Positions 1-45,014 of a DNA stretch of 45,014 nucleotides are shown here, in pieces. Under the pieces are notes generated by a model. That model was not told the origin of the DNA and ran no database searches. It saw only the letters and a list, made by a program, of their open reading frames with translations. Every line of letters starts with the position of its first letter. The first letter of the stretch is position 1. The DNA comes from Parcubacteria group bacterium Gr01-1014_13. GTDB lineage: Bacteria > Patescibacteriota > Patescibacteriia > Magasanikbacterales > GWA2-37-8. The stretch lies in NCBI GenBank assembly GCA_007376295.1, contig VMGB01000003.1, positions 137,106 through 182,119 of the forward strand, in the 5' to 3' direction. Made by a program: the position numbers and the translations under genes.

Positions 1-482
1 TGCGTTGGTGTTTTTTCACTACCAACAATAAAATAATAACTGAATTTTGCTAAAAATCTGCTGTTTGGATTTACCAGCTCTGCCACAGCATCATATTTAT
101 TTTCTCGGCTGGAAAAAATTTGAGTATTTATAGCTTGAATCGGCTGGGCGCTAAAATGCGGGTGAATACCGGTGTAATCTACCGAAGCAGACAGGCTGTT
201 TTGTACCCGCCGAGCATCTTCTAACCCCAATAAGTAACTCCCCCACTTCCATAAACCAAAAAGAATAAAAATGCCATCCAAACTAATTAGAGCGATGACT
301 AGTATTTTATAAAGTAAGGCCTTATGCCGGACGTACCAAAAACCCCATTTTAATTCCTGAGAAGTGAATTCTTGGGTAGGGTCTTCGTATTTGGTGAGAT
401 TAATCTTTTTGGCAACATCATTTTTTGTAACCGAAGAACTCTTGTCGCCATCATGATTATTTGGGTTATATATATTGAGCAT
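1..482 (-). CDS. hypothetical membrane protein, C-terminal part cut by the window edge
   Basis: Minus-strand frame is open from the ATG at 480-482 to position 1. It is absent from the ORF track because there is no stop in the window. Translation MLNIYNPNNHDGDK... contains one hydrophobic helix (ALLYKILVIALISLDGIFILFGLW). A TATACT box lies about 10 nt upstream of the ATG, suggesting a near-leaderless mRNA. Confidence 0.45.
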   Translation of the reverse strand, partial: MLNIYNPNNHDGDKSSSVTKNDVAKKINLTKYEDPTQEFTSQELKWGFWYVRHKALLYKILVIALISLDGIFILFGLWKWGSYLLGLEDARRVQNSLSASVDYTGIHPHFSAQPIQAINTQIFSSRENKYDAVAELVNPNSRFLAKFSYYFIVGSEKTPT

Positions 483-514
483 ACTATATATAGTATACAC
501 TAAAAATTGTTTTT

Positions 515-550
515 AAAAAAATTGTCTCTGCCACATTAGGTGACAGAGAC
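515..550 (-). terminator. intrinsic terminator after the 69-aa membrane protein gene
   Basis: Minus-strand hairpin GTCTCTGTCAC-ctaat-GTGGCAGAGAC followed by AATTTTTTT. Confidence 0.55.
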
Positions 551-571
551 GGACCGGACAACGATACTGGT

Positions 572-781
572 TTAATCCTTTTTTTTGAAGCGCACAACTT
601 TTGCGTTGGGCCTATCTCTCTTCAATCGGTAGCGGCGGACAGCCGCTGACAGTAACAAACCAAAGATAATACCAAGCACAACCAAAACGCTGGCCGGAAG
701 GAAAATTCCAATAGTGAAACAAGCTACCACAAGTCCGATGAGAACCGCCACGACAACAGTTATAATTGCAATAACCCCCAT
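572..781 (-). CDS. small hydrophobic membrane protein (69 aa)
   Basis: Almost entirely hydrophobic N-terminal 45 aa with a basic tail (RRYRLKRDRPNAKVVRFKKKD). AAGGAG SD and TTGACC-N17-TATATA promoter upstream. Confidence 0.5.
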   Translation of the reverse strand: MGVIAIITVVVAVLIGLVVACFTIGIFLPASVLVVLGIIFGLLLSAAVRRYRLKRDRPNAKVVRFKKKD

Positions 782-859
782 TAAAAGAACTCCTTGTTGA
801 GATTTTAGCTAGTTATATATACCACATTATAAACGAAGGGTCAAAATTAGCATGCCATT

Positions 860-2023
860 TCATCTGTTAAAACTGTCTTTAAAATAACGCCGACTGCGGG
901 CGCGATTGGCAAACCTATGCGCTTCATCCCGCACGGCTTGCAAAGTTCTTTTTATAGTTTCAGCCAAATCTTTGAATGTGCTTTTGGATTTTGGCGGAAA
1001 AACCAAACGGTCGCCATATAATTTAGAAATCCCTAAAAGCGGAACAGCTACCTGCTGTTGCTCAATAACCTTAAAAATATAGTCCACTTGCGGCTTGCCG
1101 CCATCAATCAAAATCAAATCCGGCTTAGGCCATTCTGTGTGTTTCAGGCGGCGCTCTATCATTTCTTTCAAAGCATCCAAATCATTATTGGTAACCGTTT
1201 TTATTTTAAATAACCGATACTGGCTCGTATCTGGTTTGCCGCCTGTAAATACAACCATCGAACCATAGACTTCCTTACCGGCAAAATGAGATATGTCATA
1301 GCCTTCGATTCGATTGAATTTTTGATCCTCTACCCCGAAATCTTCACGGGTAATTAAAGTAACATCTTGAAAATGTTTTAACGCCAAAGCGGCGATCGGA
1401 TTTTCTTTGACTAATTTTTTTAATAATTTGTTTTTTTCACCCTTCAACAACAAAATTATATTATTGATATTTTTTTGATAATCTTGTTTGCTTATCGCGC
1501 CCACGCATACGCCCGGACAAGTGCCGGTTTGATAATTAAAACATGGCTTGCCCGTAAACGTGCAAGTGCTATAAGGGAAAATACGGCGAATAACTTTTAA
1601 AGCCCCGCGAACCAAAGTCAAACTTTGATATGGACCAAAAATTTTTGCCGCTGACGCTGGAAAATTCTTTAGCTCCCGGCCGCGCACCACAATTGGTTTG
1701 GGGAAATCTGTTTTGGGAAAAACAATATAAATAAATGACCGGCCATCTTTGTCTTTGACATTATATTTTGGCCAATGTTTTTTTATCAGATTCGCTTCCA
1801 AAATTATCGCTTCGAGCACTGTGGCTGTCTGCTGATGTTTAATTTTACTGGCCAAACTTACCATTTCGCCGATACGTAAATCAATATCTTTGCGAAAATA
1901 CTGCAAAACACGCCGACGCAAAGACGTAGCGCGGCCGATATATAAAATCTCGTTATTCTTATTTAAAAAAATATAAACTCCGGGATCTAGAGGAAGATTT
2001 TTGGCTTGGTCTAATGTGTTCAT
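860..2023 (-). CDS. uvrC: excinuclease ABC subunit C, short form (GIY-YIG plus endonuclease domain; no UVR domain, no HhH2)
   Basis: GIY-YIG motif (GVYIFLNKNNEILYIGRATSLRRRVLQYF), Cys cluster (CTFTGKPCFNYQTGTCPGVC), IEGYDISHFAG and LILIDGGKPQ, RDEAHRFA. Only 387 aa, against about 600 aa for typical UvrC. Confidence 0.85.
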   Translation of the reverse strand: MNTLDQAKNLPLDPGVYIFLNKNNEILYIGRATSLRRRVLQYFRKDIDLRIGEMVSLASKIKHQQTATVLEAIILEANLIKKHWPKYNVKDKDGRSFIYIVFPKTDFPKPIVVRGRELKNFPASAAKIFGPYQSLTLVRGALKVIRRIFPYSTCTFTGKPCFNYQTGTCPGVCVGAISKQDYQKNINNIILLLKGEKNKLLKKLVKENPIAALALKHFQDVTLITREDFGVEDQKFNRIEGYDISHFAGKEVYGSMVVFTGGKPDTSQYRLFKIKTVTNNDLDALKEMIERRLKHTEWPKPDLILIDGGKPQVDYIFKVIEQQQVAVPLLGISKLYGDRLVFPPKSKSTFKDLAETIKRTLQAVRDEAHRFANRARSRRYFKDSFNR

Positions 2024-2916
2024 GGCTGTAAGATATCTTCGGTTTTACCGTTTATCGAAATAACTACACTACTGACATTCTTAAATTGTTTAAGAGTGTT
2101 AATTATTTGCAAGCGGATTACACTTACCCGACAAGACCCTGCCACGCCATTTTGCAATGCTTCATTAAAGTCCACTTTGGCTACCCCTTTATCTATAACC
2201 AAACTATTTATCTTTACGCCCGCATTAAGACTGGTGCTATATCCAGCCAACATTTCTTCATCAGTCGTACCTTTTAATAATTCTTCTAAAGCTGCCTTGG
2301 CCACTGCCTGCGTTTTTGGCAAAAATCTAGTTACGGGAAAAACTTTTTCACAAGTCATCTTTGGGTCAAGATTGTTATTAACGAAATACGCCCGCACTAC
2401 AGTCTGAGATGAGGTTGAAAACTTTACCGGTAACCGGAATTCTCTTTCGTAATTAGGCAGACCGCTCGCGTTTTCGTTTTTAAAGACGAGCGTACCAACG
2501 GAAGTTTTTGGGTTGGCAAAGTTTAGACTTGTAGAAAAATTGGTCGGAAACTTCATCCAATCTGTAGTGGCTGTTAAAATTCCCATTGTCACCATTTTGC
2601 CATTACCGTCTAATAACTGCACTGTACCAACTTGTCCTTCAAAGCCAGTCCATCTATTTTTACCATCTACATGGCCAGAAACGACCAGTGGTGAACTTAC
2701 CACAGCATTCGCTTTAGGCGTATTTACGAACAATCCTTGTGAGAGGGTAGTGGTAACAACCGGTACTGGAGTGGAAGTTGGTGTGGTGGTAGTTGTTGGT
2801 GTAATAGTTGGTGTAGTCGAGGTGTCTGACTTTGAATTTTGGTAGTACCAAATACCTAGCCCAACCAAAACTAATACAACCAACGATACTACGGCTACAA
2901 TTGAGCTTTTTTTCAT
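2020..2916 (-). CDS. membrane-anchored secreted protein with a Gmad2-like Ig domain plus a GerMN-like domain
   Basis: The likely start is the internal MKKSSIVAVVSLVVLVLVGL (ATG at 2914-2916), because the longer track ORF would overlap the upstream paralog. It has a Thr/Pro-rich linker, a WTGFEGQVGTVQLLDGNGK-type Gmad2 signature, and a C-terminal segment (AYFVNN...VFPVTR...ALEELLKG) resembling GerMN. Confidence 0.7.
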   Translation of the reverse strand: MKKSSIVAVVSLVVLVLVGLGIWYYQNSKSDTSTTPTITPTTTTTPTSTPVPVVTTTLSQGLFVNTPKANAVVSSPLVVSGHVDGKNRWTGFEGQVGTVQLLDGNGKMVTMGILTATTDWMKFPTNFSTSLNFANPKTSVGTLVFKNENASGLPNYEREFRLPVKFSTSSQTVVRAYFVNNNLDPKMTCEKVFPVTRFLPKTQAVAKAALEELLKGTTDEEMLAGYSTSLNAGVKINSLVIDKGVAKVDFNEALQNGVAGSCRVSVIRLQIINTLKQFKNVSSVVISINGKTEDILQP

Positions 2917-2917
2917 A

Positions 2918-3406
2918 TTAAAACTTAATTGGTAAAGTGAATTGTCTGTCATTGCTTGGCTCGCCGCTTGGATTTTCATTTTTAAAGACTAATGTACCAG
3001 TGGCTGTTGTTGGCGTAGAAAATGTTAGGGTGACAGCAAAACTAACTGGAAGCTGCATCCAATTGGTAGTAGCTACTAAAATACCGTCTGCTAATATATT
3101 GTTATTTGCATCCAACAATTTAACAGTGCCTACCTGACCCTCAAACCCGATCCATTTATCTCCACCACCAACGTAACCGGAAATAACTAAAGGTGAGGTC
3201 ACGACCGTATTGGCTATAGGGGTATTTACCACTAACCCCTGGGAGGAAGTAGTAGGTGTTGGAGTTGGAGTAGAAGTTGTCGATTTTGTAGTACTTGTCG
3301 GTGTAGTTGAGGTGTCTGACTTTGAGTTTTGGTAATACCAAAGGCCTAACCCAGCCAAAATTAATATAACCAATGATACTACCGCCACAATAGAGCTTTT
3401 TTTCAT
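2918..3406 (-). CDS. membrane-anchored Gmad2-like Ig-domain protein (tandem paralog of the downstream gene)
   Basis: The N-terminal 35 aa are near-identical to the neighbouring gene (MKKSSIVAVVSLVILILAGLGLWYYQNSKSDTSTTPT). It has a WIGFEGQVGTVKLLDANNN motif and a TTGTAT-N17-TAGAAT promoter upstream. Confidence 0.7.
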   Translation of the reverse strand: MKKSSIVAVVSLVILILAGLGLWYYQNSKSDTSTTPTSTTKSTTSTPTPTPTTSSQGLVVNTPIANTVVTSPLVISGYVGGGDKWIGFEGQVGTVKLLDANNNILADGILVATTNWMQLPVSFAVTLTFSTPTTATGTLVFKNENPSGEPSNDRQFTLPIKF

Positions 3407-3519
3407 ATGATCAATGTTAATTAATTAACATCGTATTCTACTCCAATCCTCATTTAAATACAATACCCGCATCAGATATACCCAATAAATTGGGGTTTCT
3501 AATGCGGGTCTATGAAACA

Positions 3520-4050
3520 CTACTTACCATTGTGGATTAAATGTACAAATCGCCCTCTCACCGTACTGGTAAACATGGGTAGAGAAATAATTTCTTGATA
3601 CAACAACATCATCAATGTATCAAACAACTTTTCGGCCGTTTCCTTTTTACAAGAAATTACCCCAGAGGTTCTCTCTACAAAATAGTCTTTTGGCAATGAC
3701 TGATGATTTTCAACCAGGACTTCATCATAATTAGACAAAGTAAGTTGCAGTGGAGGACCTTCTTCCTCTTGGAATACCAGCCCTTCAAGATTAGAGGAAA
3801 ACTCCGCAATCATGGCAGTGCAACGGATCTCCCTAGGTGTTGCCCTAGCCAAACTTGGCGCATGCCGAATCTCATGCCGAAACGGCTCGATCCCATCAGT
3901 CGCATCAAGCTCTGCGGGAATAGATGTGGTATCACGGCTAAGAAAATTAGCTAACGATTTACCGAGCACCAACCACTCTTCATGTATTAGCGCAAACCAG
4001 TTCTTTATACCCGGATCTTCGTCATCATTCTCGCTTTTCGATTCACTCAC
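3520..4050 (-). CDS. hypothetical protein (176 aa), second gene of an orphan two-gene operon
   Basis: GTG start at 4048-4050 overlaps the upstream stop (GTGA). AAAGGAGA SD lies 7 nt upstream. Acidic N-terminus. I recognised no domain; a lone R-x4-H (RHEIRH) is present. Confidence 0.6.
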   Translation of the reverse strand: MSESKSENDDEDPGIKNWFALIHEEWLVLGKSLANFLSRDTTSIPAELDATDGIEPFRHEIRHAPSLARATPREIRCTAMIAEFSSNLEGLVFQEEEGPPLQLTLSNYDEVLVENHQSLPKDYFVERTSGVISCKKETAEKLFDTLMMLLYQEIISLPMFTSTVRGRFVHLIHNGK

Positions 4051-5006
4051 GGTGTATCTCCTTTGGTTGTTTCAGTCTTCTGTTTACAACGAACAAGAAT
4101 GTCGTCGTGTTGCCAAAAACTAGTAATTGTTAGAGAGCCGAGGTGCCAAGAACCATTATCTAGTCGAAAAATACGAGGGATTATCTGGGCACCACTACTG
4201 CTTAACAAGCGCGTGCCTGGAAACAGGATGGATTTATTCCAATGTTCGTTGGGGATTTCCGCCGAACGAACAATGATATATTTCGCATCAGCCAGACCAA
4301 GGTTTGCCTTCATATCAAGCGCACGCTGGCGCATTGTCTTACCCCAGACAGGACTTTGTCCCCTCTCTAAATAGGAGACATATTCCAAATCCTTCATCTC
4401 AAACTTAGACGGTTCGACATTGTCCATAATCTCATACCCATCTTGTACGAGTTCAGATAATGGCAACGCTTTGATTACTCCCACTGCGAAGACAGCCACA
4501 TGAGGAAAGCCACACTCTTCCAACGGATGAAGTATGCCACAGACCAAATTCCGATTTTCCATGGCCAACTGTAAACGATTCCTACCCCTACCACCCATAC
4601 CAAAAGTATCAGTGTTAACGATCAAACCATTGAATGGATTAACCCGTGTCGCATTTAAATGCGCCGCGGCCATGCCGGCAATATGTTCGGCTGAACCGAA
4701 CGAAACCCGGTACGACTCTGGTAATCCGCAATCGGTCTTAAATACAGCTAACAATGCTTTCTGTTCGGCCACATTCTTGTTAAGACTATCGAAAAGTGGC
4801 ACTGGAAGCCACGAAACAAGGCAATGTTCCTTTATTGAAGGATCACAAACTTCAGCGTGAATCTTCATCTGGTCAGCCACGCCGACCCCATGATGGCTTT
4901 TACGAAAACCGTCCATGATCTGCAAAGCTTCTGGCTTTGATTTCTTGGCATACTCCATTATCCAAATAACGGCTTCTTTATCAGAAAGAAGATTATATTC
5001 GGCCAC
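4047..5006 (-). CDS. hypothetical protein (319 aa), first gene of an orphan two-gene operon
   Basis: GTG start at 5004-5006 is preceded by GGGAGGTG. A TTGACA promoter lies at about 5062-5067 on the minus strand. GC is higher than in neighbouring genes. No recognisable motif (no Walker A, no HxH). Confidence 0.6.
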   Translation of the reverse strand: MAEYNLLSDKEAVIWIMEYAKKSKPEALQIMDGFRKSHHGVGVADQMKIHAEVCDPSIKEHCLVSWLPVPLFDSLNKNVAEQKALLAVFKTDCGLPESYRVSFGSAEHIAGMAAAHLNATRVNPFNGLIVNTDTFGMGGRGRNRLQLAMENRNLVCGILHPLEECGFPHVAVFAVGVIKALPLSELVQDGYEIMDNVEPSKFEMKDLEYVSYLERGQSPVWGKTMRQRALDMKANLGLADAKYIIVRSAEIPNEHWNKSILFPGTRLLSSSGAQIIPRIFRLDNGSWHLGSLTITSFWQHDDILVRCKQKTETTKGDTP

Positions 5007-5071
5007 TGTTCACCTCCCGTTAAGTTGTAAAAGAATGTTGTAATAGTACAACAAAAACCGCTTTTGTCAAT

Positions 5072-7573
5072 CTAATCTAAATACTCTTTTAGATACATTC
5101 CGGTATAAGAATTTGGATTATCTCCCACTTCTTCTGGCGTGCCTTTGGCCACTATCGTGCCGCCTTTAGCTCCACCCTCTGGACCCAAGTCGATGATATA
5201 ATCGGCGCATTTTAATATATGTAAGTTATGCTCAATAATTATCACGGAATTTCCTTTGTCTACCAGTTTGTTCAAAACTCTGAGCAGTAATTCTATATCA
5301 TGATAATGCAAACCGACTGTTGGTTCATCCAAAAGATACATAGTTTTTTTACCTAATGGCCCGGTAAGTTCGCGAGCTAATTTTATACGTTGCGCTTCTC
5401 CACCCGAAAGTGTCGTCGCGCTTTGTCCCAAACGCAGATAACCTAAACCAACTTCTTGCAGAACTTTTAATTTGTCGGTAATCAAATAATTGTTTTCAAA
5501 AAATTTAGTCGCTTCGTTTACCGTCATTTCGAGCACATCACTAATATTTTTACCTTTGTGTTTCACTTGCAAAGTTTCGCGGCTAAATCTTTTGCCATGA
5601 CAAACTTCACAAGGCACTTCCACCTCAGGCATGAAATGCATTTCAATTGTGTTAAAACCTGCGCCTTGGCAAGCTTCACAGCGACCGCCCGCTCGATTGA
5701 AAGAAAAACGTGAGTGCGTATAACCACGCATGCGTGAATCTTCTAGACTGGCATAGAAATCACGGATAGGCGTAAAAATACCAGTATAGGTGGCCGGATT
5801 GGAACGCGGAGTGCGGCCAATCGGCGACTGATCCATAATTATAACTTTATCTACATATTCAGAGCCGGTAATTTTCGCTACGTCTTCTAAATGCTTAAAC
5901 CGGCTTTTTATTCTGACCATGTTTTCATATAACACATCATACAAAAGTGAAGATTTACCACCGCCAGACACACCCGAAATACAAACCAATTTACGTAACG
6001 GGATTTTTACATTAATATTTTTTAAATTGTGGGCACGGGCGCCGACTATAGAAATTTCTTCCGTTTCTTTCCAGCGGCGTTTTCTCGGCACTTCAATTTT
6101 TACTTCTTCATTTAAATACTTCAAAGTTAACGACCGGCTATCTTTTGTTTTCTTAATATCTTTAGTTGGGCCAGCAAACACCACTTCCCCACCCAACTCT
6201 CCGGCCATGGGGCCGAGGTCGATTAAATAGTCCGAGTCTTTTATCGTGCGCTCGTCGTGTTCTACGATTATCACTGTATTGTTTTCGTCGCGTAAATTTT
6301 TTAAAGTTTTTACCAAGCGTTCGGTATCGCGTTCATGCAAACCAATCGTCGGTTCGTCTAACACATACAAAGTATTAGAAAGATGCGAACCAATCTGCGA
6401 AGCCAAACGAATACGCTGCGCCTCGCCGCCTGATAGTGTTTCTGCTTCGCGGATTAGAGTAATGTAATCCAAACCAACCTCTAACAAAAATTTTAGACGG
6501 TCATTAATTTCTTTCACCACATTGTGCGCGATCAATCTGTGGCGTTCATTTAGATTTTTTTCATAATCCTTAAAAAAATCATGGGCATCAGCAATTGTTA
6601 AAGCCGAAACTTCATAAATATTTTTGTCTTTAATACGAACCGATAATGCTTCCGGTTTTAATCTTTTGCCTTGGCAATCCGGACAAATTGTTTTTAAAAA
6701 CAAATCGGTTTTGCCTAAACCGCCACAAGTCGGACATGCGCCAGCTGGACTGTTGAACGAAAACAGACGCGGCTCAATTTCAGGAAAAGAAAATCCGTCT
6801 GTAGGGCAAGACCAATGGCTGGAAAATAATCTTTCCACTTGGTCTTTTTTATTTTCTCTAAACAAAACCGCGGCCAAACCTTTGCTATGCTGCAAAGCGT
6901 TTTCTACCGCTTCAAATAATCTAGTTTCGTCGCTAATCATCACTCTGTCCATCACAATATCTATATCATGCACTTTGTAACGAGATAATTCTACGCGGTC
7001 GTGCAAAGAAACAAGCTTGCCATCTACCCGCGCCTGATCAAACCCGTCATTTAAGAAATCATAAAGCATTTGGTAATACTCGCCTTTGCGGCCGCGTACT
7101 ACCGGAGACAAAATTGTCACATATTTTTCTTTCAAATCTGCGCCCATACCCAAAATTATATCCACCATCTCCTCCGGAGTAAGTTTTTCGATTTTAGTGC
7201 CATCAGTCGGGCAATATACCTCGCCCAGACGCGCATACAAAACACGCAAGTAGTCATAAATTTCGGTGAGTGTGCCCACAATAGAGCGCGGGTTGTGGCT
7301 AAGCGCTTTTTGGCCAATAGCAATGGCCGGCGAAAGACCGGTAATTTCATCTACATCGGCGCGTTCCATCTGACCCAAAAATTGGCGCGCATATGGCGAC
7401 AAAGACTCTATATATCTGCGTTGGCCTTCAGCAAAAATAGTATCAAAAGCAAGAGACGATTTGCCGCTACCGGACACTCCAGTAAAAACCGTCATTTTAT
7501 TTTTCGGAATTTCCAAAGAAACATTTTTTAAATTATGCACTCTGGCTCCTTTGATAACAATTTTGTCTTCCAT
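5072..7573 (-). CDS. uvrA: excinuclease ABC subunit A lacking the insertion domain
   Basis: Two ABC modules (GVSGSGKSSLAFDT, LSGGEAQRIRLA; GVSGGGKSSLLYD, LSGGEAQRIKLA) and zinc modules (CPTCGGLG...CPDCQGKRL; CEACQGAG...CEVCHGKRF). 833 aa. Confidence 0.95.
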   Translation of the reverse strand: MEDKIVIKGARVHNLKNVSLEIPKNKMTVFTGVSGSGKSSLAFDTIFAEGQRRYIESLSPYARQFLGQMERADVDEITGLSPAIAIGQKALSHNPRSIVGTLTEIYDYLRVLYARLGEVYCPTDGTKIEKLTPEEMVDIILGMGADLKEKYVTILSPVVRGRKGEYYQMLYDFLNDGFDQARVDGKLVSLHDRVELSRYKVHDIDIVMDRVMISDETRLFEAVENALQHSKGLAAVLFRENKKDQVERLFSSHWSCPTDGFSFPEIEPRLFSFNSPAGACPTCGGLGKTDLFLKTICPDCQGKRLKPEALSVRIKDKNIYEVSALTIADAHDFFKDYEKNLNERHRLIAHNVVKEINDRLKFLLEVGLDYITLIREAETLSGGEAQRIRLASQIGSHLSNTLYVLDEPTIGLHERDTERLVKTLKNLRDENNTVIIVEHDERTIKDSDYLIDLGPMAGELGGEVVFAGPTKDIKKTKDSRSLTLKYLNEEVKIEVPRKRRWKETEEISIVGARAHNLKNINVKIPLRKLVCISGVSGGGKSSLLYDVLYENMVRIKSRFKHLEDVAKITGSEYVDKVIIMDQSPIGRTPRSNPATYTGIFTPIRDFYASLEDSRMRGYTHSRFSFNRAGGRCEACQGAGFNTIEMHFMPEVEVPCEVCHGKRFSRETLQVKHKGKNISDVLEMTVNEATKFFENNYLITDKLKVLQEVGLGYLRLGQSATTLSGGEAQRIKLARELTGPLGKKTMYLLDEPTVGLHYHDIELLLRVLNKLVDKGNSVIIIEHNLHILKCADYIIDLGPEGGAKGGTIVAKGTPEEVGDNPNSYTGMYLKEYLD

Positions 7574-7629
7574 ATATAATTGACTTATTTATAATATTTT
7601 GTTTAACTTATTCTCAAGGAGAATACCAC

Positions 7630-7968
7630 ATGTTCAAGCCGCAAAAATTCTACGCTGCACTTATAGTTTCCAGAAAACCGATTAACCTCGGCGATTTGCC
7701 CCAAGACCACTCTGTCACACACCTTGTAAATGAAGAATTCGAACTCAAATCTAATGGCAGAGGCGGTTGGATGACAGAGAAATCAGTGCCACACCACTAC
7801 GATAGTTACAAGGGCAGCAAAGAGCAGCTTCGCGGTTCAGGGCAGTCTATTTCGCTCGCCATTGTCGATTGGTTCGCTTCCCTTTGTTCTTACGTTCCCT
7901 ACCTCTCCCTCGAACGCAAGAGGAAGCTGGAGCAAGAGAAGGAAGATAAAGTCCCAACAGACGAATAG
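7630..7968 (+). CDS. hypothetical protein (112 aa)
   Basis: AAGGAGAA SD 6 nt upstream of the ATG. GC is elevated. It converges on uvrB, and its terminator-like hairpin plus T8 overlaps the uvrB 3' end. No recognisable domain. Confidence 0.5.
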   Translation: MFKPQKFYAALIVSRKPINLGDLPQDHSVTHLVNEEFELKSNGRGGWMTEKSVPHHYDSYKGSKEQLRGSGQSISLAIVDWFASLCSYVPYLSLERKRKLEQEKEDKVPTDE

Positions 7969-8004
7969 CTCTTAGTACCAACCTAGTATCCACGTCGGCC
8001 TTCA

Positions 8005-9879
8005 TTAGGACCGATGCTTTTTTTTAATGAGCTTACCATCTTCGGCTTCAGGTTCTGGAATATCCAAGAAATCTTCGATCGCTTTATGCGTTGTCTGTGG
8101 CGTAATGCCATGCTTCTTGTTATATGCCAACTGTTTTTCTCTGCGTCTCTCCACTTCGGCCATGGCTCGTTTCATCGAGCCAGTAATCGTATCGGCATAC
8201 AATACAACTTTACCGGCCACATTACGCGCCGCGCGGCCCATAGTCTGCATCAGCGATTCTTCGCTGCGTAAAAATCCTTCTCTATCAGCATCCATAATGG
8301 CTACAAATGTAACTTCGGGCAGATCCAAACCTTCACGCAACAAATTCACACCGATCAACACATTAAACTTTCCGCGCCGAAAATCCGTAAGAATTTCTGT
8401 CCTCTGCAAAGTCTTTATATCCGAATGCAAATAATTTACGGTATAATTTTTTCTCAGTAAAAATTCATTTAATTCTTCAGCCATTTTTTTAGTCAGCACA
8501 TTCACAATCGCTCTCTCACCTTTTTTTACAATCTGGTCAATCTCTTTCATCAAATCATCTACCTGGCCTTTATTGGTTTTTTTATCAAACACTGGTCGTA
8601 CTTCTATCGGCGGATCAATTAGACCGGTAGGACGAATAACCTGTTCGGCAATTTGTGAAGATTTTTTTATCTCAAAATCACCGGGCGTGGCTGAAGTGAA
8701 AATAACTTGGCCAACTCTTTTCTCAAATTCATCAAAGCGTAATGGACGGTTGTCCAAGGCCGAAGGCAGTCTCCAGCCATACTGTGCCAAAACTTGTTTG
8801 CGGCTTTGGTCACCGGCATACATGCCGCGCACCTGCGGCAAACCAATATGCGATTCGTCCATGATAGTAAGAAAATCCGGCTTACCATCTTTCCAAGGAA
8901 AATATGCCAGCAAAGTATCTGGTGCTTCGCCAGCTAATTTACCGGCCAAATGACGGGAGTAATTTTCAATACCATGACAAAAACCCAAAGTCTTCAACAT
9001 TTCCATATCATATTTAGTGCGGCGTTCCAGTCTTTCCTCTTCCAAATACAATTCTTTTTTCTTAAAATAATCCAAACGTTCTTTTAGTTCTTTTTTTATT
9101 TCCTTCAGCGCTTCTTTCATTTGCGGTTCGGAAGAAATAAAATGCTTGACTGGAAAAATTACAGCTTCGTTTAATTTTTCTTTTACTGTTCGGGTTAAAA
9201 CATTCACAATATTAATTTCACTAATTTTTTGGTCAACAATTTCTATACGGTAAGCAATATTTTCCGAAGCCGGCATTATTTCAAACACATCGCCGCGCGC
9301 GCGGAATTTACCTCGCTCCAATGCTCCGGGCGTACGGGTAAATTGAATTTTGACCAGTTGGCGCATCAAATCTCCACGCACAATCGGCTGACCCACACTT
9401 AAATTTATCGCCGATTCAAAATAATTGCTCGGCACACCCAAATTGTAAATACAAGAAACCGAAGCCACAATAATTACATCTTTACGCGACATCAAAGCAC
9501 TGGTGGCCTGGTGACGCAAGCGATCTATTTCTTGATTGATCATCGCTTCCTTCTCTATGTATGTATCGCTGGTCGGCATGTAGGCTTCCGGCTGATAGTA
9601 GTCATAGTAGGAGACAAAATAATTTACCGAATTTTCCGGAAAGAAATTTTTGTATTCACGGTACAACTGCGCAGCCAAAGCTTTATTTGGCGCCATTACC
9701 AAAACCGACTTATTAAATTGGGTAATAACATTGGCCATGGAAAAAGTTTTACCCGATCCGGTAACGCCAAGTAAAGTCTGGTAACGATTGCCTTTTTTTA
9801 GGCCGTTTACCAGCTTTTCTATAGCCTGGGGTTGATCCCCGGCTGGTTTGAATTTTGATTTTAGTTTAAATAAAGACAT
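8005..9879 (-). CDS. uvrB: excinuclease ABC subunit B lacking the C-terminal UVR domain
   Basis: FKPAGDQPQAIEKLV, Walker A GVTGSGKTF, DESH box (MDESHIG), and helicase motifs through GRAARN. 624 aa, ending about 20 aa after GITPQT. Confidence 0.95.
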   Translation of the reverse strand: MSLFKLKSKFKPAGDQPQAIEKLVNGLKKGNRYQTLLGVTGSGKTFSMANVITQFNKSVLVMAPNKALAAQLYREYKNFFPENSVNYFVSYYDYYQPEAYMPTSDTYIEKEAMINQEIDRLRHQATSALMSRKDVIIVASVSCIYNLGVPSNYFESAINLSVGQPIVRGDLMRQLVKIQFTRTPGALERGKFRARGDVFEIMPASENIAYRIEIVDQKISEINIVNVLTRTVKEKLNEAVIFPVKHFISSEPQMKEALKEIKKELKERLDYFKKKELYLEEERLERRTKYDMEMLKTLGFCHGIENYSRHLAGKLAGEAPDTLLAYFPWKDGKPDFLTIMDESHIGLPQVRGMYAGDQSRKQVLAQYGWRLPSALDNRPLRFDEFEKRVGQVIFTSATPGDFEIKKSSQIAEQVIRPTGLIDPPIEVRPVFDKKTNKGQVDDLMKEIDQIVKKGERAIVNVLTKKMAEELNEFLLRKNYTVNYLHSDIKTLQRTEILTDFRRGKFNVLIGVNLLREGLDLPEVTFVAIMDADREGFLRSEESLMQTMGRAARNVAGKVVLYADTITGSMKRAMAEVERRREKQLAYNKKHGITPQTTHKAIEDFLDIPEPEAEDGKLIKKKHRS

Positions 9880-9944
9880 AAATAAATACGCAAAATCCCC
9901 GGTTTCCCGGGTTGTATAGGGGGTATGATGACTGATTTAGGTGG

Positions 9945-9969
9945 GTTTGTCAATGTTACATTGACAAAC
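9945..9969. promoter_or_regulatory. 25-bp perfect palindrome GTTTGTCAATG-tta-CATTGACAAAC (back-to-back TTGACA -35 boxes, or an operator)
   Basis: 11-bp arms that are perfectly complementary. The right arm gives TTGACA-N17-TATTTT for the plus-strand gene at 10032. The left arm points a TTGACA toward uvrB. Confidence 0.6.
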
Positions 9970-10031
9970 CGGTCCAAGCCTGCTATTTTACACCCAACAT
10001 CAAGCCTGCGGGTTTGAGAAAGGCAAAATAA

Positions 10032-10433
10032 ATGCTCACTGCAATCCTGGTAGCTGTAGGTATTATCGCCTACTTGAATATCGGTTACTGGTGGGGAAAT
10101 ATTTCTTGGAGAATTTGGCGCACCCGAAAACGGTCTTTGACTGCTATGCTCTGTTTTCCCATAAATTATAGCTTGGACAAGATTGGAGATGAAGAATGGA
10201 AACCAAACCCAGATTATCCGCTTACTCAGGTTATTGCCCGTGAATTCCAGCCGTTGATAGCTGTTTTTAATAGCCAATCTTTTTATGCCATAACGATGAC
10301 ATTTGTCTGGCCATTAAAGTTGGTTTGGAACGTTCCCGTCCTTATTGGTTTTATTGGCTGGAAAGTAATCAAAACAACCCCTGGAATAATTATATACCCT
10401 GCCTCTAAATTATTGCCCAAAGAAAAAATATAG
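10032..10433 (+). CDS. two-TM membrane protein, paralog family member 1 (133 aa)
   Basis: N-terminal helix and the motifs GIIAYLNIGYWWG, LCFP and WPLKLVWN align with the gene at 11590. Promoter, 5'UTR and terminator are shared with that gene. Confidence 0.6.
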   Translation: MLTAILVAVGIIAYLNIGYWWGNISWRIWRTRKRSLTAMLCFPINYSLDKIGDEEWKPNPDYPLTQVIAREFQPLIAVFNSQSFYAITMTFVWPLKLVWNVPVLIGFIGWKVIKTTPGIIIYPASKLLPKEKI

Positions 10434-10448
10434 GCCACTTATAATCCG

Positions 10449-10475
10449 CCGACGCAACAATGCGCCGGTTTTTTT
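10449..10475 (+). terminator. intrinsic terminator (CCGaCGCA-acaa-TGCGcCGG plus T7)
   Basis: Hairpin followed by TTTTTTT. The same stem sequence is reused at 12172-12201. Confidence 0.65.
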
Positions 10476-10544
10476 ATATAACTTTTTCAGAACAAAAAAA
10501 TCCTGCCGAGTAATACTCTGGCAGGAACAAACCTCCAAAACTTA

Positions 10545-11453
10545 TTATTGATATTTATACATCAGCAACTCACCTAGTTTCCGCAGGCGTGCTGCCCCGG
10601 TCTTGGTGCTACCACCCTCCAAATCACGTTCCATGAATGAGGGAAGTTTATCGCCATGATACCTTGCCGAAGCAATACCCCAGGCAATGGCTGCTACTGA
10701 ATCTGTATCGCCACCCCACTTGATAACTTGTCTCAAAATTCCCATCAAGGAATTTTCTTGAGCCAGGACAGTCACCACTGCCTGTACAGTCGCAATTGCA
10801 ACTGAAGTTCCTGGTGAGGCCTTTACAGGCCCGCAAGGCCATGGCCGAAAAATAGCGTCTCCAAAGTACCTCACATCTTCTTCTGGCAAATATCGTTGGC
10901 AGAACCTGCCCAAACCCGGGAGAACAGTATTTTCATAAAGAGCAAAATGGCTCATTAGCGCCACCGCGCGGGCGCTGAATCGCCCTTCAGGTGTGTCGTG
11001 TGTAATAGAAGCTTGAAGTGTAGCCACTTCCAATACCTTCCCCACTGTCGGCAAAACCCCAATCGGCACTGCGCGCATAGCCGCACCATTCTTTACTGAG
11101 GTTGGATCGATAAGCGCGAGTAGTTCCTTGCCGCTACGCACGAGTTCCAGAACAGTCTGAAATCCCTTGGAGTACCCTTTACGACGTCCGCCAGTCTTAA
11201 ACTCGGCAACATATGCGTCGGCAAATGCTAGCTTAGTAAAGAACCCGGGTTGTTGAATTAATACCAGGGCATTGGCCACCGACATTTCCGTGTCATCGGT
11301 ATATGAACCAGCGGGAAGACCGTGGGTCGGATGAGCCAGATACCCTTGGAACTCTAAACACTTACCCTCTAATGCATTGTTGTACTCTACTGCTACGGCA
11401 TAAGCATCGGCCATAGCGATATATAGCAACATGTTCGGATTACTGAAACGCAT
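10545..11453 (-). CDS. ADP-ribosylglycohydrolase (ARH/DraG) family protein
   Basis: SYTDDTEMS and GGDTDSVAAIAWGIASA motifs typical of the binuclear-metal ARH fold, plus AMRAVPIG. AGGAG SD 6 nt upstream. 302 aa. Confidence 0.85.
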   Translation of the reverse strand: MRFSNPNMLLYIAMADAYAVAVEYNNALEGKCLEFQGYLAHPTHGLPAGSYTDDTEMSVANALVLIQQPGFFTKLAFADAYVAEFKTGGRRKGYSKGFQTVLELVRSGKELLALIDPTSVKNGAAMRAVPIGVLPTVGKVLEVATLQASITHDTPEGRFSARAVALMSHFALYENTVLPGLGRFCQRYLPEEDVRYFGDAIFRPWPCGPVKASPGTSVAIATVQAVVTVLAQENSLMGILRQVIKWGGDTDSVAAIAWGIASARYHGDKLPSFMERDLEGGSTKTGAARLRKLGELLMYKYQ

Positions 11454-11506
11454 GAACTGCTCCTTTGGTTGTTATTTCTATCTGCACCCTACCTTGATTT
11501 AGAGCT

Positions 11507-11531
11507 GTTTGTCAATGGATTATTGACAAAC
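11507..11531. promoter_or_regulatory. 25-bp palindrome GTTTGTCAAT-ggatt-ATTGACAAAC, second copy of the element at 9945
   Basis: 10-bp perfect arms. The right arm gives TTGACA-N17-TATTTT for the gene at 11590. The left arm faces the divergent ARH gene. Flanking TGATTTAG is also conserved with copy 1. Confidence 0.6.
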
Positions 11532-11589
11532 TAGCCTAAACCTGGTATTTTAAGGCCAACTTCGGACCAATCACGGTTCGAGAAAGGCA

Positions 11590-12153
11590 ATGAACATGCT
11601 CGCACTTTACATCGCTCTGGGTATCATCGTTTACCTGAATACCGGATATTGGGGGGGCCATCTCTCTCGAAAAATTTGGGGTAAAGAAAAAAGATCTTTT
11701 GGAGGATTCCTCTGTTTCCCAGCATCTTTTTGTAAAAACTGTATTGGAAACAAGCGTGCGTGGAACACCTCGTCGGGAAACAATTTGATGTTGGTAACTG
11801 AAGAGGATTACGAAAAAATACTGGCGGTAGCATGGCCAATCAAGCTGGTACTGAACTTGATCGTAATTATCTCTATTGGCACATATTGTACCGTCAAAAC
11901 CGGCTTCACCCTCGTTACTAACCCGTTTGCCTTCTTCCCCAAGAGGAAACCAAAAGAACTCCTAGCCGCACCTCTCCCGGCCGCACCGCCAGCCGAACCA
12001 ACTCTAATCCAGTCCGACTCCTACTCGGAATCAAAGCATGACGAGTACCAACGCATCTTGACGCGGCATAACCAAGACGCAGTCCGTCTAAAAGAACTGG
12101 AATCTAAATTCCAAAAAGAAAACAAGGTTATACATCTACCAAAACGGATGTAG
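11590..12153 (+). CDS. two-TM membrane protein, paralog family member 2, with a Pro/Ala linker and a charged helical tail
   Basis: Aligns with the gene at 10032 (GIIVYLNTGYWGG, LCFP, WPIKLVLN). The ATG at 11596 aligns with the start of paralog 1 and may be the true start. Contains a G7 run at 11651-11657. Confidence 0.6.
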   Translation: MNMLALYIALGIIVYLNTGYWGGHLSRKIWGKEKRSFGGFLCFPASFCKNCIGNKRAWNTSSGNNLMLVTEEDYEKILAVAWPIKLVLNLIVIISIGTYCTVKTGFTLVTNPFAFFPKRKPKELLAAPLPAAPPAEPTLIQSDSYSESKHDEYQRILTRHNQDAVRLKELESKFQKENKVIHLPKRM

Positions 12154-12171
12154 AATCAAACTAACCAACTC

Positions 12172-12201
12172 TCCGACGCAACCCCAATGCGCCGGTTTTT
12201 T
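12172..12201 (+). terminator. intrinsic terminator (CCGaCGCA-accccaa-TGCGcCGG plus T7)
   Basis: Same stem as the terminator at 10449-10475, followed by TTTTTTT. Confidence 0.65.
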
Positions 12202-12316
12202 TATCACATTTTCCCCTTGCATGATTCCCAATAAAATGATAAAATATTGGTATATTTCAAGCAGTATTTCACCCCTAATTTAGGCGGTGATTTAATTAAA
12301 AAATGACTATTAAATT

Positions 12317-12931
12317 ATGCATATAAGCTGGCTAGGGCAGACCTGCATCAAACTGCAAACAAAAAATTTAGATAAAGATGTTACAATAATACTTGACGCC
12401 TACAAACCAAAAACCGGAGAATTTCCTCGTAGCTTTAGTCCGGACGTAGCCCTATTTTCATCTGGTTCAGAAAACGCAGCCACACTTTCCCAAGATCCTT
12501 TTGTGGTAGATTCTTTGGGTGAAGTAGAAGTAAAAAACGTAATGATCTATGCCATACCAGGCTCCGAAGGCAGTGTGATTTACAAACTAAACGGTGAAAG
12601 TTTAAATCTGGTTCATTTGGGCAGATTAAAAAAACCACTTGATAATTCCGAAATGGAAAAAATTCTTTCTCCGGATGTTTTATTTATTCCTGTTGGCGGC
12701 GGCGCAAATTACCTTAGCGCTAAAGATGCAGCGGCAATGGCTACAGCGCTCGAACCGCGGGTAATAATCCCAATCGGATATAATTGCGACACCGATCCTG
12801 ATGCCGCTCCAGTCTCCGCCTTTGTAAAAGAACTGGGCTTAAAACCAGAAGCCACAGAGAAAAAAGTTATTATCAAGAAAAAAGATTTACCACAAGAAGA
12901 AACAAAATTAATTGTTTTAGAAAAAGAATAA
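12317..12931 (+). CDS. MBL-fold (Lactamase_B_3 / UPF0173-like) protein with a degenerate metal-binding motif
   Basis: MHISWLGQTCIKLQT start and overall layout resemble the small MBL-fold hydrolases. The position where HxHxDH is expected reads ALFSSGSEN. TTGCAT-N17-TAAAAT promoter at about 12216-12244. Confidence 0.55.
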   Translation: MHISWLGQTCIKLQTKNLDKDVTIILDAYKPKTGEFPRSFSPDVALFSSGSENAATLSQDPFVVDSLGEVEVKNVMIYAIPGSEGSVIYKLNGESLNLVHLGRLKKPLDNSEMEKILSPDVLFIPVGGGANYLSAKDAAAMATALEPRVIIPIGYNCDTDPDAAPVSAFVKELGLKPEATEKKVIIKKKDLPQEETKLIVLEKE

Positions 12932-12940
12932 GTTGGTTTT

Positions 12941-13348
12941 ATGCCTAGGAGGAAAAAAATCGTAATCAAAGAAAATGAAACTTTACGCTTGCCTCCAGAA
13001 AATCAAAAAGCAAAAATGTGGCTTTGGATTGGGGTAAGCGCTATTAGCGCCATCATTCTAGTGATGTGGGGTTGGGCTACCAGCATCAGCCTTTCCTCGT
13101 TTAGTTGGGCAAAGACTCCGGAAAAAAAATTAATTGAAAACAGCAAAAATGATTGGAACGAACTTTTTAACAACGAACAAGAAAAGATAAAAAACGAACA
13201 ACTGAAATTACAGGTCAAACATATATTAACTACACTTATTGCCGAGGCAAACTCCAGCACTGCTAGCACCTCGACAACTGGCACAGCGACTACAACAACA
13301 ATAACAATAACAAATAGTTCGACTCCTTCAACAAGTTCTCACCACTAA
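12941..13348 (+). CDS. single-pass membrane protein with a Ser/Thr-rich tail
   Basis: Basic N-terminus, TM helix (MWLWIGVSAISAIILVMWGW), and a low-complexity STASTSTTGTATTTTITITN tail. Confidence 0.5.
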   Translation: MPRRKKIVIKENETLRLPPENQKAKMWLWIGVSAISAIILVMWGWATSISLSSFSWAKTPEKKLIENSKNDWNELFNNEQEKIKNEQLKLQVKHILTTLIAEANSSTASTSTTGTATTTTITITNSSTPSTSSHH

Positions 13349-13358
13349 TGAATTACAT

Positions 13359-15824
13359 ATGCAAGAAAAAATAGAATTACCTGGTCAAGAAATTGGTTTA
13401 ATCACGCCAGCATCGCTCGTAGATGAAATGCAAAAATCATATCTGGAATATGCGATGAGCGTAATTGTTTCTCGTGCTTTGCCAGATGTCCGCGATGGCT
13501 TGAAGCCGGTACATCGCCGCGTGCTTTATGCGATGTGGAATATCGGTCTGCGCCACACTGCCAAATTTCGTAAATCTGCCCACGTAATCGGTGAGGTGAT
13601 GGCTAAATACCATCCGCACGGCGATGCTTCCATCTATGATGCCATGGTACGTATGGCCCAAGACTTTTCCATGCGCTACCCACTAGTACATGGCCAGGGA
13701 AACTTTGGTTCCATGGATGGCGACAATGCCGCGGCCATGCGTTATACCGAAGCCAAACTTACCGCCGTAGCTGAAGAGATGTTGTTTGATATTGAAAAAG
13801 ATACCGTTAATTTTATACCCAACTATGATGGTTCCCACGAAGAACCGACCGTTTTACCCTCTAAGCTACCAAACCTGCTCCTAAACGGTACTATGGGCAT
13901 TGCTGTGGGTATGGCGACCTCTATTCCTCCTCACAACCTGTCCGAGCTCTGTGATGGCCTAGCCAAGCTTATAGCTGAACCAGATGCCACCGTCGAAGAC
14001 CTGGCCAACATAATCAAAGGCCCAGACTTCCCTACCGGCGGTATTATCTACAACAAAAGAGATATCCTTACAGCCTACTCCACCGGTAAAGGCGGCATTG
14101 TGATGCGCGCTAAAGCGGAAATCCAAGAAGGTAAATCCGATCAATTCAAAATTGTTATTACCGAAGTTCCCTACAGCACCAATAAAGCCACCTTGGTGGA
14201 AAAAATTGCCGATCTGGTACAAGAGAAAAAAATCGAAGGCATCAGAGACTTACGCGACGAATCCAACAAAGATGGCGTCCGTGTGGTTGTTGATCTCAAA
14301 AAAGATGCTTATCCAAAAAAAGTTCTAAACAAACTATTCCAGATGACGGAACTGCAAACCACTTTCCATGTAAACATGTTGGCATTGGTAGACGGCATTC
14401 AACCGCGAGTGCTGACGATAAAAAATGTTTTGGAAGAATTTATCAAACACCGCCAAGTAATTATTAAACGCCGCACTGAATTTGATTTGAATAAAGCCAA
14501 GGACCGCGCCCATATTTTAGAGGGCTTGAGCATGGCGTTAGATAAAATTGATTTAATTATCAAAACTATTCGTGCTTCCAAAGACAAAGAGGAAGCCAAA
14601 GAAAATTTAATATCTAAATTTAAATTCACTGACCGACAAGCAGTCGCTATTTTAGAAATGAAACTGCAACAACTGGCTAACTTGGAACGACAGAAAATAG
14701 AGGATGAATTAAAAGAGAAAATGGCTTTAATAAAAGAATTGGAATCTATTTTGGCTTCTAAAACAAAGATAATGAAAATTATTGCTGATGAAACATTGGC
14801 TATAAAAGAAAAATACGGCCAAGACAGACGTACCCAAATTGTGGCTGGCGGTATAAAAGAATTTACTACTGAAGATTTAATTCCAAACGAAGCTACTATT
14901 ATCATGGTAACTTCTGATGGGTATATCAAACGCTTGCCTCCGGATACTTTCCACCAGCAATCACGTGGTGGGAAAGGTGTTATCGGTACTGCCACCAGAG
15001 AAGAAGAAAGTGTAGAAAATCTGGTAGCCACCAACACTCACGATAATATATTATTCTTCACCAATCGTGGCCGTGTCTTCCAGCTAATGGCCTATGATAT
15101 TCCCCAAGCCAGCCGCACTGCCAAAGGCCAGGCGATGATAAACTTTTTGCAACTTGCCCCGAATGAAAAAGTCACGGCGCTTTTGGGAATGAATGATCTA
15201 AGCAAAGTAAAATATCTAGTCATGACTACCACTCGAGGCAATATCAAAAAAACCGCTTTGGAAGATTTCGCCAACGTACGCCGCAGCGGGTTAATTGCGA
15301 TAAAATTAAAGCCTGATGATAATTTGGAATGGGTAAAACCGAGTGATGGGAGTGACGAAATTATGATTGCCACCAAACAAGGCCAAGCAATTCGCTTCAA
15401 AGAAAAAGATGTTCGTGAAATGGGACGCACAGCCAGTGGTGTGCGCGGTATGCGCCTAAAAAACGGAGACGAAGTGATTGGTATGGATATTGTGGATCCA
15501 AAAAATAAAAGCCTAGCATTCCTCACTGTTGGCGAAAACGGTGTCGGCAAACGCACCGAACTGGATGAATATAAAGTGCAAGGACGAGGCGGTAGCGGTA
15601 TCAAAACTGCCGAAATCACTGCCAAAACCGGCAACCTTACTTTTGCCAAAGTGGTAGATGCGGTAGAAGCAAAAGAAAAAGACCTGCTTATTATGTCCGC
15701 CAAAGGCCAGGTGATCCGCCTGCCGTTTGGATCAATTAACTCTTCCGGCCGAGCTACTCAAGGTGTACGCCTGATGAGATTTAAAGAAGAAGGTGATAAG
15801 GTTTCGAGTGTGACATTGATGTAA
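13359..15824 (+). CDS. gyrA: DNA gyrase subunit A
   Basis: [42 protein letters not shown] (catalytic Tyr), and C-terminal beta-pinwheel repeats. 821 aa. Confidence 0.97.
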
Positions 15825-15848
15825 AAATAATAATAGATAAGCAAAAAA

Positions 15849-15872
15849 ACAGCCAATAAAGGCTGTTTTTTT
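15849..15872 (+). terminator. gyrA intrinsic terminator
   Basis: ACAGCC-aataaa-GGCTGT followed by T7 and preceded by an A7 run, so it is potentially bidirectional. Confidence 0.7.
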
Positions 15873-15897
15873 AGCTAATAATAAGGTACAGGGGGGG

Positions 15898-15926
15898 TTG
15901 ACAAACGAACTATTTTATAGTATACT
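15898..15926 (+). promoter_or_regulatory. sigma70-type promoter TTGACA-N17-TATACT for the GC-rich orphan gene
   Basis: Near-consensus boxes in AT-rich DNA, immediately preceded by a G7 run (15891-15897). AGAGGAGAA SD at 15956-15964. Confidence 0.6.
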
Positions 15927-15970
15927 TGTTTATTGCTCTTTTTATCAACCCAAGCTAGAGGAGAACTGCG

Positions 15971-16750
15971 ATGATGACCAAGACCGAATTGCTTTCCCGT
16001 CTCAAGAGGATCCGCCAGAGTGAGTGTCGGACGCGTGGACTGTTCACGCTGATCCAGATGTTCATCCACTACTTCAAGGACGCCAGCGTTCCGGAGTACG
16101 ATGGATTGGGCATCTTCCACTTTCTCCCCAAGCACCTCGCGCGCGCCGTCGAGATCCTGCGGACCAGCAAGGACCTCAAGATCGAGGCATTCCGCCAGGC
16201 GTACTACAACGAGATGCAGCGGGAAGAGGAGATTCCGAGTCTGACCGAAATCGAGTTCGGTGGGGTAGGACGCACTCTCACCTGCCACACACTCAGCACT
16301 GACTTGCCGAAACTTCTGCTCGGCGAGGAGTGCGCCTGGCTCGAGAAGGACATGTACGCCTACTTCACTTCCCAGGACACGATCGTGAAGCAGATGATCG
16401 ACCGCTTCGATCTCGAGGTCTACCAGGGGGGGCTCTGCACCATCATCGACGAGTGCAAGACTCGTGGCATGACTGGCACGTTCGGCAAGACATCGCTTCG
16501 TAGCTACGTCATGGCCGGCCGCGTCATGCTCACGCTCGCGCGTCCGCGCAAGGACTCTGAGGTGGAGCACAGCGTCTCGTTCGTCGGCGAAGACGGCAAG
16601 ACGTCGGAGCCTCGCTTCGGCATCCAGTCGTTCCACGCCAACCTCACAACGACCCTCAGCATGTTCGAGGAGGTGATCAACAACTGGCCCAAGAATAACA
16701 AGGAGCAGAAGAAGATCTACAAAGCCGACAAGGAAGTCGGCATGGGATGA
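15971..16750 (+). CDS. hypothetical protein (259 aa) in a compositionally foreign, GC3-rich gene
   Basis: Codons are overwhelmingly G/C-ending (CTC, AAG, ATC, TTC, GAG, CGC), unlike the flanking genes. Promoter, SD and terminator all fit the plus strand. No domain recognised. Contains a G7 run at 16426-16432. Confidence 0.6.
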   Translation: MMTKTELLSRLKRIRQSECRTRGLFTLIQMFIHYFKDASVPEYDGLGIFHFLPKHLARAVEILRTSKDLKIEAFRQAYYNEMQREEEIPSLTEIEFGGVGRTLTCHTLSTDLPKLLLGEECAWLEKDMYAYFTSQDTIVKQMIDRFDLEVYQGGLCTIIDECKTRGMTGTFGKTSLRSYVMAGRVMLTLARPRKDSEVEHSVSFVGEDGKTSEPRFGIQSFHANLTTTLSMFEEVINNWPKNNKEQKKIYKADKEVGMG

Positions 16751-16801
16751 TCTGACCGCAACTACCGCAAAATGCAGTGGTGGTCGATCTTTCATAAGGC
16801 C

Positions 16802-16830
16802 GCCCTATCATTTTTGATAGGGCTTTTTTT
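16802..16830 (+). terminator. intrinsic terminator of the GC-rich orphan gene
   Basis: GCCCTATC-attttt-GATAGGGC followed by T7. Confidence 0.7.
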
Positions 16831-16875
16831 ATTATTGAAGTTGCCTAAACCCAGTAAATCAGCTAAAATTTAAAT

Positions 16876-18264
16876 ATGCCATATCAAACAATCATTCCAG
16901 AAAATCCAAATATAAAAGACTTGCTAGCGCAGATCCGCCAGTACTACCGCAAAAAAGACATTGACATGGTGCAATTGGCCTATGATTTTGCTGCCAAAGC
17001 CCATGCCGGACATGTTCCAGAGGATACATCTGTCAGTCTGGAGGAAATAGAAAAAAATTTCGGACCGGATATTGCTTCCATAATAAAAGGCATCACCAAA
17101 TTAGGCAAACTAAAATACCGCGGCGTAGAACGCTACATAGAAAATCTGCGAAAAATGTTTGTGGCTATGGCCGAAGATATTCGCGTAATGATTATTAAAT
17201 TTGCCGACCGCGTACACAACCTGTCTACCATCGATGCTCTGCCAATAAAAAAACGGTATCGAATCGCCTTGGAAAGTTTGGAAATTTACGCACCTATTGC
17301 CAACCGCCTAGGTATCGGTGAATTTAAAAGTCTTTTAGAAGATCTCTCCTTCCCATATATCTACCCTAAAGAATACGAAAAAACCAAAGCTCTGCGTAAC
17401 ACTTTAATTTCTCAGCGCGAAGCCTACTTACAAAATGTCATGGAGGTTATTGAAAAAGAATTAAAAAGTTCAGGAATAAAAGTATTAAACGTTCATGGCC
17501 GAGAAAAAGCGTTATATAGTCTGTATCAAAAAATTCTCCGCAAAGGCGGCTGGGATAATACCGACAAAATTCATGATGTGGTAGCTATACGCATTATCGT
17601 AAACGACCTGTCTGATTGCTATGCGACCTTGGGCATAATCCACAAACTTTGGCATCCATTAAAAGGAGGTATTAAAGATTACATTTCCCAGCCAAAGCCC
17701 AATGGTTACAAATCTTTGCACACCACAGTATTTTGTATTGAAGGTCAGATTGTTGAATTCCAAATACGTGATAAAACAATGCACAATGAAGCCGAATATG
17801 GTATTGCCGCTCACTGGCATTATGACGAACGTGGCTCTCGCCTGCCCGCCAAAGATATTTTTTGGGCCAAAGAACTAGCCAATATTCAAAAAAATGTTTT
17901 AGAAAAACTGTCTGATTTGAATGAACTTAAAATCGACTTCTTTAAAAATCGTATCTTTGTCTTTACCCCGCAAGGTGATGTTATCGACCTGCCGGAAGAC
18001 GCTACTCCAATTGATTTTGCCTACAATATCCATACCGACATCGGCAATCAGTGTAATGGAGCAAAAGTTAATGATCAATTGGTAAGTTTAGATACACCGC
18101 TGAAAAGCGGCGACGTGATAGAAGTTTTTACAGATAAAAATCGCAAAGGGCCAAGCCCGGATTGGTTGAAGCACGTAAAAACTCACATGGCCAAATCCCA
18201 TATCAAAGAAAAATTAAAAAATGAAAAAAGAAGTTGGTTAAAAAATATTCTGCCAAAAAAATAA
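16876..18264 (+). CDS. rel: RelA/SpoT homolog: HD domain with an internal deletion, synthetase domain and TGS domain; no C-terminal ACT/RRM region
   Basis: FVAMAEDIRVMIIKFADRVHNL, the synthetase core (HGREKALYSLYQK, AIRIIV, DYISQPKPNGYKSLHTTV, QIRDKTMHNEAEYGIAAHW) and TGS (IFVFTPQGDVIDLPEDATPIDFAYNIHTDIG). TTGCCT-N17-TAAAAT ends 6 nt before the ATG, suggesting a leaderless mRNA. Confidence 0.88.
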   Translation: MPYQTIIPENPNIKDLLAQIRQYYRKKDIDMVQLAYDFAAKAHAGHVPEDTSVSLEEIEKNFGPDIASIIKGITKLGKLKYRGVERYIENLRKMFVAMAEDIRVMIIKFADRVHNLSTIDALPIKKRYRIALESLEIYAPIANRLGIGEFKSLLEDLSFPYIYPKEYEKTKALRNTLISQREAYLQNVMEVIEKELKSSGIKVLNVHGREKALYSLYQKILRKGGWDNTDKIHDVVAIRIIVNDLSDCYATLGIIHKLWHPLKGGIKDYISQPKPNGYKSLHTTVFCIEGQIVEFQIRDKTMHNEAEYGIAAHWHYDERGSRLPAKDIFWAKELANIQKNVLEKLSDLNELKIDFFKNRIFVFTPQGDVIDLPEDATPIDFAYNIHTDIGNQCNGAKVNDQLVSLDTPLKSGDVIEVFTDKNRKGPSPDWLKHVKTHMAKSHIKEKLKNEKRSWLKNILPKK

Positions 18265-18288
18265 CTCGGAATTACCGAGTTATTTTTT
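18263..18288. terminator. bidirectional terminator shared by the convergent rel and parB genes
   Basis: AACTCGG-aatta-CCGAGTT flanked by A7 on one side and T7 on the other. The hairpin region includes both stop codons (rel TAA at 18262-18264, parB TAA at 18272-18274). Confidence 0.6.
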
Positions 18289-19111
18289 TAATGATGTTGG
18301 CCAATTCTTCTTGAGAGTAATAATCAATTACGATTGTACCTCTTTTTCCTTTTTGGGTTACACTTACTTTTGTTCCCAAGGCAGTGCGCAACTGATCTTC
18401 TAAATAATTTAAGTTTGGATCGCGATGACTTTTATGCGGATTTTGCTTGCCTACTGTACGCTCTAACTCTCTAACGGTTATTCGTTGACCAAGCATGGAA
18501 GAAAGCATATCTAACTGCTTAGCGCTATCTTCTAGGCTCAGCAAGGCTCTGGCCTGGCCCATATTAATTCTCTTATCAACCAAAGCGGTTTTTACTTCTT
18601 CTGGTAAGCTCAAGAGTCGAACTGTGTTGGCTATAGCCGGTCGGCTTTTACCGACTTTTTCAGCTACATCCTGTTGGGTTAAATTAAATTCTTCCATTAA
18701 CCTTTGGTAAGCAAAAGCTTCTTCGATTGGATTTAAATTTTCTCTTTGAATGTTTTCTATCAGCGCCACTTCTAATTTATCCCTATTGGCCATTGTTTTG
18801 ATAAGCGCTGGCACAGTAGCTAGTCCGGCCATTTGCGCAGCTCGCCAACGCCTTTCACCCGCTATTAGTTCGTAGCCACCATCAGTGCGTTCGGTTACAA
18901 GAAGCGGCTGCAAAATTCCATGTTCTTTTATAGATGCCGCCAAATCTTCTAATTCTGGTGCGCTAAAATTTTGACGCGGCTGATGCGTATTTGGAGTTAT
19001 GGAACTTACTGGGATATACCAAACTCTATCTTGCCCAAGTTTTTCATTAGTTGTATTTTTTTGTTTGGAGTCGCCTGAAATTAGCGCGCCCAATCCCCTT
19101 CCTAATGCCAT
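18272..19111 (-). CDS. parB: chromosome partitioning protein ParB
   Basis: MALGRGLGALI, the IAGERRWRAA arginine patch, HTH region (QQDVAEKVGKSRPAIANTVRLL), and LE..L C-terminal dimerisation segment. Confidence 0.9.
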   Translation of the reverse strand: MALGRGLGALISGDSKQKNTTNEKLGQDRVWYIPVSSITPNTHQPRQNFSAPELEDLAASIKEHGILQPLLVTERTDGGYELIAGERRWRAAQMAGLATVPALIKTMANRDKLEVALIENIQRENLNPIEEAFAYQRLMEEFNLTQQDVAEKVGKSRPAIANTVRLLSLPEEVKTALVDKRINMGQARALLSLEDSAKQLDMLSSMLGQRITVRELERTVGKQNPHKSHRDPNLNYLEDQLRTALGTKVSVTQKGKRGTIVIDYYSQEELANIIKKITR

Positions 19112-19119
19112 ATAATGAT

Positions 19120-19893
19120 TTAATTATTTGTTTCAAACCTGTCTAAAAATTCTCGCCCCAATCTTTCATAAGCTTTAGATCCTTTACCGCTGGGGTCATA
19201 ATGAAAAATACTTTGTCCAAAACTTGGGGCTTCAGCCAAACGTACAGTACGAGGAATTACAGAGCGAAAAATATTATCTGGAAAAAATTTATACAACTCA
19301 TTCATGACTTCTTCAGAAAGAGTATTTCGAGAATCATACATTGTGAGTACAGCTCCCAAAACATTTAAATCTGGTTTTAAATTTGTTCTTACTAGTTCAA
19401 TTGTTTTAAGTAACTGGCCCAAACCTTCCAAGGCGTAATATTCTGCCTGCACCGGAATTAAAATATGGTTGGCGGCAATTAGTCCGTTGAGGGTTAAAAT
19501 TCCCAGCGACGGCGGACAGTCGATGATAATATAGTCGTAGGCATGGGATACTTCAGATAAAATTTCGGCCAATTTTGTCTCTCTTCCCTCTACATTTACT
19601 AACTCTACATTGGCGCCGGCTAAATCTGGTGTAGCTGGAGCCACACGTAATCCAGCATGACCAGTGTTGTGCACAACATCGTGCAGGCGTACCTGGCCGG
19701 AAAGACTATGATACAAGCCCTGTTCTAATTCTTGATATTTTATTCCCAAGCCAGAGGTGGCATTGCCCTGCGGGTCCAAATCAACCAACAACACAAATTT
19801 ACCAGCTTCTGCCAGCGCTGCAGCCAAATTCACAGCGGTAGTGGTCTTTCCCACTCCGCCTTTTTGATTTACTACCGAAATAATTTGTGACAT
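19120..19893 (-). CDS. parA: chromosome partitioning ATPase ParA/Soj
   Basis: Deviant Walker A (NQKGGVGKTTTAVNLA), VLLVDLDPQGNAT, and IIIDCPPSLG. Confidence 0.93.
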   Translation of the reverse strand: MSQIISVVNQKGGVGKTTTAVNLAAALAEAGKFVLLVDLDPQGNATSGLGIKYQELEQGLYHSLSGQVRLHDVVHNTGHAGLRVAPATPDLAGANVELVNVEGRETKLAEILSEVSHAYDYIIIDCPPSLGILTLNGLIAANHILIPVQAEYYALEGLGQLLKTIELVRTNLKPDLNVLGAVLTMYDSRNTLSEEVMNELYKFFPDNIFRSVIPRTVRLAEAPSFGQSIFHYDPSGKGSKAYERLGREFLDRFETNN

Positions 19894-19971
19894 AACTAGT
19901 TCTTATCTTTTTAATATTATATCACACCTACAAAAATAAAAAAACTCGCTGAATACTATTCAAACGAGGGC

Positions 19972-20427
19972 TTATAAATGCCTTACAAGTCGGAATGGTT
20001 GCCGATCGATATCGATATAGATTATGTTGCGTTCTCGGATTATCTCCACCAAAGATTCGGCCATCTGACTGATAACGAAAGGAACATCCTCTGGCTTGAA
20101 TCCAGTAAAACGTGCTACCTCGTTTTGATCTATACTAGCAATAGCTGAGGCAACATTTTCATCGTTAGCGACAAAAGTCCCATTGGTCGATGCCGCCGTG
20201 ACTGTCCAGAGTAGGTGCACCGCAACGTCGGTAAGCGGCGCGCTTAACATCCACTCCAATACTTCAGCTGATGGCTCCACAGGATCGGAGGGGCTCGGAT
20301 CCCACCCTGGCACATTCTCTGCCATCTGCTCATCTGTAGTGGCTTCTTTATACCTGGAAACCATAAGGTCTCGAATGCGAGGCAAAATTTTCGCTTTCAT
20401 CTGTTCAACCAGCTCGCGATCATTCAT
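19972..20427 (-). CDS. hypothetical acidic protein (151 aa)
   Basis: Complete ORF directly downstream of tRNA-Leu on the same strand. GC is elevated. Followed by a hairpin plus T7. No recognisable domain. Confidence 0.5.
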   Translation of the reverse strand: MNDRELVEQMKAKILPRIRDLMVSRYKEATTDEQMAENVPGWDPSPSDPVEPSAEVLEWMLSAPLTDVAVHLLWTVTAASTNGTFVANDENVASAIASIDQNEVARFTGFKPEDVPFVISQMAESLVEIIRERNIIYIDIDRQPFRLVRHL

Positions 20428-20465
20428 AATTGCCTTTTTCTTTTATCCGCCCTATTGCGGATTTG

Positions 20466-20547
20466 TGCCGAAGGAGAGAATCGAACTCTCATGGATTGCT
20501 CCGCACGATTTTGAGTCGTGTGCGTCTACCAATTCCGCCACTTCGGC
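20466..20547 (-). tRNA. tRNA-Leu (anticodon CAA), class II with a long variable arm; CCA not encoded
   Basis: Minus-strand sequence GCCGAAG TG GCG GAATTGGTAGA CGC A CACGA CTCAAAA TCGTG CGGAGCAATCCAT GAGAG TTCGATT CTCTC CTTCGGC A folds into a cloverleaf. Confidence 0.9.
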
Positions 20548-20557
20548 ATGTTAAAAC

Positions 20558-20586
20558 AGTATATTTTAAATAACACGCTTTGTCAA
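20558..20586 (-). promoter_or_regulatory. promoter TTGACA-N17-TATACT for tRNA-Leu
   Basis: Consensus-like boxes. The predicted start site lies a few nt upstream of the tRNA 5' end. Confidence 0.6.
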
Positions 20587-20597
20587 TCTAGTCTCTG

Positions 20598-21890
20598 TTA
20601 TGGTCTTAACCGGCCAATAGTTCGAGGGAAGGGAATACATTCACGAATATGCTCTACACCCGTAATCCAACGCACTGTGCGTTCTAAACCGATACCAAAA
20701 CCAGAATGCGGCACACTGCCGTATTTTCTTAAATCTAAATACCATTGATATTCTTCCGGGCTAAGTCCTTCGGCTTTTATTCTAGACAATAATAATTCAT
20801 AATCATCTTCGCGCTGACTGCCACCAATAAGCTCGCCCGCACCTTCAGTAGCGATTAAATCATCATTTAAAACCAATTCCGGATTCTCTGGATCACGTTT
20901 CATATAAAAAGGCTTGATGCTCTTTGGCCATTTCGCTATAAACACTGGCACCTCGGAATCTTTGGTTAGAAGACCTTCGTCGTCATTGCCTAAATCCTCA
21001 CCATATTTAATATCTGAACCCAACTCATGCAACTTGGCAATCGCTTGATCGTAAGTATAGCGAGTAAATGGCTGGTCAGCCTTTTCTAATGGTTCTGTAT
21101 TTCTTTCCAAAACTGTTAATTCTTCCTTACAATTTTTCAAACAATAACGGATAATATGCCGCACCAAACCCTCTTGAATATTTAAATTTTCGTCGTGCTC
21201 CACAAACGCAGCTTCCGCATCCATCATCCAAAATTCTGTCAGGTGGCGTTTAGTTTTGCTTTTCTCAGCGCGAAACACTGGACCAAAATCATAACAACGC
21301 CCTACAGAAGCAATAGCTGCTTCTATATACAACTGTCCAGATTGAGAGAGATACGCCGTGCCCAGATCAAAATATGGCACAGGGAAAAGTGTGGTGGTGC
21401 CTTCACAAGCATTGGGAGTAAATACTGGAGAATCTACTTTGATAAAACTTTCTTGGTGCAAATATTCACCGATGGCGGTAATGATAGCATCACGGACACG
21501 CAAAATAGCCCACTGTTTCTTACTGCGTAACCACAAATGACGATTCTCCATTAAAAAATCCGGTCCATGCTCTTTGTGAGCAATCGGATAATCCTGAGCT
21601 AATTGAATAATTTTAAAATCTTTAACTTGCAATTCGTAAACATTATCCTTTTTCGGATGTTTGCTAACTGTACCCAAAACCGCTACTGAAGATTCTTGAC
21701 TAACTTTTTCTACTAAATCCCAAATCTCAGGACTTAATTCTGCTTTAACAGCTACGGCCTGTATCCAACCAGTACCATCGCGTAACTCCAAAAAAGCGAT
21801 CGGCCCGGAAGATCGCTTGTTGTACAGCCAGCCTTTAATTTCTACCTCTTGGCCGACCAAATTAGCTAAATTTTTGATAAAAATAGACAT
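20598..21890 (-). CDS. asnS: asparagine--tRNA ligase
   Basis: N-terminal OB fold (GWLYNKRSSGPIAFLELRDGTG), class II motifs (FRAEKSKTKRHLTEFWMMDAEAAF, GSQRE, GFGIGLERTV). 430 aa. Confidence 0.92.
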   Translation of the reverse strand: MSIFIKNLANLVGQEVEIKGWLYNKRSSGPIAFLELRDGTGWIQAVAVKAELSPEIWDLVEKVSQESSVAVLGTVSKHPKKDNVYELQVKDFKIIQLAQDYPIAHKEHGPDFLMENRHLWLRSKKQWAILRVRDAIITAIGEYLHQESFIKVDSPVFTPNACEGTTTLFPVPYFDLGTAYLSQSGQLYIEAAIASVGRCYDFGPVFRAEKSKTKRHLTEFWMMDAEAAFVEHDENLNIQEGLVRHIIRYCLKNCKEELTVLERNTEPLEKADQPFTRYTYDQAIAKLHELGSDIKYGEDLGNDDEGLLTKDSEVPVFIAKWPKSIKPFYMKRDPENPELVLNDDLIATEGAGELIGGSQREDDYELLLSRIKAEGLSPEEYQWYLDLRKYGSVPHSGFGIGLERTVRWITGVEHIRECIPFPRTIGRLRP

Positions 21891-21933
21891 AGGATAATAC
21901 TACCATTTTCTGTAGATTTAGCAAGAGTTAAAC

Positions 21934-21963
21934 AAAAAAGCCCTGCGCATATCGCCCAGGGCT
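21934..21963 (-). terminator. intrinsic terminator after the 72-aa gene
   Basis: Minus-strand AGCCCTG...CAGGGCT hairpin followed by TTTTTTGTTT. Confidence 0.6.
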
Positions 21964-21976
21964 TACTATATCTCGT

Positions 21977-22195
21977 TTAAAGAACGGGCTCTTTGGATTG
22001 GATATACTGAACCACCACTTTTTCTACGTCTTGGCCCGGACTCTCCATATCCAGGACCCAACGAATCACGGTGTTTTTTGTATCGCATCCAAACTTATTT
22101 ACTAACTCCTGTATTTTTTCTTCCTCCCATATGTAAAAAGAATACTGGAAGCCAATATATTTCGCCACAACTTTCTTGAAGTCTTCGGTTCCCAT
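21977..22195 (-). CDS. hypothetical small protein (72 aa)
   Basis: TAGGAGG SD, TTGAAA-N17-TAATCT promoter and its own terminator. Confidence 0.5.
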   Translation of the reverse strand: MGTEDFKKVVAKYIGFQYSFYIWEEEKIQELVNKFGCDTKNTVIRWVLDMESPGQDVEKVVVQYIQSKEPVL

Positions 22196-22260
22196 GCCGC
22201 AGCCTCCTAGAAAAAATTTCTTAAAACAAGATTAACATGAATTAAAAAATATTTCAAGGA

Positions 22261-22297
22261 TAAAATAAAGGCCTTGTGCATAATTATACACAAGGCC
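22261..22297 (-). terminator. intrinsic terminator after the 121-aa gene
   Basis: Perfect 9-bp stem GGCCTTGTG/CACAAGGCC followed on the minus strand by TTTATTTTAT. Confidence 0.65.
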
Positions 22298-22305
22298 TAG
22301 GACTA

Positions 22306-22671
22306 TTAGTTGTACCACCCCTTAATTCTGGCCAACTTCTCCATTTCATCTGGAGAAGCGATAACTAACTTCTCCTCTTCGGTCAATTCTTCTGGCAAAA
22401 CTTTAAGTTCCGCCAAGCCCAGAATACCTTTCCGCTCTTCCTCGGATCCCTTTATAAACTCTATAACCACTTTTGCGCCCGCCTGAGAATAAATAGGAAA
22501 AAGAACAAGACCATAACCATCCTCACAGACCAATTCAATATGGCCATGCTTTTCATTGGGTTTATCGCACCAACATACTAAGCCGATACGCCTCATAAAA
22601 TAGTAATGTTCCTTACAAGGAAAAGAAAAACATGCTTGCAAATCTTCGGTTACATCTTTCCATTCGGACAT
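22306..22671 (-). CDS. hypothetical Cys/His-rich protein (121 aa)
   Basis: Start moved to the internal ATG at 22669-22671, which has GGGAGGT 4 nt upstream. The longer track ORF would overlap recO by 65 nt. Contains the cluster CFSFPCKEH...CWCDKPNEKHGH...C. Confidence 0.5.
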   Translation of the reverse strand: MSEWKDVTEDLQACFSFPCKEHYYFMRRIGLVCWCDKPNEKHGHIELVCEDGYGLVLFPIYSQAGAKVVIEFIKGSEEERKGILGLAELKVLPEELTEEEKLVIASPDEMEKLARIKGWYN

Positions 22672-22705
22672 CACTACCTCCCAAGTTGGTTTGTTCCCAA
22701 TAAAA

Positions 22706-23290
22706 TTAACACGGATTAGCAAATCGAGCAATCTTACGCCCAGAATGAGATTGGGCGTATTCGTAGACAAATTGATATGATTTTTCTTTTGCAGAATCTA
22801 GATTGTTGATTGTCTGCCAATCACTCTCTAGCCAGGCCCGATGCTTTTCCTCCTGCGACCCAAAACCCAAACGATGCCAAAGTTTAAAAATAAAACCTGT
22901 AGCCAAATTTAAAGAATTAATTTTTTCTGCCGAGTTTAAAAAATCTAAAAAACTGATAATTAAATTGAAGATATTTTCATCTCTCTCCTGCACTAAAATA
23001 TTACCGTCGGCAAGTTTAACCGCGTAATTAGCAAGAAAAATTTTATCAAAATCAGAATAAATATTCTTAAATATTTTAACTGATTGCACTTTTGTCAGAT
23101 AATCTATTTCTTTACCTTGAGCAATCTCTATTTCGGCCAAAGACAAAATTTCCAAATTAGAAGAATTTTTACTGGTAATTTTTTTTATTCCCTTAGCCAA
23201 GACTTCAACTTTCCCCCGCTCGCGTGTATACAATGAAATCATCTGGTCAAATTCGCGCCAATTTTTTCTTGCTAGAACAATCGCCAACAT
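22706..23290 (-). CDS. recO: DNA repair protein RecO (short form)
   Basis: N-terminal OB-fold signature (AIVLARKNWREFDQMISLYTRERGKVEVLAKGIKK). 194 aa. Confidence 0.78.
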   Translation of the reverse strand: MLAIVLARKNWREFDQMISLYTRERGKVEVLAKGIKKITSKNSSNLEILSLAEIEIAQGKEIDYLTKVQSVKIFKNIYSDFDKIFLANYAVKLADGNILVQERDENIFNLIISFLDFLNSAEKINSLNLATGFIFKLWHRLGFGSQEEKHRAWLESDWQTINNLDSAKEKSYQFVYEYAQSHSGRKIARFANPC

Positions 23291-23298
23291 ATCGAGGT

Positions 23299-23688
23299 TT
23301 ATTTATTTCTTTCCAAATAACTTTGCAAAATTACCATAGCCGATTTTTCATCCCGGCTTGCACCTCCTCCACCCATTCTGTCGGCTGCCTGCGAAGAAAA
23401 TCTCTCGTCTTCAAATTCAATCGGAATACTGACGAGATCTTTTAGCTCGCTTACGAATTTTTTTATTTTTTTAGTATTTTCATTTTCTTTTCCTTCAAGT
23501 CCTAACGGCAATCCCACCACTACCTTGTCAATATTTTCTTTTTTTATCAATTTGACTAACTCTGCCAAATTTTTATCTCTAACAACGCCATACGGCAAAA
23601 CCACTCCTAGGCCTATCTGCGCCCAGGCCAAACCGATATTTTTTGTCCCGTAATCAACTGCCAATATATTCATACTATTATTTCTCAC
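23299..23688 (-). CDS. ruvX: Holliday junction resolvase-like / pre-16S rRNA nuclease RuvX (YqgF)
   Basis: ILAVDYGTKNIGLA and VVGLPL motifs. The start may instead be the ATG at 23673 (MNILAVDYG). Confidence 0.85.
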   Translation of the reverse strand: MRNNSMNILAVDYGTKNIGLAWAQIGLGVVLPYGVVRDKNLAELVKLIKKENIDKVVVGLPLGLEGKENENTKKIKKFVSELKDLVSIPIEFEDERFSSQAADRMGGGGASRDEKSAMVILQSYLERNK

Positions 23689-24481
23689 TCGGCCTTCGGG
23701 TAGCCACTATATTACCACTTTTTGTCACAATAATTGTGTGCTCAAAGTGAGCGGATAAAGAGTTATCAGCCATTCTTATAGTCCAACCATCTTCTGCGGT
23801 CTTTACTCGCCAGGTGCCCAAGGAAACCATTGGCTCAATAGCTACTACCATGCCCGGTTTGAGGATAATAAAATCCAGACCTCTGTCATAAAAATTTGGT
23901 ATTCTCGGTTCTTCGTGCACCTCATGACCCACGCCGTGACCGACTAAATCTTGCACTATACCGTACTTACCTTGCGATTTAATATAATCTTCTATGGCCT
24001 TACCAATATCAGCAATTGTATTACCTGGTTTAATTACCTTTATACCCCTCTCCAAGGATTCTTGAGTAACCCGTAAAAGTTCTCTGGTTTTGGGTGGAAT
24101 TTTGCCAATTGGAATAGTGACTGCGGTATCAGTGAAGTATCCTTCATCTTTTGGACCATTATATGGCCACTGCATACCGATATCGATAGTAAAAACATCT
24201 CCATTTTTCAAAATAGCAGTTTTTTTGGCAATCCCGTGCACCACCTCTTCATTTATGGAAGCGCAAATCGTACTAGGAAAAGGAATGTCCGAAGGTTTAT
24301 TTTTGTATCCTTTAAATGCTGGTCTGCCCCCGACTTCGATAATCATTTTTTCCGCTGCCTGATCTACTTCCCAAGTGGACATTCCTGGACGACACATTTT
24401 TGCCAAGTCATCCAAAATACGGCCCATAATTTGGCCGCCCTGTTTTATTAATTTTATTTCTTCCGGAGTTTTGATTAACAT
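23678..24481 (-). CDS. map: type I methionine aminopeptidase
   Basis: IKTPEEIKLIKQGG, VHGI, DIG, GHGVGHEVHE, EPM and EHT metal-ligand motifs. Start chosen at MLIKTPEEI (ATG at 24479-24481). Confidence 0.92.
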   Translation of the reverse strand: MLIKTPEEIKLIKQGGQIMGRILDDLAKMCRPGMSTWEVDQAAEKMIIEVGGRPAFKGYKNKPSDIPFPSTICASINEEVVHGIAKKTAILKNGDVFTIDIGMQWPYNGPKDEGYFTDTAVTIPIGKIPPKTRELLRVTQESLERGIKVIKPGNTIADIGKAIEDYIKSQGKYGIVQDLVGHGVGHEVHEEPRIPNFYDRGLDFIILKPGMVVAIEPMVSLGTWRVKTAEDGWTIRMADNSLSAHFEHTIIVTKSGNIVATRRPSEK

Positions 24482-24507
24482 ATTTTTAAGTAATAAATAG
24501 TTGGTGC

Positions 24508-24536
24508 TTGACACTGTAGAAACTATATGGTAGACT
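24508..24536 (+). promoter_or_regulatory. plus-strand promoter TTGACA-N17-(TGg)TAGACT, antisense to the ribosomal operon
   Basis: Consensus -35, a 17-nt spacer and an extended -10 TG. Located in the toxin-map intergenic region and pointing toward the 3' end of the MazF-like gene. Confidence 0.45.
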
Positions 24537-24542
24537 AAATTT

Positions 24543-24608
24543 ACAAATGGTTACCTCATCGGAGGTAGCTCCGAGATTCCTACCCCTTAAAAGGTAGGTT
24601 TCGTTTTT
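24543..24608 (+). ncRNA. candidate small RNA of about 65 nt (promoter, two hairpins and a T-tract)
   Basis: Downstream of the promoter: GGTTACCTC-atcg-GAGGTAGCT hairpin, then CCTACC-ccttaaaa-GGTAGG followed by TTTCGTTTTTT. There is no plus-strand ORF. The T-tract abuts the stop codon of the MazF-like gene. Confidence 0.35.
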
Positions 24609-25003
24609 TAAATTAATTTCCTTATTTCTTCGCGTATTTTTTCATAATCTTCCAACGGGAACATTCCGATCCTCCGTATTAATCTTTTACTGCTTAACAT
24701 TCTAAGCTGGGGCAAAATGGCGGCATATTCTTTACCGCCAAGTTTATACTGATAATAATACCGGTTTTCTTCTTTAATTTTGGTAGTTAATGGTATAGCC
24801 CACAATAAATGTTCATTAAATTTTTTGAAAACTAGTACCGGCCGCTCAAAATTGTCATTTTTGCCTTCCTCCTCATGACCAACATTAGCGCCTAAATTCA
24901 CCCACCAAATTTCACCCTCTCTAAAATAGACTAACTTTTCCGATAAATGAATTTTTGCCTTAATTTTTATCCATGCAACAAATCTGGTTAGAATTTCTTC
25001 CAT
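24608..25003 (-). CDS. solitary MazF/PemK-family toxin-like protein (131 aa)
   Basis: REGEIWWVNLGANVGHEEEGKNDNFERPVLVFKKF, then IPLTT, then QLRMLSSKRLIRRIG matches the PemK/MazF signature layout (G-I-W-V-L-x-G-x-E-x-G-x-RP-x-LV). There is no room for an antitoxin gene, because adk ends 17 nt upstream. Confidence 0.7.
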   Translation of the reverse strand: MEEILTRFVAWIKIKAKIHLSEKLVYFREGEIWWVNLGANVGHEEEGKNDNFERPVLVFKKFNEHLLWAIPLTTKIKEENRYYYQYKLGGKEYAAILPQLRMLSSKRLIRRIGMFPLEDYEKIREEIRKLI

Positions 25004-25020
25004 AATACGTAGTACTTTAT

Positions 25021-25680
25021 TTATTTCAAAACATCCTCAATATTATTTTCGACGTCTTCAATTGACTGATCGCCATCTATTTTTATTAGCACGCCCAGAT
25101 CTTTATAAAAATTAGTTATTGGACTAAGTGCCGCATTTCCCTGTTTAATAATTCGTTCTTTAATAATTTTTGGATCATCATCTTGTCTAGTTTGTAATTT
25201 ACCTCCACACTTCGGACAAGCTTTTAATTTTTTAGTAGCCGGAAGCCAAGGAACTATTTCTCCGCAATTTGTACAAACACGGCGTTTAGTAAGCCTTTCA
25301 AAAGATTCCTTATCGCTTAAAGATATTTCTAAAGCTAAAACTTCGTCTGCTAAATTTTTTGCTTTAAAAAAATCTTGAAATCCTCTCGCCTGTTCCAGAT
25401 TACGAATGGCGCCATCTAACACCACGCCTTTACCCATATTTATATTTTTTTCGATCTCGCTAAAAACTAGGTTGTAAATAAGTTTGTCGGATACAAGTTG
25501 ACCAGATTTCATCTGTTCGACAGCTTCTTTTTCCAAAGAATTTAGTTCGATTTTCTGCGCTAAGGAACGCAACAAGTCACCGCTAGAGAGATGGATAAAA
25601 CCATGCTTGGCGGCAATTTTTTTGGCTTGAGTGCCTTTACCCGAACCGGGTGGGCCAATCATGATAATTATCTTACGCAT
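25021..25680 (-). CDS. adk: adenylate kinase (zinc-lid type)
   Basis: P-loop (GPPGSGKGTQAKKIA) and lid (CTNCGE...CPKCGG). Confidence 0.95.
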   Translation of the reverse strand: MRKIIIMIGPPGSGKGTQAKKIAAKHGFIHLSSGDLLRSLAQKIELNSLEKEAVEQMKSGQLVSDKLIYNLVFSEIEKNINMGKGVVLDGAIRNLEQARGFQDFFKAKNLADEVLALEISLSDKESFERLTKRRVCTNCGEIVPWLPATKKLKACPKCGGKLQTRQDDDPKIIKERIIKQGNAALSPITNFYKDLGVLIKIDGDQSIEDVENNIEDVLK

Positions 25681-25762
25681 ACCTTAATTTAACTAAAATT
25701 AAACGAAAAAAGGCTTTTCAGCCCTTTTATGCTACCACTTGTTTTTGCTTTTTTCAAGTAGA

Positions 25763-27037
25763 TTAAACCGTATCGTAAGCATGCATTGTAATCTGCGCAT
25801 CAATCTGTTTGGCTGTTTCAATAGCTACTGAAACCACGATTAACAAACTGGCTCCGCCAATTGCTAAACTCTGGGTACCCATTAAATATTGAACTAATAG
25901 CGGAAGGATAGCGATGACACCCAAGAATAAAGCGCCGGTAAAATTGATCCTATTCATAGTTTGACCAAGATATTTTTCAGTTTCTGTACCAGGGCGAATA
26001 CCAGGAATAAAGCCGCCTTGCTTTTGCAAATTCTCAGCCATCTTTTGCGGATGGAAAATAACAGCGGTATAAAAATACGTAAATCCAAATACTAACAAGA
26101 AGTACATGACTCCGTAAAATAATTGATTTTGGAACAAATTAATTGTCTGAGTACCGAGATTAGCCAACCAACCAGCGTTTGCTTGCGCAAAAAACTGAGC
26201 AATAAGTGAAGGGAACGAAAGTAAGGCAATGGCAAAGATAATTGGTATTACTCCAGCCATACTTACACGTAATGGTAAATGGGTACTATTGCCACCCTGC
26301 ATGCGATTTCCTACTACCTGTTTAGCGTAATTTATTGGGATATTTCTTTGGCCTTGGTTAATAAACACAACACCGACCACCGTTAAAATTGCTGCGGCTG
26401 CGAATAGAACAAAGGTAAAAAACTGAGACGAATCATAATTTATTAAAACAGTACGTAATCCTCCGGGTAAACCGGCAGCAATACCGGCAAATATTAACAA
26501 GGAGATACCATTACCAACTTTCTGCTCGGAGATAAGTTCACCTATCCACATCAGGAACATTGTACCAGCGGTAATTGTCATCATGATTGTAACCAAACGG
26601 AAAAATGACAAATCGGTGATAATTGGCAAAGATGAACTGCTTAATAGTTTTATCATTGCGTAAGATTGCAAAAAAGCCAATGGTACAGCCAAAAATCTGG
26701 TATACATGTTTATTTTTTGTTGACCAGACTCACCTTCTTTAGAAAGTTCCTCTAGTTTTGGCACAATCATGGTCAGCAACTGGAAAATAATCGAGGATGT
26801 GATATATGGACCAACGCCTAACATGACGATAGAAAAATTACTCATGGTACCGCCAGAAAAAACATCGAGTAATCCAAAAATCTGATTCCCAGCAAGAAAC
26901 TGACGCAAGTTATCTAAATTAACACCTGGAATAGGTATGTGGGCGACCAATCTAAAAATCACCAGCATCCCTAAAACGTAGAGAATTTTATTTCTGATGT
27001 CTTTGATCGTCCAAACTTGCTGTAGTTTTTGCCACAT
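25763..27037 (-). CDS. secY: preprotein translocase subunit SecY
   Basis: Ten-TM profile, IPGVN and GGTMSNFSIVMLGVGPYITSSII motifs, and its position after rplO. Confidence 0.95.
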   Translation of the reverse strand: MWQKLQQVWTIKDIRNKILYVLGMLVIFRLVAHIPIPGVNLDNLRQFLAGNQIFGLLDVFSGGTMSNFSIVMLGVGPYITSSIIFQLLTMIVPKLEELSKEGESGQQKINMYTRFLAVPLAFLQSYAMIKLLSSSSLPIITDLSFFRLVTIMMTITAGTMFLMWIGELISEQKVGNGISLLIFAGIAAGLPGGLRTVLINYDSSQFFTFVLFAAAAILTVVGVVFINQGQRNIPINYAKQVVGNRMQGGNSTHLPLRVSMAGVIPIIFAIALLSFPSLIAQFFAQANAGWLANLGTQTINLFQNQLFYGVMYFLLVFGFTYFYTAVIFHPQKMAENLQKQGGFIPGIRPGTETEKYLGQTMNRINFTGALFLGVIAILPLLVQYLMGTQSLAIGGASLLIVVSVAIETAKQIDAQITMHAYDTV

Positions 27038-27071
27038 AGTAAAAACTTAATAGCTAATATAACGAGACCGT

Positions 27072-27512
27072 TTATTTAATTTCTCCGCCTGCAGCCTTAA
27101 TTTTTTCGGCAGCACCAGCAGTGCTAGCCACTCCTTCGATAACTAATTTTTTGGTAATATCTCCGGTAGACAAAATTTTAGCAGCTTTTGCTCTAGTGCT
27201 TACTAAATGTTTTTCTTGCAAAGAAGCTAAAGTTACAACTTCACCGTCTTGGAAAGTATTTTCTAAATCTGACAAATACACCTCTGACGGCTTGGTGTTT
27301 AGACTGTTAAAACCGCGCAACTTTGGAGTTGACTGCAATAGTCTTTTAAAACCTCGGCGGCGAGTACCTTGACTTCCGCCTGATCTGGCAGTTTGACCCT
27401 TACCACCTCTGGTGGCAGTAGTACCGTGACCAGACGCATTGCCTCTGCCCAAGATTTTTTTAGCCTTCTTGGATCCTTTAGCCGGATGAATTGTATGTAC
27501 GTGTAAAGACAT
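27072..27512 (-). CDS. rplO: 50S ribosomal protein L15 (uL15)
   Basis: GRGNASGHGTTATRGGKGQTARSG motif and operon position. Confidence 0.93.
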   Translation of the reverse strand: MSLHVHTIHPAKGSKKAKKILGRGNASGHGTTATRGGKGQTARSGGSQGTRRRGFKRLLQSTPKLRGFNSLNTKPSEVYLSDLENTFQDGEVVTLASLQEKHLVSTRAKAAKILSTGDITKKLVIEGVASTAGAAEKIKAAGGEIK

Positions 27513-27516
27513 AATT

Positions 27517-28053
27517 TTATTTTACTTCTGTAACTACAGGTTGTACCTGAGGTTTCTTAACATCAAATTCTCTTTTTCCGCCATTTTTAAACATCTGCAA
27601 AGCATTAAATGTAGCCTTAACGATAGTTACTTTATTTTTTGTTTTACCTAAAATTTTAGAAACCACATTTGGTATTCCGGCTAATTCCAACATGGCGCGG
27701 GTCGCACCGCCGGCGATAATACCAGAACCTTGTGGGGCTGGTTTTAAAAATACAGTAGCTGCTTTGAATTTATAAACTATAGCGTGAGGAATGGTGCCAT
27801 TGATAATCGGTACAGTAATCATGTGTTTCTTGGCCTGATTTACGGCCTTTTCTACACCTAATTGTACATCTTTACCTTTAGCAAGTCCAAAACCAACTCG
27901 GCCCTTGCGATCACCCAAAATAATACAAGCGCGGAAACTCATATGTTTTCCACCCTTAGTTACTCTGGTAACGCGAGCCAAATCCAAAACATACTGATCG
28001 AATTCAGGCTTTTCTCGCGGTTTGTCGCCTCGTCTACCCATTGGTTTACTCAT
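27517..28053 (-). CDS. rpsE: 30S ribosomal protein S5 (uS5)
   Basis: RVTRVTKGGKHMSFRACIILGDRKGRVGFGLAKGKDV. Followed 4 nt later by rplO, so no L30 gene lies between them. Confidence 0.94.
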   Translation of the reverse strand: MSKPMGRRGDKPREKPEFDQYVLDLARVTRVTKGGKHMSFRACIILGDRKGRVGFGLAKGKDVQLGVEKAVNQAKKHMITVPIINGTIPHAIVYKFKAATVFLKPAPQGSGIIAGGATRAMLELAGIPNVVSKILGKTKNKVTIVKATFNALQMFKNGGKREFDVKKPQVQPVVTEVK

Positions 28054-28076
28054 ACTACAAATTGCTTAATATTACT

Positions 28077-28451
28077 TTAAAAAATTAAACCGCCTTCACG
28101 GGCACCATCGGCCAAAGCTTTTACTCGACCGTGGAATCTGTAACCGCCGCGGTCAAATTTAACTTTGCTAACGCCTTTGGCTTTTGCTTTTTCAGCCAAT
28201 AATTTCCCCAATAAGTAACTTACTGCGACTTTATGGCTTTTATCTTCAACTTTCTTTTCTTTTATTTCTTTACTGTCAACATAACACAAAGTTTTTCCAG
28301 CCTCATCGTCAATAACTTGAGCGACCATACCTCGAAGACTGCGAAAAACAGACAGTCTTGGTTCTGCAGCTGTACCAATCAAAACTTTACGAACCCGAGC
28401 GTGTCGGACCTGGCGTAAAGAGCTTTTGTTTTTATTAAATAGTCTTTTCAT
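28077..28451 (-). CDS. rplR: 50S ribosomal protein L18 (uL18)
   Basis: RHARVRKVLIGTAAEPRLSVFRSLRGMVAQVIDD and FDRGGYRFHGRVKALADGAREGGL. Confidence 0.93.
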   Translation of the reverse strand: MKRLFNKNKSSLRQVRHARVRKVLIGTAAEPRLSVFRSLRGMVAQVIDDEAGKTLCYVDSKEIKEKKVEDKSHKVAVSYLLGKLLAEKAKAKGVSKVKFDRGGYRFHGRVKALADGAREGGLIF

Positions 28452-28462
28452 ATTAAATTATT

Positions 28463-29014
28463 TTAGGCGGCAGCACCTTTAGCGGCAGTCTTACCGGCCT
28501 TGCGTCGAACAACTTCATCAACATATTTAATACCTTTGCCTTTGTAAGGCTCTGGTTTCTTTACTTTTCTGATCTGAGCAGCCATTTCACCAACTAACTG
28601 TTTGTCGGCTCCTTCTACGGTAATAAGGTTTTTTTCTACAGAAAATTTAACTCCAGCTACCGGCTTAACTTCTACCGGGTGAGAAAAACCTACTTCCAGC
28701 ATCAAGTTTGCGCCTTTCAAGTTAGCTTTATAACCAACACCGTTTATTTCCATCTGTTTCTTGAAGCCTTCAGTTACACCCTTTACCATGCTGGCAATCA
28801 AACTGGAAAAAGTTCCCCATAGAGAACGATCTTGTTTATTATTTTCGTTTACTACGGTAGTGGTAATTTCGTTTTGTTCAAAAGCAACAGTAACTCTAGG
28901 GTGCAGATTCAATCTTAATTCACCTTTTGGTCCTTTAATAACAACCTGGTTTTTTTCTACCCCGGCTGTTACACCTGCTGGAATTGCTATTCTTTTTTTA
29001 CCTATTCTAGACAT
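28463..29014 (-). CDS. rplF: 50S ribosomal protein L6 (uL6)
   Basis: MSRIGKKRIAIPAGV and PEPYKGKGIKY motifs. Confidence 0.93.
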   Translation of the reverse strand: MSRIGKKRIAIPAGVTAGVEKNQVVIKGPKGELRLNLHPRVTVAFEQNEITTTVVNENNKQDRSLWGTFSSLIASMVKGVTEGFKKQMEINGVGYKANLKGANLMLEVGFSHPVEVKPVAGVKFSVEKNLITVEGADKQLVGEMAAQIRKVKKPEPYKGKGIKYVDEVVRRKAGKTAAKGAAA

Positions 29015-29022
29015 ATTAGTGT

Positions 29023-29412
29023 TTAGTAAACTTCACAAATTAATTCTCCCCCGACCTGCTCTTTTCTAGCTTCATCATTAGTAAGCAGTCCTTTTGGGGT
29101 TGATAAAATTGCCACACCAAATCCGCTAAGTACCGTATCAATATCATCTCTTTTTACATATTTTCTATGTCCTGGCTTGCTGATTCTCTTGATATTGGTA
29201 ATAGCTGGTGTACCGCTATGGAATTTCAGGGTCAATAAAATATAAGGATGAACATCTTTCTTCTCCTCTGCTTTTTCCAGATATCCGTGCTTAACCAAAA
29301 TATTAGCAATACCAAACTTTATCTTGGAATAAGGAAGAGTCACCTCTTTCTTATGTATCAAGGAGGCATTGCGTATACGGGTTAACATGTCAGCGATAGG
29401 ATCCGTCATCAT
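29023..29412 (-). CDS. rpsH: 30S ribosomal protein S8 (uS8)
   Basis: TDPIADMLTRIRNA and GGELICEVY. Confidence 0.94.
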   Translation of the reverse strand: MMTDPIADMLTRIRNASLIHKKEVTLPYSKIKFGIANILVKHGYLEKAEEKKDVHPYILLTLKFHSGTPAITNIKRISKPGHRKYVKRDDIDTVLSGFGVAILSTPKGLLTNDEARKEQVGGELICEVY

Positions 29413-29450
29413 AATATTTTATTTATTCTAGAAAATGTTTAAGAATTAAT

Positions 29451-29636
29451 TTACCAGCTTGATTTGCGCACTCCGGGAATCTTGCCCTGGTTAGCTAGCT
29501 CGCGGAAACAAATTCTGCACAATCCAAACTCACCCATATAACTGCGGTTACGACCGCATTTCCAGCAGCGTCTTACAATTCTGGTGGTAAACTTTGGTTT
29601 TCTGTTTGATTTTGCTTTTTGTGATTGTGTAGCCAT
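29451..29636 (-). CDS. rpsN: 30S ribosomal protein S14 type Z (zinc-binding, 61 aa)
   Basis: CWKCGR...CRIC zinc knuckle, ends KSSW, and sits between rplE and rpsH. Confidence 0.93.
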   Translation of the reverse strand: MATQSQKAKSNRKPKFTTRIVRRCWKCGRNRSYMGEFGLCRICFRELANQGKIPGVRKSSW

Positions 29637-29639
29637 AAA

Positions 29640-30182
29640 TTATTTAACAAAGGGAAAGCCCATATGAGTTAACAAAGCTTTTCCTTCTACTTTATTCTTT
29701 GCACTAGTATTTATAATAATTTGTAAACCATGAATCTTTTCCAGTTCTTCAGCTTTAATTTCTGGGAAAGCCAAATTTTCTTTGAAACCAATAGTATAAT
29801 TTCCATTTCTATCAAAACTTTTTTCAGATAATCCTCTAAAGTCGCGGACGCGAGGCAAAGTGATAGATACTAACTTTTCTAAAAATTGATACATGCGAAC
29901 ACCGCGCAAAGTCACAGCTACACCGATTTCCATACCTTCACGGATTTTAAAATTGGAAATTGATTTCTTGGATTTGGTGCGCATTGGTTTTTGACCAGTG
30001 ATTTTACTCAAAGTGTTTTCTACGTTATCGATATAACGAGCTTCTTTTACAAAACGGCCAATACCAGCATTAAGAACTACCTTTAATATCTTTGGTACTT
30101 GCATTACATTCTTAAAACCCAGTTCTTTTTGCAAAGCTGGAACTACTTCTTTTTTATATTTTTCGTATAAATTAACTTTCAT
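29640..30182 (-). CDS. rplE: 50S ribosomal protein L5 (uL5)
   Basis: NVMQVPKILKVVLNAGIG, FDRNGNYTIGFKE and GFPF. Confidence 0.94.
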   Translation of the reverse strand: MKVNLYEKYKKEVVPALQKELGFKNVMQVPKILKVVLNAGIGRFVKEARYIDNVENTLSKITGQKPMRTKSKKSISNFKIREGMEIGVAVTLRGVRMYQFLEKLVSITLPRVRDFRGLSEKSFDRNGNYTIGFKENLAFPEIKAEELEKIHGLQIIINTSAKNKVEGKALLTHMGFPFVK

Positions 30183-30183
30183 A

Positions 30184-30492
30184 CTATTCGATTATTTCTT
30201 TACATTTTCGGCAAACTCTTTTCTTATCTGTACCATCCATTTTATAACCAACTCTGGTTTCCAGATTACACTTTGGGCAAACAAGCACAGCTTTGCTGGC
30301 ATAAAAAGGAGCGGCTAATTCGATCAGCTGGCCTTTTTCGCCTTTTTTACCAGATTTTAAACTTTTCTTCATGACATTCACACCTTCTACAACAATCTTT
30401 TCTTCTTTTGGAAAAACCTGAATAACTTTACCGGTTTTTCCGGCATCTTTTCCGCTAGTTACTTTTACTTTGTCGTTAATTTTAATTTTCAT
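30184..30492 (-). CDS. rplX: 50S ribosomal protein L24 (uL24) with a CxxC...CxxC C-terminus
   Basis: KIKINDKVKVTSGKDAGKTGKVIQV KOW motif, and C-terminal CPKC...CRKC. Confidence 0.92.
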   Translation of the reverse strand: MKIKINDKVKVTSGKDAGKTGKVIQVFPKEEKIVVEGVNVMKKSLKSGKKGEKGQLIELAAPFYASKAVLVCPKCNLETRVGYKMDGTDKKRVCRKCKEIIE

Positions 30493-30493
30493 A

Positions 30494-30865
30494 TTATAAA
30501 ACTTCCGGAGCTAAAGAAATAATTTTTTGGAATCCTTTGGAACGTAATTCTCTGGCTACTGGACCCAAAATACGTGTACCTTTTGGTTCTTTTGAACCTC
30601 TATCAATAATTACACCAGCATTATCATCAAAACGAATATAGGTACCGTCTGGTCGGCGGGTTTCTTTATGTATTCTTACTAGAACCACATGCACAACTTC
30701 ACCCTTTTTTACCAAACCATGTGGAGCAGCTTCTTTTACAGAACAAGTAACAATATCGCCAAGACGAGCATATCTTTTCTTGTAGCCGCCCAAAACACGG
30801 ATGCATTGTAATTTCTTTGCACCAGTATTATCTGCGACTTGTAGCATTGAGCGATGTTGAATCAT
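30494..30865 (-). CDS. rplN: 50S ribosomal protein L14 (uL14)
   Basis: [27 protein letters not shown]. Confidence 0.95.
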
Positions 30866-30874
30866 ATTCTGTAA

Positions 30875-31132
30875 TTACTTTTTTAAAATCTCAACCAATC
30901 TCCATTTTTTGGTTTTTGATATTGGGCGGGATTCTACAAACTTTACTTTATCACCCATCTTGGCTTCACCTTTTTCATCATGAACAGCGTACTTGCTGCT
31001 TACTTTGTAACTCTTGCCATATTTGGCGTGAAGTTTCATTGTTTCAACACGAACAACTATGGTCTTTGTCATAGCCACAGAAACTACCTCTCCGATAAAT
31101 GTTCTTTTGCTTGTTTGTGTTGTTGTTTCCAT
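30875..31132 (-). CDS. rpsQ: 30S ribosomal protein S17 (uS17)
   Basis: GEVVSVAMTKTIVVRVE...YAVHDE...GDKVKFVESRPISKTKKW. Confidence 0.93.
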   Translation of the reverse strand: METTTQTSKRTFIGEVVSVAMTKTIVVRVETMKLHAKYGKSYKVSSKYAVHDEKGEAKMGDKVKFVESRPISKTKKWRLVEILKK

Positions 31133-31145
31133 ATTAAATTATTAC

Positions 31146-31337
31146 TTATTTGCTTCCTGCCTTTTTTAAAAGCATAGAAACTCGCGCAATTACTTTTTTG
31201 GCTAAATTAATTTTGTGTACCTGCTTTAACTGTCGGGCATGCGCTTGGAAATTCAAAGTTTGAAGCTCGTGTCTGGTTGCAGACAATAGCTCTTTCAATT
31301 CTCCGGTGCTTTTATTTTTTAAATCTTCCCATTGCAT
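31146..31337 (-). CDS. rpmC: 50S ribosomal protein L29 (uL29)
   Basis: LKNKSTGELKELLSATRHELQTLNFQ. Start chosen at MQWEDLK (ATG at 31335-31337), just after the rplP stop. The track ORF extends to 31355. Confidence 0.88.
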   Translation of the reverse strand: MQWEDLKNKSTGELKELLSATRHELQTLNFQAHARQLKQVHKINLAKKVIARVSMLLKKAGSK

Positions 31338-31338
31338 A

Positions 31339-31752
31339 TTAGTGTTTGGTGACAAATTTAGTTTTTACGCCAATCTTGAAAGCAGCCATTCTAATCGCTT
31401 CTTTAGCAGTCTCTTCTGGCACGCCGCCCATTTCGAACATTACTGTACCTGGTTTGATTACGGCAACATAATGATCTGGTGAGCCTTTACCTCCACCCAT
31501 CGGAGTTTCATTTCCTTTTTTAGTAATTGGTTTATCTGGAAATATTCGGATCCAAATCTTACCACCTTTTCTTACATAGCGAGTCAAAACACGACGAGCA
31601 GCTTCAATCTGGCGGCTGCTGATCCATCCATGTTCTTGGCTTTTTATGCCAAAATCTCCGAAGGCCACAAAGTTTGCTCTGGTAGCAACACCAAGTGATC
31701 GACGTCGGCCCTTGTGCCATTTTCTATGTAATACTTTTTTTGGTAACAACAT
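31339..31752 (-). CDS. rplP: 50S ribosomal protein L16 (uL16)
   Basis: [46 protein letters not shown]. Confidence 0.95.
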
Positions 31753-31761
31753 ATATTATGT

Positions 31762-32514
31762 TTACTTTGCTTTTCCAGCAGGTGCCGCTTTACGGACAGG
31801 TCTTTCGTGTTTTACCGGCTCTTTTACAGCCCCTGTTGTCTTGGTATCTTCTTCTTTTTTAGCAAATTTATCTCTACGGCTAAAAGCTTCACCCTTATAT
31901 ATCCAAACTTTAACACCGATTTTTCCATACAATGTTTGCGCTTCAGAAATAGCGTAATCAACATCACTGCGCAATGTAATCAGCGACATTTTTCCAGCGC
32001 TTAACTTTTCAGTTCTGGCGATTTCTACACCATTCAAACGGCCGGACATACAAACTTTTACTCCTTGGGCGCCAGCGCTCATCACTCTTTCAATAAGCTG
32101 TTTCATTACGCGGCGGAAAGGAAAACGCTTTTCAATATCAGTAGCAGCATTTTGAGACACAATCTGTGCAGACAAAGCGGGATTGCGTACTTCTAAAATA
32201 TTAATTTTAACTTTTAATTTTTGTTGAACGATTTTTCTTTCGATGTGGCGGCGTAAATCTTCTAGTCCCTGACCACCGCGACCAATAATCGTGCCTGGTT
32301 TAGCAGATAAAATATATACAGTTAAATCTTTAGGAGTTCTTTCGATACTAATACCATCGATAAGTGATTCCTTTAATTTTTTTGTTAAAAAATCTCTGAT
32401 ACCAACTTCCTGCTCTAAAAATAGAGGCATTGATTTACCTTTAGCAAACCATTTTGAATCCCAGGAATAAATGGTTGGTATGCGATGAATTTTGGGGTGG
32501 ACTTTATGACCCAT
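31762..32514 (-). CDS. rpsC: 30S ribosomal protein S3 (uS3) with a Lys/Ala-rich C-terminal extension
   Basis: MGHKVHPKIHR, KH domain (GTIIGRGGQGLEDL), GRLNGVEIAR. Confidence 0.95.
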   Translation of the reverse strand: MGHKVHPKIHRIPTIYSWDSKWFAKGKSMPLFLEQEVGIRDFLTKKLKESLIDGISIERTPKDLTVYILSAKPGTIIGRGGQGLEDLRRHIERKIVQQKLKVKINILEVRNPALSAQIVSQNAATDIEKRFPFRRVMKQLIERVMSAGAQGVKVCMSGRLNGVEIARTEKLSAGKMSLITLRSDVDYAISEAQTLYGKIGVKVWIYKGEAFSRRDKFAKKEEDTKTTGAVKEPVKHERPVRKAAPAGKAK

Positions 32515-32520
32515 ATAAAA

Positions 32521-32895
32521 TTATTTATCTGTCTTCTTAACTTCTTTTTTAATCTTTTTTTCCATTGTAGCCAAAACCAAATTGATATGGCTGGTTCTTT
32601 CGCGAATTGGGGTAGCTCGGCCGTGAGCTTTTGGCATCCATCTCTTTAATACTGGGCCGCCATCTACATAAATTTCAGATACTTTCAGATCTTCTACAGC
32701 TAAAGAATGATTGTGTTTAGCATTAGCAACAGCAGAATTTAAAAGCTTCAAGACAGGTCGAGCAGCTCTCTTTGGCATCACAGACAAAAGATCCAAAGCG
32801 CGGGTTACTTTCTTGCCGCGAATCATATCAACAATAAGTCTAACCTTGCGGGGACCCATTCTTAGAAATCTTAATTTTGCGGTTACTTGTGTCAT
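32521..32895 (-). CDS. rplV: 50S ribosomal protein L22 (uL22)
   Basis: RMGPRKVRLIVDMIRGKKV and GPVLKRWMPKAHGRATPIRERTSHI. Confidence 0.94.
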   Translation of the reverse strand: MTQVTAKLRFLRMGPRKVRLIVDMIRGKKVTRALDLLSVMPKRAARPVLKLLNSAVANAKHNHSLAVEDLKVSEIYVDGGPVLKRWMPKAHGRATPIRERTSHINLVLATMEKKIKKEVKKTDK

Positions 32896-32902
32896 ATATT
32901 AC

Positions 32903-33241
32903 TTATTTCTTTTTTTCATCTTTCTTGTCAGCAGGTGCTGGAGCGTTAGCTGCAGCGGCAACTGATTCTTGTTCTTTGGCCATCTTACCACCATGACGAA
33001 TAAACTTCTTGGTAGGAGCAAACTCGCCCAAACGATGACCAACCATATTTTCATCAACTAATACGGAAAGAAAGTCTTTACCATTATGTACCAAAAAGGT
33101 TACAGCCACCATCTCTGGGGAAATAACACAAGCTCTAGACCAAGTTTTTATTGGCTGTCGCTTGCCGCTGGCTTTCATTTTTTGAACCTTACTCACTACT
33201 CTCGGATCAACGTAAGGGCCCTTTTTTAAACTTCTGGACAT
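32903..33241 (-). CDS. rpsS: 30S ribosomal protein S19 (uS19) with a C-terminal extension
   Basis: [25 protein letters not shown] and [18 protein letters not shown]. Confidence 0.94.
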
Positions 33242-33257
33242 ATATTAGTGAAAAATT

Positions 33258-34103
33258 TTATTCTGATTTAACTCGGCGTGACTTAACCACAAACTTATCG
33301 CTCCACTTGCTTGGCTTACGGGTTTTAACACCTCTAGCCGGCTTACCATAAATGGTTTGTGGACCTCTTTTTTGACCAATTGGGTTATGACCCTCACCAC
33401 CACCGTGTGGGTGGTCTACTGGGTTCATGTTCTTACCGTTTACACGTGGACGAATACCGCGCATGCGGTTTCTACCAGCTTTACCCCAGCGAATCAATCT
33501 GTAATCAGCATTACCCATAGTACCAACAGAAGCAGTGCATTCTTTCAAAATCTTTCTAATTTCTCCGGATGGTAATTTTACTAAAGCATAGCCTTCTTCC
33601 ATACCTACAAGCTGGGCTCCCATTCCGGCACCGCGCACCAACTGTCCGCCTTTACCTGGAGTTAATTCCAGATTGTGCACGAACATACCCACTGGGATAA
33701 ATTCAAGCGGCATACGGTTGCCTGATCTGGCTTCAATAGCTTTTTTGGAAGATAAAATTTTGTCGCCTACTTTTAATCCTTCTGGAGCAAGAACATAGGA
33801 CTTCACACCGTCGGTATATTGTACCAAAGCAATGCGAGGTCCGCGATAAGGATCATATTCAATAGATAAAACAGTAGCTTCAACATCAAACTTAGCTAAT
33901 TTGAAATCAACCATGCGGTAAAACTTCTTTACTCCGCCACCTTGGTGTCTAACAGTAAGAACACCTTGGTTGTTGCGTCCGGAATTTGGAGTCAAGAAAA
34001 CAATCAGAGACTTCTCTGGTTTTGTTTTAGTGATGTCAGCAAAAGCATCCACACTTGAGTGGCGTCGGCCGTCGCTGGTTGGTTTGTAGATCTTAATAGG
34101 CAT
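33258..34103 (-). CDS. rplB: 50S ribosomal protein L2 (uL2)
   Basis: RNNQGVLTVRHQGGGVKKFYR and MNPVDHPHGGGEG. Confidence 0.96.
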   Translation of the reverse strand: MPIKIYKPTSDGRRHSSVDAFADITKTKPEKSLIVFLTPNSGRNNQGVLTVRHQGGGVKKFYRMVDFKLAKFDVEATVLSIEYDPYRGPRIALVQYTDGVKSYVLAPEGLKVGDKILSSKKAIEARSGNRMPLEFIPVGMFVHNLELTPGKGGQLVRGAGMGAQLVGMEEGYALVKLPSGEIRKILKECTASVGTMGNADYRLIRWGKAGRNRMRGIRPRVNGKNMNPVDHPHGGGEGHNPIGQKRGPQTIYGKPARGVKTRKPSKWSDKFVVKSRRVKSE

Positions 34104-34111
34104 AAATTTGT

Positions 34112-34636
34112 TTAAACTCCTGTATGGATATCAATTGTTTTGCCTTCTGGCAAAGTAACAATTGCTTTTTTATAATCATTTCTCTTTCCCATGCTGCGGC
34201 CAAAACGCACTCGGCGTCCTTCAATATTGGCCACGTTAACGTTCGCTGGCTTTACACCATAAACTTCTTCAATCGCTGTCTTGATCTGATTTTTGTTAGC
34301 AGATCGTACAACTACAAAACTGTATTTATTCTTGCTTTCAGCGATAGCGCTCTTTTCAGTAATAAGCGGTTTTACTAAAACTTTGAAAGCAGTTGTATTT
34401 TTACCTAAAAATTTAGTTGCCTGCTCAGCTTTCTTCTCAGATTTCTTTTCAACATGAGCATGACCAGCATGGTCCTCGTGGACTTTCGCGGCTTTAACTT
34501 TCGATTCTTTCTTCTCTACTTTCTTCTCTGCCTTCTTTTCTTTGGCAACCACAACAGGCGCGGATTGCTTTTCGCCAATCTGGCTCAATTGCCCTTTCTT
34601 TTGTTTTCTGTGCAAAAAGTTATTTAGCAATCCCAT
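34112..34636 (-). CDS. rplW: 50S ribosomal protein L23 (uL23) with an N-terminal Lys/Glu-rich extension of about 80 aa
   Basis: The C-terminal 95 aa match L23 (LVKPLITEKS...KYSFVV...NKNQIK.AIE..Y.VKP..VN). Start chosen at the ATG at 34634-34636, just beyond the rplD stop. The track ORF extends to 34660. Confidence 0.88.
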   Translation of the reverse strand: MGLLNNFLHRKQKKGQLSQIGEKQSAPVVVAKEKKAEKKVEKKESKVKAAKVHEDHAGHAHVEKKSEKKAEQATKFLGKNTTAFKVLVKPLITEKSAIAESKNKYSFVVVRSANKNQIKTAIEEVYGVKPANVNVANIEGRRVRFGRSMGKRNDYKKAIVTLPEGKTIDIHTGV

Positions 34637-34637
34637 A

Positions 34638-35267
34638 TTATTTATTAAAAACTTTTTCAACAGTCTCTACACCAGCTCGGCTGATTAAGACAGTTGATTT
34701 TGATAACAAATCCATCACGCTAAGATCTTCAGCTCTGACAGTCTTTACTGCTTTTAAGTTCTTAGTCATGCGCAAAACTGTTTCATTTTTACCAGGTGTA
34801 AGCAACAAAAATGATTTTGCTTTTACTGGCAATACTTTTAAGAAATTCGCAAACAATTTTGTTTTTGGTTCAGCAAAATTAAAATCTTCAACTACTACCA
34901 AAGCGCTATTTCTAGCTCTGTCGCTCAAGCACATCTTAAGCGCTAAACGCTTGGTTTTCTTATTGATTTTTGTTTTGTAATTACGAACAGACAATGGACC
35001 AAAGGTCACGCCGCCGCCCTTCCAAATTGGAGAACGAATAGAACCATGACGAGCTCGGCCTGTGCCTTTTTGTGCCCAAGGCTTCTTGCCACCACCTCTT
35101 ACTTCGCCTTTACTCTTTGTATCAGCCCAAGGTTCTCTTTGGTTGTTGGTTTGAGCAGTAAAAACTCCGTGCACTACTGTTGGGTTGGATTTAACACCAA
35201 AAATACTGTCTGAAAGATTCATTTCACCAGTTTCTTTTCCTTCTAGGTTGTAAACTTTAACTTTCAT
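34638..35267 (-). CDS. rplD: 50S ribosomal protein L4 (uL4)
   Basis: KSKGEVRGGGKKPWAQKGTGRARHGSIRSPIWKGGGVTFGP. Confidence 0.95.
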   Translation of the reverse strand: MKVKVYNLEGKETGEMNLSDSIFGVKSNPTVVHGVFTAQTNNQREPWADTKSKGEVRGGGKKPWAQKGTGRARHGSIRSPIWKGGGVTFGPLSVRNYKTKINKKTKRLALKMCLSDRARNSALVVVEDFNFAEPKTKLFANFLKVLPVKAKSFLLLTPGKNETVLRMTKNLKAVKTVRAEDLSVMDLLSKSTVLISRAGVETVEKVFNK

Positions 35268-35275
35268 ATAAAATA

Positions 35276-35874
35276 TTATACTGCTACAACTAGCTCTGGT
35301 ACTGCCTCTACTTCTGGAGCAGAATTTTCAACAACGTTTGTTTTTAATTTCAATTCTCCCTCACCGCTAATTAACAACAAACCATTTCGGCCACCTGGAA
35401 CTGCGCCTTTAATATAGATTTCATTTACTTCCGGGTGAACTTCAATAATTTCCAAATTCTTTACAGTAATTCTTTCGCCACCCATGCGGCCACCCATTTT
35501 TTGGCCTTTGAAAACTCTTTGTACAAACCTTTACCTTTTGATTCACCTACTACAACAACTTTGTCGCCAGTAGAGAATGTTTCTACAGTAATGGTATCGC
35601 CGCGTTTTACTTGGGCATCAGTTTCAATTTTAAAATCTTTCAAATTTCGAACCTTGTCCAGATCTTTTAAATGGCCGACTTGAGGCTGGGCCAATCGAGT
35701 TTCCTTTGTTTCGTCAAACCCAATCTGAACGGCTTTTAGGCCATTCTTTTTAACATTTTCTCTGACTTCTACAATTTGGCAAGGACCAGCTTGAACTTTC
35801 GTTACTGGCACCACTACCCCGTTAGGTAGAAACACCTGAGTCATGCCTATTTTTTTACCTAAAATAAATTTCAT
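35276..35874 (-). pseudogene. rplC: 50S ribosomal protein L3 (uL3) gene, interrupted by a frameshift plus loss of about 35 conserved codons
   Basis: The N-terminal ORF (35461-35874) reads MKFILGKKIGMTQVF...GESKGKG and then leaves the frame. The C-terminal ORF (35276-35497) is L3-like; its frame is open from about 35529 and reads RFVQRVFKGQKMGGRMGGERITVKNLEIIEV. The frames differ by 1 nt at about 35521-35530. Confidence 0.8.
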
Positions 35875-35971
35875 ATAATACGGTGAAAACTGTAGATTTT
35901 TTTGGTTTAAAAAACTAGAAACAACAACTTGCTTTTTAATTGGCCGCAGTCAACAAATTTTTTCTAACGAA

Positions 35972-36019
35972 ATCTTACTATAATTCTATTTTTTTGTCAA
36001 TACCCGCCTTTGTGGCGGG
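35972..36019 (-). promoter_or_regulatory. hairpin (CCCGCC-acaaa-GGCGGG) directly after the rpsJ stop, followed by internal promoter TTGACA-N17-TAAGAT for rplC and downstream genes
   Basis: Read directly on the minus strand. It leaves a leader of about 95 nt before the rplC ATG. Confidence 0.5.
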
Positions 36020-36024
36020 AGAGA

Positions 36025-36393
36025 TTACATCTTAATCTCAATATCCACACCAGCTGGAACCTGCAAACTCATCAATGCATCCACGGTTTTAGCATTGGAA
36101 TTTACAATATCTATCAAGCGTTTATGGACTCGCATTTCGTATTGTTCGCGGGCATCTTTATGCACAAAAGTAGAGCGATTTACTGTAAACTTAGTCTTTT
36201 CTGTAGGCAAAGGAATAGGTCCAACCACTTGAGCGCCATGTCTTTCGGCAGTCTCAATAATATTTTTAGTGGCTTGGTCTATAATTTTGTTATCATAAGC
36301 ACGAATCTTAATTCTGATTCGGCTAATAACTTCCGCGTCTGGTGTTGCAGTTTTGTGAGTCGCAGTTTTCTTTTGTGCCGGTGTTGCAGTCAT
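36025..36393 (-). CDS. rpsJ: 30S ribosomal protein S10 (uS10) with a short N-terminal extension
   Basis: [40 protein letters not shown]. Start chosen at MTATPAQKK (ATG at 36391-36393). Confidence 0.92.
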
Positions 36394-36457
36394 AATGTTT
36401 ATTAAGGAACTATCAGAAGCCCCCTCCAACAAGAATGTCAAAGGGGGCTATCCAATA

Positions 36458-37645
36458 TTATTTTGTTATTGTAGTTACTACACCTGAACCTACGGTTTTA
36501 CCACCCTCGCGGATAGCAAAGTTCATCTTTTCTTCCATAGCAACAGGAGTGATCAATTTGACCTTGAAAGATACGGTGTCGCCAGGCATAACCATTTCAG
36601 TGCCTGGAGCCAATTCCACTTCTCCAGTTACATCAGTAGTTCTGATATAGAACTGTGGTTTGTAGCCTTTGAAAAATGGCTTGTGTCTGCCGCCTTCTTC
36701 TTTAGTTAAGATATAAACCTGAGCATCAAATTCAGTGTGAGGAGTGATGCTACCTGGTTTAGCGATAACCATACCGCGTTCAACTTCTTCTTTCTTGGTA
36801 CCGCGAAGCAATAACCCAACGTTATCACCAGCTTGACCTTCTTTTAATTGCTTGTTAAACATTTCCACACCGGTAATAACAGTCTTGCCGATAGCTTCAG
36901 CCATACCTACAACCGCAGCTTCATCATTGATGTGAATAACGCCTCTCTCTAAACGGCCGGTTACTACTGTACCGCGGCCTTCAATGGAGAATACGTCTTC
37001 GATAGGCATCAAGAACGGCTTATCAATATCGCGAGTAGGTTGAGGAATTGCATCACAAGCAGCCATTAAATCCATAACTGGTTTAGCAGCAGCTTCATCG
37101 GTAGGGTTCTGTAAAGCTTGCAAAGCTGAACCACGGATAATAGTAGTGGTGTCGCCAGGAAAACCATATTTCTTTAATAGATCGCGAACTTCGTCCTCTA
37201 CCAAGTCAATCAATTCTGGATCAGAAACTTGGTCAACTTTATTCAAGAAAACAACGATGTAAGGCACACCAACTTGGCGAGCTAACAAAATGTGTTCTCT
37301 CGTTTGAGGCATCGGACCGTCTGCAGCAGAAACAACTAAAATAGCGCCGTCCATCTGAGCAGCACCGGTAATCATGTTTTTAACATAATCGGCGTGTCCA
37401 GGACAGTCTACGTGAGCGTAGTGTCTAGCTTCAGTTTCGTATTCTACGTGAGCAGTGGAAATGGTAATACCACGAGCTTTTGACTCTGGTGATTTATCCA
37501 AATCATCAACGCCCTTATTTGAAGCGGCACCGCCGCGACTGCGCAAAACTGCTAAAATAGCAGCAGTTAGCGTTGTTTTACCATGGTCAACGTGACCAAT
37601 AGTACCAATGTTCAAGTGTGGCTTGTTTCTAATAAACTCAGCCAT
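36458..37645 (-). CDS. tuf: elongation factor Tu
   Basis: [22 protein letters not shown] and SAL motifs. 395 aa. Confidence 0.98.
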
Positions 37646-37760
37646 AAGAGTTTGCTACTTACACGGCACTACACCGAGTGGTCGGTGATAGATTTTGTTC
37701 CAGCCGTACTGTTTATATTTAAAATTAAAAGGCAAATTTAATAATTTTTACCTCGCTGAG

Positions 37761-37789
37761 ATTATAACAGAAGTCCAAAAAAAATGCAA
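37761..37789 (-). promoter_or_regulatory. tuf operon promoter TTGCAT-N17-TATAAT
   Basis: Read on the minus strand. It leaves a leader of about 110 nt containing a CACCGA-cca-CTCGGTG hairpin. Confidence 0.55.
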
Positions 37790-37840
37790 GCCCCCTACCA
37801 AACTTGACCGGGGAAAACCTGTGGACAGGCTAAAAACCCT

Positions 37841-38272
37841 TTATTCTACCGGTTCTAAATAAAACTTCTCTTCATCCTCTTCGGCCACAATATCACTAGC
37901 CGAATGCTCCTGCTCTACCTGAACATTTGGATATTTATTTACGGTAATTGGAACTGTTTCGACAGACTTCTCTACCATCATCGCTTTTTCAAATTTTGGA
38001 GATTTTTCTACCACTTCATCATATACTTCAACTCGTTCTCTGTCATTTGAAGCTCGCCAAATAGCTACATCACGATTTATTTTTTCCAACAATTCTTCTT
38101 CAGTTAATTTTTCTACGCTACTTTCTCTTGCAGGAGTATGATCTAACATTTTTTCATATGCACCCAAATCCATCAGCATCATGACAGCATCGGATTCATT
38201 ATCCATGATTACAGTTTTTTCTCCAGTTCGTTTTACCAAGTTGATCACTCTGTTTAATTGGGAATTTTGCAT
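37841..38272 (-). CDS. hypothetical protein with a Phd/YefM-like N-terminal segment and an acidic tail (143 aa)
   Basis: Start moved to the ATG at 38270-38272, because the track's TTG start lies inside the upstream terminator hairpin. LVKRTGEKTVIMDNESDAVMMLMDLGAYEKML resembles the Phd/YefM antitoxin fold signature (weak, by eye). Confidence 0.45.
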   Translation of the reverse strand: MQNSQLNRVINLVKRTGEKTVIMDNESDAVMMLMDLGAYEKMLDHTPARESSVEKLTEEELLEKINRDVAIWRASNDRERVEVYDEVVEKSPKFEKAMMVEKSVETVPITVNKYPNVQVEQEHSASDIVAEEDEEKFYLEPVE

Positions 38273-38315
38273 ACAAAAAGATGAATAAGTAATTTCGTAT
38301 ATCTTACCATTGGCT

Positions 38316-38349
38316 AAAAAAAATGCAAGCTCCGTCAAAGACGGAGCTT
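38316..38349 (-). terminator. terminator (AAGCTCCGTC-ttt-GACGGAGCTT plus T8) overlapping the -35 TTGCAT of the next gene
   Basis: Perfect 10-bp stem. GCTTGCATTTTTTTT is reused upstream of tuf (37778-37792). Confidence 0.65.
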
Positions 38350-38371
38350 AAGGCTTAAAAAAGAACGAACT

Positions 38372-38938
38372 TTACGACTGCTTACTGGGTGACCGACGCC
38401 AGCGTTGCCTGGGATCATCAATACGATCCTTGGCATCCACCTTGGTCAAGGAAAACTTGTACAAGAAAAAATCTGATTCTGCTTTAGCGATAAAATACGG
38501 CAGAAGGCGAGGTTGAGATTTCATCGCCATCCATACCCAACGAACCATTTTGAACACATCTTTGATTGGGGCGCCGCTTTCATCATCCCAAAGATCTGTA
38601 AACCGAGCCACTTCTAGCACAAGATCTTCCTGTCCAATTACTACACCAACATCTGCTACCGAGACTGAATCATTGGCATACCATTCAATCTGATGTTCTG
38701 GATGTCGAATCAAATATCGGTGCAGGAGACTTGAAATCCCTTGTGTGGCTGCGTACAGATTATACGCGCCATAAGTATCAGCAAGTTTACGCCCAAGCTC
38801 GAGAGCTTCACCTTCCAAAGAAGGTAGAAGTACCTCCTCCACGGCGAGCCGAATCGGCTCTTCATCTTTTTCTTGCAATTCAAGAATTTCTTCAACAGAA
38901 TACAACTTATCATCATCGTCATCTTTATCGTTTTCCAT
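38372..38938 (-). CDS. hypothetical protein (188 aa) with a poly-Asp N-terminus
   Basis: AAGGAGAA SD and TTGACA-N17-TAATAT promoter. MENDKDDDDDK start. No recognisable domain. Confidence 0.55.
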   Translation of the reverse strand: MENDKDDDDDKLYSVEEILELQEKDEEPIRLAVEEVLLPSLEGEALELGRKLADTYGAYNLYAATQGISSLLHRYLIRHPEHQIEWYANDSVSVADVGVVIGQEDLVLEVARFTDLWDDESGAPIKDVFKMVRWVWMAMKSQPRLLPYFIAKAESDFFLYKFSLTKVDAKDRIDDPRQRWRRSPSKQS

Positions 38939-39056
38939 TTTTTTCTCCTTGAAAAAGTTGACCGTATATTAACTTCTGGGTATTTAATTGTCAATAAAAA
39001 TTTAAACTTGACCGCCTAATATCGGCTGTGTAATAATCACCTCAAGGAGATTCACA

Positions 39057-39392
39057 ATGCTCATTTATAGAATCCTACTAATCGTAAGTGTGATAGCTCT
39101 CGTTGCTTATCTGGGCATCTCTGCGGTAAAAAAAAGACGAAGACCTAAAAAACTCGCCCTTGATAAAGCGCGGACGCTTCTGGAAATTTTGCGGGACGAG
39201 AATGATCTGATACCGCTACAAATACAAAAGGCTCCGCCGGAAACTTACGTCCGAATGATACTAGATTCCTGCGAAGAGGCAGGTATAACCCTTGAAAAAC
39301 TTGGCACGTCAGCAGAAGAACTGGAAAAACTCTGCGAAAAACACAAAGATAAAAAGTTTTTTTACCAAATTGGAAAAGGATTAAAGAAATAG
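39057..39392 (+). CDS. single-pass membrane protein (111 aa)
   Basis: TM helix followed by KKRRRPKK. AAGGAGA SD and TTGACC-N17-TAATAA promoter. Terminator GCCCAGTT-tata-AACTGGGC plus a T-run. Confidence 0.55.
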   Translation: MLIYRILLIVSVIALVAYLGISAVKKRRRPKKLALDKARTLLEILRDENDLIPLQIQKAPPETYVRMILDSCEEAGITLEKLGTSAEELEKLCEKHKDKKFFYQIGKGLKK

Positions 39393-39480
39393 AGAGAACT
39401 TTCAAGCCCAGTTTATATAACTGGGCCTTATTTTTAAAAACAGGGCCTCGCATACGCGATGACCCTAAAATTTATAAACC

Positions 39481-39925
39481 TTAGCCTTGTATCTTCTTCT
39501 CTATCCTACTCAAAGGCTTAAATTGGAGAAGAGTACAACCTTCCTCAGAAGATTTACGAAAAAGCAATTGATCGCCGGGGCCATACATATGAACAATTTC
39601 TGCGTAAAATCTTAAGGCATCAGACAGGACTTCAGCTGGAGAAGCGGCCTTCGTTTTTAGCTGGATAAGCTGAATATGCTCTGCAACCTTCCTGCTTATA
39701 CCAACATTTGCCACATAGGCATCTTCATCATGTTCTATTTCTGTTGGAGAAGGCCCGGGAACAACTCGCTCCTTATTAAAATCATAAGCTTCCTTCTTGG
39801 CACGCTTCTTTTTTCGTCTTTGAACTATCGCATCTACCCCTATATATAAGTAGAGCAAATGTTATGATTCCAGCGAAAATACTTATCCCCCAGAATCCCC
39901 ACAATATTGCTATGCTGCTCATCAT
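39481..39925 (-). pseudogene. single-pass membrane protein gene split by a frameshift at a (TA)4 run
   Basis: GGAGGAA SD plus ATGATG at 39920-39925 opens a 47-codon ORF (MMSSIAILWGFWGISIFAGIITFALLIY...) that stops at 39782. The 125-aa track ORF continues in the +1 frame from the TATATATA run (39841-39848) with VDAIVQRRKKKRAKK. Confidence 0.55.
39841..39848. repeat. (TA)4 dinucleotide run at the frameshift point
   Basis: Adding one TA unit would fuse the two frames into ...FALLIYIGVDAIVQRRKKK.... Confidence 0.6.
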
Positions 39926-39982
39926 TTCCTCCAAAGTTGAAAAGACGATACCATAAGGTATCGTACGTCAATTTGTTTTAAA

Positions 39983-40052
39983 AAGCAAAAAGGCCCCCAA
40001 ATGAGGGCCCTGTATTGCTGAAAGCGAATAATTGCTTACCGCTTACTAACTC
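39983..40052 (-). ncRNA. candidate small RNA of about 70 nt between a strong promoter and a GC hairpin plus T-tract
   Basis: On the minus strand a TTGACA-N17-TATACT promoter is followed by about 50 nt with no ATG, then GGCCC-tcatttgg-GGGCC and TTTTTGCTTTTT. Confidence 0.35.
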
Positions 40053-40058
40053 GAATTA

Positions 40059-40087
40059 AGTATAGCACAATTGATTTTTATTGTCAA
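40059..40087 (-). promoter_or_regulatory. promoter TTGACA-N17-TATACT (minus strand) with no ORF downstream
   Basis: Boxes at 40082-40087 and 40059-40064 with an exact 17-nt spacer. Confidence 0.5.
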
Positions 40088-40261
40088 GTTTTTGTATTGG
40101 CACCATACATCTGACACACTCAGAAATGTACGGATAAATGGCTATTCGAAAATAGCTCTTTTAATTTAAACTGGAATCTCGTAGGCTTGTGAAATATGAT
40201 TAAAGCCTTCCCCTCAAACTAATCCCGCGAGGCGCGCGTCTGCCGCAAGTTCGGCATCGCT

Positions 40262-40549
40262 CGAAGCTGCCACACGCATATTAATTTAAAAAATGATTAT
40301 AATCTCCAAACATTCTTCTGTGATACATACGCCGGTTGGCAAAAAGGTGGGGTGAAAAATCTTAATGGCCTGATTCGACAATAAATTCCAAAAGATACCG
40401 ATATTTCAAAGTTGACCGACCGACAGATTTACTATATATAAGAGAGACTCAATAACCGACCAAGAAAATCTCTTAACTTTTTAACTCCCAACCAAGTTTT
40501 AGCTCGCAAGGTGGGGTATTATAACCTAGAATTCACTTTGAAAAATTAA
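40262..40549 (+). mobile_element. IS30-family transposase C-terminal relic (pseudogene)
   Basis: A single frame reads ...NDYNLQTFFCDTYAGWQKGGVKNLNGLIRQ*IPKDTDISKLTDRQIYYI*ERLNNRPRKSLNFLTPNQVLA. This matches the IS30 C-terminal signature (W-x-[RK]-G-x-N-E-N-x-NGL-[IL]-R-x-[YF]-x-PK ... LN-x-RPRK-x-L-x-[YF]-x-TP). There are two in-frame TAA stops (40382, 40439), the DDE Glu is replaced by Lys, and the N-terminal two thirds are missing. Confidence 0.75.
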
Positions 40550-40550
40550 A

Positions 40551-40579
40551 TTAAAAAGCATCGGACAAGTGTCCGATGC
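40551..40579 (-). terminator. intrinsic terminator of the metalloprotease gene
   Basis: Perfect 9-bp stem GCATCGGAC/GTCCGATGC followed on the minus strand by TTTTTAATTT. Confidence 0.7.
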
Positions 40580-40600
40580 GGAAAAGGTAACGATTTGTCG

Positions 40601-41188
40601 TTAGAGACAACGATTACGGCGGCAAAAGGCTTGGCGATCGTAAGTTGTCACTCGCTTGCTGCCCGGCTGTGAGATCATCACACTATCGGTGCCGTCGTCA
40701 GCATGATGGAGCCATCCGGCATGGCCGAGTTCGTGCGCCACGATGTGTTGTATCATCCAAGTACATGGCCAGCCATCTGGCGTTCCCGTAACATGACAAT
40801 CATTATTCCCGAAAATCACGATATCATCACCTTCATCGAACAATCCGCCGGCATTCTGATCAATATGATGATCTTGCCATAGTTCGCGACCGTACGGAGT
40901 CGGGTAATGATCGTAAACGCGATATATACAGTGCAAACCATCGTCGATATCGGATTCCTCATAGGTATCCTCTTCGAGCAACACGCCACCGAAGTGAAAA
41001 GGCTTGTTACCGGACGACAACGTGATATTAGCGTTCCAGTCGTCGATCGACGCAATAATCTGGTTGATCTGTTTGATCTGCCAGTCACCGCATGCATAGA
41101 CCTCAGCGGTATTGCCATCACGAATCTCTTCATAGCCACTTTCACAGGCCGCAAAGAGTACAAAATAGCAGAGAAACAGCTTCTTCAT
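40601..41188 (-). CDS. metzincin-like zinc metalloprotease, probable lipoprotein (195 aa)
   Basis: Signal peptide with a lipobox-like LFAAC. HELGHAGWLHH (HExxHxxxxxH-type zinc site) followed by an SVM Met-turn candidate. GGGAGGT SD. GC is clearly above the core genes. Confidence 0.7.
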   Translation of the reverse strand: MKKLFLCYFVLFAACESGYEEIRDGNTAEVYACGDWQIKQINQIIASIDDWNANITLSSGNKPFHFGGVLLEEDTYEESDIDDGLHCIYRVYDHYPTPYGRELWQDHHIDQNAGGLFDEGDDIVIFGNNDCHVTGTPDGWPCTWMIQHIVAHELGHAGWLHHADDGTDSVMISQPGSKRVTTYDRQAFCRRNRCL

Positions 41189-41324
41189 TGGGACCTCCCG
41201 GTCTTAAAACTTTTGGTTGAAAATCACTTGGGAAAGAGCATTATTCTCAATAAAACCATGCCTTAAAATACCATAAAATAGGGCTTCTGTCAAGCTTGCC
41301 AAACACTCCCCGTAATCTAAACCG

Positions 41325-44300
41325 TTAATTCTTCTTCAACCTAACATCAACGGTAAGAACATCGGCATCTTTACCTTCCAAATCAATAATATCGGTTTTT
41401 TGAGGATGATACGCTTTATGTTCATAAGTTATATAGTACTTAGAATCCCCGGCCATAAAGTAATACTTACCGTCAGCATCGGTAATTTGGGTATCTACTA
41501 ATTTATTAAATTGAGAGTTGAATAATCTGGCAATAACTCTGCCAATCGGCGCTTTGTTGGTATCGTCGGAAATAATACCCCAATTTTTTGGTTTGGGCGG
41601 TAAGGCCAATCTGCGGAAAATAAAGAAAAATACAATATGCACACCGAGCAAGGCCGCAATGTACCATTTAGGGGATATATATAAGGAAGCGGCCGTGATA
41701 AAAATACCGCTCCAAGAAATCACCACTTGCAATCTGCGGGCAATTTTTTCCCAAACCAAACGGGCAGGTTTTTTTTGCGCTCCCATCGGATCAAGCGGCA
41801 CGCTGGCTGTAATACTTGCCGGCTTGAGCACTTCTATTGCCTCACCATGATAAATATCGACTTTCTGGCCATCGCCTTTATATCCTTCTAAAAATTTTGA
41901 TGGGAAAATAAAATTATTTTTCTGCACTTCCAATCTATATTTCCCCGGATTAACCATAAATATAAAGCGGCCTTTTCCATCCGTAACTTTGGACTGGACT
42001 ACTCTGTTAGTTTCCAAATTAATCAAACGCACCGTGGCTAAATCAACTGGTAATTTATTTAAAGCATTATAAACCAAACCCCATTTTGCTCTTTTTCTCC
42101 ATCCCAACAACATCAGTGGCTGGAGGAACAATAAACGCAAGAAAGGCAAAAAGTCTAACCAAGAAATCAAGGGTATGGCCCCGGCCAATACTACTGTAAT
42201 GGCTGTGGGCGCCACCACTTGCTGATTCACTTTTTGCACTTCCGGATCGGATGCGGCATCCTGAATTTTTTGAACAGTTATATCGGTTAACACTTTTGTT
42301 TGCTCAGTCAAAGATTTGACAATATTTACCACATTTTCCTGAATCGTTGCCTCCGGGTCAATTTCCAAAATAATTTTTTTCGGCTGGGCGATTAAAATTA
42401 TCTTAGAATTAATTACATTATTATCAACATCACTTATATTTATAGACCGGCTATAGTAACCATCTTTATACAAATCAATCCTAAAATCTTTATTCGGCAC
42501 GAGCCAGCCAAAACTGCCGTTAGCATCGGATATAATTGGGTTGATTTGCCCATAAAAACCCATATTCACGGCCGTTCCATTTGTTTCCAAAAGCATAACT
42601 TCCACACCGGAAACCGACAGACCCTTACCGTCTACTACTTGCCCCCAAGGCAAGCTGTTTAATTTAAAACCAACGGAATCCATCTGGCCGGAATCATAAT
42701 CGATTTCCACGTAGGACTGTAAAACACCGACGCTACCAAAAGATATGTCGGCATAGTACATTTTGTCGGCTACATTATAAACAAACTGATGTTGATCTGT
42801 ATCGCCCACCCGAAGTACCATAGTTTTTGGCGCGCTCGCCAAAACTTTTTCCCCAATAGCCACGGTTAAATTCGCTCCCGACAAGCCAGTCACCTGTTCA
42901 CCGACTGGGATAAGTTTTATCTGCCGATTGCCAGCCAAAAGATTCAAATCGCTCAAATTTATTTTTGCAAAATCCGGCACAGTTGGTTCAGGCGGATCGT
43001 ATTCGTCATTATCATCCGCATTATCACAACCCGGATCAACTGGAAAATCTGTCTTTCCGTCATTATCATCATCCAAGCCGTTTCTGCATACAGGCACCGA
43101 GACCACACAGCCACTAAAACCAGTACAAGCGCTGTCCGCGCAATCTACTTTTCCGTTAAAATCATCATCAGCACCGTTATTACAAATTTCCGGACCAATA
43201 GAAGTGCTGGTGGGAGGAGGAACAACATTACATTCCGGCAGACTGGCGCAAGCGCTGTCCGCGCAATCTATCTGACCATTATTATTGTCGTCAAAACCAT
43301 TTCCACAAATTTCGGCGGGTGGAGGAGTGGGAGAAGACACAAGTCTGCCGCTTTTAAAGTTACCCGGACTACTATTATTGGATGTATCAAAAGAAAAAAT
43401 TGTATAGAAATAATCAATATTGACCAAAACATTGGTATCGGTAAAATTTTCGCCAGTGCCAGTATACACAGTCGTGCCATCATTTGGGTTTGCAGACGCC
43501 GAACCAACTTTCCTGACAATTTTTATTTGAGTAAAATCAGGTGTTCCGGATAAACTTGGATTTATCCATGACAAAACAATAGAGTTGCTAGTGGTAGTGA
43601 GAACAAAATTGGAAACATCCGGGGGCGGAACATTATCGGGAGCAGTAGTAAAAGTACTGTCGGAAGTATTACGGCTATTACCCGAGCTGTCGGTGGAAAT
43701 AATCTGAAAATGATAGAGTGTATTGGCAGTTAAATTTGATAGAAGGGCGCTATGTGCCAAAGTCCCGGCCGAATCAAAATAATTAGTGCCATAAGCACTT
43801 GTTAGACCATAATTTATTTGGCTATCGGACAGTTCATTTGTATTCCACTTTATACTGGAGGTAGTGATCCCGGTCGCCACTTGTACATTACTTATGATTG
43901 GCGGGGTAATATCCGGAGGCTCCGGCGACGTAGAAAAAGTGCCGGTAAATTCAGTGGTCTGCGGTTTGGTATCAATAACCGAAATTTTAAAAAAATATAG
44001 AGTGCCGGTGGCCAAGCCGGATAAATCTGTTCTATAATTTCCGGTTACTACTCCGGAACTGCCATAACTATTAGTGAGTCCATAAACAAAAGCTGAACTT
44101 GATACAGCCAGATCATCGGTGGCGCTCCAAGTTACGGTGGCAGTCGTAAACGAAGTGGAAGATGCCACGGCAAAAATTACCGGTGGCACGTCAGAACCAC
44201 CGGGGCCGCCACCGGTGCCGCCGCCGCCTTGACTGCCGGGAGCTGGTACATTCACATCAACAGTTACTCCTTGATTTACTTCAGCAGCCTGCGTATAAAA

Positions 44301-44366
44301 CCAAAAAAACCCGCTACAGATAATAGCTATGATAAATATAATTAATTTTTTTAATCGTGAAGTCAT
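41325..44366 (-). CDS. 1013-aa multidomain envelope protein: signal/anchor, 3 FN3-like repeats, 3 Cys/Asp-rich metal-binding-like repeats, CarboxypepD_reg-like beta-sandwiches and internal TM segments
   Basis: There are three repeats of about 90 aa (e.g. ...TWSATDD...YGLT.SYG...TLYFFKI). There are three C-x-NG-x-DDD-x-[ND]G-x-[IV]DC-x-DS-x-C repeats. It also has DGKG/DADGKY...Y beta-sandwich signatures and hydrophobic helices at about residues 700-740 and 860-900. Confidence 0.75.
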   Translation of the reverse strand: MTSRLKKLIIFIIAIICSGFFWFYTQAAEVNQGVTVDVNVPAPGSQGGGGTGGGPGGSDVPPVIFAVASSTSFTTATVTWSATDDLAVSSSAFVYGLTNSYGSSGVVTGNYRTDLSGLATGTLYFFKISVIDTKPQTTEFTGTFSTSPEPPDITPPIISNVQVATGITTSSIKWNTNELSDSQINYGLTSAYGTNYFDSAGTLAHSALLSNLTANTLYHFQIISTDSSGNSRNTSDSTFTTAPDNVPPPDVSNFVLTTTSNSIVLSWINPSLSGTPDFTQIKIVRKVGSASANPNDGTTVYTGTGENFTDTNVLVNIDYFYTIFSFDTSNNSSPGNFKSGRLVSSPTPPPAEICGNGFDDNNNGQIDCADSACASLPECNVVPPPTSTSIGPEICNNGADDDFNGKVDCADSACTGFSGCVVSVPVCRNGLDDDNDGKTDFPVDPGCDNADDNDEYDPPEPTVPDFAKINLSDLNLLAGNRQIKLIPVGEQVTGLSGANLTVAIGEKVLASAPKTMVLRVGDTDQHQFVYNVADKMYYADISFGSVGVLQSYVEIDYDSGQMDSVGFKLNSLPWGQVVDGKGLSVSGVEVMLLETNGTAVNMGFYGQINPIISDANGSFGWLVPNKDFRIDLYKDGYYSRSINISDVDNNVINSKIILIAQPKKIILEIDPEATIQENVVNIVKSLTEQTKVLTDITVQKIQDAASDPEVQKVNQQVVAPTAITVVLAGAIPLISWLDFLPFLRLLFLQPLMLLGWRKRAKWGLVYNALNKLPVDLATVRLINLETNRVVQSKVTDGKGRFIFMVNPGKYRLEVQKNNFIFPSKFLEGYKGDGQKVDIYHGEAIEVLKPASITASVPLDPMGAQKKPARLVWEKIARRLQVVISWSGIFITAASLYISPKWYIAALLGVHIVFFFIFRRLALPPKPKNWGIISDDTNKAPIGRVIARLFNSQFNKLVDTQITDADGKYYFMAGDSKYYITYEHKAYHPQKTDIIDLEGKDADVLTVDVRLKKN

Positions 44367-44377
44367 GAGTTGGTTTT

Positions 44378-45014
44378 TTATGGTGTGACGAGTGTACTCG
44401 AACTGCTATCGCTAGAAGAATCTACAACATCAACAGTAGTGGTAGAAGCATCCGGTTCAACTGTAGTTACCAAAGGAGTGGTGGTGGAAGTTTCAATAGT
44501 ACTGGTAGTGTCTTGGGAATTTCCGACACTAATATCAACTACAATATCTTCCACCACGCCCGCATCTGCCGTGGCTGGCGCAGAATCTGCTTGCCCCGCA
44601 TTTGTGGCGGGTGACAATATTTTGGCCATCACGGTCCAATCAAACTCGGCATTGCTCTGACCATTATCGTTTTCTTTCAGCACAAAGCTATCATAACTTC
44701 TTTCAGCTATGTAAACTCCCTTGGTCTCGCCGGACATGTTGAAAAATATCTTCAGCGGCACCGTCGTATCAATAATCGCCTGATCCAGCTCGGCAAGAAT
44801 GACTTTTTTGGTTCCGTTTTCCAAGGTGCTGGTGCCGGAAATTACGATTTCTTGTTTGCCCGAACTTTGCAGACCGTAAATTTCTTTGTCGCCTTTTTCG
44901 GTGGCGATTTTTTGAATTAAGTTGCCGTCTTCGTCAATTCTCCATTTGTTGTCTTTGCCGATAATGGTGGCCACATTGATAATGGAATTAAAATTTAAAT
45001 CAAGATCATTGGCC
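44378..45014 (-). CDS. hypothetical secreted/surface protein with a Ser/Thr-rich C-terminal tail; N-terminus outside the window
   Basis: The frame stays open upstream of the track's GTG all the way to position 45014 (ANDLDLNFNSIINVATIIGK...). It ends 11 nt before the 1013-aa gene, so co-transcription is likely. Confidence 0.55.
   Translation of the reverse strand, partial: ANDLDLNFNSIINVATIIGKDNKWRIDEDGNLIQKIATEKGDKEIYGLQSSGKQEIVISGTSTLENGTKKVILAELDQAIIDTTVPLKIFFNMSGETKGVYIAERSYDSFVLKENDNGQSNAEFDWTVMAKILSPATNAGQADSAPATADAGVVEDIVVDISVGNSQDTTSTIETSTTTPLVTTVEPDASTTTVDVVDSSSDSSSSTLVTP

Follow-up and report, generated by a model that had tools for sequence, protein, structure and literature searches.

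Paralogous two-TM protein genes with probable back-to-back promoters, and a separate ADP-ribosylglycohydrolase gene, in a variable uvrB-gyrA interval of a Parcubacteria group bacterium

Two paralogous genes for two-TM membrane proteins, mem1 and mem2, lie between uvrB and gyrA in a 45,014-nt stretch of DNA from Parcubacteria group bacterium Gr01-1014_13 (GCA_007376295.1 VMGB01000003.1:137106-182119; hereafter, the window), on a chromosome whose assignment to a Patescibacteria lineage is probable. We consider it likely that the locus consists of old paralogous mem units, each fronted by back-to-back promoters, and a separate ADP-ribosylglycohydrolase (ARH) gene that occupies the same variable slot. 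The 25-bp palindrome preceding each mem gene is, as judged from its spacing and composition, most likely two standard extended -35 boxes set back to back with 7 bp between them, a mostly ordinary arrangement. Each unit would thereby run from its promoter through a hairpin leader, ribosome-binding site, and coding sequence to an intrinsic terminator: the right arm, together with an extended -10 element (TGnTATTTT), would fire into mem, and the left arm, together with a weak -10, would fire leftward into uvrB at cassette 1 and into ARH at cassette 2. Transcription start sites and promoter strengths are, throughout, predictions from sequence.

By comparison with relatives whose GyrA is 87 to 98% identical, the interval from uvrB to lactB-p135-gyrA that houses both mem cassettes appears as a variable slot, in some relatives occupied by mem alone. 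Its left border is uvrB (8005-9879, minus strand; Pfam UvrB_inter, Helicase_C, and UvrB domains), the gene that the left arm of palindrome 1 would serve and whose product is 95% identical in amino acids to the orthologue in the related locus L004. Its right border (12317-15824, plus strand), assigned by Pfam and synteny, consists of a lactB-like hydrolase, a 135-aa protein, and gyrA, in an order kept in L004, L008, L009, L010, and L012. Between these borders, L004 and L006 carry ARH and then mem, L002 and L011 carry mem and then ARH, and L009 carries an AbiEii toxin gene, ARH, an ORF, and mem. ARH is missing from L008 (an uncharacterized ORF plus mem) and from L010 (mem plus a CAP-domain gene). 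L001 and L003 hold a candidate noncoding RNA (ncRNA) of ~360 nt plus mem; this candidate had no match in Rfam, as a tmRNA, among phages, or in IMG/VR.

The paralogy that the earlier note on this DNA had proposed for the two plus-strand ORFs is borne out by their 36 to 38% amino acid identity. The product of mem1 (10032-10433, plus strand) is a 133-aa two-TM protein of a tail-less form, and that of mem2 (11590-12153, plus strand) has 187 aa, again with two TM segments, and carries the C-terminal proline-rich linker and helix usual for the family. Translation of mem2 probably starts at 11596, giving 185 aa, because the ribosome-binding site lies 8 nt before the ATG at 11596 (only 2 nt before 11590) and the N termini of the family begin at the equivalent of 11596. 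Neither protein matched Pfam, NCBIfam, PADLOC, or PHROGs, and 42 members of the family had no Pfam match. Searching with a narrower alignment recovered three genome loci and three metagenome loci, and the family amounts to roughly 100 clusters at most at 50% identity; multistretch matches of the family profile to P0148 (1,533 aa) and P0201 were discarded as spurious, reflecting Ig-like repeats and a junk ORF. A structure-based search, as the earlier note had suggested, started from a confident, helical AlphaFold2 model of the mem2 protein (mean pLDDT, 83.5), for which the best Foldseek match in the PDB had an E value of 3.1 and a probability of 0.08. The top matches, all at chance level (E values of 3 to 8; probability <0.1), are two-TM channel pore modules, a weak lead.

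Judged from sequence comparison, mem is a lineage-restricted, fast-evolving two-TM family. Between the window and L004, dN/dS is 0.014 for gyrA, 0.019 for uvrA, 0.038 for uvrB, and 0.147 for ARH, whereas mem has a dN of 0.58 and a saturated dS; for mem1, dN/dS is 0.60 against L003 and 0.44 against L002. Overall, values for mem range from 0.3 to 0.6, as opposed to 0.01 to 0.07 for its neighbors. Proteins at the interface with hosts or phages often evolve fast. The statement, originally made by eye, that the regulatory DNA of the two cassettes is at least as conserved as their coding DNA holds when counted: identity is 71% upstream (70/99) and 80% downstream (over aligned positions), against 51% in the codon-aligned coding region. 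The expression signals look better conserved because the mem protein evolves fast; they would be under ordinary purifying selection, and the protein under relaxed or diversifying selection. Position-specific features of the terminator and promoter are common to orthologous positions in other genomes, from which it follows that the duplication is old and that the flank similarity is not merely a product of recent gene conversion, which these shared details rule out as the sole source.

The two palindromes are present as the earlier note had described them: GTTTGTCAATGTTACATTGACAAAC at 9945-9969 and GTTTGTCAATGGATTATTGACAAAC at 11507-11531. Each is a perfect 10+10-bp inverted repeat around a 5-bp center, read here as extended -35 boxes that face away from each other (in palindrome 1, both strands read ATTGACAAA, and 7 bp separate the hexamers). 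The pattern TTGTCAAT-N3-7-ATTGACAA matches twice in the window and not at all in 100 shuffles, and a search of the window that allowed up to 3 mismatches found no third copy. A further element, TGATTTAG, precedes both palindromes by 12 nt; it occurs 3 times in the window against 2.5 expected, such that it is not rarer than chance by itself, and its weight comes from a constant position and from being conserved in relatives rather than from rarity. The arm itself, ATTGACAAA, occurs 7 times in the 45-kb window against 1.08 expected. Three of these copies are unpaired, and each is followed after 17 nt (after 16 to 17 nt in the copy at 5070) by a good -10 box; they stand before a tRNA gene, the operon that begins at 5006, and the gene at 35874. 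The likely promoters across the window share the consensus aTTGACAaa, and the palindrome arm is, on the evidence of these 45 kb of the source genome, the generic extended -35 consensus (A-TTGACA-AA).

The promoters predicted at the palindromes have the -35 boxes on both strands and the plus-strand -10 boxes that had been pointed out before, and three of the four were called by a promoter scanner, with -35 and -10 spaced by 16 to 18 nt. Those of mem1 (9961-9989) and mem2 (11523-11551), both on the plus strand, each consist of TTGACA, a 17-nt spacer, and TATTTT with an upstream TG (TG-n-TATTTT, an extended -10); this architecture is seen across 10 cassettes. On the minus strand of palindrome 1, the scanner called TTGACA-17-CATCAT, the predicted promoter of uvrB, which with its leader spans 9898-9953 and is conserved in relatives (-35 at 9953-9948, the spacer motif CTAAATCA at 9940-9933, and -10 at 9930-9925). 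Over about 65 nt, this promoter and leader do not differ between the window and L004, despite a uvrB dS of ~0.8, and the hairpin at the 5′ end (CCCGG-GAAA-CCGGG, 9911-9898, minus strand) is kept through compensatory changes (CCGA/TCGG) in L006, L008, and L010. The predicted ARH promoter (11486-11515, minus strand) was not called by the consensus scanner and was read from the sequence and from its conservation in relatives: TTGACA at 11515-11510, CTAAATCA at 11502-11495, and a weak -10, TAGGGT, at 11491-11486 after an 18-nt spacer. As TAnnnT at 17 to 18 nt, this -10 is kept in L001, L004, L006, L009, and L011.

Downstream of the promoters, the shared 5′ untranslated region that had been noted in both cassettes takes the form of a leader hairpin followed by GAGAAAGGCAA. 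In mem1, the leader (10000-10023, plus strand; -11.4 kcal/mol) has a 7-bp hairpin at 10000-10017, near the predicted 5′ end, and a ribosome-binding site, GAAAGG, at 10018-10023; in mem2 (11561-11587, plus strand; -12.0 kcal/mol, z of -3.1), an 8-bp hairpin occupies 11561-11582 and GAAAGG occupies 11582-11587. Pairing is retained in all three differences between the two hairpins, which also have counterparts in relatives and may serve to stabilize the transcript. Between 9800 and 12400, no credible Rfam match was found at an E value of ≤1, the single match being at chance level (15.9 bits against an 80-bit cutoff), and a riboswitch or other known leader RNA was dropped as a candidate. The shared terminator likewise stands, with the stem CCGaCGCA/TGCGcCGG and a run of seven Ts following mem1 (10448-10476) and mem2 (12173-12202) on the plus strand, at fold energies of -11.7 and -8.1 kcal/mol (z of -2.75 and -2.33), respectively. 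Homologous mem terminators of relatives carry compensatory stem changes, and the mem2 terminator loop, AACCCCA(A/T)TG, is common to the terminator at position 2 of L009. ARH has an intrinsic terminator of its own (10494-10526, minus strand; -16.3 kcal/mol, z of -3.67) that ends in a T-run.

For the palindromes, the earlier note had suggested either coupled divergent promoters, which the comparison with relatives supports, or an operator for a dimeric regulator, which it does not, given generic arms, variable spacing, and an unconserved center. Both arms are present in all 10 mem cassettes compared, yet the gap from GTCAA to TTGAC is 7 bp in only 6 of them and 2, 4, 24, or 26 bp in the other 4, which keep both promoters; the central bases are unconserved, and the downstream -10 stays at 17 to 18 nt. 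Variation of the gap with both promoters retained argues against a dimeric operator of fixed spacing and for divergent promoters. A dimeric repressor or activator that covers both -35 boxes and coregulates mem with the divergent gene, for example in a stress or DNA damage regulon with uvrB or ARH as that gene, is in our estimation unlikely. It would account for a perfect inverted repeat occurring twice in the window, for the 7-bp gap persisting irrespective of the left-hand neighbor (uvrB, ARH, ncRNA, or uncharacterized ORF), for paired arms at mem cassettes only (~170 kb of window and related loci), for a conserved 8-mer, CTAAATCA, in the spacers of the leftward promoters of uvrB and ARH, and for one palindrome copy fronting uvrB, a classical damage-inducible gene. 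Against it, the arms carry nothing beyond the generic promoter consensus, which also occurs at unpaired promoters, including the single-armed, palindrome-free promoter at 5070, whose operon has uvrC as its last gene; a Pfam scan of ORFs beside the cassettes turned up no DNA-binding protein, and neither a fixed half-site spacing nor conservation beyond core promoter needs was observed. An SOS/LexA box in particular was dropped for lack of support, though not disproved: the arm is a generic -35, only one arm stands at the uvrC operon promoter, and literature searches yielded no LexA motif of Patescibacteria for comparison. Two points sit poorly with back-to-back promoters, namely, the weak leftward -10 boxes and CTAAATCA, for which this arrangement does not account.

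That the palindrome unit travels with mem would also be explained by a mem-specific operator, and the paired -35 boxes acting as a traveling unit in their own right, whether bound by a regulator of its own or favored as a breakpoint, strikes us as a doubtful proposition, somewhat more so than the dimeric operator. More improbable again is a recombination hotspot at the -35 palindrome, where self-contained units (an extra mem copy, ARH, the ncRNA, or uncharacterized ORFs) would be gained and lost, with one TTTGTCAAT arm duplicated or deleted each time. In line with such exchange, a single TGATTTAG-N5-TTTGTCAAT half-arm is retained next to uvrB in all cases, even before a terminator (L001, L004, L006, and L008); direct repeats of (A/G)TTTTGTCAAT lie on either side of the ncRNA units in L001 and L003; the arm and the loop of the mem terminator have a CAATG microhomology in common; and a remnant resembling a terminator persists in L001 beside the half-arm. 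However, inserted units are flanked by half-sites rather than full sites, and, since no unit can do without a -35 box of its own, arms would be repeated even if no special mechanism were at work. An unsystematic reading of the sequences showed no recombinase, transposase, or terminal inverted repeats, and the sample comprises ~10 loci, several of which are short contigs. If exchange of this kind did occur, it would amount to a promoter-embedded cassette exchange hotspot next to uvrB in ultrasmall Patescibacteria genomes, trafficking in extra mem copies, ARH, a ~360-nt structured RNA, and toxin-antitoxin genes.

As had been recognized from its TDDTEMS and GGDTDS motifs, both of which are in the translation, the gene between the cassettes (10545-11453, minus strand; 302 aa) encodes a full-length, intact member of the ARH/DraG superfamily: it matches PF03747 (ADP_ribosyl_GH) over model positions 3 to 285 of 287, with an E value of 2.6e-33 and 116.4 bits against a cutoff of 26.2, and its metal motifs, near the N and C termini, align with those of ARH3. 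The proposal that ARH and the duplicated mem genes constitute one system was not supported, and two of the outcomes that the earlier note had itself named as counting against it were observed. ARH is spread widely across Patescibacteria: it has 692 homologues at an E value of ≤1e-40, and all those named among the best 120 of the 692 are from that group; homologues at 57 to 58% identity have unrelated neighbors, which include PRPP synthetase, phosphoribosyltransferases, MOSC, an NTPase, and HIT. No mem gene was found within 5 to 6 kb of these homologues (L007, L020, and L021). Conversely, mem occurs without ARH in the complete uvrB-gyrA intervals of L008 and L010, and no ARH was found near the distant mem homologues (L014 and L016). 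A single functional system cocontrolled by the shared palindrome, with ARH, for example, protecting as an antidote or immunity protein against a toxin linked to ADP-ribosylation or regulating the mem proteins, thus seems very unlikely to us. In its favor, a mem cassette adjoins ARH in all ARH-containing loci of the close lineage for which the flank toward mem was recovered (the window, L001, L002, L004, L006, L009, and L011), ARH and mem2 are predicted to be transcribed divergently from one palindrome, and ARH is less constrained (dN/dS of 0.15) than its housekeeping neighbors. But the dS of ARH (0.95 between the window and L004) matches that of its neighbors, and therefore indicates vertical inheritance rather than movement with mem; no ADP-ribosyltransferase domain was found in the neighboring ORFs scanned, and the database searches left mem without a match to a defense, phage, or domain family. 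A pairing of ADP-ribosyltransferase toxin with ARH antidote was set aside, as conserved co-occurrence of the partners was not found, and a new ADP-ribosylation system is unsupported by these results. By its substitution rates, ARH has diverged in step with its neighbors and is moderately constrained. ARH looks like an optional neighbor of mem and not its partner, and their co-location in several close relatives appears to reflect joint occupancy of a single variable slot; the role of ARH is probably lineage-wide and unrelated to mem.

Several points, of modest practical weight, extend beyond this locus. Two consensus promoters set back to back are enough to produce a striking palindrome. The extended -35 aTTGACAaa, the extended -10, and the 5′-proximal leader hairpins offer an aid to annotation in an uncultured lineage of Patescibacteria, and the uvrB-gyrA interval is marked as a small hotspot of accessory genes. 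An uncharacterized two-TM family that evolves ~10 times faster than its neighbors is defined, and a candidate structured RNA without an Rfam family turned up in relatives.

Compared with known systems, the locus shows partial likenesses throughout. LexA/SOS operators occur upstream of uvrB, and the palindrome similarly overlaps the uvrB promoter, but its sequence is that of a generic -35, and only a half-arm is present at uvrB in L004 and L006. Integron attC cassettes and Acinetobacter pdif modules carry genes between short palindromic recombination sites; like them, the units described here are small, self-contained modules that vary in number at one locus beside short inverted repeats, but the repeats are promoter -35 boxes, and each module comes with a promoter and a terminator. 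Xer-type full sites bounding both ends, as in an integron- or pdif-like array, were not seen, with only half-arms on the uvrB side, and no integrase or recombinase was found among the ORFs scanned. ARH resembles the PF03747 superfamily (DraG, ARH1/ARH3, and Tri1) in its full-length domain and metal-binding aspartate/threonine motifs, and it has remote similarity to the structures of ARH3 and DraG. It differs from DraG (49.7 bits against a TIGR02662 cutoff of 337, with no nif genes in the window) and from Tri1 (29.8 bits against an NF041672 cutoff of 490, with no ADP-ribosyltransferase domain in the neighboring ORFs scanned); its context is without nitrogenase, ADP-ribosyltransferase, or type VI secretion, and in other Patescibacteria it lies near nucleotide metabolism genes.

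Symmetry-based bidirectional promoters reportedly have a pseudosymmetric, shared -10 region and start sites ~18 bp apart. Two publications (bioRxiv 10.1101/2020.01.31.928960; PMC12825309) describe the key elements of such promoters as symmetric and coinciding on opposite strands. The palindromes share with them divergent transcription from symmetry of core promoter elements; here, however, the symmetry resides in adjacent -35 boxes, and the -10 boxes are separate, lying ~55 bp apart at 9925-9930 (minus strand) and 9984-9989 (plus strand). There is also a likeness in layout to divergent sigma-70-type promoter pairs, which lie on opposite strands of one short intergenic region, each with its own -35 and -10; the predicted start sites here are ~78 bp apart, and coupling through polymerase competition or supercoiling would be possible. 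Unlike the usual divergent pairs, the -35 regions are identical 9- to 10-mers, 7 bp apart, that make up a perfect 25-bp palindrome, and the pair has been passed down as a unit along with a single gene family.

Two 25-bp palindromes lie upstream of paralogous membrane-protein genes in the window, at 9945–9969 before mem1 (10032–10433, plus strand) and at 11507–11531 before mem2 (11590–12153, plus strand), as an earlier note had described: their core pattern, TTGTCAAT-N3-7-ATTGACAA, has two matches in the window versus none in 100 shuffles, and no third copy with three or fewer mismatches was found there. Each side of both palindromes carries the same arm, ATTGACAAA, a 9-mer with seven occurrences in the window where 1.08 would be expected. 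Three of the seven fall outside the palindromes; these are unpaired and sit 17 nt (16 to 17 nt for the copy at 5070) 5′ of good −10 boxes: one precedes a tRNA gene (TTGACA-17-TATACT, ~7 nt upstream of the mature 5′ end), the copy at 5070 precedes an operon starting at 5006, and the last precedes the gene at 35874. When all TTGACA occurrences in the window were listed, the likely promoters read aTTGACAaa, which argues that the arm is the extended −35 consensus of this lineage. A promoter at 41293 (minus strand), TTGACA-17-TGgTATTTTAAGGC, has its extended −10 and next bases in common with the mem2 promoter (TGGTATTTTAAGGCC), a likeness that suggests a common strong-promoter template in the genome.

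On the plus strand of both palindromes, a consensus promoter scanner called TTGACA-17-TATTTT with an upstream TG, and on the minus strand of palindrome 1 it called TTGACA-17-CATCAT, pointing at uvrB. The minus strand of palindrome 2, facing the ADP-ribosylglycohydrolase gene (ARH), has TAGGGT 18 nt from the arm; this box was not called by the scanner, and five relatives retain an equivalent TAnnnT, so we infer, rather than call, the ARH promoter. Since the arm matches the extended −35 consensus and promoters are predicted on both strands, each palindrome probably represents the −35 boxes of two divergent promoters set back to back, and transcripts would start near 9996(+), 9918(−), 11558(+), and 11479(−).

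The control element of the earlier note had been framed either as coupled divergent promoters, which these predictions favor, or as an operator for a dimeric regulator, which the spacing of the arms does not. In a scripted comparison of 10 mem cassettes, all 10 have both arms and a −10 box 17 to 18 nt from the right arm, but the distance from GTCAA to TTGAC is 7 bp in six cassettes and 2, 4, 24, and 26 bp in the remaining four, and the bases between the arms are unconserved; a dimeric operator should need fixed spacing, whereas two independent promoters would tolerate such variation. Across the ~170 kb of the window and related loci, paired arms (two observed in the window versus 0.11 expected) occur upstream of mem only, and the 7-bp gap persists with four different left-hand partners, suggesting that the two arms are inherited together within the mem cassette. 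A mem-specific regulator binding the palindrome as its operator would also account for this confinement and constancy; we consider it unlikely, given the cassettes that depart from 7 bp, the unconserved center, and an arm that is a generic −35 consensus. Besides the back-to-back promoters, a conserved 8-mer, TGATTTAG (CTAAATCA on the transcribed strand), lies upstream of the palindromes at 9933–9940 and 11495–11502, where it holds a constant position within the spacer of the promoters directed leftward into uvrB and ARH. It recurs once each in six related loci (L001, L004, L006, L008, L010, and L011), and promoters of the candidate noncoding RNA (ncRNA) and of the unknown ORFs found in relatives lack it.

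Alignment of the two cassettes, whose proteins share 36 to 38% amino acid identity, bore out the proposal that they are paralogous and share a 5′ untranslated region and terminator: common to both are TGATTTAG, the palindrome, CCTGnTATTTTA, CCAAC, a hairpin, GAGAAAGGCAA, and a terminator (CCGACGCA...TGCGCCGG and then T7), and folding gave the expected structures for the terminators and leader hairpins of both. Ribosome-binding-site spacing and the N termini of family members indicate that mem2 probably starts at 11596, not 11590. The regulatory DNA is, as had been judged by eye, at least as conserved as the coding DNA (identity of 71% upstream and, counting aligned positions, 80% downstream, versus 51% for codon-aligned coding sequence). 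Nei-Gojobori estimates between the window and the related locus L004 give dN/dS values of 0.014 for gyrA (dS 0.73), 0.019 for uvrA (dS 1.01), 0.038 for uvrB (dS 0.80), 0.053 for lactB (dS 0.57), and 0.147 for ARH (dS 0.95); mem has a dN of 0.58 and a saturated dS, and closer mem1-type pairs have dN/dS values of 0.60 (L003) and 0.44 (L002). These high values suggest that the mem protein is under relaxed or diversifying selection; with only ordinary constraint acting on its promoter, leader, and terminator, this would be why the noncoding signals look better conserved. Each of the two positions has terminator and promoter details of its own that match the same position in other genomes, so the duplication appears to be old.

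Changes between the mem1 and mem2 leader hairpins keep pairing (A-U to G-C, A-U to G-U, and G-U to A-U), and the hairpin is longer in L008 and L010 (z of −3.6 and −5.0). The uvrB leader also has a 5′-proximal hairpin (CCCGG-GAAA-CCGGG), which compensatory changes preserve in L006, L008, and L010; maintenance in both leaders argues for a general mRNA feature of this lineage, plausibly with a stabilizing role. This uvrB hairpin falls inside ~65 nt of promoter and leader (9880–9944, versus 5735–5800 in L004) that are identical despite a uvrB dS of ~0.8, pointing to strong constraint on this noncoding DNA.

The mem family is small: an index of 5.8 billion proteins returned three close homologues, and exhaustively searching 1.84 billion representatives with a profile returned 104 at E ≤ 1e−3, a few of the weaker of which are spurious, and 27 at E ≤ 1e−10. 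The usual form resembles mem2: an N-terminal helix containing YLNxGYWWG is followed by a basic stretch (SWKxWxKKxRS) and LLCFP, and after a variable loop come a second helix, marked by WPxK...N, a linker rich in proline, and a last helix at the C terminus. A subgroup that includes mem1 lacks the tail. An AlphaFold2 model (pLDDT 83.5) shows a confident helical hairpin plus the C-terminal helix, and the structure search suggested earlier returned no significant neighbor for it. Our guess, made with low confidence, is that mem proteins are abundant in the inner membrane, possibly as oligomers, and lie at an exposed interface.

About a dozen related loci, read by tblastn and by HMM search of six-frame translations (extra genes being assigned with Pfam and PADLOC), show that the interval from uvrB to lactB-p135-gyrA is a variable slot. 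It holds mem1, ARH, and mem2 in the window; ARH and mem in L004/L005 and L006; mem and ARH in L002 and L011; an AbiEii toxin gene, ARH, a 167-aa ORF, and mem in L009/L012; ARH, the candidate ncRNA, and mem in L001; and the candidate ncRNA and mem in L003. ARH is absent from the slots of L008 and L010, where mem is accompanied by an unknown 140-aa ORF (L008:5421–5843, minus strand, no family match) and by a CAP-domain gene with a membrane-anchored product (L010:5532–6485, minus strand), respectively. Several of the related contigs are from samples labeled Hain_H43 and Hain_H51. The conserved CTAAATCA spacer motif, a lone half-arm that is always kept on the uvrB side, and direct repeats of TTTTGTCAAT surrounding the ncRNA units would allow a role for the arms as recombination breakpoints, without demonstrating one. 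In one sub-lineage, the AbiEii-type gene (type IV toxin-antitoxin; L009:87–764, minus strand, and L018/L019) adjoins ARH, with S1 and FtsH, not uvrB, flanking the far side of ARH, and in L018 a DUF6922 gene lies beside it. An L009 ORF without a family match that also occupies the slot (2127–2630, minus strand) resembles residues 191 to 284 of the window protein from 4047–5006.

The candidate structured ncRNA (~340 to 380 nt; L001:1119–1500 and L003:24–365, both minus strand), absent from the window, is flanked in these two relatives by the left promoter arm on one side and the mem palindrome on the other. The copies share 72% identity, including long invariant blocks, have compensatory changes in 5 of 77 predicted pairs, and give minimum-free-energy z values of −3.5 on the minus strand versus −0.9 on the plus strand. 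Each has a predicted promoter of its own (TTGACA-17-TAATAT or TAGTAT), and the terminator stem shows compensatory changes; no conserved ORF was found, and Rfam, tmRNA, phage, and IMG/VR searches gave no match.

The window is chromosomal, with uvrC, uvrA, uvrB, gyrA, relA/spoT, parA, parB, a tRNA, and a ribosomal protein cluster in which the S5 and L15 genes (27072–28053) are separated by 4 nt without an intervening L30 gene; absence of L30 at this junction is a trait described for the candidate phyla radiation, with which the window is consistent. Between uvrB and uvrA, which are 3 nt apart in L004 (7671 to 7675), a 112-aa ORF without a family match (7630–7968, plus strand) would be a further small accessory insertion, separating uvrA from the uvrB promoter. 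Within 15875–16795, a good promoter at 15898(+) (TTGACA-17-TATACT) lies 73 nt upstream of an ORF at 15971–16750(+). The actual gene here may thus be this ORF and not the longer one that overlaps it on the minus strand; Pfam gave no match for either.

The ARH between the cassettes (10545–11453, minus strand) is, as reported, full length (PF03747) with both metal motifs intact. Its dS against L004 matches that of its neighbors, which argues for vertical inheritance within the slot, not for movement with mem. The two genes are not consistently together: mem occurs without ARH in L008, in L010, and among distant homologues (adjoining RNase HII, LysM-M23 peptidase, or EF-G), and ARH homologues with 57 to 58% identity adjoin unrelated genes in L007 (Pterin_4a, PRPP synthetase, and phosphoribosyltransferases), L020 (MOSC, NTPase_I-T, and phosphoribosyltransferase), and L021 (HIT), with no mem found within 5 to 6 kb. 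No ADP-ribosyltransferase domain was found among the neighboring ORFs scanned. The proposal of a joint ARH–membrane-protein system is therefore not supported. Among the 120 listed of 692 ARH homologues at E ≤ 1e−40, all named ones are Patescibacteria, including Uhrbacteria; these names and the S5–L15 junction without L30 make a Patescibacteria origin of the window likely. The protein scores well short of the equivalog cutoffs for DraG and Tri1 and shows just remote similarity to structures of ARH3 and DraG, and so appears to be a generic superfamily member, in an arrangement that is mostly ordinary: back-to-back consensus promoters, old paralogous cassettes, and a variable slot.

Follow-up and report, generated by a model that had tools for sequence, protein, structure and literature searches.

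A 259-aa gene lying between gyrA and rel of a low-GC bacterium is GC-rich at synonymous positions only, is flanked by its own promoter and terminator, and has diverged alleles with the same composition in other AT-rich surroundings. We consider it probable that this unit is a moron-like accessory expression cassette that circulates among groundwater CPR-type bacteria and whose synonymous sites are held GC-rich by selection. Atypical GC content is routinely taken as the footprint of recent transfer, and a first-pass annotation of this DNA had accordingly proposed that the gene was recently imported from a high-GC donor, possibly the host of an episymbiont, and had ameliorated little since. Here that reading fails its own quantitative predictions: the allele lineage holds 0.77–0.94 GC at silent sites in genomes of approximately 40 % GC, and its amino acid make-up, leaders and replacements are those of a low-GC gene.

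Anatomy and setting of the cassette

The window, by which we mean the whole stretch of 45,014 nucleotides analysed, has a GC content of 0.41. The cassette's neighbours in it are gyrA, rel, parB-like and parA-like ORFs, and ribosomal genes, among which S5 adjoins L15 without uL30. This gene order fits a CPR-type bacterium and lends indirect support to that putative assignment. The features in and around the cassette are as follows.

13359–15824, plus strand: gyrA, the upstream neighbour, outside the cassette; Pfam DNA_topoisoIV (3e-167) and six DNA_gyraseA_C repeats; GC3 0.42
15842–15873, no strand assigned: gyrA terminator hairpin, a 12-bp perfect inverted repeat (15843–15854 / 15861–15872) with A and T runs on its sides
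15875–16795, minus strand: 306-aa antisense ORF, which is no gene but a shadow arising from the low A3 of the sense frame
15891–15926, plus strand: cassette promoter, with a G7 run (15891–15897), −35 TTGACA (15898–15903), a 17-nt spacer and −10 TATACT (15921–15926)
15927–15970, plus strand: short, unstructured, AT-rich leader with the Shine-Dalgarno sequence AGAGGAGAA at 15957–15965
15971–16750, plus strand: coding sequence for a 259-aa protein of an alpha+beta family without annotation; GC1 0.53 (0.529), GC2 0.375, GC3 0.84 (0.842)
16749–16801, plus strand: conserved GC-rich 3'-UTR stem element, CCGCAACTACCGC...GGTCGATCTTTCATAAGGCCGCC, unique in the window
16802–16830, plus strand: intrinsic cassette terminator, with a 9-bp stem (16802–16823), a 4-nt loop and T7
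16841–16869, plus strand: a weaker promoter-like site belonging to rel, matching 9 of 12 consensus positions
16876–18264, plus strand: rel, RelA/SpoT-type, 462 aa, the downstream neighbour; Pfam HD_4, RelA_SpoT and TGS

The Pfam domains agree with the earlier naming of gyrA and rel as the flanking genes, and the promoter, G7 run, Shine-Dalgarno sequence and terminator were all found where the first-pass annotation had placed them, as signals of host type. On the left, the native intergenic DNA starts at the gyrA terminator hairpin. The cassette promoter, TTGACA-17-TATACT, agrees with the consensus at 11 of 12 positions and is one of three full-consensus sites in the 45 kb, where 0.06 would be expected by chance; GGGTTGACA, in the promoter region, is unique in the window. 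A G-run followed by TTGACA-N17-TATAnT is kept upstream of the homologous coding sequences in the alleles L005, L008, L009, L010, L013 and L014, and promoter and terminator are conserved in homologous units. The cassette is probably highly expressed. From promoter to ATG the window allele has a GC content of 0.34; its leader has a fold z of −0.36 and, by alignment, resembles the leader type of L009 and L013 minus about 100 nt. The 3'-UTR stem element is 83–91 % identical to that of other GC3-rich alleles, with an RNA fold z of −5.4; the 3' stem-loop carries the sequence GAUCUUUCAYAA. A scan of the UTRs against Rfam at the gathering threshold returned tRNAs only and no known RNA family.

Homologous units are found elsewhere after mraY, after tRNA-Asn and next to a DUF4238 gene. 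That such units occupy different sites in other genomes makes it plausible that the one between gyrA and rel is an inserted accessory unit, in line with the acquisition proposed earlier. An exact-match look-up of the Rel protein, made in search of an empty site or other strains, gave no record, and run X2 contributed a single 151-nt unitig, ending at 15867. Around the cassette we found neither a mobility gene nor a target-site duplication, and no terminal repeat that was convincing; the only flanking inverted repeat, of 11 nt with one mismatch (15869–15879 / 16858–16868), is at chance level.

The encoded protein is soluble, has a mass of about 30 kDa and belongs to a large alpha+beta family that lacks annotation and for which no solved structural analogue could be detected. 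It had previously been called an orphan, a description that does not hold since the family comprises at least 303 clusters at 50 % identity. Together with this family, the AF2 model (pLDDT 96.7, pTM 0.90) argues for a real, folded protein. Scans of the protein and 77 family members against Pfam, NCBIfam, PHROGs and PADLOC produced only single-member chance matches, the best hit of a PDB profile search had an E value of 0.47, and Foldseek against PDB and BFVD gave no fold match (best E 0.03–0.23, TM ≤0.28). A full-text literature search likewise returned nothing on this protein family or on a GC3-only pattern. The residues conserved are Gly, Phe, Trp, Pro, Arg, Tyr and Thr. Because invariant Asp, Glu, His and Cys are absent, we infer that the product may be an accessory protein with a binding or structural role, and not a hydrolase of the classical kind.

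Synonymous composition and diverged alleles

The coding sequence has a total GC of 0.58, and its excess is confined to third positions. Against 22 credible host genes, whose GC3 is 0.356±0.047, it lies at z = +10.3 for GC3, with z = +0.5 for GC1 and −0.1 for GC2; every other ORF in the window that reaches 120 aa has a GC3 of 0.21–0.55, and the ribosomal-protein genes of this genome have 0.21–0.36. GARP is 0.205 versus 0.242 in the host genes and FYMINK 0.286 versus 0.292. The gene is GC-rich at synonymous positions only, with GC1, GC2 and amino acid composition host-like. In 300-nt windows GC rises from approximately 0.40 to 0.58–0.61 across about 15970–16750 and then drops back, the onset being at about the start codon and the end shortly past the stop, so that the gene was correctly singled out in the first pass as a sharply bounded GC3-rich outlier.

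Third positions follow the order C > G >> T > A, broadly as in high-GC bacteria, in a codon dialect that is more C-biased than that of L019 (C/(C+G) 0.68 versus 0.56), with CTC commoner than CTG and CGT kept at 23 %. The nearby tRNA was considered for decoding the rare CTC codons and discarded: it is tRNA-Leu(CAA), which makes it irrelevant. On inspection, an alternative genetic code and read-through at the TGA stop were both rejected, because downstream frames vary among alleles and table 11 leaves the host genes intact. When alleles were compared with synonymous-codon permutations, the signal for mRNA structure in excess of that due to codon usage was inconsistent from one allele to another, with z values from +0.5 to −4.3.

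The same pattern recurs in the other alleles. In W (the window's own), L005, L007, L008, L009, L010/L014, L012 and L013, GC3 is 0.77–0.94, GC1 0.53–0.58 and GC2 0.355–0.39, the flanks have 0.37–0.47 GC, and the neighbouring genes differ. Amino acid identity among these alleles is 0.52–0.89 and identity at 4-fold sites 0.48–0.90, where about 0.40 is expected at saturation for this composition; dN within the clade is 0.05–0.38, and dN/dS by NG86 is 0.23–0.5, a ratio that is inflated if synonymous sites are constrained. By codon position, identity falls from 0.81 at the second to 0.74 at the first and 0.66 at the third, which fits the sense frame and bears out the earlier choice of the plus strand as the coding strand. 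At variable amino acid columns, the clade has a GC12 of 0.455, close to the 0.442 of AT-type relatives, and the high-GC relative one of 0.618, DNA being compared from four family members outside the GC3-rich clade; the clade's amino acid replacements show no GC drift. A separate subclade offers a further contrast: L017 and L018, both in AT contexts, share 71 % amino acid identity and have a GC3 of 0.71 versus 0.43.

Homologous leaders are AT-rich (0.34–0.45 GC) and 91–96 % identical among alleles. Conservation this strong could by itself have kept a leader AT-rich even in a GC-rich genome.

Between L005 and L007, identity is 0.96 in the leader, 0.75 in the coding sequence and 0.90–1.00 in the 3' region, whereas L009 has an L005-like coding sequence (0.91) yet a different leader. 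Because the modules are mosaic in this way, and the flanks often better conserved than the coding sequence, recombination of the cassette would be frequent, and it is recombination that probably makes it mobile. Its patchy distribution and differing insertion sites further suggest horizontal spread. Pieces of the cassette come from groundwater, sediment and aquatic metagenomes of seven studies, the L009 allele reaching a depth of 139x. A scan of 185,579 species genomes gave a single match, a MAG, on an AT-type contig, and a metagenome scan for further loci re-found only contigs already known. A phage or plasmid origin was rejected: tblastn searches of 50,697 phage and 72,556 plasmid records gave no match, nor did a protein-pattern scan of IMG/VR, scans for the conserved 3' element, or PHROGs.

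Explanations of the synonymous GC-richness

The reading that we favour begins with positions 15891–16830 as a compact, self-sufficient cassette, in which a strong sigma-70-type promoter and a Shine-Dalgarno sequence precede one coding sequence, followed by a structured element at the 3' side and by an intrinsic terminator, and which would have lodged between gyrA and rel of a low-GC, CPR-type groundwater bacterium. The window cassette would be one allele of a lineage circulating among similar low-GC, putatively CPR-type genomes and landing at unrelated intergenic sites, while recombination would reshuffle its promoter-leader, coding and 3' modules. As the synonymous-only GC-richness has persisted through divergence in AT-rich surroundings, the force maintaining it would be one that sees codons or mRNA. 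By exclusion of the alternatives discussed below we infer this force to be selection on synonymous sites rather than the relic of a high-GC donor. The selective agent might be control of translation through codons, shielding of the mRNA against AU-directed decay, or some other factor.

A non-selective local process, either GC-biased gene conversion accompanying recombination or a transcription-linked mutation bias arising from the strong promoter, is unlikely as the source of the pattern. The mosaic modules and the well-conserved flanks do point to frequent recombination, and the promoter is a full-consensus match. Such a process would, however, affect all sites, and neither the variable amino acid columns nor the leaders, which are transcribed or recombined together with the gene, are enriched in GC; its effect would also have to begin at about the start codon and stop shortly after the stop codon. 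GC-biased gene conversion has reportedly been proposed for bacteria. Its reported effects in bacteria are in the order of a few percent, not a shift from 0.36 to 0.9.

High GC3 combined with low GC1 and GC2 is what a round trip would produce, in which a low-GC CPR gene entered a high-GC genome, equilibrated there at synonymous sites only, and returned to CPR bacteria several times very recently. Gene exchange between an episymbiont and its host is plausible in principle, and the constrained leaders might have resisted GC drift. We nevertheless regard this history as distinctly unlikely. It needs many independent and very recent back-transfers, as the nine alleles stand at different sites; the clade has diversified without GC drift at its variable columns; GC3 has shifted between L017 and L018 within another subclade of AT context; and neither the two protein databases, with 5.8 and 15 billion entries, nor the 185,579 species genomes yielded an allele from a high-GC context.

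The one-way version, recent transfer from a high-GC bacterium that has yet to ameliorate, is highly improbable. It would account for a GC3 of 0.84 with sharp edges in a genome of 0.41 GC, for the broadly high-GC order of third-position bases, and for the presence of high-GC members in the family, which include P0074, from a contig of 74.5 % GC, and several representatives with a GARP of about 0.37. By the Muto-Osawa and Lawrence-Ochman formulae, however, a donor with a GC3 of 0.9 should have a GC1 of about 0.72 and a GC2 of about 0.46, and P0074 itself has 0.74, 0.48 and 0.93 at the three positions; the window gene, at 0.529 and 0.375, is far from both, and its GARP and FYMINK are host-like. 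Amelioration erodes GC3 first, so that a partly ameliorated import would look the opposite of what is seen here. The family members with high GC are remote relatives, scoring E of about 1e-17 to 1e-31 in the profile comparison, and the protein and genome searches just described returned no close homologue in any high-GC context. AT-rich flanks surround each of the nine distinct close alleles, the eight besides that of the window repeating the GC3-only pattern at 4-fold identities down to 0.48, and their common leaders are AT-rich. The strongly C-biased codon dialect, with its preference for CTC over CTG and its retained CGT, also argues against such a donor. The import proposed in the first-pass annotation is therefore not upheld.

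We also give little credence to the codon dialect being an adaptation to a translation system other than the carrier's, selected for expression after transfer into a high-GC host cell, or to expression being gated by the carrier through a special tRNA or RNase regime; if true, either would amount to a codon-encoded 'address label' on a mobile gene.

The chance that the minus-strand ORF is the real gene, or a second one whose frame is kept open by GC3-richness in the plus frame, is very slim. It exists at 15875–16795 as first described, its codon-aligned frame is free of stops in W, L005, L007, L009 and L010, and a possible ATG or GTG lies inside the conserved 3' element. The start is lost in L007, though, and L008, L012 and L013 have two stops each, which identifies the ORF as the shadow of high GC that it was first taken for. 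Conservation by codon position is the wrong way round for an antisense gene, the antisense product has no family match, it is the sense protein that folds with high confidence, AT-type homologues carry 3–9 stops in this frame, and an open frame is the expected by-product of an A3 of about 1–12 %.

Finally, although an abrupt change in composition is a classic warning sign of a GC-rich contaminant misjoined into an AT-rich contig, the probability of an assembly chimera is negligible, because independent Logan unitigs of run X1 (contigs, not raw read pairs), covering 15356–16549 and 16520–17012, cross both junctions with zero mismatches and at matching depth (17–20x on the island versus 20–23x on the flanks), and other samples show the same architecture in eight or more independent assemblies.

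If selection is indeed the cause, the cassette would represent an unusually extreme, gene-specific case of synonymous-site selection in bacteria, on a mobile and strongly promoted cassette of the CPR, a lineage that is still poorly understood. It would also provide a concrete system for the benefit of synonymous GC, be it mRNA survival, gating of translation, or evasion of AT-directed nucleases or silencers. The analysis also draws attention to a family of at least 303 clusters whose fold is predicted with confidence and which has neither an annotated nor a solved relative. In genome annotation, GC1 and GC2 deserve checking before a donor is called.

Comparison with known systems

Unlike insertion sequences and MITEs, the cassette has no transposase, no direct repeats at its ends and no terminal inverted repeats above chance. 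Integron gene cassettes are promoterless ORFs with an attC site, arrayed next to intI and attI. The unit described here resembles them in that a single ORF is followed by a conserved imperfect hairpin and is found in variable places, but it has a strong promoter of its own, occurs singly, and sits in unrelated intergenic regions. There is no integrase among the surrounding ORFs and no attI nearby, and the 3' hairpin, judged by eye, is without convincing R''/R' core sites.

Relations between GC content and codon position, and the amelioration of acquired genes that follows from them, have reportedly been described for bacterial genomes. With ameliorating acquired genes the cassette gene shares its accessory position and a deviating GC content with sharp boundaries; it differs in that its GC1 and GC2 are off the donor line, no donor-type context was found, and its pattern is stable over synonymous divergence where decay would be expected. 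Genome-wide selection or biased conversion favouring synonymous GC is also said to operate in bacteria and shares with the cassette a force that opposes AT-biased mutation at synonymous sites. In those reports the effect is weak, whereas in the cassette it is extreme (0.36 versus 0.84–0.94) and restricted to one gene lineage, and the genome's ribosomal-protein genes do not show it (GC3 0.21–0.36).

A further likeness is to the accessory genes that have reportedly been named phage 'morons'. A moron is one accessory ORF with its own sigma-70-type promoter and factor-independent terminator, placed between two unrelated genes and divergent in composition. The cassette, too, is a single ORF with its own promoter (11/12) and terminator (9-bp stem and T7), lies between unrelated genes, and has a composition unlike that of its neighbours. 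Morons reside in phage, while the cassette stands between the chromosomal housekeeping genes gyrA and rel, with no prophage and without phage, IMG/VR or PHROG matches. It differs further in that its contrast in composition is limited to synonymous sites and conserved across diverged alleles, and in that it additionally has a conserved leader and structured 3' modules.

Composition and setting of the gene

The 259-residue ORF between gyrA and the RelA/SpoT-type rel has a GC content of 0.58 and a GC3 of 0.842, in a window of 41.0 % GC where GC3 is 0.21-0.55 in every other ORF that reaches 120 aa. When compared with 22 credible host genes (GC1 0.508±0.039, GC2 0.377±0.035, GC3 0.356±0.047), the gene has z values of +0.5 for GC1, -0.1 for GC2 and +10.3 for GC3. 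In 300-nt windows the GC profile climbs from ~0.40 to 0.58-0.61 and falls back, with steps at the ORF ends. The sharply bounded GC3-rich gene described in the first-pass annotation is therefore confirmed, as are its flanking genes, and the expression signals are all present where that annotation had placed them:

15891-15897 (+), G7 run
15898-15926 (+), promoter TTGACA-N17-TATACT, matching 11 of 12 consensus positions
15957-15965 (+), SD, AGAGGAGAA
15971-16750 (+), 259-aa ORF
16802-16823 (+), terminator stem of 9 bp, followed by T7

The full-consensus promoter TTGACA-N16-18-TATAMT occurs only three times in 45 kb, where 0.06 sites are expected, and one of the other two copies precedes tRNA-Leu(CAA). 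The signals of the cassette (15891-16830) are thus both host-type and strong. The third such promoter, at 40059-40087 (-), faces small ORFs that lack annotation (50 and 125 aa; 39481-39934, -), has no recognisable housekeeping gene behind it, and may mark another strongly promoted accessory unit.

Other features of the window were also recorded. Among its real-looking genes, the second-highest GC3 (0.53) belongs to a 195-aa ORF at 40601-41188 (-), a possible lipoprotein metalloprotease judging by its HELGH (HExxH) motif and hydrophobic, Cys-containing N-terminus. Ribosomal protein S5 is followed by L15 after 4 nt, leaving no room for uL30 (27072-28053, -), an arrangement that is consistent with, but no proof of, CPR/Patescibacteria as reportedly described by Brown et al. 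2015. In the 5' region of rel, positions 16932-16954 read GATCCGCCAG-T-ACTACCGCAAAA, where GATCCGCCAG is an exact 10-mer of the cassette 5' CDS (16009-16018) and ACTACCGCAAAA an exact 12-mer of its 3' UTR (16761-16772). This stretch overlaps seven consecutive G/C-ending codons in a gene that is otherwise AT3, and the shared words could reflect chance, a small conversion tract or insertion-relevant microhomology.

Recurrence of the cassette in other genomes

Homologous GC3-rich alleles were identified at further loci, all with flanks of 0.37-0.47 GC and with GC1 of 0.54-0.58 and GC2 of 0.355-0.39.

Table. GC3 and genomic neighbours of homologous alleles
L005/L006: GC3 0.91; small ORFs and a PBP-family gene
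L007: GC3 0.88; DUF4238 gene
L008: GC3 0.85
L009: GC3 0.94
L010/L011/L014: GC3 0.92; downstream of the mraZ-rsmH-...-mraY cluster (MAG labelled Gammaproteobacteria, perhaps mislabelled)
L012: GC3 0.78; directly after tRNA-Asn
L013: GC3 0.77

Amino acid identity among the GC3-rich alleles is 0.52-0.89 and identity at 4-fold sites falls to 0.48, against ~0.40 at saturation, and every diverged allele of the clade is GC3-rich in an AT-rich context. Distant relatives in AT-type contigs have a GC3 of 0.44 (P0008), 0.43 (P0159) and 0.71 (P0162). Because P0162 (L017, 512-1357) and P0159 (L018, 1717-2526) share 71 % protein identity yet lie 0.28 apart in GC3, on contigs that are both ~0.42-0.44 GC, the shift is more than one historical event, being repeated or gradual within the family. 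A 104-aa ORF of no detected family directly upstream of the L014 cassette (7217-7531, +), with GC3 of 0.66 against ~0.43-0.47 in its neighbours and an ordinary GC2 of 0.37, may be a second, milder instance of GC3-only enrichment.

Upstream alignments revealed a G-run plus TTGACA-N17-TATAnT promoter and an AGGAGAA SD in all units, which also have in common a downstream GC-rich stem element, CCGCAACTACCGC...GGGGGCGGYCGATCTTTCACAAGGCCGCCCC, matched by the window at 83-91 %. Two leader types exist: that of L005, which spans ~135 nt and includes a long hairpin (fold z = -6), and that of L009/L013, of which the window leader is a shortened version. Long-form units have an extra AT-rich hairpin before the terminator, and compensating changes mark the terminator stem of L010 and of a variant from sequencing run X9. 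Conservation is often higher in the flanks than in the CDS, as in L005 and L007, where identity is 0.96 in the leader, 0.75 in the CDS (0.59 at 4-fold sites) and 0.90-1.00 in the 3' region. Modules are also mosaic; the L009 CDS is L005-like (0.91) and its leader is different. Cassette words are present in metagenomes of groundwater, sediment and aquatic origin across seven studies, and one allele is at 139x. The window unit comes with neither transposase nor integrase, and no target duplication or significant terminal repeat was found.

Long-form cassettes combine a leader that contains a near-perfect 30-bp AT-rich hairpin (L005 1080-1206) and a 3' UTR of three stems with a conserved 12-nt loop, GAUCUUUCACAA, at fold z of -6 to -9 (L005 2035-2175; also L007, L009 and L010). 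Neither matches any Rfam family. Integration hot spots typically adjoin tRNA genes. The L012 cassette begins directly after tRNA-Asn(GTT) (L012 95-167), and P0008 lies ~0.8 kb downstream of a four-tRNA-gene cluster, near an HTH_17/MerR-like gene (L001 7015-9177).

Origin of the synonymous GC enrichment

The first-pass annotation read the island as an orphan gene recently imported from a high-GC donor. A probably inserted, putatively expressed and compositionally foreign-looking unit is supported, but neither orphan status nor a recent high-GC donor is. By the Lawrence-Ochman / Muto-Osawa relations, a donor with GC3 of ~0.91 should have GC1 of ~0.72 and GC2 of ~0.46, whereas the observed 0.53 and 0.375 are indistinguishable from host genes. 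Amelioration erodes GC3 first, and a gene combining donor-like GC3 with recipient-like GC1 and GC2 shows the opposite of an import undergoing amelioration. The substantial divergence among the GC3-rich alleles, their AT-rich leaders and the composition of their amino acid replacements (values above and below) likewise speak against a recent import. When truly resident in a high-GC genome the family tracks genome GC: P0074, on contigs of 74.5 % GC, has GC1/GC2/GC3 of 0.74/0.48/0.93, similar to its neighbours. The codon dialect of the cassette is more C-biased than that genome's (C/(C+G) at 4-fold sites 0.68 vs 0.56), with CTC exceeding CTG, GTC far exceeding GTG and CGT kept at 23 %. The protein databases, representatives and genomes searched yielded no close allele in a high-GC context, and the phage, plasmid and viral collections none at all.

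A Crp/FNR-type regulator precedes the P0074 gene (L019/L020, 10001-10924; contigs of 81 kb and 40 kb) by 22 nt, and the gene is part of a co-directional, mostly unannotated array of >17 kb that ends near a DprA-like gene; only 2 of 10 neighbours match PHROGs. This array might represent either a mobile element or a conserved operon, and could give a hint at function.

As the enrichment is synonymous-only, bounded from start to stop and evolutionarily persistent, it points to selection on codons or mRNA. Candidate agents are translation gated or throttled by codon preferences that run counter to those of host ribosomal-protein genes (GC3 0.21-0.36), shielding of a highly expressed transcript against AU-directed decay or toxin RNases (third-position A is the most avoided base, A3 1-12 %), or escape from AT-directed silencing or restriction. 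Test results for extra global mRNA structure beyond codon usage were inconsistent.

Enrichment by gBGC or transcription-linked mutation would suit a recombining and strongly promoted unit, but we consider it improbable, since leaders and replaceable amino acid sites should then have shifted too and have not. Homologous leaders are 0.34-0.45 GC. Because GC12 at clade-variable amino acid columns is 0.455 in the clade, close to the 0.442 of AT-type relatives and against 0.618 in P0074, the replacements have built up without GC pressure. Slightly less probable again is that a CPR gene sojourned in a high-GC genome and returned; a sojourn of that kind would raise GC3 while leaving GC1 and GC2 low, but it requires numerous back-transfers, all very recent, and it conflicts with the same variable-column values and with the lack of close alleles in high-GC contexts and in the phage, plasmid and viral collections searched. 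The antisense 306-aa ORF is not a real gene but, as first proposed, a shadow, with two stops in its frame in three alleles and codon-position identity (0.74, 0.81, 0.66) that fits the sense frame. An assembly chimera, for which a check had been advised, is excluded, as unitigs of a 2019 groundwater run, X1 (15356-16549 and 16520-17012), cross both island edges with 0 mismatches at similar depth (17-20x on the island, 20-23x on the flanks), and the architecture recurs in independent assemblies.

In run X1, one contig (38.7x) omits 320 nt in the gyrA C-terminal repeat region (15058-15379) and the unitig graph branches at 17012, within rel, which suggests strain variants or a related genome co-existing in the sample.

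Predicted product and relation to known systems

Eight unannotated homologues with 36-69 % identity were retrieved from a big protein database, and searching 1.84 billion representatives with a profile expanded the family to 303 clusters (E ≤ 1e-3), with 69 reaching E ≤ 1e-30, at odds with the proposed orphan status. Members are usually ~255-285 aa long, and a 16-residue gap in the window protein relative to its closest relatives is a length polymorphism across the family and no truncation. AlphaFold, with a 77-sequence alignment (pLDDT 96.7, pTM 0.90), predicts a helical domain that extends from the N-terminus to ~residue 161, then a sheet of five antiparallel strands (166-221), with further helices at the C-terminus. 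Foldseek against PDB and BFVD returned no match (best E 0.03-0.23, TM ≤0.28), and none of Pfam, NCBIfam, PHROG, PADLOC or PDB-sequence matches consistently across the family. Conserved positions are of Gly, Phe, Trp, Pro and Ala types, together with Arg64, Arg75, Arg184, Arg191, Tyr78, Tyr151, Thr174 and Thr188; no Asp, Glu, His or Cys position is near-invariant. The window protein has a pI of 7 and no hydrophobic segment. The dN/dS of unsaturated allele pairs is 0.23-0.35, which suggests the relaxed or diversifying pressure expected for an accessory or conflict-related protein, although constraint on synonymous sites would inflate this value.

Collectively, the unit is most likely an autonomous, moron-like accessory cassette that would be exchanged among low-GC CPR-type groundwater bacteria, with signals predicted to be built for high transcription and a product predicted to be soluble, non-enzyme-like and a member of a new family. 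Weak selection or gBGC that favours synonymous GC across whole genomes is known in bacteria. No description of a gene-lineage-specific GC3 shift from 0.36 to 0.84-0.94 was found in the open-access literature, and the GC3-only pattern is both surprising for molecular evolutionists and directly testable. Integron cassettes, IS/MITE elements and overlapping-gene pairs were each considered and rejected. The likeness to a classical atypical-GC HGT island is superficial, as GC1 and GC2 are off the donor line and no donor-type context was found. With phage morons, the cassette shares its own promoter and terminator, an odd composition and a position between genes, although unlike them it does not lie in a phage.

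Follow-up and report, generated by a model that had tools for sequence, protein, structure and literature searches.

The window analysed here, a stretch of 45,014 nucleotides from contig VMGB01000003.1 of Parcubacteria group bacterium Gr01-1014_13, carries on its minus strand, in this order, secY, adk, an ORF of the PemK/MazF type and map (Table 1). All elements described in an initial annotation of this DNA were recovered when the window was re-examined, among them the 131-aa toxin-like ORF between adk and map, with adk ending 17 nt upstream. One length had to be corrected. The spacer between the toxin gene and map had been given as 93 nt, whereas map most likely starts at ATG 24481 (MLIKTPEE), where it is placed by the public gene call as well as by comparison with relatives. 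With this start the spacer measures 126 nt, and the −35 box of the promoter discussed below falls in non-coding DNA. A promoter-like site was also noted on the minus strand (TTGAAA-16-TATTAT, 25029-25002); it cannot drive the toxin ATG because it overlaps that start codon.

Table 1. Genes and predicted elements at the secY-adk-map locus; positions are those of the window.
Feature	Position	Strand	Remarks
secY	25763-27037	−	ORF position in window
adk	25021-25680	−	Pfam ADK, E 1.4e-28; left flank of insertion
Toxin gene, 131-aa ORF	24608-25003	−	Pfam PF02452; stop codon TAA at 24608-24610
map (methionine aminopeptidase)	23678-24481	−	Pfam Peptidase_M24, E 2.1e-48; right flank
Inserted cassette, ~536 nt	24485-25020		17 nt + toxin ORF + sRNA gene with promoter + ~23 nt
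sRNA promoter (predicted)	24508-24536	+	−35 TTGACA 24508-24513, 17-nt spacer, extended −10 TGgTAGACT 24528-24536
Predicted sRNA, ~67 nt	24543-24609	+	5'-ACAAAU, P1, CUCCGAG, P2, UCGUUUUUU-3'
Hairpin P1 (predicted)	24549-24570	+	GGUUACCUC/GAGGUAGCU (DNA GGTTACCTC/GAGGTAGCT), loop AUCG
Linker CUCCGAG	24569-24575	+	between P1 and P2; most conserved sRNA element
Hairpin P2 and U-tract, predicted intrinsic terminator	24572-24609	+	stem core CCUACC/GGUAGG 24579-24598

The toxin gene and its downstream spacer are absent from three relatives whose Adk is 84-92% identical, in which the order is secY-adk-(AAT)-map-ruvX-recO, with a spacer of 3 nt. Because these closest relatives carry adk-AAT-map, the ~536 nt between the adk stop codon (25021-25023) and the AAT-ATG of map are an insertion, the ends of which are ambiguous by a few A/T bases. 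As the initial annotation had pointed out, this leaves no room for a protein antitoxin: upstream of the toxin gene there are only the 17 nt already mentioned, and the 126-nt spacer downstream holds the sRNA gene. Elsewhere, the toxin gene is found in very different surroundings. Its flanks differ at nearly every locus (the largest cluster of neighbouring proteins comprises 4 of 75 unique loci), the sequence upstream of its start codon is unrelated between loci, and within ~1.2 kb no ORF of at least 45 aa is common to more than 4/75 unique loci. In four cases (L069, L077, L080 and L086) the cassette lies between rpoC and dnaG, some loci contain several copies, including tandem ones, and a classical TA pair adjoins one such cassette; the distribution is patchy and extends, for the toxin homologues, to Campylobacter prophages and plasmids. 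Judged from these sequence comparisons, the toxin gene and the convergent sRNA gene constitute one portable unit in unrelated contexts.

The proposal that the ORF belongs to the PemK/MazF family was borne out by a significant match to PF02452 (PemK_toxin; E 9.3e-14, 52 bits against a gathering cutoff of 23.1). The match covers 102 residues, namely residues 29-130 of the toxin and positions 2-108 of the 109 in the profile; NCBIfam gave a weak MazF match only. A profile search of the PDB retrieved B. subtilis MazF (E 1.3e-6) and aligned an Arg-Pro and a Thr of the toxin with R25 and T48, which, following the 4MDX work and the MazF literature, we take to be the catalytic residues. R54-P55 is invariant among 31 homologues, and the first Thr of PLT73T is the residue aligned to T48 of 4MDX. 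According to this alignment, the catalytic Arg and Thr of the MazF family are retained in the toxin as R54 and T73, in keeping with the initial description of a MazF-like endoribonuclease. In an AlphaFold2 model (mean pLDDT 84) the toxin is predicted to have the MazF/Kid SH3-like barrel fold: the best 50 PDB matches found by Foldseek were all MazF-family toxins (probability 1.0, query-normalised TM-score 0.58-0.67), including MazF, B. subtilis YdcE/EndoA and B. anthracis MoxT, and the closest solved structures are those of MazF from B. subtilis, S. aureus, M. tuberculosis and E. coli.

In fold and catalytic residues the protein thus resembles the type II toxins of the MazEF, PemIK and Kid-Kis systems. 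It differs from them in an extra N-terminal helix (residues 2-20, with W11 and K15 invariant in the family) and in an enlarged β1-β2 loop, which is highly conserved (G38, N40, G42, E44, G47, K48, F52, R54 and P55) and predicted to be flexible at residues 39-48 (pLDDT <50). Additionally, the 4-mer most strongly depleted across 60 toxin ORFs is ACAU (48 observed versus 85 expected, z = −5.8), the observed/expected ratio being 0.56 there and 0.87 in neighbouring genes. This depletion provides an indirect hint of sequence-specific endoribonuclease activity in the toxin family, for which the cleavage site would then be UACAU-like.

On the opposite strand of the spacer, the initial annotation had described a TTGACA-N17-TAGACT promoter with a preceding TG, followed by two hairpins and by a U-tract terminating at the toxin stop codon. 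All of these were confirmed, and equivalent promoters occur in related loci. The promoter is the best promoter-like site within 6 kb; transcription would start at A24543, 7 nt past the −10 box. P1 holds two G.U pairs, possible on the plus strand only. The P2 core, CCTACC/GGTAGG in the DNA and followed there by TTTCGTTTTT, is extended by CGAGA/UUUCG and succeeded by UUUUUU at 24604-24609, the final two U overlapping the toxin stop codon on the opposite strand. The plus-strand RNA folds at −24.4 kcal/mol (z = −4.55; 0/200 shuffles as good), as compared to z = −0.61 for the minus strand of the spacer. Within the window alone, promoter-like sites (16 versus 17.0 in shuffles) and terminator-like sites (7 versus 5.4) are at chance level; it is conservation that makes the sRNA gene significant.

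R1, a covariance model derived from related loci, matches positions 24540-24609 of the plus strand with 69.2 bits (E 1.2e-15). No Rfam family matched the sRNA at the gathering score (window and 20 loci) or at E up to 10 (24400-24700); the best sub-threshold match, RAGATH-30, scored 17 bits against a threshold of 59.5 and lay on the wrong strand. The Rfam pemK motif is a structured RNA associated with genes annotated as pemK or mazF; in Firmicutes it reportedly precedes pemK genes and has the orientation of the gene. Its model has no match on the window RNA. The main text of Weinberg et al. 2017 does not describe this motif, and the DecoyFinder paper only names it. Strong comparative support, set out below, indicates that the sRNA is an RNA family without an Rfam entry.

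Covariation and conservation of the spacer had been suggested as a check, and both were found. In 84 of 86 toxin-homologue loci, whose toxins are 35-90% identical, R1 identifies the same convergent RNA immediately behind the stop codon of the toxin gene; of the two negative loci, one is a truncated contig and the other contains a variant two-hairpin RNA. The model also matches beside the most distant homologues tested, P0079 and P0090 (33-42% identity), and the toxin and sRNA genes occur together in more than 80 uncultured-bacterium genomes. Every intact toxin gene found was accompanied by such an RNA. Two orphan sRNA copies, on the other side, lack a toxin gene, and toxin remnants are not detectable beside them; an asymmetry of this kind is typical of TA systems. 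An exact 17-mer search of viral contigs yielded four chance matches, none of them recognised by the covariance model.

The conserved parts of the unit comprise, besides the promoter, three stretches of the RNA: the 5' ACAAAUGG, CUCCGAG in the linker and a UCGUUUU tail. TTGACA-N16-18-TATAAT is matched at 10 or more of 12 positions by 55 of 66 unique related loci, a level reached by 2.6% of random same-size windows from the same loci, and the distance from the −10 box to the start of ACAAAUGG is conserved as well. Among 60 unique RNAs, the C, G, A and G of the linker never vary, and conservation is at least 90% at its C, U and C; the 88-hit alignment gives the same picture. The stems, on the other hand, covary freely. 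P1 varies in both sequence and length among 64 unique RNAs while nearly all of these form the hairpin, and compensatory changes are seen in close relatives (GGUUACCC/GGGUAGCU, GGUUGCCCC/GGGGUAGCU and GGUUACCUU/GAGGUAGCU). Likewise, in P2 both partners have changed among relatives in eight of nine outer pairs. In total, 140 cells changed on both sides, versus 67.6 ± 6.2 in shuffled data (0/500 as high), and slid controls were lower. Variable stem lengths weaken column-based covariation, and RNAalifold recovered only 5 pairs from the model-fitted alignment because such stems land in insert columns. The variation in P1 also bears on a further suggestion in the initial annotation, that hairpin 1 pairs an SD-like with an anti-SD-like sequence. 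This reading is unsupported because the stem sequences vary freely, the pairing content not being conserved in relatives; moreover, the genome is mostly SD-less, with an SD sequence in 15 of 46 ORFs.

The strand of the RNA is indicated by several measures. In 57/64 sequences the more stable fold is that of the sRNA strand and not of the toxin strand (−23.6 versus −20.1 kcal/mol, Wilcoxon p = 6e-10), and the per-sequence folds contain 110 G.U pairs on the sRNA strand and 49 on the toxin strand; on the model-fitted alignment, G.U and A.C counts are uninformative (60 and 60). The toxin strand has no U-run after the hairpins, and a toxin-sense terminator-like site occurs inside the sRNA gene in 3/60 loci only. 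On comparative grounds, the plus strand carries a real RNA gene, from promoter to terminator. It could be argued from the site counts in the window, which equal the shuffled expectation, that the hairpins are operon terminators, processing sites or a repeated extragenic element and that the promoter match arose by chance. We regard this as extremely unlikely: promoter, spacing, hairpins and U-tract are kept as a unit opposite the toxin in 84/86 loci, G.U pairs and folding energies favour the sRNA strand, U-runs are missing after the hairpins on the toxin strand, and the analogous RNA of C. jejuni is a discrete 77-nt band on a Northern blot (PMC3656092). Nor is there support for the other possibility raised in the initial annotation, that the protein is a domesticated RNase and the hairpins are a processing site within the operon, because these hairpins belong to an opposite-strand promoter-to-terminator unit that moves with the toxin gene.

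The strict linkage of protein and RNA might also be expected of a dedicated RNase or RNA-binding protein that acts with or on the sRNA, the two forming a regulatory or defence RNP, for example against phages, rather than a TA system. The location of cassettes inside essential operons (adk-map; rpoC-dnaG in the four loci named above) and the presence of homologues on Campylobacter prophages and plasmids would agree with such a role. The MazF catalytic residues and fold are nevertheless retained, and multiple or tandem copies, orphan RNAs, patchy occurrence and the proximity of a classical TA pair are all typical of selfish TA cassettes. Furthermore, PADLOC defence models gave no match, and the avoidance of ACAU/UACAU by the toxin ORFs (0.56 versus 0.87) is expected if the nuclease could cut its own mRNA. 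An RNP of this kind is thus an unlikely explanation.

In NCBI annotation these proteins carry the name of type II PemK/MazF family toxins, and downstream of the homologue on a Nitratiruptor plasmid lies a small ribbon-helix-helix-like ORF. Both observations would suit an ordinary type II toxin with a protein antitoxin that is encoded at another place in the genome, or that escapes recognition through small size or divergence, the RNA being incidental. We consider this very improbable. The system has no MazE/PemI-type gene, its partner being an RNA; no ORF of the size given above recurs near the toxin gene, the upstream sequences are unrelated between loci, and at the window locus merely 17 nt separate adk from the toxin gene. 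Moreover, a cassette moving without its antitoxin would be lethal, and it is the sRNA that always co-moves. The sRNA was also considered as a peptide-coding gene; it encodes no peptide, because 15/64 RNAs lack the leader ATG and the conserved core occurs in all three frames (11/22/16).

A counterpart with transcript data exists on plasmid pVir of C. jejuni. BLASTP aligned the PemK/MazF-family protein pVir0047 (CJJ81176_pVir0047) with the window toxin at 32% identity across 116 aa (E 2e-16), beginning at the F..W...K motif and so taking in the N-terminal extension. Convergent to pVir0047 and ending ~5 nt from its stop codon is CJpv3, a 77-nt sRNA (31119 to 31043 on pVir) detected by dRNA-seq and Northern blot, the start-site height of which is 16164 versus 28 for the toxin gene, or ~580 times (Dugar et al. 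2013, PMC3656092). The two pairs are alike in having homologous toxins, no adjacent protein antitoxin, and a short, structured, convergent sRNA with its own promoter that ends at the toxin stop codon, a likeness that would extend to the far stronger transcription of the sRNA than of the toxin gene, as measured on pVir. They differ in that the RNAs are unrelated in sequence, CJpv3 being predicted to fold into three hairpins instead of two, without CUCCGAG or ACAAAUGG, and R1 gave only noise on pVir and the Nitratiruptor plasmid. The hosts are different too, the pVir type being found on plasmids and prophages of Campylobacterota and the window type on chromosomes of Patescibacteria.

CjrA is cited as the antisense RNA antitoxin of a type I system on pVir of C. 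jejuni 81-176. Given the position of CJpv3, pVir0047 would be CjpT and CJpv3 would be CjrA. The pair pVir0047/CJpv3 is then probably the published CjrA/CjpT type I system (Shen et al. 2016, Mol Microbiol 101:909). CJpv2, a second sRNA of pVir, is an alternative candidate for CjrA.

Other distant members of the toxin family likewise have convergent RNAs with two hairpins but no CUCCGAG (L006, L099, L100, Nitratiruptor and the second of the L020 modules, with CJpv3 of C. jejuni grouped among them). As far as the sequences tell, the universal feature is the geometry, convergent and ending at the stop codon, and not a sequence motif.

The same geometry is known from type I systems. In txpA/RatA, bsrG/SR4 and bsrE/SR5 of B. 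subtilis, the RNA antitoxin is encoded in cis, runs convergent to the toxin gene from a promoter to a terminator of its own, overlaps the toxin transcript at the 3' end, and is in excess over the toxin mRNA. Here, a cis-encoded convergent sRNA gene abuts or overlaps the toxin stop codon in 84/86 loci, its transcription being predicted in the window organism and seen for the C. jejuni homologue. The B. subtilis toxins, in contrast, are small hydrophobic membrane peptides, whereas the window toxin is a 131-aa soluble protein with an RNase-like MazF fold and falls outside the type I size range (hydrophobic peptide of less than ~60 aa). Also unlike the B. subtilis systems, the overlap at the window locus is limited to the stop codon and 3' UTR, and the RNA has strongly conserved single-stranded motifs.

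On balance, we think it somewhat probable from the comparative evidence that the locus is a compact, horizontally moving TA-like cassette whose antitoxin is an RNA, antisense to the 3' part of the toxin mRNA. Whatever its mode of action, the RNA is very probably the antidote, because the pair travels together in more than 80 genomes without a protein antidote. The RNA antitoxin hypothesized in the initial annotation for a MazF-like toxin gains support from the portability of the pair, the lack of a conserved neighbouring protein, the insertion, the catalytic residues and the pVir sRNA; toxicity, neutralisation by the RNA and an antisense mode of action are inferred. The strong σ70-type promoter on the plus strand would drive an RNA of ~67 nt facing the toxin gene. 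The toxin transcript would run through the sRNA gene, as no terminator precedes it, and its 3' part would therefore be perfectly complementary to an abundant sRNA. Formation of the RNA duplex, together with collision of the convergent polymerases, could then lower the amount of translatable toxin mRNA. Such an arrangement would be type I with a 3' overlap, matching CjrA on pVir if that is the same locus. With map downstream of the cassette, operon transcription must cross the convergent sRNA gene, and map expression would be tied to transcription through the cassette.

Complementarity of the sRNA to the toxin 3' UTR follows from the gene arrangement alone. The antisense overlap, covering only the stop codon and 3' UTR, is far from the ribosome-binding region. 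Pairing in trans between the sRNA and the toxin translation-initiation region was considered and rejected, since duplex energies are alike for cognate and non-cognate combinations (p = 0.19) and reverse-complement motifs are absent. Between loci with toxins of just 40-50% identity, the 5' ACAAAUGG and the CUCCGAG of the linker hardly vary. Purely cis-antisense action does not need this near-invariance, which points to an extra constraint, for instance recognition by a protein or RNase.

This constraint leads to an alternative resembling type III systems, which we consider possible but rather doubtful: the sRNA would be an antitoxin that binds the toxin protein, the linker serving as a pseudo-substrate in the RNA groove of a MazF-type dimer and the convergent position reflecting linkage only. 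As here, ToxIN, AbiQ/antiQ, CptIN and TenpIN combine an endoribonuclease of Kid/MazF-like fold with a small structured RNA in place of a protein, and the RNA-inhibited toxins ToxN and AbiQ share this fold. Conservation of single-stranded motifs while stems covary freely is the pattern of a protein-recognised RNA, with which a conserved single-stranded linker is compatible. The β1-β2 loop, enlarged, conserved and predicted to be flexible, the extra N-terminal helix with its invariant W and K, and the lack of complementarity between the sRNA and the translation start region would fit equally. One could tentatively picture the two-hairpin RNA with CUCCGAG as a direct inhibitor of a MazF-family nuclease, and the N-terminal helix and β1-β2 loop as its docking surface, although we would give this picture a rather low likelihood. 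The type III antitoxin, however, consists of tandem direct repeats located upstream on the same strand, with a terminator before the toxin gene, and is processed by the toxin, whereas the window RNA is a single copy, convergent, downstream and equipped with its own promoter; no ToxN-type family was found among Pfam matches at E up to 0.1. Moreover, the convergent RNAs of distant family members lack CUCCGAG, leaving the geometry alone as universal, a protein-binding RNA has no need of a fixed convergent position, and the RNA antitoxin of Campylobacter is described as antisense and type I. We therefore favour antisense action over direct binding of the toxin. If direct binding nonetheless proved true, the cassette would combine a type III mechanism with type I gene geometry, and would do so abundantly in Patescibacteria.

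A whole branch of PemK/MazF toxins annotated as type II appears to lack any protein antitoxin and to have a small RNA as its partner, and both the annotation of these genes and searches for them should change. To our knowledge, almost nothing is known about small RNAs of Patescibacteria, in whose reduced genomes RNA-controlled nuclease toxins would be common. The relative on C. jejuni pVir offers a tractable link for the mode of action. At the window locus, the cassette places a strong convergent promoter and an antisense RNA before map inside the essential secY-adk-map operon, which would make it a naturally occurring example of a selfish module tied to housekeeping gene expression. In one metagenome scan, a relative of the toxin is encoded in at least 535 stretches, among the 600 candidates listed.

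On the minus strand of the window the genes follow one another in the order secY, adk, a 131-aa toxin ORF and map, an order given in the initial annotation and borne out by ORF calls and Pfam matches. The spacer between toxin gene and map, previously put at 93 nt, measures 126 nt because map starts at the ATG at 24481, and for the same reason the −35 box of the small RNA (sRNA) promoter lies outside map. In the three closest Adk relatives (84-92% identity), the arrays read secY-adk-map-ruvX-recO and the site is empty: the adk TAA is followed by AAT and then by the map ATG. It is precisely at this adk-AAT-map junction that the window carries the extra nucleotides of the cassette. No recombinase gene is present inside the cassette, and no clear target duplication could be defined at its ends, which are A/T-rich.

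Features of the toxin-sRNA cassette and its neighbours in the window
Feature	Position	Strand	Remarks
secY	25763-27037	-	
adk	25021-25680	-	Pfam ADK match
Toxin ORF, 131 aa	24608-25003	-	Pfam PemK_toxin (PF02452), E 9.3e-14, 52 bits against a cutoff of 23.1
map	start ATG 24481	-	Pfam Peptidase_M24; start according to relatives and public gene call
Inserted cassette, ~536 nt	about 24485-25020		17 nt, toxin ORF, sRNA gene with promoter, ~23 nt
sRNA promoter	24508-24536	+	TTGACA-17-TAGACT, TG before −10; best site in 6 kb (promoter scan)
sRNA	24540-24609	+	match to covariance model R1, 69.2 bits
Terminator	24579-24598	+	CCTACC-loop-GGTAGG, then TTTCGTTTTT (terminator scan)

The plus-strand promoter and two hairpins described earlier were recovered by the scans and by folding: the plus-strand RNA forms two hairpins (−24.4 kcal/mol, z = −4.55), as against a fold z of −0.61 for the minus strand of the same spacer. 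In the window alone, promoter-like and terminator-like sites are as numerous as expected from shuffled sequence, and the case therefore rests on comparison with other genomes. The only Rfam or ARAGORN RNA match in the 45-kb window is a tRNA-Leu(CAA) (20465-20547, minus strand), adjoining an aminoacyl-tRNA-synthetase-like ORF (20598-21890). Shine-Dalgarno-like upstream sequences of 4 nt or longer were found for 15 of the 46 window ORFs of at least 120 aa, ribosomal protein genes counted; the genome appears to start translation largely without them.

Membership of the toxin in the MazF family is supported by sequence and structure. A profile of 31 homologues found B. subtilis MazF/EndoA as best solved relative (E 1.3e-6), on whose sequence the invariant R54-P55 of the toxin family falls at an Arg-Pro and the leading Thr of PLTT at the active-site Thr; the catalytic roles of these Arg and Thr residues we take from MazF structures. 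The AlphaFold2 model is confident (mean pLDDT 84), with low confidence in the β1-β2 loop (residues 39-48), and each of its 50 best Foldseek matches in the PDB is a structure of a MazF-family toxin (probability 1.0). It contains an extra N-terminal helix (residues 2-20), in which W11 and K15 are invariant across the family. For the toxin, PADLOC offers no model and the sole NCBIfam match, to MazF, is weak; homologues, which are publicly annotated from Magasanikbacteria and other Patescibacteria, are labelled 'type II toxin-antitoxin system PemK/MazF family toxin'. Among 60 toxin ORFs (window 24611-25003 and loci L001-L086 from other genomes and metagenomes), no 4-mer is as strongly depleted against synonymous-codon shuffles as ACAU (48 observed, 85 expected, z = −5.8, ratio 0.56, compared with 0.87 in 85 neighbouring genes), and UACAU occurs 9 times where 19.7 are expected. 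UACAU-like specificity is a property of B. subtilis and S. aureus MazF, and the depletion hints at a nuclease of such specificity that would spare its own message.

Toxin homologues were collected from 6 loci of reference genomes and 80 of metagenomes. The cassette proved widespread in this survey; its adk and map flanks did not, since neither gene is found near the five closest genome loci (79-89% identity), all of which differ in their flanks. About 95 nt 3' of the toxin stop are nevertheless conserved in these five, with compensatory changes in hairpin 1, and likewise in metagenome loci down to about 40% toxin identity. When R1, the covariance model of the sRNA built from 60 unique RNAs, was searched on 386 kb (window plus 86 loci), a match directly after the toxin stop, on the opposite strand, was obtained in the window and in 84 of the 86 loci. 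The most distant homologues tested (33-42% identity) likewise have a match at that position. As to the two misses, the contig of L013 ends inside the toxin gene, while L006 has two tandem toxin genes, each followed by a convergent promoter and an RNA that also has two hairpins but differs in sequence. An identical arrangement in which the RNA sequence is unrelated recurs at the second copy in L020, at L099 and L100, and at toxin genes of a Nitratiruptor plasmid and of the C. jejuni plasmid pVir.

No intact toxin gene lacking such an RNA was found. Conversely, two orphan sRNA genes with intact promoters (L087, 4338-4398, and L081, 789-854, both minus strand) have neither a toxin ORF nor a detectable toxin remnant next to them. 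The L087 orphan, with promoter TTGCAA-17-TATAAT, adjoins a RelB/YafQ type II pair and shares the first hairpin (P1) and linker of its cognate RNA 1 kb away, the second hairpin (P2) being different and compensated. Together with the ACAU depletion, these observations fit a toxin-antitoxin relationship.

Some loci hold two cassettes, in tandem or close together: L006 (2995-3372 and 3599-3988), L051 (843-1232 and 2495-2872) and L020 (395-772 and 1896-2276). The second cassette of L006 and of L020 has an RNA of another class, without CUCCGAG. A common palindrome, AGTGATAT(T)ATATCACTATAA, lies 20-40 nt upstream of the toxin ATG over a −10-like box in L025, L026 and L052, the last with a quite different toxin N-terminus; it may be an operator or common promoter module. 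L003 (CAYZHG010000051.1), titled 'uncultured Gammaproteobacteria bacterium', has a cassette 82% identical to Magasanikbacteria ones and is probably a mis-binned contig.

Across relatives, the sRNA gene has a consensus of TTGACA, 16-17 nt, a TATAAT-like box and about 7 nt, followed by an RNA of the order 5'-ACAAAUGG, P1, CUCCGAG, P2, (A/U)UCGUUUUUU-3', whose final bases are the reverse complement of the toxin TAA. Of 66 unique loci, 55 agree with the promoter consensus at 10 or more of its 12 positions, a level reached by 2.6% of equally sized random search windows. Hairpins P1 and P2 can be folded in almost all of 64 unique sequences, with stems variable in sequence and length. In an alignment fitted to the model, both partners vary in 11 of 12 pairs. 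Cells with such double changes number 140, whereas shuffles give 67.6 ± 6.2, none of the 500 attaining 140; every covariation measure drops when the partner column is slid. RNAalifold retrieves only 5 pairs, because this alignment is model-fitted and places the inner stems in insert columns. The strand opposite the toxin folds better in 57 of 64 sequences (−23.6 versus −20.1 kcal/mol, p = 6e-10) and contains 110 G·U pairs versus 49 on the toxin strand. It is the functional RNA strand, in agreement with promoter and U-tract. The linker and the 5' end are almost invariant although the toxins share only 40-50% identity. The sRNA, a well-supported new RNA structure, matches no Rfam family. We rejected it as a peptide gene, given that the leader ATG is absent in 15 of 64 RNAs and that the conserved core occurs in each of the three frames. 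In L017, L020, L027 and L041, the RNA ends UCGUUU and a third GC-rich hairpin and U-run precede the toxin stop; this longer variant carries an extra terminator.

The initial annotation saw no room for an adjacent protein antitoxin, and the neighbourhoods concur: 75 unique toxin genes are flanked by 692 ORFs of 45 aa or more, and no similarity cluster of these ORFs extends beyond 4 loci. Regions upstream of the toxin start codons are unrelated between loci. On the Nitratiruptor plasmid (L092), a 62-aa ribbon-helix-helix-like ORF (1955-2143), on the same strand as the toxin gene, lies 3' of the toxin-sRNA unit and ahead of rep; it might encode a repressor of copy number or a protein partner.

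Experimental data are available for Campylobacter. From plasmid and phage records, tblastn retrieved homologues on Campylobacter, Helicobacter and Nitratiruptor plasmids and in Campylobacter CJIE4 prophages, among them CJJ81176_pVir0047 (134 aa; 32% identity over 116 residues, E 2e-16, N-terminal extension included). The region 3' of pVir0047 was predicted to hold a convergent promoter (TGATATAAT) and a structured RNA whose end falls at the stop codon. By dRNA-seq, CJpv3 was mapped to the minus strand from 31119 to 31043 (77 nt), convergent to pVir0047, and detected by Northern blot, with start-site heights of 16164 for CJpv3 (31119) and 28 for pVir0047 (30608) (Dugar et al. 2013, PMC3656092). 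CJpv3 is exactly the predicted RNA. Two papers that cite Shen et al. name CjrA as an antisense RNA antitoxin of C. jejuni. CjrA/CjpT of Shen et al. is reportedly a type I system of unusual kind whose toxin is a protein; we presume that CjpT is likely pVir0047 and CjrA CJpv3, a second pVir sRNA, CJpv2, being the alternative candidate for CjrA.

Comparative evidence thus supports the main interpretation of the initial annotation, an RNA antitoxin or antisense regulator for a MazF-like toxin. The pair is not canonical type II, as the protein antitoxin defining that class is absent, nor typical type I, as the toxin is a 131-aa RNase, nor type III, as a repeat array is absent; it groups with the C. 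jejuni pVir PemK-like/CJpv3 pair, which is hereby extended to a large, unannotated toxin-sRNA family in Patescibacteria. Of 60 loci, only 3 have a toxin-sense terminator-like site within the sRNA gene, suggesting that the toxin transcript probably reads through this gene and bears its full complement; in a number of loci such a site lies just past the sRNA promoter. On balance, we favour antisense action, a type I logic with 3' overlap: if the sRNA is in great excess, as was measured in Campylobacter, duplex formation and polymerase collision would hold toxin mRNA at a low level. Type III-like inhibition by direct binding of the sRNA to the toxin protein would account for a near-invariant linker and 5' end that cis complementarity does not need, and for the lack of complementarity to the toxin translation start region, but distant family members keep the geometry and not the motif, and we consider it rather unlikely.

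Antisense control would also touch map. Promoter scan and sequence inspection revealed no convincing minus-strand promoter between the sRNA gene and map, and therefore map expression probably relies on transcription through the cassette, running head-on through a strong convergent promoter; map mRNA would carry the antisense target of the sRNA. Cassettes also occur in housekeeping contexts elsewhere, at the rpoC/dnaG junction in 4 loci (L069, L077, L080 and L086), where they lie directly 3' of rpoC and before dnaG. Others adjoin tRNA genes: tRNA-like 3' ends (GGTTCGAATCC-type) lie directly beside the cassette on both flanks in L068 and upstream of the toxin in L011 and L070, an indication that cassettes often neighbour tRNA genes or insert at them. 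In a relative, L097 (2646-3433), gene calling splits map into two overlapping ORFs of 122 and 166 aa, owing to a frameshift or an assembly error.

Follow-up and report, generated by a model that had tools for sequence, protein, structure and literature searches.

Does the bacterium represented by the assembly of Parcubacteria group bacterium Gr01-1014_13 (GCA_007376295.1) carry a broken gene for ribosomal protein uL3, or does the break belong to the sequence as it was deposited? The question is raised by the window, i.e., the whole 45,014-nt stretch of DNA analysed here (contig VMGB01000003.1, positions 137,106–182,119 of the forward strand), in which rplC lies on the minus strand at 35276–35874 and, according to the ORF listing and the translation, is split over two reading frames. 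uL3 is an essential protein. A preliminary description of the locus, which left the strand unstated, reported that the gene is broken over two frames with a conserved segment absent, and offered four explanations without choosing among them: a collapse in the assembly or the consensus, a pseudogene with another copy to make up for it, a split L3 expressed as two polypeptides, and a recoding event. The evidence presented below leads us to conclude that the break is very probably a local collapse in the deposited assembly, and that the uL3 gene of the organism itself is ordinary and intact.

rplC in the window and in relatives

The first of the two frames forms an ORF (35461–35874, minus strand) of 137 amino acids, which is L3-like for 116 residues up to a GKG motif and ends in a tail of 21 residues that bear no relation to L3. 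In the −1 frame an open stretch of 84 amino acids, which begins at 35530 and has its stop at 35276–35278, encodes the C-terminal part of L3, and the two frames overlap by 70 nt (35461–35530). The family model TIGR03625 (L3_bact, 202 positions) aligns at positions 2–116 with residues 4–117 of the first piece (E 6.4e-29, 101.2 bits), and at positions 151–201 with residues 4–54 of the second (E 6.5e-17, 62 bits). Model positions 117–150, which correspond to the conserved extended loop, are absent from the deposited rplC, and the translation together with this missing segment bears out the break as it was first described. Either piece scores below the curated cut-off of 142.9 bits and, unlike a bacterial uL3, the deposited gene has neither the loop nor one continuous frame. 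Alignment of the fragments to PF00297, which had been proposed as a check, was performed and neither fragment matched, whereas TIGR03625 matched both; the Pfam model gave no match in the window's own genome, and is too insensitive for these rplC pieces. In other respects the locus is what would be expected of bacterial uL3. Both pieces match the family in order and are flanked by rpsJ and rplD in an S10-type operon with the gene order tuf-rpsJ-rplC-rplD-rplW-rplB, which identifies this as the canonical rplC locus; EF-Tu, S10, L4, L23 and L2 all score above their family cut-offs.

Ahead of its L23 domain, the uL23 protein of the window (34112–34660, minus strand) has an N-terminal extension of ~90 residues with a high content of Lys, Glu and Ala; the L23 family match begins at residue 89–93 of 182.

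Comparison by blastn and MAFFT with the rplC genes of 13 genomes of the same genus, to which the window is 69–85% identical at the nucleotide level over the first 350 nt, reveals one uninterrupted gap of 97 columns in the window (Table 1). Since 97 nt amount to 32 codons plus 1 nt, this single gap accounts for both the loss of the loop and the change of frame, and it is because of the gap that the 21 out-of-frame codons are read. The preliminary description had proposed a 1-nt frame change combined with the loss of about 35 codons; both effects are present, but they have their origin in one lesion and not in two. Among the congeners, the missing stretch is the most conserved 97-nt bin of rplC (86% mean pairwise identity versus 65–84% for the other bins), and also the bin that is richest in runs of at least 31 nt that are identical between species.

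Table 1 Features at the rplC locus, in window coordinates. Record coordinates refer to record 5 of the contigs from sequencing run X1.
Feature	Position	Strand	Basis
rplC 3′ part, C-terminal uL3 and stop, −1 frame relative to the 5′ part	35276–35525	−	TIGR03625 positions 151–201
3′ part of rplC in the wrong frame, 21 out-of-frame codons and stop	35461–35526	−	Homology ends at residue 116
Putative collapse junction 1, 97 nt missing	35525–35526		Gap relative to relatives, and X1 contig; one base fits either side
rplC codons 1–116, N-terminal uL3 to GKG, in frame	35527–35874	−	TIGR03625 positions 2–116; 84–85% nucleotide identity to the closest congeners
3′ half of terminator-like stem and T run	35909–35928	−	Alignment and consensus fold of 13 congeners; 5′ partner in the missing 157 nt
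Putative collapse junction 2, rpsJ-rplC spacer, ~157 nt missing	35935–35937		X1 record 5; three bases fit either side
Promoter-like TTGACA-17 nt-TAAGAT, start of leader, retained part	35972–36000	−	By eye; the −35 and a −10 motif align in 13 of 13 congeners
X1 record 5, block 1 (record 1–107)	35419–35525		0 mismatches
X1 record 5, block 2 (record 204–616)	35525–35937		0 mismatches
X1 record 5, block 3 (record 771–1036)	35935–36200		0 mismatches

If the short gene were a natural form, it might be expected in relatives, and a comparison of this kind had been suggested from the outset. TIGR03625 was searched in 31 genomes, i.e., the window's own and 30 relatives, with a match in 29 and a score over the cut-off in 27, and all 27 of the latter cover model positions 2–201 or 2–202 in one open frame devoid of stops. 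In the other genomes of the same genus rplC is intact in 13 of 15, all 13 being contiguous across the gene, translated in one frame, and without a short in-frame junction. The remaining two are fragmentary assemblies: G002 (80% complete, 150 contigs), where rplC is divided between two contigs and lies at the end of each, and G007 (84% complete), which has no L3 match. No short or split form of L3 was thus seen among the relatives. The source names recorded for relatives at 86% identity or less are those of Candidatus Magasanikbacteria, within Patescibacteria.

A wider comparison, with the 120 best database homologues of the N-terminal piece, gives a similar result, in that 114 of them span the loop region without interruption. 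The exceptions among these best 120 are the fragment of the window itself (P0001); P0013 and P0017, which are singletons on contigs of 1029 and 1441 nt and have tails without homology; P0043 and P0060, which simply end; and P0052, which has an odd tail of 10 residues. In P0013 and P0017, both from public assemblies of close relatives, the break in L3 falls within this loop region or close to it, at different points. The data suggest that metagenome assembly in this clade runs into difficulty repeatedly at the conserved stretch of rplC.

The damage is confined to the rplC region of the window. In a tblastn comparison of ORFs of at least 80 amino acids from six loci of three congeners (matches below 45% best identity excluded), 90 ORFs had hits in the window, and only the three rplC orthologues matched in two pieces that lie in different frames with the middle missing. 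One other two-piece match consists of a full-length match and a paralogous one, and the other matches of low coverage differ solely at their termini. With no other broken gene within the 45-kb window, the error is local and not systematic.

A second rplC, which could relieve the broken gene of its function, was sought throughout the window's own genome (940,166 nt in 9 contigs, completeness given as 100), and the L3 family searches returned the two fragments only. The explanation by a pseudogene with a second copy thereby loses its footing in the assembled genome, and would need an rplC that went unassembled or unbinned. An assembly in 9 contigs could indeed be missing something; the broken gene, however, occupies the very tuf-rpsJ-rplC-rplD-rplW-rplB context in which the relatives keep their functional copy, and we consider a compensating copy of this kind extremely unlikely.

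Contigs of the likely source run across the junctions

Twenty sequencing runs contain words of the locus; all are represented by Logan contigs, i.e., by assembled sequences that omit rare variants and not by raw reads, and none is an RNA run. One of them, X1, comes from a groundwater metagenome; it contains 0.97 of the locus words that were sampled and was flagged as a possible source. It is likely the source of the deposited genome, although the genome might derive from another sample or from a co-assembly. By our estimate, a word share of 0.97 rather than 1.0 is approximately what is expected when junction-spanning words are lost at two places.

Contigs from runs X1–X4 were aligned to positions 34900–36200 of the window. 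Record 5 of X1 (1441 nt) matches the window in three blocks without a single mismatch (Table 1), and between the blocks it has additional letters, known by number and position, at two places: 97 letters at exactly 35525, and ~157 letters at 35935–35937 in the rpsJ-rplC spacer. The number of extra letters at the first site equals the length of the gap against the 13 congeners and also the length that restores the frame. Since the contig contains these 97 letters, the loss of loop and frame is a fault of the assembly rather than of the gene itself. Longer sequence in the source data had been named in the preliminary description as the sign of an artefact, and among its four explanations it is the collapse that the X1 contig supports.

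Three of the eight X1 records, apparently records 1, 4 and 5, are at least 99% identical to the window with 0 other letters, and none of the X1 contigs at this level of identity crosses 35525 or 35936 in the manner of the window, a statement that applies to contigs, from which rare variants have been dropped. Two runs from other studies contain relatives at ~93–94% identity that depart from the window at the same places: immediately before 35525, 79 letters of record 14 of X3 (a second study) do not agree with the window, and immediately before 35935 the same is true of 246 letters of record 24 of X4 (a third study). The minus-strand records 13, 15 and 16 of X3 also end at the junctions, with the side of the unaligned letters ambiguous, and we rely on the plus-strand records 5, 14 and 24 alone. 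X2, a run from the study that also produced X1, lacks a contig covering 35296–35647 and is thus uninformative about the junction. An exact 48-nt pattern beside the junction gave 0 matches in JGI metagenome contigs, a collection from which records of the window's own genome may have been left out. A joint of 35517 to 36021 in X1 (one contig, depth 6.89, side 22) is regarded as spurious, the short side being a match that stems from a different organism.

The contig data also bear on the possibility that the deposited form is a real deletion allele, in which the 97-nt deletion in rplC and the 157-nt deletion in the leader would be present in part of the population or in another sample, the gene being dead either in a lineage that forms a minority or in damaged DNA, and were picked up by the assembler. 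A minority short allele could escape detection because contigs drop rare variants, the lack of long repeats at the junctions is as could occur with a real illegitimate deletion, and the 137-residue fragment P0001 is part of the deposited protein set, so that the short form is the one that was submitted. We nevertheless judge a real deletion to be improbable: a single X1 contig of the organism spans the site, it is of the long form, and its depth (21.9) is on par with that of neighbouring X1 contigs (22.3 and 27.9); a haplotype is unlikely to have acquired two independent deletions at a distance of 410 nt from each other; the genome offers no second copy of an essential gene; and the gene is intact in every one of the 13 contiguous congeners.

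As regards the way in which a collapse in the assembly may have come about, two stretches, 97 nt in rplC and ~157 nt in the rpsJ-rplC spacer, would have been lost during assembly or post-processing. Metagenome assembly graphs break at stretches that are shared with co-occurring relatives. Our guess is that contigs broke at such stretches here as well, that the flanking contigs were joined across the resulting gaps, and that the gaps were then closed to zero length. The coincidence of the missing 97 nt with the most conserved bin of rplC, rich in long shared runs, fits a break at sequence shared between species. The 9 contigs of the assembly contain no N runs, which would be traces of scaffolding gaps, and neither junction has a long repeat, so the gap-closing step remains a guess. 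A repeat able to explain the collapse was sought at both junctions, and the search returned microhomology of 1 nt at the rplC junction and 3 nt at the spacer junction, and hence no simple repeat explains it.

Set beside local misassemblies or collapsed gaps in metagenome-assembled genomes, the window has much in common with them. A short internal stretch of a single-copy essential gene is gone from the window and kept in the likely-source contig, a second stretch is missing nearby, the lost pieces are the most conserved local sequence, and a second assembly of the same genus, G002, breaks its contigs inside rplC. It differs from them in that its junctions have no N run or long repeat, and in that no other gene in the window is broken.

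Recoding and split-gene readings of the short sequence

The overlap of the two frames leaves room for a different reading, namely that the short sequence is real and yields a functional uL3, loop-less or split, by a −1 ribosomal slip or as two polypeptides. The candidate for the slip is a C-AAA-AAA-T run near 35503, an A6 run with a Lys-Lys codon pair, and the candidate start of a second polypeptide is an internal ATG at 35497, which is preceded by AAAGG. Programmed −1 ribosomal frameshifting is exemplified by dnaX and IS elements, and the window resembles such cases in having overlapping frames that need a −1 shift and an A-rich run within the overlap. The resemblance goes no further, however, as the overlap (35530–35461) contains no canonical X XXY YYZ heptamer, in accordance with what had been noted before. 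Relaxed A-site triplets are present in the overlap at 35530, 35512 and 35503, and two canonical heptamers in the zero frame lie only far upstream, at 35671 and 35647.

The two candidate signals have a simpler origin. The A run and the ATG are ordinary QKM codons that stand in frame in the closest relatives, and are therefore not evolved signals; the AAAGG and the internal ATG are present as reported, but the ATG specifies the Met of a QKMGG motif common to the closest relatives and does not mark a split gene. Furthermore, the arrangement is found in no relative, the contig from the likely source is full length, and the change of frame stems from a 97-nt gap that is missing from that contig. 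The recoding and split-L3 options of the preliminary description are accordingly not upheld, and we attach almost no probability to a functional uL3 being made from a real short sequence.

The spacer between rpsJ and rplC

The second gap, which lies 410 nt from the gap in rplC, was overlooked in the preliminary description. The rpsJ-rplC spacer measures 150 nt in the window versus ~250–460 nt in the 13 congeners, in which it is occupied by a leader. The corresponding segment of the window (35875–36024, minus strand) is shortened; examples from relatives are L018:184–491, L015:137–491 and L023:1104–1331 (minus strand). Alignment and consensus folding of the 13 congeners delineate a promoter-like TTGACA/−10 pair, a long hairpin that is interrupted by internal loops of invariant sequence and, at the 3′ end just before rplC, a terminator-like stem of 14 bp with a T run behind it.

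Covariation lends support to the hairpin: across 14 sequences, which form 13 distinct rows, pairing is kept in 97.2% of cells and both sides have changed in 9 of the 19 pairs, while 0 of 500 shuffles reach any of the measures and slid controls have 34–50% of cells paired. A covariance model of the leader, R1, has exactly one match in each of the 13 congeners, with scores of 78–101 bits. Within the family it matches 38 of 59 genomes, and the order contributes 3 others, which gives 41 of 151 genomes overall. In 5 of 5 distant matches that were checked, the match lies 115–225 nt upstream of rplC on the same strand. In the window's own genome R1 has no match, and its presence in 13 of 13 other congeners indicates that the second missing stretch, as the first, is unique to the deposited assembly. 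This second putative collapse removes the core of the conserved leader RNA; the retained parts are given in Table 1.

In E. coli, the S10-operon leader mediates attenuation by L4. Similarly, the leader of the relatives is structured and places a terminator-like hairpin ahead of rplC-rplD-rplW-rplB, and it is probably an autoregulatory attenuator for these four genes. L4 as its ligand is a guess by analogy with E. coli. In contrast to the E. coli leader, it is located between rpsJ and rplC with a promoter-like site of its own, and not upstream of rpsJ; moreover, it has no counterpart in Rfam, and in the window its core is missing owing to the second collapse. The search of Rfam 15 with nine loci of relatives at E ≤ 1 gave no match beyond sub-threshold chance hairpins; these hits, among them plastid psbA 3′UTR and miRNA models, were rejected as chance. 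A described rplC leader from Parcubacteria was not found in the articles searched, and the part of the table of Eckert and Weinberg (2020, PMC7247131) that was covered contains no such leader.

A GC-rich hairpin with a 6-bp stem and a loop of 4–5 nt can be seen by eye at 36003–36019 (minus strand), directly after the rpsJ stop (36025–36027) and directly before the −35 element of the rplC leader promoter. It may be the terminator of the tuf-rpsJ transcript.

The two-frame, loop-less rplC is to be regarded as a common kind of sequence error with no real biology behind it, and its consequences are in the first place a matter of data quality, as a species-representative assembly carries a broken essential marker gene. 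uL3 is one of the ribosomal proteins that are commonly concatenated for trees of candidate-phyla bacteria, and in this assembly the marker is invisible to PF00297. With the core of the leader lost to the same local error, the genome is in addition a false negative for the leader RNA. A short form, if real, would be remarkable. The loop of uL3 reaches the peptidyl-transferase centre, and if the short form existed in part of the groundwater Parcubacteria population and gave rise to a loop-less uL3 through a −1 slip or two polypeptides, which we hold to be very unlikely, the uL3 in the ribosome of these bacteria would be radically trimmed. This is not where the evidence points, and the deposited sequence, taken at face value, would wrongly suggest that uL3 is pseudogenised, split or recoded in this lineage, or that its ribosome is reduced.
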